51,107 nt of DNA from Pseudomonadota bacterium (GTDB lineage: Bacteria; Pseudomonadota; Gammaproteobacteria; Pseudomonadales; Moraxellaceae): positions 1-51,107 of the forward strand of contig CAUJHL010000140.1 in the NCBI GenBank assembly GCA_963204705.1, in the 5' to 3' direction. How positions within the stretch are numbered: position 1 is the stretch's first letter; each line of letters opens with the position of its first letter. Position numbers and translations under genes: made by a program. Below the pieces are notes generated by a model. The model was not told where the DNA came from. It did not search any database and saw nothing but the letters and a program-made list of their open reading frames with translations. Below are positions 1 to 51,107 of this stretch, in pieces.

Positions 1-1209
1 GATCGATTTGCCGGAATTCTGGTCGGTGGGGTCGTGCTGGTAGCGTTGCTGGCCCTGATCGGCTGGGGCGTGCTGGCCCACAACTGGCTGTATGGGCTGA
101 TCAATGCGGTATCGGTGCTGATCATTGCCTGTCCGTGTGCGCTGGGACTGGCTACCCCGATGTCGATCATGGTCGCCAGCGGGCGAGGAGCGACTCAGGG
201 GATATTGTTTCGCGATGCCGCCGCGATTGAGCAATTGATGCGTATTAATGCCTTGATCATTGATAAAACGGGAACCCTAACGCAGGGGAAACCGCTGTTT
301 GAAACTGCTATTAGCCTGCGGGGTTCTTCCCCGGAGGATGCAGACGTGCTGTTGCAGTATGCCGCCAGCCTGGATCAATTCAGTGAGCACCCTTTGGCGG
401 TATCGCTCGTGCAGGCAGCGCGCGATCGGGGACTGGCGATGCTTCACGCCTCTGGCTTTGAGTCACTGACGGGTTTGGGCGTGACGGGTCTGGTCGCGGG
501 CAAGCCTCTGCTGCTGGGCAGTGCAACGTTGCTACAGGAATCGGGTATCGACGTCACGCCATTACAGGATCAGGTCAATACCTACCGTCAACGGGGCAGC
601 AGCGTGCTGTTTGTCGCCATCGACAGGCAGTTGTCAGGGATGATTGTACTGTCCGATCCGCTCAAACCCACCACGGCCGAAGCCATTCAGGTGCTGAAAC
701 AGCACGGTATTCGCATCATTATGGCAACAGGTGATGGCGAGAAAACTGGCGAGTACGTAGCGAATACGCTGGGTATTAGTGAATACCATGCCGAAGTTCG
801 CCCAGAGGAGAAGCTGGAGCTGGTCCGTCAGCTTCAGCAACAGGGACAGTGCGTTGCGATGGCGGGCGATGGCATTAATGATGCTCCCGCGCTGGCACAG
901 GCCGATGTGGGCATTGCCATGGGAACGGGGACGGATGTGGCCATGCACAGTGCGCAAGTGACTCTGGTCAAGGGGGATTTGCGGGGGGTGGCAATCGCGC
1001 AGCGCCTTTCCTCAGCGACTGTGGCCAATATGAAGCAAAATCTGGTGTTTGCCTTTGTATACAACCTGATTGGGGTGCCCATTGCGGCTGGCGTCCTGTA
1101 CCCACTGACCGGCTGGCTGATGTCGCCCATGCTGGCGGCGGTGGCGATGTCCTTTAGCTCCACCTCGGTCATCGTCAATGCACTGAGGTTGCGGCACCGT
1201 GCGTTATGA
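1..1209 (+). CDS. Heavy-metal-translocating P1B-type ATPase, C-terminal ~400 aa (5' end lies outside the window)
   Basis: Frame 1 is open from base 1. The translation carries the CPC membrane motif (IACPCALGLATP), the phosphorylation site DKTGTLT and the hinge motif GDGINDAP. Stop TGA at 1207-1209. Confidence 0.93.
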   Translation, partial: DRFAGILVGGVVLVALLALIGWGVLAHNWLYGLINAVSVLIIACPCALGLATPMSIMVASGRGATQGILFRDAAAIEQLMRINALIIDKTGTLTQGKPLFETAISLRGSSPEDADVLLQYAASLDQFSEHPLAVSLVQAARDRGLAMLHASGFESLTGLGVTGLVAGKPLLLGSATLLQESGIDVTPLQDQVNTYRQRGSSVLFVAIDRQLSGMIVLSDPLKPTTAEAIQVLKQHGIRIIMATGDGEKTGEYVANTLGISEYHAEVRPEEKLELVRQLQQQGQCVAMAGDGINDAPALAQADVGIAMGTGTDVAMHSAQVTLVKGDLRGVAIAQRLSSATVANMKQNLVFAFVYNLIGVPIAAGVLYPLTGWLMSPMLAAVAMSFSSTSVIVNALRLRHRAL

Positions 1210-1237
1210 CAGTACGTTATGACAGTACGTTATGACA
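1203..1237. repeat. 13-bp tandem repeat GTTATGACAGTAC, two full copies plus a 9-nt partial copy, containing the ATPase stop codon
   Basis: Read directly: gttatgacagtac gttatgacagtac gttatgaca. The TGA of the first unit (1207-1209) is the CDS stop. Confidence 0.9.
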
Positions 1238-1356
1238 AGGCATTGTAATCGTACTCGGCAAAACCCTTTGCACACTGCGTTCGCTGAGTGCTCTTGGCAA
1301 CGGTTTAGGTGCTGGATGCCGGGCCTAAAGAAACCCTAACCATTAATCAGGACTGT

Positions 1357-2304
1357 TCACCCTCCACCCTGCCAGCCCAGTCGTCGTGTAATTGCTGGTG
1401 TACAGATCAGTAGCGCCAGCAAAATAATACCCATGCCGATCAGGCTCCACTGATCCGGATACTCCTGCCAGAGCAGTGCGGCCCAGAACCCGGCGAAAAG
1501 AATCGCGAGATAATTCGCCGGCCCAATCTGGCCGGCAGGGGCAAATTTATAGGCGGTTGACAGGCTAATCTGACTCAGCGTTGCCAGCACGCCTGCGCCG
1601 GTTACCAGCAGCAGCTCATGCAGGCTGAAACTCCGCCAGGACCACACCATCGGAATGGCAGACACCAGAGTCGCAATCAGGCAAAAGTAAAACACAATTC
1701 GGGTCGGCGGCTCGGTGGGTGTCATCGCGCGAACGGTGACAAAGGCCATGGAGGCCAGAAAACTGGACGCGATCCCGATCAGGGATAAATGATTAACCAT
1801 GCCAGAATCGGGCTTGGCTACCAAGAGCACGCCCACCAGTCCCAGCGCCGCGGCAAATAGCATCATTGGCGTGATTTTTTCCTTTAAAAACAGCCAGGCA
1901 ACCACGGGAATAAACACTGGCGATGAATACGTAAATACCATCGCATTGCTGAGTTTCAGATGCGCTATCGCATAAAAAAATCCATACATCGCGCACAGTC
2001 CCACCAGTGCCCGCCACAGGTGCATGGGGAATTTGTGGGTGCGCAGCTGGTCAAAGCCCTGCAGCGCAAACCAGGGTAATAGCATGAGCAATCCGGTCAG
2101 ATTACGAAAAAACACGATCGAGGCATTATCGACACTGTGCGACGCTAGCCGGATCAGCACACCCATGGTGGCAAACAGAAACGCCGACAAGGACAGCAGC
2201 GCAAGCCCCTTGCCAATTGAAGGTGTCATGGATTGGCTTAAGTTGAGGGCTGAATCAGGCTCATTGGCATGAGTCACATCCGAACAGGGTGTTGGTTTCG
2301 TCAT
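1357..2304 (-). CDS. EamA/DMT-superfamily permease (10-TM type)
   Basis: 315-aa ORF, almost entirely hydrophobic segments in two similar halves. Size and architecture are typical of EamA-domain transporters. It lies 28 bp downstream of the MATE gene on the same strand. Confidence 0.65.
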   Translation of the reverse strand: MTKPTPCSDVTHANEPDSALNLSQSMTPSIGKGLALLSLSAFLFATMGVLIRLASHSVDNASIVFFRNLTGLLMLLPWFALQGFDQLRTHKFPMHLWRALVGLCAMYGFFYAIAHLKLSNAMVFTYSSPVFIPVVAWLFLKEKITPMMLFAAALGLVGVLLVAKPDSGMVNHLSLIGIASSFLASMAFVTVRAMTPTEPPTRIVFYFCLIATLVSAIPMVWSWRSFSLHELLLVTGAGVLATLSQISLSTAYKFAPAGQIGPANYLAILFAGFWAALLWQEYPDQWSLIGMGIILLALLICTPAITRRLGWQGGG

Positions 2305-2318
2305 GGATCGGGTCTTAA

Positions 2319-2338
2319 GCAGTCAGTGGCAGTCAGTG
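2319..2338. repeat. Perfect 10-bp tandem duplication GCAGTCAGTG x2 spanning the MATE stop codon
   Basis: Read directly at 2319-2328 and 2329-2338. The minus-strand stop TGA (tca at 2333-2335) lies in the second unit. Confidence 0.9.
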
Positions 2339-3721
2339 GGGCATGGAACTAAGACCAAGACGCTGCGTGTGCAGGCGCAAACGCCACAGCAATCCCCCGG
2401 AAGCCATGAATAAGCCGGTGAGCAACGACAGCCAAAGCCCCTGCGCTCCCCAACCGGTATGATGAGCCAGATAAATGCCCAGTGGTAACGCCACCACCCA
2501 GTAACAAATAAGGGTGATCCACATCGGCCAGCGTGTTTCCTGTAATCCGCGTAAACACCCCGCTGCGGTCACTTGCCAGGCATCGGCGACCTGATACATC
2601 GCTGCGAACAGCAATAATTGTCCCGCCAGTTGCTGCACGGCGTGATCCGGGGTATAGGCCTGTGGAATCCAGTTGCGACAGAGCAATAACAGGGTCATGG
2701 TGATCACGGACACCAGGGTTGCCAGCGTAAATCCAGCCAGCTGAATCGCGCGAATCTGTTCCCATGCCTGAGCACCATACGCAGTGCCGATCCGTATGGT
2801 TACCGCAATGGCCAGTGATAACGGCAGCATAAACAGTTGTGAGGTGACGGACAGGGCGATCTGGTGCGCCGCCACCACCACGTCGCCTAGCGGGCTCAGC
2901 ACCAGTGCGGCGACACAGAACAGGCTCGCCTCAAAGAGTATCGCCAGCCCAATGGGCAGCCCAATGGCCAAAAATCGCCGCTGGGCCGGTGCATCCCAGC
3001 GCTGGCCTGACCATGTTATGCGTACCGAGTGGTAGTCACTTGACTGGCTTAAATAAGTGGCCAGCACGCCGAGCAAAATCCATTGGGTAATGGCATTAGC
3101 CACGCCACAACCTGCGCCGCCCATGGCAGGAAAGGGTCCCCAGCCATAGAGAAACACGGCATTAAGGGGTACCACAAGTATCAAACCCGCCAGACTGATC
3201 AGGGTTACCGGACGAGGGTGGCCTAGCGCTTCGGTGTAGCCTCTCAGGGTAGCGTACAGGGTTACAGCGGGCATGCCCCAGGCGATGCAACGGAGGAACA
3301 GGGCAGCTTTGGGCGCAAGACTTTCCGGAATGCCAATCCAGGGAAACAGCCACGGCAGGCCGCTCAGAATGGCCGAACCTGCCAGACCGAGCAATACGGC
3401 CAATAGCAGCGCTTGCGCCGTCACCGGCGGGATATCCTGTGGGCGTTTGGCCCCCAGCGCTTCGGAAACCAGTGGGGTAGTCGCCATCAGGATGCCGCTC
3501 AGAAACAGCACCACCGGCAACCATAATCCCGCACCAATCGCCACGGAGGCGAGATCGGCAGGGGAAAGCCTGCCAGCCATCAGCGTATCAATCAGGCCAT
3601 ACCCCGCTTGCGCCACTTGAGTCAACAGGATTGGCAGCATCAGGCGCAGTAGTGGGCGCCATTCCTGACGCCAGCTCACTGGCTGGCCAGCAGATGCGGT
3701 CTGGGCTGACACCCTAGGCAT
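2333..3721 (-). CDS. MATE-family multidrug/toxic-compound efflux transporter (NorM-like)
   Basis: 462 aa with about 12 hydrophobic segments. The N-terminal region (LLRLMLPILLTQVAQAGYGLIDTLMAGRLS) matches the conserved MATE opening (LAxPI..Q....vDT.M.G). Confidence 0.85.
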   Translation of the reverse strand: MPRVSAQTASAGQPVSWRQEWRPLLRLMLPILLTQVAQAGYGLIDTLMAGRLSPADLASVAIGAGLWLPVVLFLSGILMATTPLVSEALGAKRPQDIPPVTAQALLLAVLLGLAGSAILSGLPWLFPWIGIPESLAPKAALFLRCIAWGMPAVTLYATLRGYTEALGHPRPVTLISLAGLILVVPLNAVFLYGWGPFPAMGGAGCGVANAITQWILLGVLATYLSQSSDYHSVRITWSGQRWDAPAQRRFLAIGLPIGLAILFEASLFCVAALVLSPLGDVVVAAHQIALSVTSQLFMLPLSLAIAVTIRIGTAYGAQAWEQIRAIQLAGFTLATLVSVITMTLLLLCRNWIPQAYTPDHAVQQLAGQLLLFAAMYQVADAWQVTAAGCLRGLQETRWPMWITLICYWVVALPLGIYLAHHTGWGAQGLWLSLLTGLFMASGGLLWRLRLHTQRLGLSSMPH

Positions 3722-3766
3722 CCTTCATTATCAGGTCACGGAGACTGTGCAGGGACAGTGAGGGCA

Positions 3767-4603
3767 TCAAAATCTCAATAATTCGTCGGTTTTGGCGATG
3801 ACCTTGCTGTCAACGTCCAGCACAATCACCGTCACCAGGTATTCTTTACCGGCTTGCACGCGATTGGTGGGCAGCGTGTAGGTGGTGGATTGGGCAGCCT
3901 GTTGATGCTGCAGCACAAAGGCGCTTTCCGCTGCATTGCCAAATTTCTCCACATCAATCACGCTGATCAGGGTTTTTGAGGGATGGATCGCGCTGCTTGC
4001 CGTGGGTTGTGTCCAGTTCAGGGTTAGGCCGGTATTGCTGAGGGTATACGCGGTCGAGGGATAGGGTGTACCAATCATAAAGGCAAACCATTCAATTTCA
4101 GGGGCCAGTGTCTGTGTGGTGGCTCCACAGCTAAAGGTCGGCGGGGTCTGACCAAAGCTGCCCGTGTATTTGCCGTAATAGCCGATGTAATCTACGCTGT
4201 TCGTGGCAAAGTTGCCCGCAAGCGTGGGATAGACCACTTTATCGGTGGGCAAAGTGGCTGAATAATTATTCAGTTGACCGGTGGCTGTTCCCGTCAGTTT
4301 TTCCCAGTCTTTAGTGCCCGAGAGATGCAGTTGATTGCTGTCAAGGCAATCGTCCTGCTGAAAGCTCAGGTAGCCGGTATAGGTGCCGTCATCCTTGGGC
4401 ACATTCAGATACAGCATGCCAGCATCGATATCGTTCGGATTGCCATCCCCCCGTTCGAGGTAAAAACCGACATAGTTGCCACCCAGGCCCTGCATCGGTT
4501 TGCTGGTTTGGGCGGTATCGCCGCCGCCACAGCCACTCAGTAGAGTGAATGTCATGAGCAGGGCAGACCAGCCTGCAGTGGGACTATGGTTTAGGGAAGA
4601 CAT
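3767..4603 (-). CDS. Hypothetical lipoprotein (279 aa from the internal ATG)
   Basis: The ORF 3767..4804 contains an internal Met (cat at 4601-4603) followed by a signal peptide and lipobox (WSALLMTFTLLSG|C). The 67 upstream codons are Arg/Ser-rich and do not look coding. The mature part is Thr/Gly/Tyr-rich with no motif I recognise. Confidence 0.6.
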   Translation of the reverse strand: MSSLNHSPTAGWSALLMTFTLLSGCGGGDTAQTSKPMQGLGGNYVGFYLERGDGNPNDIDAGMLYLNVPKDDGTYTGYLSFQQDDCLDSNQLHLSGTKDWEKLTGTATGQLNNYSATLPTDKVVYPTLAGNFATNSVDYIGYYGKYTGSFGQTPPTFSCGATTQTLAPEIEWFAFMIGTPYPSTAYTLSNTGLTLNWTQPTASSAIHPSKTLISVIDVEKFGNAAESAFVLQHQQAAQSTTYTLPTNRVQAGKEYLVTVIVLDVDSKVIAKTDELLRF

Positions 4604-4840
4604 GGCAAGGATTCCAGTTAAACCGCAGCACGCACTATTCCTTAAAGACAATCGAAAGGCAGGGAGCTGGCGGAGGAGGGACAGTAACAACGGAAAAAAC
4701 ACTCCGGTTCTGCTCCCGATTCTAGCGGAAAAACCCCAATTGCGGACATCAGCGCTCAGGGTTTTTGGATTGGTGTTAGAACGGACTTGCCGTATTCTTG
4801 GCACTCTTTCTACCAGTTCTACCAGTCAAGGGGTGTTTGT

Positions 4841-6013
4841 GTGAGACTGACGCCGAGTGTCATTCCGCTTAGCCTTTACCTGCACATGCCCTGGTGTGTC
4901 AAAAAATGCCCCTACTGCGACTTTAACTCGCATGCCCTGCCGCCGTCTTCCGCTGGGAAATGGGTGTTGGACGCAGAATTGGAGCGTCAGTATATTCAGG
5001 CGCTGTGCGCGGATCTGGAGGCCCAGCAGTCACTGGTACAGGGACGGCCGATTCACAGTATTTTTATCGGCGGCGGCACGCCCTCGCTGATCTCTGCTGC
5101 GGGCTATCGCCAGTTGTTTCAGCATATCCGGCGGCAGTTTCTTCTTGAGCCCGATTGTGAAATTACTCTTGAGGCCAATCCTGGTACGCTGGAACATGCG
5201 CCCTTTGAGTCGTATTTAGAGGTCGGTATTAATCGGCTGTCGCTCGGCGTACAGACCTTTGAGCCGCATTTGCTGCAAACACTGGGTAGGGTGCATTCTT
5301 CCATGGAGGCCGAGCAGGCCATCCGGCTGGCCCGACAGGCTGGCTTTGAACGGGTCAATGTGGATCTCATGCACGGCTTGCCGGGTCAGGATGCCGCGAT
5401 GGCAGTGGCCGATTTGCAGCAGGCCCATGCGGCAGGGGCGACGCATTTGTCGTGGTATCAGCTGACGATCGAACCCAATACCGTGTTTTTTCGTACTCAG
5501 CCGGTGCTGCCAGAAGACGATGCGCTGGGGGAAATTCAGGACATGGGTGAGCACTGGCTGCGGCGTCAGGGTTATCAGCAGTATGAAGTGTCCGCCTGGG
5601 CAGGCGAGCAACCGTGCCGTCACAATCTGAATTACTGGCAGTTTGGCGATTATCTGGCCGCTGGCGCCGGTGCTCATGGGAAAATTACCCAGCCTGAGGG
5701 CATTTACCGTTTTCAAAAGAGCCGCTCACCCAAAGATTATCTGGCAACGGTTCCGGCACCCCTATTGCAGTGGCAGGAGGTGACTGAAACAGAACTGCCC
5801 TTCGAATTCATGATGAATGCCCTTCGGCTGACACAGGGCGTCCCCCGTGCGTACTGGGAGCAGCGAACGGGTTTGCCGTGGGAAAGCCTTGCCTCAACGG
5901 TAGTGGAATTGCGGCAACAGGGCTTGCTGGGCATGGATCCACAGCGACTGGTGGCGACGGAGCAGGGCCTGCGTTATCTGAATACCGTACTGGAACGCTT
6001 TCTGCAGGATTGA
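4841..6013 (+). CDS. hemW: Radical-SAM heme chaperone HemW (HemN-like, YggW family)
   Basis: Radical-SAM CxxxCxxC box (HMPWCVKKCPYCDFNSHAL), FIGGGTPS, SWYQLTIEPNT and HNLNYWQFGDY all match remembered E. coli HemW. An in-frame GTG at 4841 gives an N-terminus of the same length as E. coli. The upstream ATG at 4787 is an alternative start. Confidence 0.88.
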   Translation: MRLTPSVIPLSLYLHMPWCVKKCPYCDFNSHALPPSSAGKWVLDAELERQYIQALCADLEAQQSLVQGRPIHSIFIGGGTPSLISAAGYRQLFQHIRRQFLLEPDCEITLEANPGTLEHAPFESYLEVGINRLSLGVQTFEPHLLQTLGRVHSSMEAEQAIRLARQAGFERVNVDLMHGLPGQDAAMAVADLQQAHAAGATHLSWYQLTIEPNTVFFRTQPVLPEDDALGEIQDMGEHWLRRQGYQQYEVSAWAGEQPCRHNLNYWQFGDYLAAGAGAHGKITQPEGIYRFQKSRSPKDYLATVPAPLLQWQEVTETELPFEFMMNALRLTQGVPRAYWEQRTGLPWESLASTVVELRQQGLLGMDPQRLVATEQGLRYLNTVLERFLQD

Positions 6014-6039
6014 TCTGTTGGCTTTCACAGAAGCTTGCG

Positions 6040-6068
6040 GTGTTTGGCATAGTGTTTGGCAGAGTGTT
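6040..6068. repeat. 12-bp tandem repeat GTGTTTGGCA(T/G)A x2 plus a 5-nt partial third unit
   Basis: Read directly: gtgtttggcata gtgtttggcaga gtgtt. It lies in the hemW-rpmI spacer about 50 bp upstream of the putative rpmI promoter. Confidence 0.85.
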
Positions 6069-6116
6069 CGACCGTTATTCCACAATCGGTGTTGGTTGAA
6101 TTGGGTGCAGGCGGGA

Positions 6117-6145
6117 TTGCAAAGGACTCCAACTGTGGCTACACT
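6117..6145 (+). promoter_or_regulatory. Putative sigma70 promoter for rpmI-rplT
   Basis: -35 TTGCAA (6117-6122), a 17-nt spacer, then -10 TACACT (6140-6145), about 70 nt upstream of the rpmI ATG. Sequence match only. Confidence 0.45.
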
Positions 6146-6214
6146 GTGCGCCCCTTACCCTCAGGTGGTCTGCAATGGGGCAGTCCAGCCAAAAGGGTGC
6201 CTAAAGAGGCCCTT

Positions 6215-6406
6215 ATGAAACTCAAAACCAAGCGTGGCGCTGCCAAGCGGTTTAAAAAAACCGCGAATGGCTTCAAGCGCAAGCAGGCGTTCAAACGCCA
6301 CATCCTGACCAAAAAATCTGCCAAGCGCATCCGTCAACTGCGTCCATTGACCATGGTTCACGAAAGTGACGTGGCCCGTGTCCGCCGTATGCTGCCGTAT
6401 ATTTAA
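6215..6406 (+). CDS. rpmI: 50S ribosomal protein L35
   Basis: Internal ATG at 6215 of ORF 6056..6406 gives [34 protein letters not shown]..., a typical 63-aa L35. The upstream part of the ORF is not L35-like. Confidence 0.95.
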
Positions 6407-6417
6407 GGAGAGGATGA

Positions 6418-6777
6418 ATGGCTCGTGTAAAACGTGGTGTAGTGGCTCATCGTCGTCACAAGAAAGTCATGGCTCTGGCCAAAGGTTACTATGGTGCGCG
6501 TTCGCGTGTGTACCGTGTTGCCGTACAGGCGGTGATGAAAGCCGGTCAGTATGCCTATCGTGACCGCCGTCAGAAAAAACGCCAGTTCCGTGCGCTGTGG
6601 ATTGCCCGTATCAACGCCGGTGCGCGTCTGAATGGCCTGTCCTATAGCCGCATGATCAATGGCCTGAAAAAAGCCAATATCGCGCTCGATCGCCGTGTGC
6701 TCGCCGACATCGCCATGCACGATGCCGCCGCGTTTACCGCACTGGCTGAAAAAGCCAAAGGCGCACTGGCAGCCTGA
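6418..6777 (+). CDS. rplT: 50S ribosomal protein L20
   Basis: 119 aa, [17 protein letters not shown]...[21 protein letters not shown], the canonical L20 sequence. It starts 11 nt after rpmI. Confidence 0.97.
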
Positions 6778-6835
6778 TTGCTCAGGATCTGCCTGTAGAT
6801 ATTGCCTACAGGTACTGCACTTCCAGTTGTGCATT

Positions 6836-6860
6836 AAAGCCACCTTCGGGTGGCTTTTTT
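6836..6860 (+). terminator. Rho-independent terminator after rplT
   Basis: aaagccacc-ttcg-ggtggcttt followed by a T-run. A second hairpin, cctgtag..ctacagg, lies at about 6791-6812. Confidence 0.85.
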
Positions 6861-7165
6861 GTGCCTTAAGCTCTGGCGTCAGCGAGTCGTTTTTCTCACC
6901 ATGTATTACTCACCGTCATGGGGCAATTCGTACCCCGCTTGCCCTGTCAGGGGTATTTGGCAGCAGGCAGTCGCTGAAAATGCGGCTTAAATCCGTGCAA
7001 ATTGCATGCTATGAGGGCAGAGTCCCTAGAAAAAAAGGGAATAAATCAGGTATAGTTCGCGGCATTGGCCAGTGGTCGGCGAAGCTGTAGCTGCATTCTG
7101 ATGAGGCACAGACAAGACGTTCATTCCGAGTCGACTGATAGACTGGCCTGTCAGGAGTTTTCTGC

Positions 7166-7756
7166 ATGAGTACCCTTACCGCATCCAACTGGTCACTGAT
7201 TGCTTTCTGCATTGGCGTAGTGTTCCTGTGCGTCTTTATGCTGACGGTTCCCCAGCTGCTGGGAGGTCGCACGAAAGGCCGGGCCAAACACGAGGCCTTC
7301 GAATCCGGTGTGGTCAGTGTGGGCAGTGCCCGCATGCGGTTGTCCGCCAAGTTTTATCTGGTGGCCATGTTTTTCGTGATTTTTGATGTAGAAGCCCTGT
7401 ACCTGTACGCCTGGTCAACCGCCGTCCGTGAATCCGGCTGGGCGGGCTATATCGAAGTGCTGGTATTTATTCTGGTGCTACTGGCAGGTCTGGTCTATGT
7501 CTGGCGTATAGGTGCGCTGGACTGGGCGCCTGAGGGTCGCATCATTGCGGCCAATAAAGCCCGCGCTGCCGTCGATGGCAGTCCGATTGATGGCAAGCTG
7601 GATCTGGCCGAAGTAACCCGCTTTATCCCCATGGAAATTCTGGAGCTGGACCCGACGGGCAAAGTGCCTGCACAGCTGTCAGGTAAAGTTAATGATCCCC
7701 GCGCCAGCCGTCAGGCCAAAGGCAAGCTGAATGCTGCACCGGAGTCCCAGTCATGA
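7166..7756 (+). CDS. nuoA: NADH:quinone oxidoreductase subunit A, with a long C-terminal extension
   Basis: The core region ([38 protein letters not shown]...RIGALDW) is nearly identical in pattern to remembered E. coli NuoA. Total length is 196 aa. It overlaps the nuoB start by 4 nt. Confidence 0.93.
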
Positions 7757-8421
7757 AATACACCCTGACCAAGGCCAATCTGGATGCACCCCAATATCCG
7801 GCGCAAGATCGTCAGGTAGTCTCTGATCCCACAGAAGACGAAGTCAGTAAAAATATTTTTATGACGCGTCTGGAAGACATGGCGCATCTGGCCGTCAACT
7901 GGGGGCGCAAGAATTCGCTCTGGCCCTACAACTTCGGTTTGTCGTGTTGCTATGTTGAAATGGCCACCGCTTTTACCGCACCACACGATCTGGCGCGTTT
8001 TGGTGCAGAGGTCATCCGGGCCTCACCCCGTCAGGCTGACCTCATGGTGGTTGCGGGTACCTGTTTTGTCAAAATGGCCCCGGTTGTGCAGCGGCTGTAT
8101 GAGCAAATGCTGGAGCCGAAATGGGTCATTTCCATGGGTGCCTGTGCCAACTCGGGTGGCATGTACGATATTTACTCCGTCGTTCAGGGCGTGGATAAAT
8201 TTATCCCAGTGGACGTGTATGTGCCGGGTTGCCCACCACGTCCTGAAGCCTTCATTCAGGCGCTGTTGCTGCTGCAGGAATCGATTGGCAAAGAGCGTCG
8301 CCCGCTGTCCGCAGTGGTTGGCGACCAAAATCTGTATCGTCCTGTTATGCAGCCAGAACGCGACCGCAAACAGGCAGAGCGCATTGCGGTGACCAATCTG
8401 CGCTCACCCGACGAAATCTGA
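7753..8421 (+). CDS. nuoB: NADH:quinone oxidoreductase subunit B
   Basis: 222 aa with the N2-cluster cysteines ([27 protein letters not shown]). Confidence 0.96.
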
Positions 8422-8592
8422 TTTTTTCCTGCCAGCTTCCCCGCAGGCGATGCCTGGGTGGAAGGGCAGGGCTGGCGTGTGTTGCACGCTGGAAACGTGG
8501 TGACACCAATCGCTGTCCCCTCGATTCTGGGGACGCGATCCGATGGATCCAAACCGGCATTGTCCCTAAGGATTATTGGAACGCCATGCACT

Positions 8593-8625
8593 GTTTGACT
8601 TTGATTTGCACCGTTTGACTTTGAT
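8593..8625. repeat. 13-bp direct repeat GTTTGACTTTGAT x2 with 20-bp periodicity, just upstream of nuoCD
   Basis: Read directly at 8593-8605 and 8613-8625. The nuoCD ATG is at 8641. Confidence 0.85.
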
Positions 8626-8640
8626 AGGACGCCTGAATCG

Positions 8641-10440
8641 ATGGCCGAGACCCTAACCCCGCCGAGTGCAGCGTCGTCTACGCCCGTGGTGAACGATGCT
8701 CGCCCGGCTTTTGCCGTGCTTAATGAGTTGCGTGACCGCTTTGGGGACACCCTGCAGTTTCAGCCGACCCGGGAAGATTTTCCGACCGTATGGGTGTCGC
8801 GTGAGCAGCTCACTGACGTACTGATGTTCCTGCGTACCCTGCCGCGTCCTTATGTGATGCTGTATGACCTGTCTGCGGTCGATGAACGCCTGCGTCAGCA
8901 TCGCGAGGGACTGCCAGCGTCTGATTTCACGGTGTTTTATCACCTGATGTCGATCGAGCGTAACAGCGACATTCGGATCAAGGTTGCGTTGAAAGAAGGC
9001 GATCTGAATTGTCCCACCGCGACCCGTATCTGGCCCAATGCCAATTGGTACGAGCGCGAAGTCTGGGACATGTTTGGCATTGTGTTTCAGGGCCACCCGC
9101 ACCTGCATCGCATTTTGCTGCCGCGTTACTGGGAAGGTCATCCGCTGCGTAAGGAATACTCTGCTCGGGCGACTGAATTTGATCCCTACCGCCTGAACGC
9201 TGCCAAGCAGGACTTTGAGCAGGAACAGCTACGCTTTAACCCGGAAGAATGGGGGCTGACACGCAGCGATCGGGATGAGGACTTTATGTTCCTGAACCTC
9301 GGGCCAAACCACCCGTCAGCGCACGGGGCTTTCCGCATTGTGCTGCAACTAGACGGCGAAGAGATTCTCGACTGTATCCCCGATATTGGCTATCACCATC
9401 GGGGCGCTGAGAAAATGGCGGAACGCCAGACCTGGCACTCCTATATTCCCTATACCGACCGGATCGATTATCTCGGCGGCGTCATGAACAACCTGCCGTA
9501 TGTGATGTCGGTGGAAAAACTGGCGGGCATCACGGTGCCGGATCGGGTCAATACCATCCGCATCATGATGACGGAATTTTTCCGCATCACCTCGCATTTG
9601 CTGTTTCTCGGGACATTCATTCAGGACATGGGCGGCATGACGCCGATCTTCTTTATGTTTACCGACCGGATGAAAGCCTATGATGTCATTGAGGCGGTGA
9701 CCGGTTTCCGCATGCATCCGGCCTGGTTCCGGATTGGCGGTGTTGCTCATGACCTGCCCAAAGGCTGGGATCGGCTGGTGCGCGAGTTCCTGGACTGGAT
9801 GCCCAAGCGACTGGATGAATACACCAAGGCCGCCATCAAAAATACCGTGCTGATTGGTCGTACCCGCAACGTTGCACAATACGATGCCCGTCAGGCGCTG
9901 GCGTGGGGTGTCACCGGCCCGAGCCTGCGTGCGACCGGAGTTGATTACGATCTGCGTAAAAAACGCCCGTACTGCGGCTACGAAAACTTTGATTTTGAGG
10001 TGCCACTGGGCCATCACGGCGATGCCTATGACCGCTGTCTGGTACGGATTGAAGAAATGCGGCAGTCATTGCGCATCATTCGCCAGTGTCTGGACAATAT
10101 GCCGGCCGGACCTTACAAGGCCGACCATCCGCTGGCGGTGCCACCACCGAAAGACCGCACACTGAAAGACATTGAAACCCTGATCACCCACTTCCTGTCG
10201 GTGTCATGGGGGCCGGTGATGCCAGAAGGCGAGTCGAGCATGATGGTTGAGGCCACCAAGGGCATTAACAGCTACTATCTGACCAGTGATCGCAGCACCA
10301 TGAGTTACCGCACCCGTATTCGTACGCCTAGCTTTGCGCACTTGCAGCAAATGCCGTCGGTGATTAATGGCAGCATGATTCCGGATCTGATTGCCTATCT
10401 GGCGTCCATTGATTTTGTTATGGCTGATGTGGATCGCTAA
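8641..10440 (+). CDS. nuoC: NADH:quinone oxidoreductase fused subunit C/D
   Basis: 599 aa. The N-terminal 30-kDa-subunit-like part ([17 protein letters not shown]) is fused to a 49-kDa-subunit-like part ([12 protein letters not shown]...ADVDR), as in E. coli and Pseudomonas. Confidence 0.96.
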
Positions 10441-10455
10441 GGGGATTGTGCCAAC

Positions 10456-10965
10456 ATGATGATTTTGACTGATAAAAAACCCCGTGTGCAGATAGAAAAC
10501 ATCCTGACTGCACAGGAAATTCACGACATCGAGCATTACATGCACCATTATCCAGACCCGCGTGCGGCCAGTCTGGACGCCCTGAAAATCGTGCAAAAAC
10601 GCAATGGCTGGGTGGACGATGCGCAAGTCGCTGGTGTGGCCCAGATGCTAGGGATTGCCGTTACCGATGTTGAAGGCGTCGCCACGTTTTATAACAGGAT
10701 TTATCGTCAGCCGGTGGGCCGACATGTGATTTTGCTGTGCGACTCTATCGCATGTTACCTGATGGGCTCGGAAGATCTGGCGGCTGGTCTGATGGATCAT
10801 CTCGGCATTCGCTATGGCCAGACGACGCCTGATGGCCGTTTTACATTATTGCCTATTTGCTGCCTCGGCAACTGCGACAAAGCCCCAACCATCATGATTG
10901 ATGAAGATACCCTGGATCTGGTGAGCATTCAGCAGATACCTGAATTGCTGGAGGACTATGCATGA
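10456..10965 (+). CDS. nuoE: NADH:quinone oxidoreductase subunit E (2Fe-2S)
   Basis: 169 aa with cysteine ligands in [12 protein letters not shown] ... [11 protein letters not shown]. It lies between nuoCD and nuoF. Confidence 0.94.
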
Positions 10966-12323
10966 GCAGCACGACCGGCACGAGCGAACAATTGCGCACT
11001 AGCCTGCCAGTTCCCATCCATGGCAATGGTACGGCGGAAACCCGCCCCCTGACCTGGCGACTGGCCCAGCGGGATGAAGTGCTGGATATCGAGACCTATG
11101 AGTCGCTGGAAGGCTATCAGGGCTTGAAAAAGGCGCTGGGTATGGGCGCTGAGCAAGTTCAGGCCGAAGTCAAAAATGCCACCTTGCGTGGCCGTGGTGG
11201 CGCAGGCTTTCCGGCTGGAATCAAATGGTCCCTGTTGCCCAAGGCCGATGGCGGCCCACGCTATCTGGTCTGCAATGCCGATGAAATGGAACCGGGTACC
11301 TTCAAAGATCGCCTGTTGATGGAAAAATTGCCCCATCAGCTGGTGGAAGGGATGATTACCTCAGGGTTTGCGATTGGTGCGACCTGTGGCTACATCTTTA
11401 TTCGTGGGGAATACATCAAGGCCGCCCGTCATCTCAATGAGGCGATTGAACAGGCCAAAGCCAAAGGCTATCTGGGTAAAAACATTCTCGGTAGTGGCTA
11501 TGATTTTGAGCTGTATGTGCATACCGGTGCTGGCCGATACATTTGCGGTGAAGAAACCGCACTGATCAATTCGCTGGAAGGCCGCCGTGCCAATCCCCGT
11601 ACCAAGCCGCCCTTTCCACAGGTTGCCGGTGCCTGGGGTCGTCCCACCATCGTCAATAACGTCGAGACGCTGAATAATGTGCCCGCCATCGTGCTTCGGG
11701 GTGCGGAGTGGTACAAGAGCCTGTCAGCAGGCAAAAGCCCCGATCCGGGTACCAAAATCTACGGTGCTTCGGGCAAGGTGCGTTTCCCCGGATTGTGGGA
11801 ACTGCCACTGGGAACCACAGGCCGCGAGATTCTGGAGCAATACGCAGGTGGCATGCGCGATGGCCTGAGCCTGAAAGCATGGCTGCCGGGTGGAGCCTCT
11901 ACCGACTTTCTGCTGCCTGAACATCTGGATTTGCCGATGGATTTTGACACCATCATGAAAGCCGGTAGCCGTATGGGCACGGGGCTGATCATGGTAGTGG
12001 ATGAAACCCAGAGCATGGTGGCGCTGGTGCGCAATCTGGAAGAGTTTTTCGCCCGTGAGTCCTGTGGCTGGTGTACTCCCTGCCGGGATGGCTTGCCGTG
12101 GGGTGTCAAATTATTGCGTAATCTGGAGCAAAAACAGGGCCGTACCGGCGATGTGGAATTGCTGCAGGAACTGACCAAAAATCTGTGGATCGGTAAAACC
12201 TTCTGTGCCCATGCCCCCGGTGCCATGGAGCCGCTACAGAGTGCGATCAAGTATTTCCGACCCGAGTTTGACGCCTGCGTCCGTGATGATGCAGCCAGTC
12301 TCCCTCCGGTTACCCAGGCTTAA
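10962..12323 (+). CDS. nuoF: NADH:quinone oxidoreductase subunit F (NADH/FMN-binding)
   Basis: 453 aa with [10 protein letters not shown], the [22 protein letters not shown] motif and the [13 protein letters not shown]3-cluster motif. Confidence 0.97.
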
Positions 12324-12335
12324 GGGGCCCTGAAC

Positions 12336-15053
12336 ATGGCAACAATTTATGTCGAAGGGAAAGAGTATCCCGTCAGCGGTGCGGACAACCTGTTGCAGGC
12401 CTGCCTGACACTGGGTCTGGATATTCCCTATTTTTGCTGGCACCCGGCGCTGGGTTCTGTCGGAGCCTGCCGCCAGTGTGCGGTCAAGCAATACAACAAT
12501 GCCGACGATCAGGCCGCCGGAAAGGGCCGTCTGGTCATGTCCTGCATGACACCTGCGGTAGACAATACCTATATCTCGATTGACGATGCTGAAGCCAAGG
12601 CGTTCCGCGCCAGCGTGGTGGAATGGCTGATGACCAACCATCCGCATGACTGCCCTGTGTGTGAAGAAGGTGGTCACTGCCATTTGCAGGACATGACAGT
12701 CATGACCGGCCACGATCGCCGCCGGTATCGTTTTACCAAACGCACCCATCATAATCAGGATCTGGGGCCGTTTATTTCCCATGAAATGAACCGCTGTATC
12801 GCCTGCTATCGCTGTGTCCGTTATTACAAGGACTACGCAGGTGGTACCGACTTGGGTGTGTACGGTTCTGCGTCCAATGTCTATTTTGGCCGGGAAAAGG
12901 ACGGTGTGCTGGAGAGTGAATTTTCCGGTAATCTGGTCGAAGTGTGCCCAACCGGTGTCTTTACCGACAAAACCCATAGCGAACGCTACAACCGCAAATG
13001 GGACATGCAGTTTGCGCCCAGCGTCTGCCAGCAATGTTCAGTAGGCTGTAACATTTCGCCGGGTGAACGCTACGGCGAATTACGCCGGATCGAAAACCGC
13101 TTTAATGGTGACGTTAATCACTATTTCCTGTGTGACAAGGGTCGTTTTACCCATGGCTATGTTAATCGGGACGATCGCCCTCGCCAGCCCCAGCACAAAC
13201 AGCTGGGCAATCTGGTCAACCTCAGTGTGGATGCTGCGCTGGACAAGGCTATTGCCAGTCTGAAAGGCAAAAAAGTTCTGGGTATCGGATCGTCACGCGC
13301 CAGTCTGGAAACCAACCATGCGCTGCGAGATCTGGTCGGTGCCGAGCAGTTTTCGACCGGCATGACCCGACGCGAGCAGGCGCTGATTGAACAAGTGATT
13401 CAGCTTCAACGCACTGAAGGCATTCATGTGCCGTCGCTGCGTGAAATGGAACAGTACGATGCCGTACTGGTGCTGGGCGAAGATGTGACCCAGACTGCCC
13501 CACGGATCGCACTGGCCATTCGTCAGGCTGCCAAGCTGGAAGCCGAAAAAATGGCCGCCGAGCGCAAGACTCAGGACTGGCTGGCTGAACCCGTTTCCCG
13601 CATTGGCCAGCATGCCAAGTCGCCCGTCTTTTTATTGTCCGTGACCGAGACCCGTCTCAGCGATATCGCGGTCGGCGAATGCGTCGCCAGTCCTGTGGAC
13701 ATTGCCCGCATTGGCTTTGCGGTCGCCAGCCACTTGTCCGGTGCGCCCGCGACTGGACTGTCCGAGGAAGCGCTGGAATTCGCCCGCGACATCGCCGACA
13801 CCCTGAAAGCCGCCAAAAAGCCGCTGATCGTTAGCGGTACCAGCCTGCTGGAACCCGCGCTGCTGGAAGCCGCCGCTGCGGTGACTCAGGCACTGGGTGC
13901 GGAGGCAGGATTGACGCTGGTGGTGCCAGAGGTCAACAGCATTGGCCTGGGCCTGCTGGGTGGCAAGCCACTCGAAGAAGCACTGGCTGGGGAAGGTAGT
14001 GATTTTGATGCCCTGATCATTGCGGAAAACGATCTGTATCGCCAGTTGCCCAAGGTGATTGTCCAGCAGGTGCTCAGCAAGTGTCCGACCATCGTGGTGC
14101 TGGATCATCAGCTGACCCAGACGGCCAAACAGGCAACGCTCTTGCTGCCAGCTGCCAGTTTTGCTGAAGGCGATGGTACGGTCGTGTCACAGGAAGGCCG
14201 CGCCCAGCGTTATTTCCAGATTTATGATCCATCCTATTACAACCCCGAGATAAGTATCCGCGAAGGCTGGCGCTGGCTGCACGTCATTAAGGCTGGTCTG
14301 GCCAATCTGCCGGTGAGCTGGACGGTACTCGATGATGTGATCGAAGACCTCGCTCGCGCGCAACCGCTGCTGTCGGGCATTCAGGATGCCGCGCCAGATG
14401 CCGGTTATCGCGTCAAGGGCCTGAAAATTGCCCGGGAACCCCGTCGTTACTCTGGCCGTACCTCGATGCGCGCGAACCTGTCTGTGCATGAGCCGCGTGC
14501 GCCACAGGATGCCGATTCCGCACTGACCTATTCGATGGAAGGCTATGTCGGCCCGCAGGAAAATAGCGCGCTGATTCCGTTTGCCTGGGCGCCGGGCTGG
14601 AATTCCCCGCAATCCTGGAACAAGTTTCAGGACGAAGTCGGTGGCCACCTCAAGGCCGGTGATCCGGGTGTGAGACTGTTTGATCGCCTGCCGAAAGTGC
14701 CCGCCCGCACTTATGTGGCACCGGCCGCCCAGACCGATGCCGAGTCGGTGTATCGCTTGCTGCCGTTGTACGATCTCTTTGCTTCTGGCGAAATGACCCA
14801 GCGTAGCGACGTGATGCACAGCCGAATTGCACCCGCGCACTTTAGCCTGTCCAGTACCGATGCCGATCGCCTGGGCGTGAAAGAAGGGCAGGCGCTGCAG
14901 GTGAGCAGTGGTGCTGAATCGCTGATTCTGCCGGTAAGCATCCGGGAATATCTGCCCATCGGCATGATTGGCTATCCTGCAGGGCAGGTGGTTCCCATGC
15001 CGACCGATCAACCCGTTTCCGTTCAGCCCGCGCTGGCTGCGGCAGGAGCCTGA
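12336..15053 (+). CDS. nuoG: NADH:quinone oxidoreductase subunit G
   Basis: 905 aa. N-terminal 2Fe-2S and 4Fe-4S cysteine clusters ([53 protein letters not shown]), then a molybdopterin-oxidoreductase-like body. Confidence 0.96.
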
Positions 15054-15055
15054 GC

Positions 15056-16090
15056 ATGCGTATCACTCCTTCCATACCTGAGCTGCTGGCGCCGTACCTG
15101 AGTCAGTCGCAGTGGGAAGTGACCTTTCTGGTGGTTCAGGCCATTGCGATTCTGTTGGTGGTGGTGCTGTTTGCTGCCCTGATGAGTTTTATCGAGCGCC
15201 GGGTACTGGGCTGGTGGCAAGACCGCTATGGCCCTAACCGCGTGGGCCCTTTTGGTATTTTCCAGATTGTGGCAGACATGCTGAAAATGATGTTCAAGGA
15301 AGACTGGACACCGTCTTTTGGCGACAAGCTGATTTTTCGCATGGCCCCTGCGATTGCCATGGCCACAGCGTTACTGTCCTTTCTGGTGCTGCCAATTACA
15401 CCAAGCCTGGGCATTTATGACCTGAACGTCGGCCTGCTGTTTTTCTTCGGCATGGCTGGATTGGCAGTGTATTCGGTTCTGTTTGCCGGCTGGTCGTCAA
15501 ATAACAAATATTCCCTGCTGGGTGGCCTGCGTTCCGCAGCACAAACCGTCAGTTATGAAGTCTTTATGGGCCTGTCGCTCATGGGCATCGTGGCGATTGC
15601 GGGTAGTTTTAACTTGCGCGAAATCGTAGAACATCAGGCGAATGGCTGGTGGTTCGTGCTTACCCAGCCTCTGGCATTTTTGGTGTTTCTGATCGCGGGT
15701 GTTGCGGTGACACACCGTCATCCCTTTGACCAGCCCGAAGCCGAACAGGAACTGGCGGATGGTTACCACATTGAATACTCAGGTATGAAGTGGGGGATGT
15801 TCTTTGTCGGTGAATACATCAACGTCGTGCTGATTTCGTCCCTGATTACCGTGCTGTTTTTTGGTGGCTGGCTGGCACCGTTTAACCTGAACATTCCGTT
15901 TGTGCCACCCATTTTCTGGTTTGTCATGAAAACCGGATTCTTTGTCATGATGTTCGTGCTGGCCCGTGGTGCGCTGTTGCGTCCTCGCTACGACCAGGTG
16001 ATGAATTTTGGCTGGAAAGTGTGCCTGCCGCTCTCGCTGGCGAATCTGTTAATTACCGGTGCAGTGATTCTGCTGCAGCAACCGGTCTAG
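15056..16090 (+). CDS. nuoH: NADH:quinone oxidoreductase subunit H
   Basis: 344-aa polytopic membrane protein with [21 protein letters not shown] and the [16 protein letters not shown] motif. Confidence 0.96.
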
Positions 16091-16109
16091 GCCCAGGGAG
16101 TACACGACA

Positions 16110-16646
16110 ATGAAACATTTGCTACTGGGGCTGTACACACAAATTCGCAGTCTGGTCATGGTGTTTAGCCATGGCTTCCGCAAGCGCGACACGCTGATGT
16201 ATCCCGAACAGCCGGTAAACCCGCCACCCCGTTACCGTGGGCGGATCGTGCTGACCCGTGACCCGGATGGGGAAGAGCGCTGTGTGGCCTGTAACCTGTG
16301 TGCGGTTGCCTGTCCAGTGGGCTGTATTTCCCTGCAGAAAGCAGAGCGTGAGGATGGCCGCTGGTATCCGGAATTTTTCCGTATCAATTTCTCGCGCTGT
16401 ATTTTTTGTGGTATGTGCGAAGAAGCCTGTCCTACTACCGCAATTCAGCTGACTCCGGATTTTGAAATGGCGGAATTTGTGCGTCAGGATCTGGTTTATG
16501 AAAAAGAACACCTGCTGATTTCCGGCCCGGGCAAATATCACGATTACAACTTTTATCGCGTAACCGGTATGGCGGTCTCGGGCAAGCCCAAAGGAGCCGC
16601 TGAGTCCGAATCCGCGCCTGTTGATGTCAGGAGCCTGCTGCCATGA
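16110..16646 (+). CDS. nuoI: NADH:quinone oxidoreductase subunit I (2x 4Fe-4S ferredoxin)
   Basis: 178 aa with [12 protein letters not shown] and [12 protein letters not shown] motifs. Confidence 0.96.
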
Positions 16647-17188
16647 TCTGGCCCTTTTATGTGATGGCACTGGTTGCCCTGGTCGCGTCTGTGCGGGTGG
16701 TAACCAATGCCAATCCCGTGCATGCCCTGCTGAATCTGATTGTGTCGCTGCTGGCGGTTGCGGGCCTGTTCTTTATGCTGGGCGCACCGTTTGCCGCTGC
16801 ACTCGAAATCATTGTGTATGCCGGTGCGATTCTGGTGCTGTTTGTGTTTGTAGTGATGATGCTAAATCTGGGCCATCAAACCAGTGATCAGGAACGCCAA
16901 TGGCTGAATGCTTCCGCATGGGCGACACCTGCTCTGATGACCTTTCTGCTGGGGTTAGTAATGGTCTGGCTACTGGATCAGCACGGCGAACTGGCATCCG
17001 GCCGTGCACTCGGCATGAGCGAAATTAGCCCCAAAGCTGTCGGCGTGTCCCTGTTTGGCCCCTATTTGCTGTTGGTAGAGCTGGGCTCCTATCTGCTGCT
17101 GGCAGCGCTGGTTGCGGCCTATCATTTGGGAAAACGGCCAGAAATCGACAACTCCGCTGAGACCTCGACACTGGAGCAGCGCCCATGA
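16643..17188 (+). CDS. nuoJ: NADH:quinone oxidoreductase subunit J
   Basis: 181-aa hydrophobic protein. Position and 4-nt overlaps match nuo operon order. Confidence 0.9.
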
Positions 17189-17496
17189 TCGATACCATTC
17201 CCATGGAACACGGGCTGATTGTCGCTGCCCTGATGTTCGCTATCGGTTTATACGGTGTGATGGTTCGCCGTAACCTAATGTTTTTGCTGATGAGTCTTGA
17301 ACTCATGATGAATGCTGCTGCGCTGGCCTTTGTGGTAGGCGGCAGTGCCTGGGGCCAGCCGGACGGGCAGGTGATGTTCGTCATGGTGTTGACGCTGGCT
17401 GCCGCTGAAGCGTGTATCGGCCTGGCTCTGGTTCTTCAATTTTACCATCGCTTCCAGCATCTGGATGTCGATGCCGCCAGTGAGATGAAAGGATGA
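17185..17496 (+). CDS. nuoK: NADH:quinone oxidoreductase subunit K
   Basis: 103-aa 3-TM protein with [10 protein letters not shown] and [10 protein letters not shown] motifs. Confidence 0.93.
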
Positions 17497-19370
17497 GTGT
17501 TCTGTTTCTGACCTTTCTGTTCCCGCTGGTGGGATTCCTGATTCTTGCCAGCCTGCGTGATCGCCTTTCGGAAAATGCCGCCGCCGTTGTCGGTGTAGGC
17601 TCGATGGGACTATCCGCCCTGACCACGCTGGTGGTAGGTCTGGACTTTCTGAACACAGTTCCTCTGGGTGAGTATTATCATTCCATCCTGTGGACCTGGT
17701 TCCGTGTCGGTGAATTTGCTCCAGCCTTTGGGCTGCAACTGGATGGCCTGTCCCTGACCATGACGGGTGTGGTGACGGGCGTTGGCTTCTTCATTCACCT
17801 GTTTGCCTCCTGGTACATGCGTGGCGAAGAAGGCTATGCGCGCTTTTTCTCCTATATGAACCTGTTTGTAGCCAGCATGCTGGTACTGGTTCAGGCCGAT
17901 AATCTGGCGCTGCTGTATCTGGGATGGGAAGGTGTAGGGATTTGTTCCTATTTGCTGATCGGTTTCTATTTTCGCGATCTTGCGAATGGGCGTGCCGCGA
18001 TCAAGGCGTTTACGGTGACGCGGGTAGGGGATGTCTTTCTGGCGATTGGACTCTTTTTGCTGTTCCGTGAGCTGGGGACACTGGATATTTACGAAATCTT
18101 CATTCGGGCTCCGCAGGAGCTGATGACCGGTAGCGCAACGACGAATCTGATTGCCCTGATGCTCCTTGGTGGCGCAGTGGGTAAATCGGCCCAGTTACCG
18201 CTGCAAACCTGGCTAGCGGATGCGATGGCTGGTCCGACACCGGTCTCTGCCCTGATTCACGCGGCAACCATGGTGACCGCAGGTGTTTACCTGATTGCCC
18301 GTATGCACCCTGTATTTGAGAGTGCACCGGCAGTGCTGGAACTGGTGGGTCAGATTGGCGCGGTGACACTCGTGCTGGCGGGTTTCTCCGCGCTGGTGCA
18401 AACCGACATCAAACGCGTCCTGGCCTATTCCACTATGAGCCAGATTGGTTACATGTTTCTGGCGCTGGGTGCGGGCGCGTATCAGGCCGCTGTGTTTCAC
18501 CTGATGACACACGCTTTCTTTAAAGCATTGCTATTCCTCTCCTCGGGTGCGGTGATTCTGGCCTGTCATCACGAACAAAATATCCTGAAAATGGGTGGCT
18601 TGCGCAAAGTCATTCCCTTTGTCTGGATCTGTTTTATCGTGGGTGGCGGCGCACTGGCAGCCTTGCCGTTTGTGACGGTCGGCTTTTATTCCAAGGATCA
18701 AATCCTGTGGGAAGCCTGGGCTTCTGGTCATCCTGGCCTATTCTGGGCGGGTGTTGTGGGTGCGTTCCTTACGTCCATTTATACCTTCCGCCTGATCTGG
18801 CTGGTGTTTCATGGGGAAGAAAAAACACACGCTCAGCCCATTCGTGGTATTTCCTATCAATTGCCCCTACTGGTACTGCTGGTCTTGTCCACCGCGGTAG
18901 GTGCCCTGATCCATCCCCCTCTGGCGGGTGTGCTGCCTGAAGGTGTGGGGTCTATGCTGCAAGCAGCAGGCAAAGCGCATGATCTGCATTATGTCGAGCT
19001 AATCGCTGCCAGTGCTGCGCTGCTTGGGCTTGCGGTGGGCATAGTTTTGTTTACCGGCGAGCGTCGTCTGGTGACCCAAATGCGCAATTCACGTCTGGGT
19101 GCGGCGATTGCCCACTGGTGGGAGCATGCATGGGGCTTTGATGCGCTGTATCACCTTATCTTTGTCAAACCATTTCTGGCTCTGGTTGCCTTGTTGCGCC
19201 GCGATCCTATTGATGGTTTCTGGGGCATCGTTCCTTTGCTGTCGCGGTTCGGCAACATCACCATGACTAAAACCCAGCGTGGCTCATTGCGTGGCTATGC
19301 CATGTCGATTGCGTTCGGGAGTGTGGTAATCCTTATGGTCCTGATGACCTTGCAAGTAATGGGGAAATAA
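17493..19370 (+). CDS. nuoL: NADH:quinone oxidoreductase subunit L
   Basis: 625-aa antiporter-like subunit ([46 protein letters not shown]). Confidence 0.95.
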
Positions 19371-19371
19371 G

Positions 19372-20976
19372 ATGAACGGACTACCCATTCCCAACGACTG
19401 GCTATTGCCCTTATTGGTGTTGTTGCCCTTTATTGCAGGCTTCCTCTGCTGGGTAACTGAAAAAATCAGTATTCGCCTGCCGCGCTGGATTGCTCTGGGC
19501 GGGATGCTGCTGACGCTTGCCGTAGCGCTTCAATACTGGTCACAGGGCAATTTTAGCCTGATGTCGCAGGCCACCCAAACCGGTGCTGCGCCCGTGTGGC
19601 ACAGTCAGTTTTTACTGCCATGGATTCCTTTTTTGGGAATTAATGTGCATCTGGCGCTGGATGGCCTGTCCTTGCTGATGGTGATTCTCACCGCATTGCT
19701 GGGTGTACTGGCTGTGGGTTGCTCATGGGGAGAAATTCAGCGGAATGTCGGCTTTTTCCACCTGAACCTGCTCTGGAGTCTGGGCGGCGTTATTGGCGTA
19801 TTTTTGGCGATAGACCTGTTTTTGTTCTTCTTCTTTTGGGAAATGATGCTGGTTCCGATTTATTTCCTGATTGCGCTCTGGGGACATTCGGGCTCTACAG
19901 GACGCTCGCGGGTGTATGCGGCCACCAAGTTTTTTATTTACACCCAGGTGTCCGGCCTGATCATGCTGGTCGGCATTCTGACGCTGGTGCTCCTGCGTGC
20001 CGAGCAGACAGGCCACATCAGCTTCAACTATATGGATTTGCTCGGAACGCAGCTACCGTATGGCTTTGAATATGGCCTGATGCTGTGCTTCTTTATTGCC
20101 TTTGCCGTTAAACTGCCAGTAGTGCCGTTTCATGGCTGGTTGCCGGATGCGCATGCACAGGCCCCCACGGCGGGCTCTGTGGATCTGGCTGGTATTCTGA
20201 TCAAAACGGCTGCCTATGGCCTGTTACGGTTTGTGCTGCCATTTTTCCCCCATGCCTCGGCGGATTTCGCGCCGATCGCCATGACCTTGGGAATGGCCGG
20301 TATTTTCTATGGTGCCTTTCTGGCGTTTGCACAAACCGATATCAAGCGTCTGTTGGCCTACACCAGTATTTCCCACATGGGCTTTGTGCTGCTGGCGATT
20401 TACGCGGGAACCCTGATTAGCTTGCAAGGCGTGATGCTGCAGATGCTGGCGCATGGTTTGACCTCGGCAGCCCTGTTCATCATGAGTGGCCAGATTTACG
20501 AGCGCATGCATACCCGTGAGCTGTCCCTGATGGGCGGTATGTGGGGTCAGTTCCGATATCTGCCGGTGTTTCTGATGATCTTCTGCGCGGCATTACTAGG
20601 GATTCCGGGAACAGGAAATTTTATCGGGGAATTTCTGATTCTGATTGGTTCCTTCAAGGATTTCCCGATCATGACGACTCTGGCAACAGTCAGTCTGGTG
20701 CTGGCCGGCTTGTACGCGCTGATCCTGATTCACAAGGCCCTGTTTGGTACCCCCAACCCCAACCATAAGACTGAGCATCCGTTGCTTGATCTGAATGCAC
20801 GGGAAGCCAGCATGTTGCTGATCCTGTTGGCAGGTTTGTTGTGGCTGGGCTTTACCCCTCAGGCGGTGCTGGATATGTCCGAACACAGCATGAGCTGGCT
20901 CAGCCAGAATTATCATACCCCCCTGTACAGCCTGCCTGAAGCGGCACTGCAGACACCAGCTCCGGAGTTGCATTAA
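19372..20976 (+). CDS. nuoM: NADH:quinone oxidoreductase subunit M
   Basis: 534-aa antiporter-like subunit (FFFFWEMMLVPIYFLI, PFHGWLPDAHAQAPTAGSV). Confidence 0.95.
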   Translation: MNGLPIPNDWLLPLLVLLPFIAGFLCWVTEKISIRLPRWIALGGMLLTLAVALQYWSQGNFSLMSQATQTGAAPVWHSQFLLPWIPFLGINVHLALDGLSLLMVILTALLGVLAVGCSWGEIQRNVGFFHLNLLWSLGGVIGVFLAIDLFLFFFFWEMMLVPIYFLIALWGHSGSTGRSRVYAATKFFIYTQVSGLIMLVGILTLVLLRAEQTGHISFNYMDLLGTQLPYGFEYGLMLCFFIAFAVKLPVVPFHGWLPDAHAQAPTAGSVDLAGILIKTAAYGLLRFVLPFFPHASADFAPIAMTLGMAGIFYGAFLAFAQTDIKRLLAYTSISHMGFVLLAIYAGTLISLQGVMLQMLAHGLTSAALFIMSGQIYERMHTRELSLMGGMWGQFRYLPVFLMIFCAALLGIPGTGNFIGEFLILIGSFKDFPIMTTLATVSLVLAGLYALILIHKALFGTPNPNHKTEHPLLDLNAREASMLLILLAGLLWLGFTPQAVLDMSEHSMSWLSQNYHTPLYSLPEAALQTPAPELH

Positions 20977-20979
20977 GCC

Positions 20980-22443
20980 ATGACCATGACCTTTGCCGAA
21001 CTCCTGCCACTGGCACCGGTGCTGATCGTAGGAATGACGTCCGTGCTGGTAATGCTGTTGATTGCTGCCAAGCGCCATCATGACCTGACGGGGACCGTGT
21101 CTGTAGTGGGGCTGAACCTTGCCTTGCTCACCCTGATTTATCAGGTTATAGAGCCGCACCCGCCGGTACAAATGGTCACCAGCCTGTATATGGTGGACGG
21201 CTACGCCCAGTTTTATACCGGACTGGTACTGATTGCGACACTGGGGTGCTGCACGCTGTCCCATGCCTATATCGACAGTTTTAAGAACAATCGGGAAGAG
21301 CTTTACCTGATGCTGTTGTTTGCGGCGATGGGTGGCATGTTATTGCCAGCCTCCCAAAATCTGTCCTCGCTGTTTATTTCACTGGAATTACTCTCGGTGC
21401 CGACCTATGGTCTGTTGGCGTACACTCATGAGCGCAGCAAGTCACTGGAAGCCGGCATCAAGTATATGGTGCTATCGGCTGCGGCCTCGGCCAGCCTGCT
21501 GATGGGTATGGCATTCCTGTATGCCTATACTGGTACTCTGGATTTCAAACAACTGGGTATGACGATTTATACCCAGGGCCTGACCCAGCCACTGGCGGTA
21601 CTGGGCATTGCCCTGATAGTGATTGCACTGGCATTCAAGCTGTCGCTGGTGCCGTTTCATGCCTGGACGCCCGATGTCTATCAGGGCGCACCTGCACCGA
21701 TTGCGACGTTTTTGGCCACAGTGGGCAAGGTGGCTGTGTTTGCCCTGTTCCTGCGCTTTGTACTGATGTCTGCCGGACTGGCGATGGTTGGTCTGCAAGC
21801 GGTGCTGACAGGCATTGCCGTATTGTCCATACTGCTCGGGAATTTGCTGGCGCTGCGTCAGGTGAATCTCAAACGACTGCTGGGGTATTCCTCGATTGCG
21901 CACATTGGCTATGTGATGATCGCGGTGGTCTGTCTGGGCGTGGGTTCCTTGCCAGCAGTGGGGATTTATCTGGCGACCTATCTGCTGACCTCTCTGGCAG
22001 CGTTTGGCGCTGTCGCCCTGATGTCCAGTCCCTATGATGGCGATGAAGCAGAATCGCTGGCCGATTACCGTGGTCTGTTCTGGCGTCGTCCGGTGCTGAC
22101 GGCGGTTTTGACCGTGATGATGTTGTCTCTGGCAGGGGTGCCGTTAACTGCGGGCTTTATTGCCAAGTTCTTTGTTGTTTTGTCCGCTGTTCAGGCGACC
22201 AACTGGTTCCTTGCGGGTGTGGTGATTCTGGGTAGTGGTATAGGCCTGTATTTCTATTTGCGTGTGATGGTGGTCATGTACATGACGCCGCCGGATACGC
22301 CACGAATCGACGCACAGACCCACTGGGGAACGCGGGTCGGCGGTATCATGGTGTTGCTGATTACCTTGCTAGTGCTGTTGATCGGGATTTATCCTACACC
22401 TTTGATTGCGCTGGCCAGTCACGCCATGATTTTTACGGGCTAA
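20980..22443 (+). CDS. nuoN: NADH:quinone oxidoreductase subunit N
   Basis: 487-aa antiporter-like subunit (LVPFHAWTPDVYQGAPAPIATFL). It is the last gene of the operon. Confidence 0.95.
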   Translation: MTMTFAELLPLAPVLIVGMTSVLVMLLIAAKRHHDLTGTVSVVGLNLALLTLIYQVIEPHPPVQMVTSLYMVDGYAQFYTGLVLIATLGCCTLSHAYIDSFKNNREELYLMLLFAAMGGMLLPASQNLSSLFISLELLSVPTYGLLAYTHERSKSLEAGIKYMVLSAAASASLLMGMAFLYAYTGTLDFKQLGMTIYTQGLTQPLAVLGIALIVIALAFKLSLVPFHAWTPDVYQGAPAPIATFLATVGKVAVFALFLRFVLMSAGLAMVGLQAVLTGIAVLSILLGNLLALRQVNLKRLLGYSSIAHIGYVMIAVVCLGVGSLPAVGIYLATYLLTSLAAFGAVALMSSPYDGDEAESLADYRGLFWRRPVLTAVLTVMMLSLAGVPLTAGFIAKFFVVLSAVQATNWFLAGVVILGSGIGLYFYLRVMVVMYMTPPDTPRIDAQTHWGTRVGGIMVLLITLLVLLIGIYPTPLIALASHAMIFTG

Positions 22444-22495
22444 CGTGATGACGTGTTAGTGCTCGTACGAGTTAATACTACGAGCTGAACCATTT

Positions 22496-22545
22496 AAAAA
22501 CCCCCCTGTCATTGAGCAGAAATGAGCAATGACAGGGGGTTTTTT
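22496..22545. terminator. Strong, potentially bidirectional intrinsic terminator after nuoN
   Basis: 13-bp perfect stem ccccctgtcattg (22502-14) / caatgacaggggg (22527-39), flanked by an A-run upstream and a T-run downstream. It lies between convergent nuoN and the 368-aa minus-strand ORF. Confidence 0.9.
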
Positions 22546-22655
22546 ATGGGCAAACAGGGTGTGGAAAGCGTTCTGCACGCAAACGTGTCTCGCTAGATCG
22601 CCTTGCGATAGACTTCTACGGATCACCTTTCCAGATTGCCTTATAGGCCGCGTTA

Positions 22656-23762
22656 TCAGGGAATGAGCGTATCAGAGTTTTTCTGAGGGATATCTACTGC
22701 AGCCGTGGTATCTTGCGCTGGCTGGGCGACATGACTCTGGGCAATCTCAGTAAATTCAGAAGACTGGTAAAACGGTGCCAGTTGCCCGCGAATTAACTCG
22801 ATGAGCACGCCCGCTTCATCCAGACGTGCCAGTATGGGAGGAATAAAGCGCAGCAAATCTGTTTGCATGTGTGTTCGGTTCACACCGACTTCATCCAGTA
22901 ATTCCTGTAGCGTAAAGTCGTTGTATTGCTCAAAAAAGACATCCACTCCCGCTAGAATGCACTGTTGCAAGAACGGCTGTTTGCGTAATTGTCGCCAGTC
23001 CTCATATCCCAGTACTAAAAAATCTTCGACATCGTCTGCCGTTAACGCATCCCGCCAGCCCTGAAGGGGCATATGACTGACAGAATCCCAGATGGACTGG
23101 ACGAGTTCTTTTAAGTCTTCGCTATCGCGTTGTAGCAAGCTGACAAGATAATGATGCACCTGCTGGGAAATGATCTGGCTGAGACTATCAGCCAGGCGAT
23201 GTTCTTGCTGGGCGATGGTTTTGGCGAGCCGGCGGCTCAGTTCCGCCATGGTGCCATAACCCGACATTGAGGGAATTTTGTCGCGCCATTGCTGTAACTG
23301 CGGCTCCAGCAATAGCAGGATAGCTTGCTGGATAATTTCCGGAAACTCACGGCTGTGTTGCAGTTGCTGGGCGAGCTGAACACGAAAATGATCCATTTCC
23401 AGCAGTTTGTTGATCCAGTGATCAGTGCTGCGCCAGCTGATTAGCTGATCACCCAGCTCACTGTGCTGCACCAGTGCATGAATTCGGTGTGCAATCTGGC
23501 CGATCAGCTCCAGAATGCCAGCGCCGAGATTCAGATCAAAGGCATAGTCGCGAATCACCTGATGGATTTGTTCAGGCCGAACCATGTCTCCGAGAGTAAA
23601 GCGTTGGGCATTCGCCAGTGACAAATCCAGCAAACTGGTCAGGTAAATCGCCTGAGTCGGGCCGGTCAGGCGCTCGTGCCACCAGCGTGACTGCGCGTCC
23701 AACAGCTGTGAGGCCAGCGTGCTGGCTGGATGCGGGGAGGTCTGGTCTGCGTCCATGAGCAA
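22656..23762 (-). CDS. Hypothetical protein, 368 aa, Leu/Gln/Asp-rich, probably all-alpha, cytoplasmic
   Basis: A long ORF with a coding-like composition and no signal peptide, TM segment or catalytic motif that I recognise. It starts 66 bp downstream of nadE on the same strand. Confidence 0.6.
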   Translation of the reverse strand: MLMDADQTSPHPASTLASQLLDAQSRWWHERLTGPTQAIYLTSLLDLSLANAQRFTLGDMVRPEQIHQVIRDYAFDLNLGAGILELIGQIAHRIHALVQHSELGDQLISWRSTDHWINKLLEMDHFRVQLAQQLQHSREFPEIIQQAILLLLEPQLQQWRDKIPSMSGYGTMAELSRRLAKTIAQQEHRLADSLSQIISQQVHHYLVSLLQRDSEDLKELVQSIWDSVSHMPLQGWRDALTADDVEDFLVLGYEDWRQLRKQPFLQQCILAGVDVFFEQYNDFTLQELLDEVGVNRTHMQTDLLRFIPPILARLDEAGVLIELIRGQLAPFYQSSEFTEIAQSHVAQPAQDTTAAVDIPQKNSDTLIP

Positions 23763-23828
23763 CCTTCAGAAATTTAGTGTGTTGTTTTAACGGGAATTTG
23801 ACCGGAAATTGGCAAGAAAGTGGCCGGA

Positions 23829-25460
23829 CTAGATTCCTGGCTCCCAGCCGTTCACCAGCGGATAGCGCCGCTCACGACCAAAGGCTCGCTCGGTCATGCG
23901 TGGGCCAATGGCCGCCTGACGGCGTTTGTATTCATTACGGTCCACCATGCGAATGACCCGGCGCACAGTGCCTTCTGGAGCAAGACCTGTGGCCACAATG
24001 GCGGCCAGACTCTCATCGCGTTCAATGTAGGCTTCCAGTATGGCATCCAGGACTTCATAAGGCGGCAGTGAGTCCTGATCGGTCTGGTCAGGGCGTAATT
24101 CCGCAGACGGTGGCCGTTCAATCACCCGTTCAGGAATCACGGGGCTGGCTTCCAGTGTGTTCCGGTAGCGTGCCAATGCAAAGACTTGCGTTTTATAGAC
24201 ATCTTTCAGCACGTCAAACCCACCGGCCATATCACCATACAGAGTGGCATAACCAACGGCCATTTCGGATTTATTTCCGGTTGTCAGCACCAGATGGCCA
24301 AATTTATTCGACAAGGCCATGAGCAGCGTACCACGCGCGCGCGCTTGCAGATTTTCCTCAGTGGCATCTTGTGGCCGATCACCGAAAAATGGATGCAAGG
24401 CGTCCAAAAAACCCTGCACAATGCCATGAATCGGCGCTACATGAAAGGCAACGCCGAGCCGCTGAGCCTGTGCGGCAGCGTCCTCCACACTGATGGATGC
24501 GGTGTAATGATAGGGCATCATCACGGCATTCACCCGCTCAGCACCAAGCGCATCCACCGCAATGGCCAGCGATAGGGCAGAGTCAATACCACCCGATAAA
24601 CCGAGCACCACCCCTGGAAAGCCGGAATGATTCACGTAATCACGCACGCCCATCACCAGCGCCTGATAGGTCTCTGCCAAAAGAGTCAGTTCTGGCGGGC
24701 AGCGCTGGGGCGCGAAATCCCGCTGGGAGAGGTCAAATTCTGCTGTCAGCAGGGCTTCCTGAAAGCGGGGGGCAGCCGCACGAATCGAGCCATCTGCAGA
24801 CATCACCAGCGAGCCGCCATCAAACACCAGATCATCCTGAGCGCCGACACAATTCACATAGGCAATCGGTAAGTCACTCTCGGCACAGCGTGTGCGCAAG
24901 GTCTGAATGCGGTGCTGCTGTTTTTCCTGTTCAAACGGCGAGGCATTCAGCACCAGAATCAGCTCTGCACCCATGGCTTTAAGCTGGCGGGTGGGTTCGG
25001 CATGCCAGATGTCCTCGCAGATTTGCAGGCCAATGCGGGTGCCATGCAATTCAATCAGCAGCTGCTGCGGGCCGGGTTCAAAATACCGGCGCTCATCAAA
25101 CACACTGGAATTCGGCAAATTCTGCTTAAAGTAGCGCGCTCGAATTTCGCCATTCAGAATCACCGCTGCAGCGTTATAGCGTTTGCCAGTCGTCGAGTCG
25201 GTGTGTGGATAGCCGACGACCATCACGATGTCCCGCACCGCGAGCAAGGGTTCAAATGCCTGTTGTACCCGCTGGTCCAGACTGGGACGCAACACCAGAT
25301 CTTCGGGAGGATACCCACACAGGGCTAATTCTGGAAACGCAATCAGCTGAACGCCTTCGGACGCTGCCTGTGTGGCCAGTTGCGCCATGCGCTGTGCATT
25401 GTGCATCAGGTTTCCAATGCGATAGACATGCTGTGACAGGGCAATCACGAGGGAAGTCAT
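23829..25460 (-). CDS. nadE: Glutamine-dependent NAD+ synthetase (CN-hydrolase domain + NAD synthetase domain)
   Basis: N-terminal nitrilase-like domain (AFPELALCGYPPEDL, ICEDIWH). C-terminal ATP-PPase domain with the SGGIDS P-loop (VVLGLSGGIDSALS). Start placed at the internal ATG (cat 25458-25460, MTSLVIAL...). The 16 upstream codons of ORF 23829..25508 are optional. Confidence 0.93.
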   Translation of the reverse strand: MTSLVIALSQHVYRIGNLMHNAQRMAQLATQAASEGVQLIAFPELALCGYPPEDLVLRPSLDQRVQQAFEPLLAVRDIVMVVGYPHTDSTTGKRYNAAAVILNGEIRARYFKQNLPNSSVFDERRYFEPGPQQLLIELHGTRIGLQICEDIWHAEPTRQLKAMGAELILVLNASPFEQEKQQHRIQTLRTRCAESDLPIAYVNCVGAQDDLVFDGGSLVMSADGSIRAAAPRFQEALLTAEFDLSQRDFAPQRCPPELTLLAETYQALVMGVRDYVNHSGFPGVVLGLSGGIDSALSLAIAVDALGAERVNAVMMPYHYTASISVEDAAAQAQRLGVAFHVAPIHGIVQGFLDALHPFFGDRPQDATEENLQARARGTLLMALSNKFGHLVLTTGNKSEMAVGYATLYGDMAGGFDVLKDVYKTQVFALARYRNTLEASPVIPERVIERPPSAELRPDQTDQDSLPPYEVLDAILEAYIERDESLAAIVATGLAPEGTVRRVIRMVDRNEYKRRQAAIGPRMTERAFGRERRYPLVNGWEPGI

Positions 25461-25607
25461 GGCAGGCCAATTTCCTGTAACGGTAAAAACTAACATGAGA
25501 GGGAACAATCACTTGCTGACAGTGAGTACAGCAAGCGTTATCCGAAAAGCCACTTACGGCGGGAACTGATTTACACTGCAGGGTAAGCAGAAAAAAAGGC
25601 CATCACT

Positions 25608-25832
25608 GTGTTCAAACTGTTGATCATTACGCTGATCGTGGTGTATCTGATGCGCTCGTTCTGGCGTCTGATGTACCCGAGTCTGCCTCCCGGCTTGGAG
25701 CCAGGCAAGCCACGCGAAATCCCGCTAAAGGCCTGTGAATATTGCGGCATTCTTGTAGCGGAAAACAAGGGCATTCACCGCCGTGGGCACTTTTTTTGTC
25801 AGGCGGATCACGCCGATCGCTACTATGCCTAA
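25608..25832 (+). CDS. Small membrane-anchored zinc-ribbon protein (resembles the PP0621 family)
   Basis: GTG start. 74 aa with an N-terminal TM helix (FKLLIITLIVVYLM) and a C-terminal CEYCG-x17-FCQADH metal-binding pattern. Family assignment is from memory of the PP0621-type architecture. Confidence 0.6.
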   Translation: MFKLLIITLIVVYLMRSFWRLMYPSLPPGLEPGKPREIPLKACEYCGILVAENKGIHRRGHFFCQADHADRYYA

Positions 25833-26388
25833 ATCTGTGCCCAAACCAGTGCCTGAATTAGCGCCTAAACCGCAACCAGCCACTCAGCCCAATCGCCTTA
25901 TAACGACTGACTGGAATCGCTGGCAACGCTGGCTGTTGCGGATTCGGCAGGAGCGGGGCCTGACGGCAGGCGAAAGGGGCTTGGCTCAAAGTGTGTTTGG
26001 AGAGGCAATGGAATATGAGCGTGTCAGGCTGATTGCCTCAGACTGGCTGTGGCAACGCCATGCATTGGCTCCCAATGGCAAAGTGTATTTTCATCCCAAT
26101 GATTTTTCGGATGATTTTAGTAGTGAGCGGCTGGAGATCCAGGGCTGGCTGATCCATGAACTGACGCATGTCTGGCAGTTTCAGCAGGGGATGGCGGTGG
26201 CGCGCCGCGCGCTGGTCGATCGGCGGTATGCCTATGTGCTGGAACAGGGTAAAACCTTTCTGCAGTACGGTATTGAGCAACAGGCGCAAATGGTGCAGGA
26301 CTGGTTTCTGGCGCGAGAGCGGGGTGAGGAGTGTGGAAAGTGGGCCTGTGTGCCGTTTTTCAGAGTCAAATCAACGCATATCGTATAA
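25825..26388 (+). CDS. HExxH-motif protein (family often labelled 'vgr related protein'), putative zinc-dependent hydrolase
   Basis: Internal ATG at 25825 overlaps the preceding stop (ATGCCTAA). It contains GLTAGERGLAQSVFGEAMEYERVRL...WLIHELTHVWQFQQG...YGIEQQAQMVQDWF, matching my recollection of small HE(M/L)THVWQ proteins. The N-terminus is a Pro/Lys-rich low-complexity tract. Confidence 0.6.
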   Translation: MPKSVPKPVPELAPKPQPATQPNRLITTDWNRWQRWLLRIRQERGLTAGERGLAQSVFGEAMEYERVRLIASDWLWQRHALAPNGKVYFHPNDFSDDFSSERLEIQGWLIHELTHVWQFQQGMAVARRALVDRRYAYVLEQGKTFLQYGIEQQAQMVQDWFLARERGEECGKWACVPFFRVKSTHIV

Positions 26389-26711
26389 GTTTCTATCAAC
26401 CAGCATTTTAATGCTGCCTTGACGAAAGAAAATATAGGCTGTTGGTCTATAAGAGTAGCTGTAAGAATAGTTTCGGCAGGTCAAGCCTTTACCATTACTA
26501 AAGACCATGACGCAGTCAGAATCACATCCTTCAAAAGCACTCCCTTACTTACCATCACCATCAACCCATTTTTCAATGGTTAAGGCATCAATAAGTGTGT
26601 ATCCGAGCAAGCGTTAGAGCTGATAATCTGAAATGGATGCTTTGGCTTGAAGAATGGGTGCAGTCACTAAAAAAATTAAAAAATTTTTTAGTTGTGGGTT
26701 CTCCCATCATT

Positions 26712-26738
26712 AAAAAAACCGCCCCCTAAGGAGCGGCT
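26712..26738 (-). terminator. Rho-independent terminator after gltA
   Basis: The minus strand reads ccgctcc-ttag-ggggcgg followed by TTTTTTT, 25 bp after the gltA stop. Confidence 0.8.
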
Positions 26739-26763
26739 CTCGAAACATCTATCGCGTGAAGAC

Positions 26764-28050
26764 TTAGCGCTTGTCCACCGCGACAAAGTCACGCTGCGCT
26801 GGGCCAGTGTAGAGCTGGCGTGGGCGAGCGATCTTGTAAGGGGCAGAGTGCATTTCCAGCCAGTGGCTGATCCAGCCCACAGTACGTGCCAGGGCAAAAA
26901 TTACCGTAAACATGCTGGTCGGAATACCAATCGCTTTCAGGATGATGCCTGAATAGAAATCGACGTTCGGATACAGTTTGCGCTCGATAAAGTACGGATC
27001 GGACAGGGCAATTTTTTCCAGTTCCATCGCAAGAGCCAGTTGTGGGTCATTGATGCCCAGCGCTTCCAGCACTTCGTCGCAGGTCTGTTTCATCACTTTG
27101 GCGCGAGGGTCAAAGTTCTTATAGACACGGTGACCAAAGCCCATCAGTTTGACTTCTTTGGTTTTGACCTTTTCCATAAACGGCGCAACGTTTTCAATGG
27201 TGCCGATTTCGTCGAGCATTTTCAGCACGGCTTCGTTGGCACCACCATGCGCTGGTCCCCACAGGGCAGCGATACCGGCAGCGATACAGGCATAAGGGTT
27301 GGCGCCGGTTGAGCCCGCCATACGGACGGTAGACGTCGAGGCGTTTTGCTCATGATCCGCATGCAGGGTAAAGATACGATCCATGGCTTTGGCCAGAATC
27401 GGGTTGACTTTGTAATCACGGTCAGCCGGAGTAGCAAACATCATGTGCAGGAAGTTTTCTGCATAATCCAGATCATTGCGTGGATACATGAAGGGCTGGC
27501 CAACGGTGTATTTGTAGCTCATCGCGGCGATGGTCGGGATCTTAGCGATCAGACGAATAGCGGTAATTTCGCGGTGTTTCGGGTCTGCCACATCAAGACC
27601 ATCGTGGTAAAACGCCGACAGGGCACCGACCACGCCACACATCACCGCCATTGGGTGAGCATCACGGCGGAAGCCTTCGAAAAACTTCCGCAACTGGTCG
27701 TGCACCATGGTGTGATTCATCACCAGGGCATCAAATTCTTTCTTTTGAGCGGCAGTCGGCAGCTCGCCATTCAGCAGCAGGTAGCAGACTTCGAGGTAAT
27801 CGGCTTTTTCAGCCAGTTGGGCAATCGGATAGCCGCGATGCAGCAGTACGCCCTTGTCACCATCGATAAAAGTGATTTTGGATTCACAGCTGGACGTCGC
27901 CATAAAACCCGGATCAAAGGTAAAGTAGTCCTGTGCCAAAACATCTTTGACATCAATCACATCCGGACCCAGTGTGCCGCTGTAGATTGGCAGCTCAATG
28001 TTTTTGTCGTTCAGCGTAAGAACGGCTTTCTTTCCAGTCGTGCCAGACAT
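26764..28050 (-). CDS. gltA: Citrate synthase (type II, hexameric class)
   Basis: 428 aa with [14 protein letters not shown] and [14 protein letters not shown] catalytic motifs. It is divergent from sdhC as in E. coli and Pseudomonas. Confidence 0.97.
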
Positions 28051-28743
28051 GTATGAAACTCTCCGGAGTGATAGAGGAGGACAGTGAGTGTGAGTCTGTA
28101 AGAACGGCGATTGCGCGTGCCCAGCTCAGGCCCCTGAAAAACCGTGATAGCTTAGTAGTTGTCGTGATTTTGTCAATCACTTGCCACTGGTCTACAGAGT
28201 TTATTCATAAATTGCGGGCGACTCAGCGTAAATTTGCGAGATAGAGCCACACGGGCGAAACACCACTGACAGTCATTACGTAACGCACACAACGGTTGCA
28301 TGTAGTGGGATTACAGGCTCGTTAAGCTTAAAGGGCGTAAATGGACTGTAGCAGAGCTTGTGAGTCAAGGCATGTAGGGGCAATCGGACTTGTATGGCCT
28401 GACATGACAAAATTGTCTCAGGGTGTTTCAAAGCCCATGACTTATTCAAGTACTATGGCTATGACTCGTTTAGGATTAGCTTAGGACTGGTTTACGGGGA
28501 AAATGGACTGCGTAAAATTGCGGCAGCCCGTCGTTCGCTGGGCACCCTTTTGGGGCGCTCGCTGACAATACAAGGAAGTCCAAGCAAGTCATTTGTAATT
28601 AAGCCCCTTTCTATTTATACTTTTTAGCCGTTTGAAAGGGTGTGAGCCGGATGGTTTTCGGAGCACATTGTTTCTTTGTCAGCACAGCGTGTTGTCAAAA
28701 CTGCTATTTCTTATCTGAACCTGCAAAAGGTTAAACCTACAGG

Positions 28744-29145
28744 ATGCCCGCTGTGAAAAACAACAGACCGGTCAATTTGTCCATGGGTCAGGTGCTGAGT
28801 GTCAACCTCAAGTCGCCTGTGGCAATCGCCTCGATTCTGCACCGTGTGTCCGGGATCATTATCTTTCTTCTGATTCCGGTGCTGCTCTGGCTGCTTCAGG
28901 GCTCGCTGGCCTCTCCCGAAAGCTTTGCCCACATTCGTAATGATGTCTTTGGCAATCTGCTGGTGCGCCTTGTCGTATGGGCGTTTGTGGCCGGACTGAT
29001 TTATCACTTTATCGTCGGCGTAAAACACTTGCTGGCCGATGTCGGTGTGGCAGAAGAGCTGCAAAGTGGTCGTACCGCAGCCACGATTGCCCTGATCCTA
29101 TCGGCAGTCGGTATCCTCGCGTCCTTTGTCTGGGTGGTGCTGTAA
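28744..29145 (+). CDS. sdhC: Succinate dehydrogenase cytochrome b556 subunit
   Basis: 133 aa. NRPVNL...AIASILHRVSGIIIF matches remembered E. coli SdhC (QRPVNL...AIASILHRVSGV). Confidence 0.93.
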   Translation: MPAVKNNRPVNLSMGQVLSVNLKSPVAIASILHRVSGIIIFLLIPVLLWLLQGSLASPESFAHIRNDVFGNLLVRLVVWAFVAGLIYHFIVGVKHLLADVGVAEELQSGRTAATIALILSAVGILASFVWVVL

Positions 29146-29507
29146 TGAAAAGTGCAACAGGATTAACCGGTTCCGGTTCGCGTGACTGGGCGGTACAGCG
29201 TATTAGCGCGATCGTGCTGGCCTTGTACACCGTTGTCGTACTGGGCTGGATTGCCACGCACAGTGGTTTTGGATACGAGCAGTGGTACGGCTTTATGATG
29301 ACCCTGCCGATGCGACTGTTCAGTTTGCTGGCGGTGGTGTCACTGGCAGGTCATGCCTGGGTGGGATTGTGGACGGTACTGACCGATTACGTCACGGTAC
29401 GTCAAATGGGTGCGGGAGCCAATGGCCTGCGGCTGGTGCTGCAGTCGGCCATGGTCATTGCCGTGATTGTGTTTACTGTCTGGGCCCTCCAGATTTTCTG
29501 GCATTGA
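29145..29507 (+). CDS. sdhD: Succinate dehydrogenase hydrophobic membrane anchor subunit
   Basis: Internal ATG at 29145 (TAATG overlap with the sdhC stop) gives a 120-aa 3-TM protein (GSRDWAVQRISAIVLALY...). The longer ORF from 28977 overlaps sdhC and is Arg-rich non-coding-like. Confidence 0.9.
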   Translation: MKSATGLTGSGSRDWAVQRISAIVLALYTVVVLGWIATHSGFGYEQWYGFMMTLPMRLFSLLAVVSLAGHAWVGLWTVLTDYVTVRQMGAGANGLRLVLQSAMVIAVIVFTVWALQIFWH

Positions 29508-29533
29508 ACCCAACCCCGAATTAGGAATTTGTC

Positions 29534-31357
29534 ATGGCTGTTTTGTCCAAAGATGACATGAGCAATATCAAAACGCTCAATTTCGACGCTGTTATTGTCG
29601 GTGGCGGTGGTTCAGGCATGCGTGCCTCCCTGCAACTGGCGCGTGCCGGCCTGAAAGTGGCGGTACTGACCAAAGTTTTCCCTACCCGTTCGCACACGGT
29701 CGCTGCCCAGGGTGGTATCGGTGCCAGTCTGGGCAACATGGGTGAAGACAACTGGCATTATCATTTCTATGACACTGTAAAAGGCTCTGACTGGCTCGGT
29801 GATCAGGATGCCATTGAGTTCATGTGCCGTGAAGCACCCAAGATGGTGTATGAACTGGAACACATGGGCATGCCCTTTGACCGTAATGCGGACGGTACAA
29901 TTTATCAGCGGCCGTTTGGTGGTCACAGTGCCAATTACGGCGAAAAAGCGGTTCCGCGTGCGTGTGCGGCGGCTGACCGGACTGGTCATGCGCTGCTGCA
30001 TACCCTGTACCAGAAAAATCTGGAGCTGGGCACGCAGTTCTTTGTGGAATGGATCGCGCTCGATCTGATTCGCAATGCCGATGGCGATGTGCTGGGTGTT
30101 ACCGCGATTGATCAGGAAACCGGAACGATTGGCGTGTTTCAGGCTAAAACCACCCTGTTTGCGACGGGTGGTGCCGGTCGTATTTACGCTGCTTCGACCA
30201 ATGCCTACATTAATACCGGTGATGGACTGGGCATGGCGGCACGTGCGGGCATTCCACTGCAGGACATGGAATTCTGGCAATTCCACCCAACGGGTGTGGC
30301 CGGTGCTGGCGTGCTACTGACGGAAGGTTGCCGGGGTGAAGGCGGTGTGCTGCGCAACTGCAATGGCGAGCCCTTCATGGAACGCTATGCGCCAACCCTG
30401 AAAGACCTTGCGCCGCGTGACTTTGTATCGCGCTCAATGGATCAGGAAATCAAGGAAGGCCGTGGCTGTGGTCCCAACAAGGACTACGTGGTACTCGATC
30501 TGACGCACCTTGGCGCTGAAACCATCATGAAGCGGCTGCCGTCGGTGTATGAAATTGGCAAGAAATTCGCCAACGTCGATTGCACAAAAGAGCCGATTCC
30601 GGTGGTGCCGACGATTCACTACCAAATGGGCGGTATCCCGACCAACATTCATGGTCAGGTCGTTGCGCCTAAAGGCGATAACCCGAATGTTGTCGTCAAG
30701 GGTTTCTACGCGATTGGTGAATGTTCCTGCGTGAGTGTGCATGGGGCAAACCGTCTGGGCACCAACTCACTGCTGGATCTGGTGGTGTTTGGCAAGGCAG
30801 CGGGTGATCACATCATCGAAACCGTGCGTAACAGCAACAGCGACTATCAGCCACTGCCAGCTGGGGTGCTTGAGCAAACCATGGCGCGCGTAAACGCCCT
30901 GCAAAACACTCAGGCCGGTGAAAATGCCCAGGATGTCGCGGATGAAATCCGTCGGGTCATGCAGCAGCATGCCGGGGTGTTCCGTACGCAGAGCGTGATG
31001 GATGAAGGCGTTAAGAAAATTCTGGCGCTGGCTCCGCGGGTGAAAAACATTCACCTTAAAGACAAATCACAAGTCTTTAACACTGCCCGTATCGAAGCGC
31101 TGGAAGTCGAAAACCTGTTTGAAGTCGCCAAGGCCACCATGATCTCCGCGGCGGCTCGCCGTGAGTGCCGTGGTGCGCATACGGTGGTGGATTATGAGCG
31201 TCCCGCTAATGATCCCGTGCATCCGAATGGCCGTAACGACGAAGAGTGGATGAAGCACACGCTGTGGTATTCCGTCGATAACCGTCTGGAATACAAGCCA
31301 GTCCGTACCAAACCGCTGACCGTGGACACCGTGCCACCCAAAGCCCGTACATTCTAA
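29534..31357 (+). CDS. sdhA: Succinate dehydrogenase flavoprotein subunit
   Basis: 607 aa with [15 protein letters not shown] dinucleotide fold, the FAD-attachment region [10 protein letters not shown] and [18 protein letters not shown]. Confidence 0.97.
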
Positions 31358-31373
31358 GGCGGGGAGAGCAAAC

Positions 31374-32081
31374 ATGAGTCGTACCCGTACGTTTAACATC
31401 TATCGCTACGATCCAGACAAGGATAAAGCGCCCTACATGCAGTCCTACCAGCTGGAGCTGGATGATGGCGATCGCATGTTGCTGGATGCCCTGATCAAAC
31501 TGAAAAAGCTGGATGAAACCCTGTCATTCCGCCGTAGCTGCCGTGAAGGTATTTGCGGTTCGGATGGCATGAACATCAATGGCAAGAACGGTCTGGCCTG
31601 CCTGCAGAACCTGAATGACCTGCCCGCTACCATTGAGCTGCGCCCGCTGCCCGGCCTGCCAGTGATTCGCGATCTGGTAGTGGACATGAACCAGTTTTAT
31701 ACCCAGTATGAAAAGGTTCGCCCGTATCTGATCAACAATCAGCCTGCGCCACCGACCGAGCGCCTGCAATCACCGGAAGACCGTGAAAAGCTGGATGGTT
31801 TGTATGAGTGCATTCTGTGCGCGTGCTGCTCAACGTCCTGCCCATCCTTCTGGTGGAATCCTGACAAGTTCCTTGGCCCATCTGCCTTGCTGCATGCCTA
31901 TCGCTTTATCGCTGATAGTCGTGACCTGGATACCTCGGAGCGGCTGGCGCGTCTGGATGATCCGTTCAGCCTGTTCCGTTGCCGTGGCATCATGAACTGT
32001 GTGTCGGTCTGCCCCAAAGGCCTGAACCCGACCAAGGCGATTGGTCATATCCGTAATCTGATGCTGGATTACGCGGGCTAA
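31374..32081 (+). CDS. sdhB: Succinate dehydrogenase iron-sulfur subunit
   Basis: 235 aa with three cysteine clusters ([21 protein letters not shown]; [12 protein letters not shown]; [17 protein letters not shown]). Confidence 0.97.
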
Positions 32082-32131
32082 AAAGTGGTATTTGAATCTA
32101 AGTAACTTCTATTGAGTTACTGCTCAATAAC

Positions 32132-32159
32132 AAAACGCCCCTTTGTTGGGGCGTTTTTT
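32132..32159 (+). terminator. Rho-independent terminator after sdhB
   Basis: aacgcccc-tttgtt-ggggcgtt followed by a T-run. It is preceded by a separate 7-bp hairpin, agtaact..agttact, at 32101-32121. Confidence 0.88.
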
Positions 32160-32249
32160 ATGTCTATGACCTGATAATTTCAACATACCCGCTTGATTAT
32201 TAAGAGCTTTTAAACAAAAAACATTATGCCACAAAATAACTTAACATGT

Positions 32250-32294
32250 AATTTTTGAAAAATTCAGTACTGAATGATAGGAAAATGATAGGAA
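32250..32294. promoter_or_regulatory. Cluster of operator-like symmetric/repeated elements upstream of the islet genes
   Basis: 7-1-7 inverted repeat AATTTTTgAAAAATT (32250-32264). Perfect 14-bp palindrome ATTCAGTACTGAAT (32262-32275). Perfect 11-bp tandem AATGATAGGAA x2 (32273-32294). All were read directly. Function is inferred. Confidence 0.4.
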
Positions 32295-32623
32295 GCTGTG
32301 TGACGGATCTTCATGTAAATCTTGTGCATAAGTTTTTCATTTTTTTATTTATATGTTTGGTTGATTGATGGTAAGGCCTGGGCTGGAAGCTTCGCTGCCA
32401 AAAGATGTAGCGTGGTTGAGGCATGTTCCAAAAAGCATACAAATCCCCAAAGTGTGGTATTGATCTTAAGAATGGGGATGGGCAGAATCAGGTCATCCAA
32501 AAGCATGCTCCCCGAAAACTTGCACTCATTACGGTTTTGGCGATAAAAGCTGCTCTGGCAACATTGGGTTTTGTGGTTTATCAGGCAAAACTATCTATTT
32601 AATGTGGGTAAAGGAATATTACC

Positions 32624-34333
32624 ATGATATCAAAATCTTTCAAACTAACAACAGTAGCAGCACTTGTAGGTGTTGCCCTGGTTGGCGTTGGTTGTAAAAA
32701 CTCCAAAAACAATGGTAGCAATGGTGTTGTGTATACGCCTACTACCGCTCCAGCTACTAACCTGACTCAAGCTTACAAATACATTATTGTATTTTTGGAT
32801 GCTGCTACTGGCCAGCCTGTGGCGGACGATCTGCAAGTGACATTTGCAGGGCCGGCTACAGTTGTTGATAATAATGGTGTTTCGGTTGCGGGAAAAACCT
32901 TTGATGTTAAGCAGGCTATGGCTGTGGCTAGTGACCTTGCAGGCACAGATGACAACTTTACAGTTATAGCATCTAATAGCACAGCCGGCTGGGTTAAAAC
33001 CGGCGTTAAAGTTAGCAAGGCTACTTCTTCTGAAGGGTCGCAGACTATTGAAGTCAAGTTGGTAAACACTAAAAATGCAGCGGCATTGAATAATAATACT
33101 AATGTGGGTATCGCTATGGCCGTTAGCACTGCCCCAGCAGGTGCTAATAATGCTATTACGGATCAAGCAGCTGGCTTGACAGTAACCACCCCAGCCAAGA
33201 CTGTGACGAATACTTCTGGCGCTCAGGAAGCAATCGGCACGGCAACAATCACTATCCCTTCGGGTACTAAAGCATATGCAACGGAAGCTGATGCTGCGGC
33301 CGGAACCAATCCGATTACTGTTACGGGCAATATCAGCCTTTCGGCGGTCAAATTCGGTACTAATAGTACGTCGTCCTTGTCTGCCTTCCCAGGTGGCTTC
33401 CAGCCAACTATCGCTGGTAATGCGACCGGTAACTTTATTACTGGTGGTTTTGCACAGTTTAATTTGACTGATTCAAATGGCAATGTACTGAAGAATTTTG
33501 ATAAGCCTCTGAATCTGACCATTGACTTGCCGAAAGTTTCGAAAAAGGTAGATGGGACTGCGCTTAATCCAGGCGATACCTATGATGTATGGAGCTATAA
33601 CGAAAGTACTGGCCAATGGGTAAAAGAAACGAGTGGTATCATTCAGCTGAAAGCTTCTGATCCTACCAACGCTGCTTCTGAGCCATATTATGAGGTTAAA
33701 TTTACCTCTAAACACTTGTCTTACTGGAATCTGGATTTCCACATTCCTACAAGCTGTACTGGTCGTATAAACCTGCAACGCCCTGCAGGTGATGCACGCT
33801 ATCTCCAAGTAGAGTTACTGGGCCTGCCCTCAAATATGTTCTATAATCGCTACCAGTTTATGACTACCGACAGTAATTTGACTTTCCGTAATTACCCAGG
33901 TGGCCAAAAAGCAACCGTGATGATTAAAGATTTAAATGGCAGGCTTCTGGGTAGTACTACACCTGTTGACATTTGTGCTACACCGCCAACGATTAATTTG
34001 GTTAATCCACTTCCAACAAATATAAATGTGGATGTAAATGTTACTGAAAGCTGCCCTGATGGCTCTAATAAACGTGCATTGCCGACTAATATTTGGATGA
34101 ATCTGAATTATTATATTTGGCGTTCAGGCTATGCTTATAAGGCTGCAAATTCTAACGTAGCTACAGCAACGTTTAGAACCTTGCCAGTTGGCCAAAGTGC
34201 AAGGCTGTATGTATACGATCGGAATACCCGCTGGTGGGACCAACGTCAAGTTACTATTGGCTCTTCAATAAATGTAAATCTGCCAACCATGACTTGCAAG
34301 GCAGTCCGGCCTACTGGTGCAGTTGGTCGCTAA
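32624..34333 (+). CDS. Large Thr/Asn/Ala-rich lipoprotein, probably outer-membrane/surface associated, family unknown
   Basis: 569 aa. Signal peptide plus lipobox (VALVGVG|CKNSKNNGSNG), with Lys at +2, so no Asp retention signal. The N-terminal two-thirds is low-complexity T/N/A/G-rich. The C-terminal part is beta-rich with 6 Cys. SD-like aaagga lies upstream of the ATG. Confidence 0.75.
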   Translation: MISKSFKLTTVAALVGVALVGVGCKNSKNNGSNGVVYTPTTAPATNLTQAYKYIIVFLDAATGQPVADDLQVTFAGPATVVDNNGVSVAGKTFDVKQAMAVASDLAGTDDNFTVIASNSTAGWVKTGVKVSKATSSEGSQTIEVKLVNTKNAAALNNNTNVGIAMAVSTAPAGANNAITDQAAGLTVTTPAKTVTNTSGAQEAIGTATITIPSGTKAYATEADAAAGTNPITVTGNISLSAVKFGTNSTSSLSAFPGGFQPTIAGNATGNFITGGFAQFNLTDSNGNVLKNFDKPLNLTIDLPKVSKKVDGTALNPGDTYDVWSYNESTGQWVKETSGIIQLKASDPTNAASEPYYEVKFTSKHLSYWNLDFHIPTSCTGRINLQRPAGDARYLQVELLGLPSNMFYNRYQFMTTDSNLTFRNYPGGQKATVMIKDLNGRLLGSTTPVDICATPPTINLVNPLPTNINVDVNVTESCPDGSNKRALPTNIWMNLNYYIWRSGYAYKAANSNVATATFRTLPVGQSARLYVYDRNTRWWDQRQVTIGSSINVNLPTMTCKAVRPTGAVGR

Positions 34334-34423
34334 TACAGACTCTGGCGGTAGTGATAAAAGGCTTTTATGCTGCCTTAGGGTGGCATAAAAGCTTTTTTGT
34401 TTTAAGTATAAGAGAGTGCTTTA

Positions 34424-36502
34424 ATGTCCAAATCCATTAAACTGTTCATTACCTGCATGGTGGCTGGACTGGCTTCTGCACATGGATTCTCTGCACCTGC
34501 CAATAGTTTGACTGGCGGATACACAAGTGCCATTACTACACCGATTACAGCCACCTTGGCTTCGGGAGATATCTCGTTAAGTTATGCCAATAGCCTGAAC
34601 ATTGCAGGAATAGACAATAGAGGAATTGACCTCAGTTTAGGATTGGGATTATTCGACAATTTTGAAGTGTATGGGGTGGTGGCGAGCCACGATCTCAATA
34701 CTAATTGCTTTACGAACAACTGTGGTTTGCGAGATTTATCCGTATCAGCGAAATACCGCTTGCCGGAATTGGCAACACTTATGGCGATTCGAGGGTCGCC
34801 ATGGATCCCGAGCGTTGCACTCGGAGGTACTGACATTGCTGGCGAAACCAAGCAAAACACAGCCTATTATGGAGTGGCACAATGGGATTTGCCACAGTGG
34901 AAAGCGAGTGCGGGGTGGGGAAAAGTTCGGTCAAATAAAATACACTCCATGCTGGACGGACCTTTTGGCAGCCTTAGTTGGACGGTATCAGAGTACGCGC
35001 AGCCCACTCTGGAATATCTGGATGGTAAACCACAAATTGGAAGCCAATTTTTTTACCAGCCCACCGATTGGCAGGCCTCTTTCCATGGTAGCTTTTATGT
35101 TCGACCGCAAGACGATAAAAACAAATGGGGTTTTGGTCTTGGAGTGCAGCGCTCTATGGATTATTCAGCTTTCCGTACCCACACTAAATTCAATCGAACA
35201 AATTCCAATGAAGGCAGGTCGATAGAAGCTGAAACAATCGATTCATCGGTTAATCGTATGGCCCAAGCCAATTCACATTCTTTGCATTCAGGTGTGAGGG
35301 GTGATCTAAACGGTCTGGTGCAGCAACTATCCAGTGAAGGATTTAACGATATTGCCATCAAACAGGGAGCGATTTACACCATCCTGGTAGATGCCCAGTC
35401 GTTTGACTGGAATATAACGGATGCTATGGGTGCTGCTTTAAAACAGGTATACCGCTGGTCTTCACTTCAGTCACAGTCGATTGGAGTTCGATTAGTGCTG
35501 CAAAAGTATGGGATTCCATTGGTAGCTGTCGAAACCGATACGGCATGTTTATCACGCTGGGCAGGGGAGTCTACTTCCTGCCAGTCTCCTGTGATTCGTC
35601 GTATACAAACCGATGGTCTAGCTGAGCTGGTTCAGGGAGTTCAGTGGGATTATCAGTCGACAGGATGGACACAATCCAAAGTCGAGTTCTATCCTAAACT
35701 TGCCTACACTCTTGCTACTGAGTACGGCGTGCTGGATTATTCTCTAGGTCTTGGTACTTCCATTAAGCTGCCACTTGGTTGGAATGGCAGCCTCGCTGAA
35801 ATTGAAACGGTAATACCAGTTCGAAATAGTGAAGATTTTCAAACAGGTAGCATATATCAGTCCAGCGCCCTGCAATCTGGCATTGAGCGTGCTGTCTTGC
35901 ACCAATTCTGGGTGCCTGCGCCACAAATAATGGCGCACGTGATGGGCGGTCAGCTAGGGCGTGATGAAACTGGGGTGCTTGCCGAGAGCCAATGGCAAAA
36001 CCATACGGGTGGGCAGCAATTTCGATTATCCGCAGGAGCCTATACCCTCTCTGGTAAGTCGGGGAGTCAGGTGCCGGTTTGGGCGGGGTACCGGTACCAG
36101 TGGAAGAATATGCAGGTGGGTGTGGATGCAGGACGGTTTTACGGTGGAGATTCGGGGCTGAGATTGAGTAGTCAGTGGTGGTATGGTGACACAGCCGTTC
36201 AGCTACAGTTTGCCAAGACCAAAGACCCTGAGGTCGCTTCTTTAATCGGCCTACAAATAAGCTTCCCTCTGACTACCCGTAAAAATCTTTATTACTCAAA
36301 CCTGCATTTAGGGGGTGACCCGGATTACAGCAAAGAAATTCGAACCCGTGTTCACAGTCCGCAAAACACCTTGGTCGGTAGCAGGGCTCGCGATTTTTCG
36401 GATAATTATACGATTGACACACTGCGAAATCGTGATCGCTTGTCTGAAAAATATGTGTTGGGTCAACAGTCGCGCATTAAGGCTGCATTTCTCGCCTATT
36501 GA
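34424..36502 (+). CDS. YjbH/GfcD-family outer-membrane protein (stand-alone)
   Basis: 692 aa (E. coli YjbH is about 698 aa). Signal peptide (MVAGLASAHG|F). The N-terminal pattern GGYTSAITTPITATLASGDISLSY, then SVSAKYRL...WIPSVALGGTDIAGET...YYGVAQW...SAGWGK, and the C-terminal GRFYGGDSGLRLSSQWWYGDTAV...GLQISFPL all parallel remembered YjbH segments (GGVGLLQTPTARMAREGELSLNY; DLKLRLWEE..WLPQVAVGARDIGGTG; GQYLAGDKGGTLE...GVYVSVPL). The terminal residue is aromatic (..FLAY). Confidence 0.72.
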   Translation: MSKSIKLFITCMVAGLASAHGFSAPANSLTGGYTSAITTPITATLASGDISLSYANSLNIAGIDNRGIDLSLGLGLFDNFEVYGVVASHDLNTNCFTNNCGLRDLSVSAKYRLPELATLMAIRGSPWIPSVALGGTDIAGETKQNTAYYGVAQWDLPQWKASAGWGKVRSNKIHSMLDGPFGSLSWTVSEYAQPTLEYLDGKPQIGSQFFYQPTDWQASFHGSFYVRPQDDKNKWGFGLGVQRSMDYSAFRTHTKFNRTNSNEGRSIEAETIDSSVNRMAQANSHSLHSGVRGDLNGLVQQLSSEGFNDIAIKQGAIYTILVDAQSFDWNITDAMGAALKQVYRWSSLQSQSIGVRLVLQKYGIPLVAVETDTACLSRWAGESTSCQSPVIRRIQTDGLAELVQGVQWDYQSTGWTQSKVEFYPKLAYTLATEYGVLDYSLGLGTSIKLPLGWNGSLAEIETVIPVRNSEDFQTGSIYQSSALQSGIERAVLHQFWVPAPQIMAHVMGGQLGRDETGVLAESQWQNHTGGQQFRLSAGAYTLSGKSGSQVPVWAGYRYQWKNMQVGVDAGRFYGGDSGLRLSSQWWYGDTAVQLQFAKTKDPEVASLIGLQISFPLTTRKNLYYSNLHLGGDPDYSKEIRTRVHSPQNTLVGSRARDFSDNYTIDTLRNRDRLSEKYVLGQQSRIKAAFLAY

Positions 36503-36591
36503 GGCAGCCATCGTTGTCAGATGGTTACACCTGACAACTGGGCTAAAGACTAAGGGCGAATCTGTTACTACCCATGTCATTTGCATTAAAA

Positions 36592-36622
36592 GCCCATTCA
36601 CTTGAATGGGTTTGCTTCGTTT
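36592..36622 (+). terminator. Rho-independent terminator after the YjbH-like gene
   Basis: gcccattca-ctt-gaatgggt followed by a T-rich stretch (ttgcttcgttt). An additional hairpin, gttgtcag..ctgacaac, lies at about 36513-36540. Confidence 0.7.
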
Positions 36623-37429
36623 ATAGTCTTGGTTTTATCAGGCCGCACACACAGTGCGTTACGCAAAACAACAATACTCCCGCTTCCGACGGTTGATGGA
36701 CTACTATGGGTAGACTATTTTTAACGGGAATGATTGCTATTGGTGAAAAAAATTATTGTTGGTGTTCTAAGGTGGTAGTCTTTCGACCAGCGCATGCTAA
36801 GGCAGGAATTTTAAAGTGGTTTATTATTTGTTCAGCTCGGACTTAGGGGCGGGCAACGGCTACTAAACTCATCACATCCGCTACTGCCTCTGTGATACGA
36901 AGGTGTGATAGCTGTTTTATTGAATCGGGTGTTGCCAGATTTTAAAGGGACTTCATAGAAAATCGGGACGGATTTTAGGCAATTAGGAAAGAATCGATCG
37001 TCTGCGCACTCGATTTTCGGTCATTGATTTTGATAGCGAGTTTTGATGGCATGTTAAATGCTGTAATGATCGGAGGCAGTCCTTTTGGCCAAAGTACGCA
37101 TAGCACGCTACTTTCGCCAAAACGATTTGCAAAAATGCCGTTCTGAGCTGCCAAAACCTTCATTGTAAGGTGGAAACAGCCGGAGTGCGGTAGCGTTACC
37201 ACGATGATGCCGTCAGTGACTCTAGTTCTTGGTGAGTTACTGGAGTTGTGCTTGTTTATTCAGGATGACGGTGTGATTGTGGGTGGGCGGTATCTGGTGG
37301 CGGGAGGCTCCCTGCGCTAGAGCTGTCGGCTCGGATTGAGCCAATTCTGTCTGGGAAACCGACAGAAATTCAACGTGGGTATGTCCAGCGGGCAGCTTGC
37401 ATTTTTGCGATCCAGAAAAGAGCACACTC

Positions 37430-40291
37430 ATGCAACAGCGTGACCCAAATTTTTCCCTTCCTCCAGACACCCAACTGTCTGCAGAAAATGCCGCCTATCT
37501 CGAAGAGCTCTATGAGCATTATTTGACCTCGCCTCAAGAGGTTGATCCTGAGTGGGCGCAGTATTTTGATCAGTATCCCAAAGGGGATCAGCCACATTCC
37601 AATGTACGCGAGCAATTTTTGCTACTGGCGCGCAACAGTACTCGTGTCCAGCCGATGCTGCAAAGTTCGGTCAGTACGGAGCATGAACGCCGCCAGGTTG
37701 GTGTCTTGCAGCTGATTGCGGCCTATCGAAACCGTGGCCATCAAAAAGCAAAGCTTGATCCGCTGGGTTTGGCCAAGCGTGAAACGGTTCCCGATCTGGA
37801 GCTGGCTGCGCATGGGCTGTCGCGTTCAGATCTGGACACCGTGTTTCAAACCGGCAATCTGGCGATTGGCAAGGGTGAAGCGACACTGGGTGAGATGGTT
37901 CAGGCAATGGAAGCCATCTACTGCGCGTCGATCGGCGCCGAGTACATGCACATTGTGGACACCAAGGAAAAGCGCTGGATTCAGCAGCGTCTGGAGGGGG
38001 CGCGTGGAATTCCACAATCTACTCCAGAGGTGCGCAAACATTTACTGGAGCGCCTGACGGCGGCGGAAGGCCTCGAAAAATACCTGGGCAGTAAATACGT
38101 CGGTGCCAAGCGCTTTGGTCTTGAAGGCGGCGAAAGCTTTATCCCGATGGTCAATGAAATGATTCAGCGGGCGGGTACTCAGGGTACGCTGGAAGTCGTG
38201 ATCGGCATGGCTCACCGTGGCCGGCTGAATTTGCTGGTAAATATTCTGGGTAAAAACCCCGGCGATCTCTTTGATGAATTTGAAGGCAAGAGTCTGGCTA
38301 AAAAAGGCTCGGGGGATGTCAAATACCATCAGGGCTTTTCGTCGAATGTCATGACGCCGGGCGGTGAAATTCATCTGGCACTGGCGTTTAACCCGTCCCA
38401 TCTGGAAATTGTCAGCCCCGTTGTTGAAGGCTCTGTGCGTGCACGTCAGGTTCGGCGGGGGGGTGTGGGCGGTGATAGCGTATTGCCCATTATCGTGCAT
38501 GGCGATGCTGCCTTTGCGGGGCAGGGCGTCGTCATGGAAACCTTCCAGATGTCCCAGACACGTGGCTACAAGGTCGGCGGTACGCTGCACATCGTGATCA
38601 ATAATCAGGTGGGCTTTACCACTAGCCGGCAGGCCGATGCACGTTCTACCGAATACTGTACCGACATTGCCAAAATGGTTCAGGCGCCGATTTTCCATGT
38701 GAATGGCGACGACCCTGAGGCGGTGCTGTTTATCACCCAGGTAGCGCTGGACTACCGGATGCAATTTAAGAAAGACGTAGTAATCGATCTGTTCTGCTAT
38801 CGCCGCCGGGGCCATAACGAAGCAGATGAGCCCAATGCTACCCAGCCGCTGATGTATCAGGTGATCAGCAAGTTACCTACTACCCGTACCCTGTATGCTG
38901 ACACGCTGGTGAGCCAGCAGGTCCTGACACGCTCCGAAGCAGATGCCATGGTTGAGGACTATCGTTCTGCACTGGAAAACGGTGAGCATGTCGCCTATTC
39001 ACTGGTACAGGAACCGAATACCAGCCTGCATGTCGATTGGTCGCCTTTTTTGGGTCATGAGCTGGTCGATGAATGGGAAACGGGTGTCAGTCAGGAAAAA
39101 CTGGTGGGTTATGCACAGCGCATGGCGACGTTGCCTGAAGGTTTTGTCCTGCAAAAACAGGTGCAAAAAGTCATTGATGACCGGTTTAAAATGCAGTCGG
39201 GCGAGATGCCTCTGAACTGGGGTGCCGCCGAAACCCTCGCTTATGCCTCACTGCTGGATGAAGATTTTCTGGTGCGCATTACCGGACAGGATGTAGGTCG
39301 TGGGACTTTCTCTCATCGTCATGCGGAACTGTTCAATCAGGTGGATGGCAAGCTGTACGTGCCCCTGCGTCATCTGAAGGAAAACCAGCCACGCTTTGCT
39401 ATCTACGACTCGCTGTTGTCCGAAGAGGCGGTATTGGCGTTTGAGTATGGCTATGCCACGACCATTCCAAAATCATTGATCATCTGGGAAGCCCAGTTTG
39501 GCGATTTTGTGAATGGTGCCCAGGTTGTCATCGATCAGTTTATCTGTTCGGGAGAAACCAAATGGGAGCGGGTGTGCGGTCTGACCCTGTTGCTGCCTCA
39601 TGGCTTTGAAGGGCAGGGGCCGGAGCATTCTTCTGCGCGTCTGGAGCGTTTCCTGCAATTGTGTGCAGAAGACAATATGCAGGTCTGTACCCCAACCACG
39701 CCCGCGCAAATTTTCCACGTCCTGCGCCGTCAGGCAGTTCGTCCGCTGCGCAAGCCATTGATCATCATGTCACCCAAGAGCTTGCTTCGCCACAAATTGG
39801 CAATTTCAGATCTGAGTGAACTCACTTCTGGTGGTTTCCAGACAGTGATGGATGAAGTGGATGCGCTGCAAAAGCCCGACGTTAAGCGCATCGTGCTGTG
39901 TGGTGGCAAGGTCTATTACGATTTGCTGGAAAAGCGCCGCGAAAAACAGCTGGCGGATGTTGCACTGGTGCGTATTGAACAGCTGTATCCATTTCCCGCC
40001 AAGAGCCTGCAGGCACTGATCGCTTCCTACCCTTCGGTGGAGCAGGTCGTCTGGTGTCAGGAAGAGCCACAAAATCAGGGTGCCTGGAGCTTTGTGGCGC
40101 CACTTTTGTATCAGGTCGCCTTGCAGGTACGTCCTGAAAAAATGCTGCCCGTCAGTTTTGCTGGCCGTCCACCCTCCGCAGCTCCGGCGTGCGGCTCCCC
40201 GTATTTACATGCCCATCAACAAGCAGAGCTGGTTGCCCAAGCCTTAGGCATTCCTCTGGAACAACAAGGAGATTCCAACAATGGCCACTGA
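37430..40291 (+). CDS. sucA: 2-oxoglutarate dehydrogenase E1 component
   Basis: Internal ATG at 37430 ([10 protein letters not shown]...[26 protein letters not shown]) aligns with the E. coli SucA N-terminus pattern (...SWIEQLYEDFLTDPDSVD..W). 953 aa with a ThDP-binding body. Confidence 0.96.
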
Positions 40292-41570
40292 GATCAAAGC
40301 TCCCGTATTCCCTGAGTCCGTGGCTGATGGCACTGTCGCAACCTGGCATAAAAAAGTCGGCGAACCCGTGACCCGGGACGAAGTGCTAGCGGATATAGAG
40401 ACCGATAAGGTCGTGCTGGAAGTAGTGGCTCCTTCGGATGGTACCCTGACCCAGATCCTCAAAAATGAGGGCGATACCGTACTGTCGGCTGAAGTGCTGG
40501 CTTTATTTACTGCTGGCGCTGGATTTACTGCTGGCCCTGGCGCAGGGGCTGCACCGACCGCACCTACTGCGGCTCCTTCCCAAAAAGCTGTATCACCGGA
40601 TGCGACCGAGCCTGCCGATTTGCAAAAATCCGCCGCCAGTACCCAGGCCGGTGCTACCGCCATTGTGCCGCGTGAAGGCGCTGCTGCTGCGGATACCGAT
40701 CAGAGCCCTGCCGTGCGCAAGGCCATTGCGGAGACCGGAAGTAATGCCGCTGATATCAGTGGCACTGGCCGCGGTGGTCGCATTACCAAAGAAGATGTCC
40801 AGCAGCACCTCAGCCAGCCAGCACCCGCGCCAGTGGCCCCTGCTGCAGCGCTGTCAGTCGCCGTTGGTGAGCGGGTGGAAAAACGCGTTCCCATGACGCG
40901 CCTGCGGGCCAAAGTGGCCGAACGCCTGCTACAGGCTTCGCAAAATACCGCCATGCTGACGACCTTTAACGAAGTCAATATGAGACCCATCATGGACATG
41001 CGCAAGGGTTATCAGGAGCGCTTTGAAAAGCGTCACGGCGTGAAACTGGGCTTTATGTCTTTCTTTGTCAAGGCCGCTACCGAGGCGCTGAAACGCTTCC
41101 CAGCCGTCAATGCCTCGATTGATGGCAACGACATTGTGTATCACGGTTATTACGATCTGGGTGTGGCGGTCTCCTCTGACCGTGGTCTAGTCGTTCCTGT
41201 CCTACGCGATACCGATCGGATGAATCTGGCTGAAATGGAGAAAAACATTCTCGATTACGGCAAAAAGGCCCGTGATGGCAAGCTGGGCATTGATGACCTG
41301 ACCGGCGGTACCTTCACCATTTCCAATGGCGGTGTGTTTGGCTCGCTGATGTCTACGCCGATCCTGAACCCGCCACAAACCGCCATTCTGGGTATGCACA
41401 AGATTCAGGAGCGTCCGATGGCGGTGAATGGCGAAGTGGTCATTCTGCCTATGATGTATCTGGCGTTATCGTATGACCACCGCCTGATCGATGGCAAGGA
41501 AGCGGTACAGTTTCTGGTCACAATCAAAGAGCTGGTCGAAGATCCTGCGCTGTTGCTGCTGGATTTGTGA
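40281..41570 (+). CDS. sucB: Dihydrolipoyllysine-residue succinyltransferase (E2o), single lipoyl domain
   Basis: 429 aa. Lipoyl-lysine motif ([12 protein letters not shown]), Ala/Pro linker, E3-binding segment ([12 protein letters not shown]), catalytic motif ([12 protein letters not shown]). It overlaps the sucA end by 11 nt. Confidence 0.96.
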
Positions 41571-41667
41571 TTGGAATGACGAGCTGTTTCAGCATCCATC
41601 CTTGATGCCCAATCGGTCGCTGCTAAACCACGCTTTAGGGCAAGCTGGAAACTATTAATGAGAGTAA

Positions 41668-43107
<1,440 letters not shown>

Positions 43108-43113
43108 TCCATC

Positions 43114-43503
43114 ATGCCCTATAAGCCCGACAGTTTCCCGGATTTGTCACCTTATCTGATCGTCCGTGACATGGCCTCGACACTGGCATTCTTGCGCGCC
43201 GTGTTTCAGGCAAGCGTGATGGATGAGCATTGCCACCCCGATGGTCGCACGCACGTTAGCCTGAAGATTGGCGATAGCGTGCTGATGGTGGGGCAGGCCG
43301 TGGGTGAGTATCAGCCGGCGCCGTGTCATGTGCACCTGTATGTGCCAGACCCTTTGGCGGTGTATGAACAGGCACTGGCACTGGGCGCAACCAGCCTCCA
43401 GCTGCCGGAGCCGCGAGAGGATGGCCATTTACGAGGTGGCTTTCTTGATTTGAACCAGACGGGCTGGTGGGTCGGCTGCCAGCATCTGGTGAACGCTGTT
43501 TAA
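43114..43503 (+). CDS. VOC (glyoxalase/bleomycin-resistance/dioxygenase) superfamily protein, PhnB-like size
   Basis: 129 aa. The pattern L.PYL.V.D...A..F....F.A........dG...H..L.IGDS.LM is typical of small VOC-fold proteins. It starts 6 nt after the lpdA stop. Confidence 0.6.
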   Translation: MPYKPDSFPDLSPYLIVRDMASTLAFLRAVFQASVMDEHCHPDGRTHVSLKIGDSVLMVGQAVGEYQPAPCHVHLYVPDPLAVYEQALALGATSLQLPEPREDGHLRGGFLDLNQTGWWVGCQHLVNAV

Positions 43504-43630
43504 CGCGCTCTTTTTACGCTCTGTTTTTTAAGCACCGCTTGAGTTTTGTTTTCAGCAATACAGTATCAACCCCACTCAGTGATCCTGAGTGGATGGTGTT
43601 AACCCAGCGGGAAATCCAAGGAACCCAGCG

Positions 43631-44821
43631 ATGAATCTACATGAATATCAGGGCAAACAACTCTTTGCTCAATACGGCCTGCCAGTGACCACTGGTATCG
43701 TGGCCAGCACACCTGCTGAAGCACGCGCTGCAGCAGAAAAAATTGGTGGGGGCGTCTGGGTAGTCAAGGCACAGGTACACGCCGGTGGCCGCGGTAAGGC
43801 AGGTGGCGTCAAACTGGTTAAAACGGTTGACGAAGTTGAAGCCTTTGCCAAGGACAAACTGGGCACGCGTCTGGTGACGTTTCAGACCGATGCCAAAGGT
43901 CAGCCGGTTGACAAAATTCTGGTCGATACCCCGATTGATATTGCCAACGAGCTGTATCTGGGCGCCGTGGTCGATCGGGCTACCCGTAAAATCGTGTTTA
44001 TGGCCTCGACTGAAGGTGGCGTCAACATTGAAGATGTAGCGCACAACACCCCTGAATTGATCCACAAAATGACCATCGATCCGTTGATCGGCCCGCAAGC
44101 CTATCAAGGGCGTGAACTGGCTAAAAAACTGGGTCTGGATGCCAAGCAATCTCGCCAGTTTGCCGATATTTTTCAGAAACTTGCCAAATTGTTTGTTGAA
44201 AAGGATCTGGCCCTGCTGGAAATCAATCCACTGGTCATTAAAACCGACGGTGACCTGTTTTGTCTGGATGCGAAAATGGTGATTGACAGCAACGCGCTGT
44301 ATCGCCATCCGGATTTGAAAGCGATGGACGATCCTTCGCAGGTGGACGACCGTGAGCGTCAGGCACAGGCTTGGGATCTCAACTATGTCGCTCTGGAAGG
44401 CAACATTGGCTGTATGGTCAATGGTGCCGGTCTGGCCATGGCGACCATGGACATCATCAAGCTGAAAGGCGGCCAGCCAGCCAACTTCCTGGATGTTGGG
44501 GGCGGAGCGACCAAGGAACGCGTTACCGAAGCCTTTAAAATTATCCTGTCGGATCAGGCGGTTGAAGCTGTACTGGTCAATATCTTCGGTGGGATTGTCC
44601 GGTGTGACATGATCGCTGAAGGCATTATTGCTGCGGTGAAAGAAGTGGGCGTCAAAGTCCCTGTGGTGGTTCGTCTGGAAGGCAATAACGCCGAACTGGG
44701 TGCCCAGAAACTGCGTGACCCTGCACTAAAAGCCAGTGGCCTGAACCTGATTCCTGCACCTTCCCTGAACGAAGCGGGCGAGCTGGTTGTCAAAGCCGCC
44801 GCCGATGCGAAACAAGCCTGA
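43631..44821 (+). CDS. sucC: Succinyl-CoA synthetase beta subunit (ADP-forming)
   Basis: Internal ATG at 43631 gives the canonical [20 protein letters not shown]-terminus. 396 aa with the [18 protein letters not shown] motif. Confidence 0.97.
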
Positions 44822-44837
44822 GACTTTGGAGTAAACC

Positions 44838-45716
44838 ATGAGTGTATTAATCGACAAAAACACCAAAGTCATCTGTCAGGGCATCACGGGTGCGCAGGGC
44901 AGTTTTCACACCGAACAAGCGATTGCTTACGGTACCAACATGGTGGGTGGCGTGACCCCTGGCAAAGGCGGTACGACGCATCTGGGCCTACCGGTATTTG
45001 ATACTGTAGAAGAAGCCGTCAAAGCCACCGGCGCCACCGCCTCGGTGATTTATGTGCCTGCTCCTTTTTGCAAGGATTCCATTCTGGAAGCCGCCGATGC
45101 TGGCATTGAGCTGATCGTCTGCATTACCGAAGGCATTCCGACCATTGATATGCTGTACGTCAAGGAATACCTGCTGAGCAAAAAGCCGAATGTGCGCATG
45201 ATCGGCCCGAACTGCCCCGGTATCATTACCCCCGGCCAGTCCAAAATTGGCATCATGCCCGGCAGCATTCATTTGCCCGGTAAAGTCGGCATCGTCTCCC
45301 GTTCGGGCACCCTGACCTACGAAGCCGTAAAACAGACCACCGATCTGGGCTTTGGCCAGTCTACCTGTATCGGTATTGGCGGGGATCCGATTCCCGGCAT
45401 GACCTTTATTGATGCGCTGAAACTGTTCCAGAACGATCCGCAGACCGAAGCCATCATCATGGTCGGTGAAATCGGTGGCAGTGCCGAAGAAGAAGCTGCA
45501 GCCTTTATCAAGGAACATGTCACCAAGCCAGTCGTGTCCTACATTGCGGGCGTCACGGCGCCGGCGGGCAAGCGCATGGGCCATGCGGGCGCCATCATTT
45601 CGGGCGGGAAGGGAACTGCTGCAGAAAAATTTGCTGCCTTGCAGGCTGCGGGGGTAAAAACCGTGGACAACCCGGCCATGCTGGGTCAGGGCATTAAAGA
45701 AATCACGGGCTGGTAA
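44838..45716 (+). CDS. sucD: Succinyl-CoA synthetase alpha subunit
   Basis: 292 aa. [18 protein letters not shown]..., SRSGTLTYE, and the phosphohistidine loop [14 protein letters not shown]. Confidence 0.97.
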
Positions 45717-45731
45717 GGTCTGGTTTCCCTC

Positions 45732-45768
45732 AAAACCGCCCTGGGTCGCACGGGGTGGTTTTGTGTTT
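45732..45768 (+). terminator. Rho-independent terminator after sucD
   Basis: aaaaccgccc-tgggtcgcac-ggggtggtttt (10-bp stem with one G-T pair), followed by a T-rich tail. Confidence 0.75.
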
Positions 45769-45835
45769 CTGAGGTAGTAGGATGTCAATTGATGTGCTTT
45801 TGACTTTTCTGCCTGCGAAGTTTCAAGCCTCCGAC

Positions 45836-45864
45836 TAGCCAACCGCACTTAAACTCTGTACAAT
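45836..45864 (+). promoter_or_regulatory. Putative sigma70 promoter for rpsO
   Basis: -35 TAGCCA (45836-41), a 17-nt spacer, then -10 TACAAT (45859-64), about 60 nt upstream of the rpsO ATG. Sequence match only. Confidence 0.4.
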
Positions 45865-45925
45865 CCGGCCTTCGCTGTAGTGATGCGCGGCGAACCTTTA
45901 TTGTCAAAGCATCTCGGAGTTTGTT

Positions 45926-46195
45926 ATGTCCCTGACCAATGCCGATCGCGCTGCGATCATCGCTCAACATGCCCGCGGCCAGAATGACACCGGTTCACCG
46001 GAAGTTCAGGTTGCCCTGCTGTCTGCACAGATCAACGATCTGCAAACACACTTCAAGGCACACAAGCATGATCACCACAGCCGCCGCGGTCTGATTCGTA
46101 TGGTTAACCAGCGCCGTAGCCTGCTGGATTACCTGAAACGTAAAGACAGCGATCGCTATCAGGCACTGATCAGCACACTGGGTCTGCGTCGCTAA
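45926..46195 (+). CDS. rpsO: 30S ribosomal protein S15
   Basis: 89 aa. ...[55 protein letters not shown]..., canonical S15. Confidence 0.97.
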
Positions 46196-46240
46196 GACTC
46201 TGTCCAGCGTGATGAAAGCTGTGCTGTATTGAGTTCGAGA

Positions 46241-46270
46241 AGGGGGCTAGAGGCTCCCTTTTTGTTTTTA
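46241..46270 (+). terminator. rpsO terminator/attenuator hairpin
   Basis: gggggc-taga-ggctccc imperfect stem followed by tttttgttttt. Confidence 0.6.
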
Positions 46271-46438
46271 GAGCAGGTTGGGCCACTGTGTAATCCAGAC
46301 CGTACTGGACTGGCTTCTAAGCCCTAAAGTCTGAATTGACCATAGACCTTAGCGCTTAGGGGCTTCCAGCAAAAAACAGGATTGTCAGGGCTGAGACTGC
46401 TGTTCACATGATTAATGGAAAATCAATATCTTATGTCA

Positions 46439-48523
46439 ATGTTTACTGTTATTCGCAAAGAGTTTCAATTTGGTCAGTATACTGTCGTGCTGGAAACCGG
46501 CCGGATTGCCCGTCAGGCCAATTCTGTCTACATCACCATGGGTGGTGTCTCGGTATTGGTGGCAGTTGTTGCTGCATCGACTGTTAAAGCCGGTCAGGAT
46601 TTTTTCCCTCTGACGGTTAATTATCAGGAAAAACAATACGCTGCTGGTCGCATCCCTGGCGGCTATGGGAAGCGCGAAGGTCGTCCTTCCGAAAATGAAA
46701 CGCTGGTTTCCCGCCTGATTGACCGCCCGATTCGTCCTCTGTTCCCCGAAGGGTTCTTCAACGAAGTGCAAGTCACTGCTACCGTTGTTTCTTCGGACAA
46801 AACCATGGAAGCCGACATCGCCGCCATGCTGGGCACCTCGGCTGCTTTGTCGATTGCGGGCATTCCCTTCCGTGGCCCGATTGCTGGCGCACGTGTTGGC
46901 CTGATCAATGGCGAGTACATCCTGAACCCCTCACTGGCCCAGATGGCGGTGAGTGAGCTGGATCTGGTGGTTGCAGGTACCGATAAAGCCGTGCTGATGG
47001 TCGAATCCGAAGCCAAGGAATTGTCCGAAGACCAGATGCTGGGCGCAGTGCTGTTTGGCCATGACGAAATGCAGGTGGCGATTCAGGCCATCAAGCAGTT
47101 TGCAGCCGAAGTGAACACGCCTGCCAGCAACTGGACTGCCCCCGTTCAGAATGAAGCCCTCAAAGCCCAGCTCAAAGAGCGCTTTGCTGAGCAGATTTCC
47201 CAGGCCTATACCATTGCGGAAAAACAAACCCGTTACAGCACGCTGGATGCCATCAAGCAGCAGGCGCTGGCGGAATTTGCGGCTGAAGGCAGCAACGTTG
47301 ATACCGATGAATTGCTGAATCTGTTTGAAGACCTGAAATACCGTACCGTGCGTGACAATATTCTTTCCGGCAAGCCACGGATTGATGGACGCGATACCAA
47401 AACCGTTCGTGCGCTGGACATCCAGACCAGTGTTTTGCCTCGCGCGCATGGTTCCTCCCTGTTTACCCGTGGTGAAACTCAGGCGCTGGTCACAGCCACT
47501 CTCGGTAACACCCGTGATGCGCTGATGGTGGATTCCCTTGCCGGAACCCGTACCGACAATTTCATGCTCCATTACAACTTCCCATCCTATTCGGTGGGTG
47601 AAACCGGCCGTGATTCTGGCCCGAAACGCCGTGAGATTGGCCATGGCCGTCTGGCGCGTCGGGGTGTACAGGCTGTTTTGCCTGCGGCGGATCGCTTCCC
47701 TTACGTCATTCGTATCGTGTCGGATATTACCGAGTCCAATGGCTCGTCCTCGATGGCCTCGGTCTGTGGTGCTTCGCTGGCGCTGATGGATGCGGGTGTC
47801 CCGCTAAAAGCCCCGGTTGCCGGTATCGCCATGGGTCTGGTCAAGGAAGGCGAGCGCTTTGCCGTACTGTCCGATATTCTGGGTGACGAAGATCATCTGG
47901 GTGATATGGACTTTAAAGTGGCTGGTTCTGCCAATGGCATTACCGCGCTGCAAATGGACATCAAAATCGAAGGCATCACCGAAGAAATCATGGAAGTCGC
48001 GCTGAATCAGGCCTACTCTGGCCGGATGCACATCCTGAACGCCATGAATCAGGTCTTGCCACGTACCCGTCCTGAAATCAGCATGCATGCGCCAACCTAT
48101 GCCGTGGTGCAGATCAATCCGGACAAAATCCGTGATGTCATTGGCAAGGGTGGTGCAACCATTCGTGCCCTGACCGAAGAAACCAAGGCCAGCATTGACA
48201 TTGAAGACAATGGTACCGTGCGCGTATTTGGTGAAACCAAAGCTGCGACGCAGGCCGCGATTGCCAAGATTCAGGCACTGACCGCTGAAGTAGAGCCTGG
48301 TACCATTTATGAGGGCACCGTGGTTCGCATTGTGGAGTTTGGCGCATTCGTCAACCTGCTGCCGGGAACCGATGGCCTGTTGCACATTTCCCAGATTTCC
48401 AACCAGCGCATTGCCAATGTGGCAGACGTGCTGCAGGAAGGTCAGAAAGTACGTGTGCAGGTACTGGATGTCGATCAGCGTGGCCGTATTAAACTGTCCA
48501 TGAAGGATCTGCCACAGGACTGA
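46439..48523 (+). CDS. pnp: Polyribonucleotide nucleotidyltransferase (PNPase)
   Basis: [27 protein letters not shown] parallels E. coli [27 protein letters not shown]. It has two RNase PH-like domains, KH ([15 protein letters not shown]) and S1 ([27 protein letters not shown]). Upstream in-frame ATGs at 46415 and 46433 are alternative starts. Confidence 0.96.
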
Positions 48524-48541
48524 TGTTTGGAAATACTGGAG

Positions 48542-48567
48542 CCTCCCCTGAGCATTCAAAGGGGAGG
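48542..48567 (+). terminator. Hairpin after pnp (no clear U-tract)
   Basis: cctcccc-tgagcattcaaa-ggggagg, 18 nt after the pnp stop. Confidence 0.4.
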
Positions 48568-48709
48568 ACCTCTGGTCATGTCAGACGATGACAAGATGAA
48601 ATGCCAAGGAAACAGGCGAAAAATAAAGCGTTGTAGGACACTTTAAAGCACACTGTCTTCATGCTATCTTCGCTGCTAGCAGGACAACAACAATAGAGGA
48701 TCCAAGGGT

Positions 48710-49747
48710 ATGTCTACCGTTCGTAGAGTCCGTCAGGGGTTGACGGTTGTGGCTGCGTCCGCGCTGTTGATGACGGGTTGTTCCCAGATTATCAAGGGTG
48801 GCGCGACCATTGCCCTGCGTTTCAGTGAAAATCATCTTGTTCCACCCATCGTACAGATGGAAGACACCAACATGATTTGCCAGTCTGGCAATTCCATGAC
48901 CCCATTGATTGTTGCCACTCAGAGTATGGGCGCTGACCCCACCAAAATGGCCGTCTTGCTGTACGCCGGTGCAGGTCTTTGCGCAGAGGATGAGGCACTT
49001 AAAGCCGAGCTGAATTACCTGCGTTCTGCCCGTGCCGGGAAAGTGGAAGAAGCACAGGATGCCCGTATTGAGCAAAAGCGCTGGGCTGAAATTGCCGCAC
49101 GGCGCCAGTTTGCTGCGTACCAGATGTTCAATCAGACCTGGGAACGCGACTACAAAATCAAGCTGGGTGACCAGTGCCCAAGCATGAAAACCGACCTGGA
49201 TCAGACCATTTACCTGCTGGGGATGGTGTCTGGCTTGCAAGCGGTTACCAATGACATCAATGCCCAGGGTGCCGTCAATGTGCCCAAGGACATTGCGGCG
49301 ATCGTTGAGCGCGGCATGAAATGCCTGGACAATGAAAAGTTCTGGGGAACACCCACGGCGATTCGGGCAGCGATCTGGACACTGCTTCCCGGTGCCAGCG
49401 AAGGAAAGCCGGATCCTTTCCAGACCATGAAAGACCAGACCCGTATTGGCGAAAGAACTGGCGTTCGCTTGCCGCATGCGATTTATGCGCTTGCTGCTCA
49501 GGCAACCGGCAAGGATGAATACATTCGTGATGCCTTGCGCACGTATGGCAAAACGGTCGAAAACAATATGGCGGTCAATCCCAAATTCAAACTGTTTGAT
49601 GCCATGGGGGCCCATTTGGTGATGGGTATTGCCGATCGTTACTGGACGGAAAAAACCGGCACCCGTACTCCGGATGGTGGTTTGACCCGTTTCTGGGATG
49701 AAAAACCTGCCGATGAAACCGGTATTAATGTGGATGATTTGCTCTAA
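48710..49747 (+). CDS. Lipoprotein, helical, possibly a TatT-type TRAP-transporter-associated component
   Basis: 345 aa. Signal peptide plus lipobox (AASALLMTG|CSQ). The mature part is rich in A/L/K/E/Q helical-looking segments. It is adjacent to an SBP-like gene and a permease start. The TatT assignment is by context only. Confidence 0.55.
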   Translation: MSTVRRVRQGLTVVAASALLMTGCSQIIKGGATIALRFSENHLVPPIVQMEDTNMICQSGNSMTPLIVATQSMGADPTKMAVLLYAGAGLCAEDEALKAELNYLRSARAGKVEEAQDARIEQKRWAEIAARRQFAAYQMFNQTWERDYKIKLGDQCPSMKTDLDQTIYLLGMVSGLQAVTNDINAQGAVNVPKDIAAIVERGMKCLDNEKFWGTPTAIRAAIWTLLPGASEGKPDPFQTMKDQTRIGERTGVRLPHAIYALAAQATGKDEYIRDALRTYGKTVENNMAVNPKFKLFDAMGAHLVMGIADRYWTEKTGTRTPDGGLTRFWDEKPADETGINVDDLL

Positions 49748-49768
49748 GTCTCTCCACGATGGAACCAG

Positions 49769-49791
49769 CCACCCTTCGGGGTGGTTTTTTT
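49769..49791 (+). terminator. Rho-independent terminator between the lipoprotein gene and the SBP gene
   Basis: ccaccc-ttcg-gggtgg followed by TTTTTTT. Confidence 0.85.
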
Positions 49792-49913
49792 ATCCTTAAA
49801 TTGACTCCTTAAAGCTGGAAACCCTTGCCCCGCTGCGCAATAGTCTCCATCATTGTTACGTACAGTTCTTAGCTCAATAATGTCGTGATTGGTTCAACAG
49901 GAGCAGGCAAGCA

Positions 49914-51023
49914 ATGGTGGGTCTACGTCCAGTGATGCGCGGTTTGGCGGGTATGGCTATCTGGAGCGCGGCTGGACTGGTTTTGGCCGCTCCAGCGGTT
50001 TCCGGGCAATTTGCGCAAACTATGCGGCCTACGACTGCGGCCAAGGCACAGCCAGTCACACAGGCTCCCGTGAGCATGGTCAAGCGTAGCCTGTGTGTAT
50101 GGGACATGATGGGGCAAAATGGCGAAATTTTTGCCATGATGAGAGACTATCAGGTCAAGGCCGCCAGCATGGGAGTGGATTTTGAGCTAAAGCCCTATGT
50201 CGAAGAAAAAATTGCCAGTGAAGATTTTCGGGTCAAATACTGCGATGCCGTGATCATGACGGGACTACGGGTCAGGCCATTTAATGCCTTTACCGGCAGT
50301 ATTGAGGCGATTGCGGCCATTCCCACTGACGAACACATGCGCAAGCTCATTACTGTGCTGAGTGCACCCGGCAGTGCCCGTTACATGCAAACCGATTTTG
50401 ATGGTCAGAAATACGAAGTGGCAGGAATCTTGCCCTTTGGTACGGCGTATGCCTTTGTCAATGATCGTAAAATTGATACGGTCGAAGAGGTAAATGGCAA
50501 AAAAATCGCGATTTTTGACCACGATAAAGCACAGGCCCAGCTGACCAAAAATCTGGGGGCATTGTCTGATCCTTCCGATGTCACCAATTTCAGCGGCAAA
50601 TTTAATAACGGCAAGGTCAATATCGTGATTGCTCCATTGATTGCCTATCGGGCGCTGGAGCTGTATCGCGGCATGGGCAAAAACGGTGGCGTGATTGATT
50701 TTAATCTGGCGCAAGTGAGCTTGCAGGTATTGATCCATCCAGAGCGTTTTCCAGCAGGTTTTGGTCAGAAATCACGGGAATACCTTGCCAGCATGTACGA
50801 CAAGCAATTGAAAATGATCCAGAATCATTACCATGAAATTGCTGACAAAGACTGGATACACATCACCGATGCCAATCGTGATCGCTATCAGAACATGGCA
50901 CGCGATGCCCGTATCCGCATGATCAAAGATGGCATTTACGATGCCAAGATGATGAGCCTGTTGCGCAAAATCCGTTGTCAAATGACACCTGTACTGGCGG
51001 AATGCAGCCTGAGCGGAGAGTGA
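49914..51023 (+). CDS. Secreted putative solute-binding protein (atypical TRAP-associated periplasmic protein)
   Basis: 369 aa with a signal peptide (GMAIWSAAGLVLAAPAVSG). SD aggag lies 10 nt upstream. Its stop overlaps the GTG of a hydrophobic ORF (GTGA at 51020-51023), as is usual for binding-protein/permease coupling. Confidence 0.55.
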   Translation: MVGLRPVMRGLAGMAIWSAAGLVLAAPAVSGQFAQTMRPTTAAKAQPVTQAPVSMVKRSLCVWDMMGQNGEIFAMMRDYQVKAASMGVDFELKPYVEEKIASEDFRVKYCDAVIMTGLRVRPFNAFTGSIEAIAAIPTDEHMRKLITVLSAPGSARYMQTDFDGQKYEVAGILPFGTAYAFVNDRKIDTVEEVNGKKIAIFDHDKAQAQLTKNLGALSDPSDVTNFSGKFNNGKVNIVIAPLIAYRALELYRGMGKNGGVIDFNLAQVSLQVLIHPERFPAGFGQKSREYLASMYDKQLKMIQNHYHEIADKDWIHITDANRDRYQNMARDARIRMIKDGIYDAKMMSLLRKIRCQMTPVLAECSLSGE

Positions 51024-51107
51024 ATGCCGCAGCCGGACTCAAGAACTGGCTGGGTTCGAGGCTTGGATTTTGGGAACTGTTTGCCCTTGCCTTGCTACTG
51101 GTACTTG
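51020..51107 (+). CDS. Start of a membrane protein, possibly a TRAP small permease (DctQ-like); truncated by the window end
   Basis: GTG at 51020 opens the frame MNAAAGLKNWLGSRLGFWELFALALLLVL..., a hydrophobic helix. Another frame from the ATG at 51025 is also open but not membrane-like. Only 29 codons are visible. Confidence 0.35.
   Translation, partial: MNAAAGLKNWLGSRLGFWELFALALLLVL

Follow-up and report, generated by a model that had tools for sequence, protein, structure and literature searches.

A two-gene cassette for a predicted lipoprotein and a YjbH/GfcD-family outer-membrane protein, present in some strains between sdhB and sucA

Two genes whose predicted products belong to the cell envelope lie between sdhB and sucA in a Moraxellaceae bacterium, and the locus raises the question of how they came to be there and what they might do together. 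The whole stretch of DNA analyzed here, referred to as the window, is 51,107 nucleotides long (contig CAUJHL010000140.1). Its NuoI protein falls into one cluster with that of Aquirhabdus parva (Moraxellaceae) at ≥90% identity, which gives a rough placement. We compare it with strains in which the same site is empty, follow both gene families into more distant relatives, and weigh possible roles for the lipoprotein (LIPO) and its neighboring barrel protein.

Borders, composition and content of the islet

An earlier note, made from the letters of the window alone, had described a low-GC, foreign-looking two-gene islet of 5.3 kb between sdh and suc. The composition is borne out by the GC profile, with values of 0.39–0.50 across 32000–37500 and ~0.55 on both sides. 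Relative to the 30 other open reading frames of the window (GC3 0.613±0.034), GC3 is reduced in the lipoprotein gene (0.368, z = -7.2) and in the YjbH-like gene (0.452, z = -4.7). The extent holds for 32081–36633, with alignment between the window and empty-site strains breaking at 32080 and picking up again at 36634; it does not hold for 36634–37430, which is ~0.8 kb of native spacer (Table 1).

The islet consists of a leader region, the lipoprotein gene, a hairpin, the YjbH/GfcD-family gene and a terminator, in that order. Its open reading frames are these two genes only, separated by 90 bp, and its non-coding space amounts to 543 + 90 + 131 bp. As the earlier note had stated, the islet carries no visible mobility gene, and target-site duplications and terminal inverted repeats were not seen at its borders. 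It does not fit the picture of a classical genomic island or mobile element, with an integrase or transposase, a tRNA or att site and bordering direct repeats. Its atypical composition together with its presence or absence among close relatives make it a horizontally acquired accessory segment. The reported lack of GfcB/GfcC, of a GfcA/YjbE-like protein and of Wza/Wzc at the site is also correct: there is no room for the first, no such small open reading frame for the second, and no homologue of wza, wzc or capsule sugar genes within the 51-kb window. An Rfam scan of 31900–37600 at E ≤ 1 gave two sub-threshold minus-strand matches and nothing else.

Table 1 Features of the sdhB–sucA region, in window coordinates.
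Feature	Position	Strand	Remarks
sdhB, left flank	31374..32081	+	Similarity to empty-site strains reaches the stop codon
Islet proper	32081..36633	+	4,553 bp standing in for the 71-bp spacer (with its own terminator) of empty-site strains
Terminator-like hairpin carried by the islet	32132..32157	+	Just 3′ of sdhB; 10-bp stem, then T-run
Cassette leader or promoter region	32425..32623	+	Blocks kept in the distant sdhB-linked cassette L003
Lipoprotein gene (LIPO), 569 aa	32624..34333	+	Signal peptide, Cys24 lipobox
Intercistronic hairpin	34356..34397	+	19-bp stem, then T-run; sequence kept in L003
YjbH/GfcD-family outer-membrane protein gene, 692 aa	34424..36502	+	Signal peptide; PF06082
Terminator-like hairpin, cassette end	36590..36613	+	20 bp short of the right border
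Native sdhB–sucA spacer, outside the islet	36634..37430	+	Also in empty-site strains; two haplotypes, ~6–7% apart
sucA, right flank	37431..40291	+	

Signals around the two genes

The pair had been credited with its own terminator and with operator-like palindromes upstream. The former is present as the hairpin at the cassette end. The latter are weak: a repeat search of the upstream region gave no more than a single 18-nt inverted repeat, 72% complementary, plus an 11-nt tandem duplication, and we see no convincing operator there. The leader shares the blocks GCATACAAATC, GTGTGGTATTGATCTT, GGTCATCCAAAA and AATGTGGG with L003, a cassette next to a more distant sdhB, and these blocks were not found among the 15 other lipoprotein loci searched. 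A 59-aa open reading frame in the leader (32423–32602) was considered as a conserved small gene and set aside, because it is not conserved in L003. The hairpin between the two genes, which the first account had missed, is probably an attenuator or a 3′ stabilizer of the lipoprotein transcript.

The insertion had further been proposed to uncouple suc from sdh. In empty-site strains a terminator-like hairpin and a ~0.8-kb spacer already lie between sdhB and sucA, so the separation predates the insertion and the proposal falls away.

Empty sites and recent spread

Three contigs with an SdhB protein identical to that of the window lack both genes, which establishes an empty site at the sdhB–sucA junction; their flanking DNA is 96–99% identical and the distance from sdhB to sucA is 869 bp. 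Flank identity is ~99% right up to both junctions, with no divergent recombination tracts found beside them, and the sdhB stop codon is TAA in the window and TAG in the empty-site strains. A second occupied contig (L001) carries a nearly identical cassette core (33450–36450), with ~5 differences in 3 kb (~99.8% identity) and, in the YjbH gene, 2 synonymous and 0 non-synonymous changes. LIPO differs between the two cassette alleles at 7 amino acids, six of them in residues 54–137, and the barrel is unchanged. The right flanks of the same two contigs are 6.2% different, and occupied as well as empty sites are found on each of two flank haplotypes (~6% apart). Such a core on such haplotypes points to recent spread of the cassette by recombination, and the best explanation of 32081–36633 appears to be a strain-variable cassette gained in that way.

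The association of the cassette with this site is older. In L003, where SdhB is 88% identical, the same cassette lineage follows sdhB directly at native GC (0.60–0.63), so the site is an old home of the cassette and not a one-off. The earlier claim of horizontal acquisition thus survives in its foreign composition and in the absence of the genes from SdhB-identical strains, but not as a single point of insertion. One could go further and suppose that the cassette is ancestral at the site and that the empty sites are deletions, with no horizontal acquisition at all, a reading that concerns history only. L003 would fit it, with its native GC and the leader blocks and hairpin it shares with the window. 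We nonetheless consider it improbable, given that GC3 in the window copy is 5–7 SD under that of host genes, that the core is ~99.8% identical in two strains whose right flanks diverge by 6.2%, and that the 71-bp spacer of the empty sites differs and has its own terminator, unlike a simple deletion scar. In 16 other loci the GC of the pair is mostly near that of its flanks.

The two encoded proteins

The 692-aa protein matches the Pfam family YjbH (PF06082) over residues 94–524 with 29.0 bits (gathering threshold 24, E = 6.4e-07), which upholds its earlier assignment to this family, and PF06082 is present in all homologues found for it. The AF2 model, built from an alignment of 7 sequences and of low confidence (pLDDT 63), predicts 12 strands (49–244), an alpha/beta middle domain (295–403) and a C-terminal part of 13–14 strands (419–653) followed by helices (663–691). 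This predicted architecture matches the published double-barrel layout of GfcD, which comprises a 12-strand barrel, a periplasmic middle domain, a 13-strand barrel and a C-terminal plug (PMC11494523). A Foldseek search of the PDB with the model returned only generic outer-membrane barrels, including AlgE, LptD and PgaA, at low TM-scores. GfcD/YjbH has been described as ranking among the most widespread families of outer-membrane proteins (PMC11494523), and its function is still unassigned in the literature (PMC8592465, PMC11494523). Published modelling gives GfcD an LptD-like lateral gate serving lipid-anchored glycans (PMC11494523), and its N-terminal barrel has been described as FapF-like, with polypeptide secretion as a speculated role (PMC9603273).

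LIPO bears a signal peptide with a lipobox Cys and is accordingly a predicted bacterial lipoprotein. Its N-terminus reads MISKSFKLTTVAALVGVALVGVGC followed by KNS, which we take to fit the general lipobox pattern, and among 39 homologues the conservation of Cys24 is 90% or higher. After Cys24 come ~30 disordered linker residues and then an all-beta string of several beta-sandwich domains; residues 1–31 are disordered in the AF2 model. Ala makes up 17% of the N-terminal half, Thr 16% and Asn 9%. The best-conserved part is residues 241–390, with the motifs FPGGF, GFAQFN and HLSxWNLD, and there are four invariant Cys residues. LIPO could not be assigned to any Pfam or NCBIfam family. The FAM171 N-terminal domain (PF10577) was rejected at 19.7 bits against a gathering threshold of 31.2 (residues 239–344); other family members match it likewise below threshold, and the PDB entry of FAM171A2 scored E = 0.46. 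Foldseek against the PDB gave generic pilins, Ig/FnIII strings and carbohydrate-binding modules at low TM-scores, and a profile search of PDB sequences with the LIPO and YjbH family alignments gave nothing useful.

The wider LIPO family, of ~550 aa, comprises ~1,445 clusters at 50% identity and is likewise without a Pfam family. Longer members carry Cadherin-like, Big_9, Calx-beta, collagen and Lcl_C domains, and one such member (L026) is encoded immediately before a YjbH gene. These adhesin-type fusions suggest that LIPO proteins may be surface exposed.

Gene pairing and neighborhoods in relatives

The supposed co-occurrence of the two families was confirmed: the YjbH gene adjoins the LIPO gene in 13 of the 15 full-length lineages that were informative (Moraxellaceae and Comamonadaceae), in either order and, with one exception, at gaps of 27–185 bp. 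Five more distant loci show the same adjacency. In two lineages (L028, L029) the LIPO gene has no YjbH gene inside 10 kb, and 31 of 33 related YjbH genes sampled have no LIPO-family neighbor. Pairwise identities of LIPO and YjbH are correlated (r = 0.74 overall and 0.83 in the close subfamily, Mantel p ~2e-4), partly mirroring shared organismal ancestry. A third word-index search with the YjbH alignment yielded almost no new homologues.

In 8 of 15 related lineages the pair lies directly beside wza-wzb-wzc (L004, L008, L019, L022) or ItrA-, PglD-, DegT- and Gdr-type capsule sugar genes (L007, L017, L018, L025), none of which occur in the 51-kb window; in L020 it sits among housekeeping genes. 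The idea of a module independent of Wza/Wzc is therefore hard to maintain for the relatives, where such genes usually adjoin the pair. Nor does YjbH always travel with YjbF, YjbG and YjbE, as had been stated: in this branch, 0 of 38 open reading frames upstream of related YjbH genes match the Pfam families GfcA/YjbE, GfcB/YjbF or GfcC/YjbG. At ~13 related YjbH loci an unrelated lipoprotein of 240–300 aa, from at least five families, is encoded immediately upstream. Five such families were tried as LIPO relatives and rejected, hhalign having aligned only the signal peptide/lipobox region.

The partner barrel of LIPO is YjbH in Proteobacteria and Campylobacterota. At 17 loci from Bacteroidota, Ignavibacteria and related groups, a ~220–245 aa OMP_b-brl-like protein is encoded directly beside LIPO, upstream of it in 16 of the 17. 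This small Bacteroidota barrel was rejected as a YjbH relative (hhalign probability 3%).

Comparison with known systems

The E. coli gfcABCD(-gfcE-etp-etk) and yjbEFGH operons and Vibrio orf1-wbfDCB likewise combine a PF06082 double barrel with an adjoining gene for a lipid-anchored partner. Where relatives have the pair next to wza-wzb-wzc it is often divergently transcribed, as in V. anguillarum (PMC8592465). In contrast to the gfc and yjb operons, the islet lacks homologues of GfcA/YjbE, GfcB/YjbF and GfcC/YjbG, its barrel has only one partner, a lipoprotein of 569 aa and several beta-sandwiches whose family is undescribed, its genes are parted by a hairpin with no overlap for translational coupling, and it stands alone as an accessory cassette between sdhB and sucA. 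LptD–LptE is likewise a large outer-membrane barrel with a dedicated lipoprotein. However, LIPO has no sequence or fold relationship to LptE, which is about one third of its size; the cassette is not essential, being absent from some strains, and the LIPO family fusions suggest an extracellular location. Slam/TbpB-type translocons follow the same logic, in that the genes for a surface lipoprotein and for its own outer-membrane barrel are neighbors, but the barrel here is of the YjbH family and not DUF560, the neighborhood is one of polysaccharide genes, and no Slam features were found. Wzi, an outer-membrane accessory that retains polymer in Wza/Wzc systems, illustrates one possible role for the pair, although this group 1 capsule lectin is a single 18-strand barrel without a lipoprotein partner and without homology to either islet protein.

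Proposed role of the module

Because the pair travels together in many bacteria and usually lies beside capsule-export genes, the cassette probably represents a novel form of an established type of capsule accessory module. We hypothesize, with moderate confidence, that LIPO and the barrel form a cognate outer-membrane module accessory to Wza/Wzb/Wzc capsule or exopolysaccharide assembly. The GfcD/YjbH-type double barrel would sit in the outer membrane, and LIPO, anchored by its N-terminal lipid, would bind it via the conserved central and C-terminal domains and would most likely be exposed on the outside of the cell. Within Wzy-dependent (Wza/Wzb/Wzc) assembly the module would be an accessory branch, which may help lipid- or protein-linked polymer cross the outer membrane or retain polymer at the surface, with LIPO filling the place that GfcA/B/C have in E. 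coli. A precedent for a lipoprotein partner is GfcB, which together with GfcC binds GfcD (PMC8592465). For the window organism we infer the interaction, the surface exposure and the link to polysaccharide from these comparisons, and the module may act alone there, as the 51-kb window is without wza, wzc and capsule sugar genes.

The two proteins might instead be, in line with the earlier note, a self-contained display or adhesin system in which the FapF-like barrel moves or anchors LIPO at the surface as an adhesin or variable antigen, independently of polysaccharide. The solitary cassette in the window and the housekeeping neighborhood of L020 would suit such a system, as would the apparent rule that LIPO brings a barrel with it (YjbH, or the OMP_b-brl-like protein in Bacteroidota and others), the fusions to cadherin-like, Big_9 and Calx-beta adhesin domains, the clustering of allelic differences in residues 54–137 beside an invariant barrel, and the polypeptide secretion speculated for the FapF-like barrel of GfcD (PMC9603273). 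We regard it as possible but rather unlikely, since the pair is beside wza-wzb-wzc or capsule sugar genes in 8 of 15 lineages, and a 12-strand or small Bacteroidota barrel would be narrow for a folded 55-kDa multi-domain protein.

Somewhat less likely again is a periplasm-facing LIPO that, in the manner of GfcB–GfcC, docks on the middle domain of the barrel and gates the entry of lipid-linked polysaccharide to the C-terminal barrel. Both the lipoprotein GfcB and GfcC are binding partners of GfcD, with its middle domain as their proposed site of action (PMC8592465). Homologues of the two are absent from the islet and from the 38 open reading frames upstream of related YjbH genes, and the unrelated lipoproteins often encoded upstream of YjbH suggest a general need for a lipid-anchored partner. 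Against this, cadherin-like, Big_9, Calx-beta and collagen fusions are typical of extracellular proteins, and a string of Ig-like sandwiches is unlike the LolA-like GfcB or beta-grasp GfcC fold of the literature. More speculative, and in our view improbable, is that the GfcD-like protein has LIPO as its cargo or co-structure, with the Ig-like domains of LIPO surfacing via or alongside the N-terminal FapF-like barrel and binding capsule polymer.

Implications

Judged from gene content and neighborhood, these loci show one branch of the GfcD/YjbH family that does without GfcA/B/C and has a putative lipoprotein partner instead. One recurrent partner of this branch is a large uncharacterized family of ~550 aa, and the pair offers a simpler two-gene system for probing the role of the double barrel, with cultured carriers in Acinetobacter sedimenti (strain A3.8), Malikia (M. 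granosa P1), Ramlibacter and Pseudoalteromonas. In addition, the locus provides a clear example from nature of a surface-structure cassette segregating in a population without a mobility gene. If LIPO were indeed cargo of the barrel, this would be the first concrete function for the N-terminal barrel of the GfcD/YjbH family, and it would define a widespread system of a surface lipoprotein with a dedicated barrel, served by a different barrel in Bacteroidota.

Borders and composition of the islet

Gene names in the window were assigned by means of Pfam labels on L011, a metagenome contig 98% identical to it, and of the SucD cluster's source name. The GC profile drops from about 0.55 to 0.39–0.50 across 32000–37500, and GC3 is 0.368 (z −7.2) for the lipoprotein gene and 0.452 (z −4.7) for the gene following it, versus 0.613±0.034 for the 30 other window ORFs, bearing out an earlier note, made from the sequence alone, of an AT-rich two-gene islet between sdhB and sucA. 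The second product belongs, as that note proposed, to the YjbH family (Pfam PF06082, 29 bits, gathering score 24). No Pfam or NCBIfam family is assigned to the lipoprotein, whose sole Pfam match is sub-threshold, to the eukaryotic FAM171 N-terminal domain. Also as the note had it, no mobility gene was found in the islet; its borders show no direct or inverted repeats, and no wza or wzc homologue lies in the window.

Features of the islet and its surroundings in window coordinates
Feature	Position	Description
Gene order		gltA (minus strand), sdhCDAB, islet, sucA, sucB, lpd, sucC, sucD; from the ORF map
Terminator-like hairpin	32132–32157	
Lipoprotein ORF	32624–34333	569 aa; signal peptide, lipobox Cys at residue 24
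Terminator-like hairpin	34356–34397	Between lipoprotein and YjbH genes
YjbH-family ORF	34424–36502	692 aa; signal peptide; 90 bp after lipoprotein ORF
Terminator-like hairpin	36590–36613	

Three metagenome contigs (L011, L012, and L013) encode an SdhB identical to that of the window and have flanks with 96–99% DNA identity to it. In all three, sdhB leads to sucA in only 869 bp, and both islet genes are absent. Alignment with these empty sites breaks at 32080, within the stop codon of sdhB (the window has TAA there, the empty-site strains TAG), and picks up again at 36634; the true islet is therefore 32081–36633 (4,553 bp), and 36634–37430 is native spacer. The insertion previously placed at 32100–37430 is thus real but ends earlier on its right side. 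Flank identity to L011 stays at about 99% as far as both junctions. In place of the islet, the empty-site strains hold an unrelated 71-bp spacer that carries its own terminator, AACCTGCCttctGGCAGGTTTTT. A terminator and about 0.8 kb parted sdh from suc already before the insertion, contrary to the suggestion that the islet is what splits them.

Population history of the cassette

Across the cassette core (33450–36450), L001, a second occupied contig, has only about 5 differences from the window, with 2 synonymous and 0 non-synonymous changes in the YjbH gene; the right flanks of the two diverge by 6.2%. Two right-flank haplotypes were identified, one shared by the window (occupied) and L011 (empty; 99.0% identical there) and the other by L001 (occupied) and L012/L013 (empty; 99.4% identical), so occupied and empty states are each found on both backgrounds. 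The cassette appears to be younger than the flank divergence and to have been shuffled by recombination. Of the seven amino-acid changes that separate the two cassette alleles, six lie in lipoprotein residues 54–137.

At about 0.8 kb, the native spacer has an unusual length; it exists as two population haplotypes 6–7% apart and includes a hypervariable patch at 36834–37033 (41 differences per 200 bp), with no convincing ORF or Rfam match. Within the AT-rich sequence 5′ of the cassette is a perfect tandem duplication of AATGATAGGAA (32273–32294), in the stretch most divergent between the two occupied strains (32200–32449, 31 differences).

Comparison of the sdhB–sucA junction, as the earlier note advised, gave a divided answer: the genes are missing from L011–L013, but the more distant contig L003 (nearly the same as L016; SdhB 88% identical to that of the window) carries the same kind of cassette directly after sdhB at a GC of 0.60–0.63, matching its host. 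The lipoproteins of L003 and the window are 44% identical and the barrel proteins 47%; 3′ of the L003 cassette lies a gene resembling iron-dependent alcohol dehydrogenase instead of sucA. In our reading, the position after sdhB is an old home of the cassette lineage, and the window allele, compositionally foreign, was recently imported or spread.

Directly after the L003 cassette terminator is a gene of low GC (0.39) that encodes T5orf172/MUG113 and Sel1 domains (4979–6061, minus strand), where L016, otherwise 96% identical, has another segment, about 600 bp long. The site gathers foreign DNA in this lineage too.

Non-coding blocks in the leader 5′ of the lipoprotein gene (window 32425–32623; L003 858–1053) are about 70% identical, above coding-region conservation, and were not found in 15 other lipoprotein loci searched. 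As no conserved ORF or Rfam match was detected in them, they may act as an operator or as a cis-regulatory RNA of unknown type. The intercistronic hairpin sequence is nearly identical in the window (GCTTTTATGCTGCCttagGGTGGCATAAAAGC) and L003 (GCTTTTATGCCACCtccgGGTGGCCTAAAAGC, 2799–2831), and a stem-loop occupies this spacer in 5/5 examined loci with lipoprotein-then-YjbH order.

Pairing of the lipoprotein and YjbH families

A word-index search returned 40 lipoprotein relatives at 35–44% identity, and a scan of species-representative genomes yielded 61 loci. An exhaustive profile search matched 1,445 cluster representatives (50%-identity clusters), with 390 reaching E ≤ 1e-30; almost all are 515–620 aa and aligned full length. 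Moraxellaceae and Acinetobacter (A. sedimenti, several MAGs) have full-length relatives, as do Comamonadaceae (Hydrogenophaga, Malikia, Ramlibacter), while those in Pseudoalteromonas, Campylobacterota, Bacteroidota, and Ignavibacteria are more distant.

The two families co-occur elsewhere, as the proposed pairing implied: a YjbH-family gene adjoins the lipoprotein gene in 13 of the 15 informative full-length lineages, in both gene orders and, one lineage excepted, with gaps of 27–185 bp. Two lineages (L028 and L029) lack a YjbH gene within 10 kb. Between the two families, pairwise identities correlate (r = 0.74 overall and 0.83 for the close subfamily, with a Mantel p of about 2e-4), which fits co-inheritance but also reflects shared organismal ancestry and so does not prove interaction. 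The pair is divergently transcribed from wza-wzb-wzc in Comamonadaceae-type loci, is preceded by capsule sugar genes (Bac_transf, PglD-like acetyltransferase, DegT aminotransferase, Polysacc_synt_2) in four Moraxellaceae/Acinetobacter loci, and stands alone amid housekeeping genes in one further locus (L020), as in the window.

In the reverse direction, metagenome contigs scanned by motif gave 31 YjbH loci at 22–31% identity to the window protein, or 33 with loci L077 and L078. An upstream lipoprotein of the window's family was found in only two of the 33, and wza or wzc lies downstream in about 12. About 13 loci have another lipoprotein of 240–300 aa immediately upstream of YjbH, from at least five families with no detectable relationship to the window's. 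None of 38 ORFs upstream of related YjbH genes matches the YjbF, GfcC, or YjbE families, so the expectation that YjbH always travels with YjbF, YjbG, and YjbE fails in this branch. The branch thus generally lacks GfcA/B/C and generally has a lipoprotein partner, the window's family being one recurrent partner among several. The short lipoproteins (L077 6878–7783; L078 4882–5664; L079, L080, L085, L094, L104) have Gly/Ser-rich linkers, and no family among them has a Pfam match.

Longer lipoprotein-family members bear Cadherin-like, Big_9, Calx-beta, collagen, and Lcl_C domains; L026, a fusion of this kind, is directly upstream of a YjbH gene. Because these adhesin-type modules are typically extracellular, they argue for surface exposure of the lipoprotein. 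A conserved protein of about 220–245 aa immediately adjoins a distant homologue in 17 Bacteroidota, Ignavibacteria, and related loci (L031, L035–L037, L040–L044, L046, L047, L050, L051, L057, L061, L062, L066), upstream in 16 of them, with spacing of 0–30 bp. It is unrelated to YjbH and falls just below the OMP_b-brl threshold (27.7 versus 28.7 bits). This arrangement is a putative second, uncharacterised lipoprotein–barrel pair, and the lipoprotein family thus seems always to be accompanied by an outer-membrane barrel.

Predicted structures and proposed function

For the lipoprotein, AF2 gives a confident (pLDDT 84, pTM 0.80), all-beta model in which a string of several beta-sandwich domains follows a disordered linker some 30 residues long. 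Conservation peaks at residues 241–390, with four invariant Cys, and Foldseek matches were limited to Ig/FnIII strings, pilins, and carbohydrate-binding modules of a generic kind. Residues 239–344, in the conserved family core, show recurrent sub-threshold similarity to the FAM171A1/A2/B N-terminal domain (PF10577; E = 0.46 for the FAM171A2 structure, PDB 9y6n). The low-confidence barrel model (pLDDT 63, alignment of 7 sequences) has 12 strands, an alpha/beta middle domain, 13–14 strands, and C-terminal helices, a secondary structure that nevertheless matches the published GfcD layout (PMC11494523, PMC8346858). AlgE, LptD, and PgaA are among the generic outer-membrane barrels that Foldseek matched to it.

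GfcD is bound by GfcB–GfcC (PMC8592465), and modelling has cast it as an LptD-like gate for lipid-anchored polymer (PMC11494523); for its FapF-like N-terminal barrel, polypeptide secretion has been speculated (PMC9603273). We found no description in the literature of the lipoprotein–YjbH pairing or of the lipoprotein family. We hypothesize that the cassette products form an outer-membrane barrel–lipoprotein complex in which the lipoprotein, probably surface-exposed, would take over from GfcA/B/C, and the intercistronic hairpin probably keeps its level above that of the barrel. In this organism the complex may serve a surface polysaccharide, through export of a lipid- or protein-linked polymer or polymer retention at the surface. 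The cassette is a minimal two-gene system in which the role of GfcD-type double barrels could be worked out.
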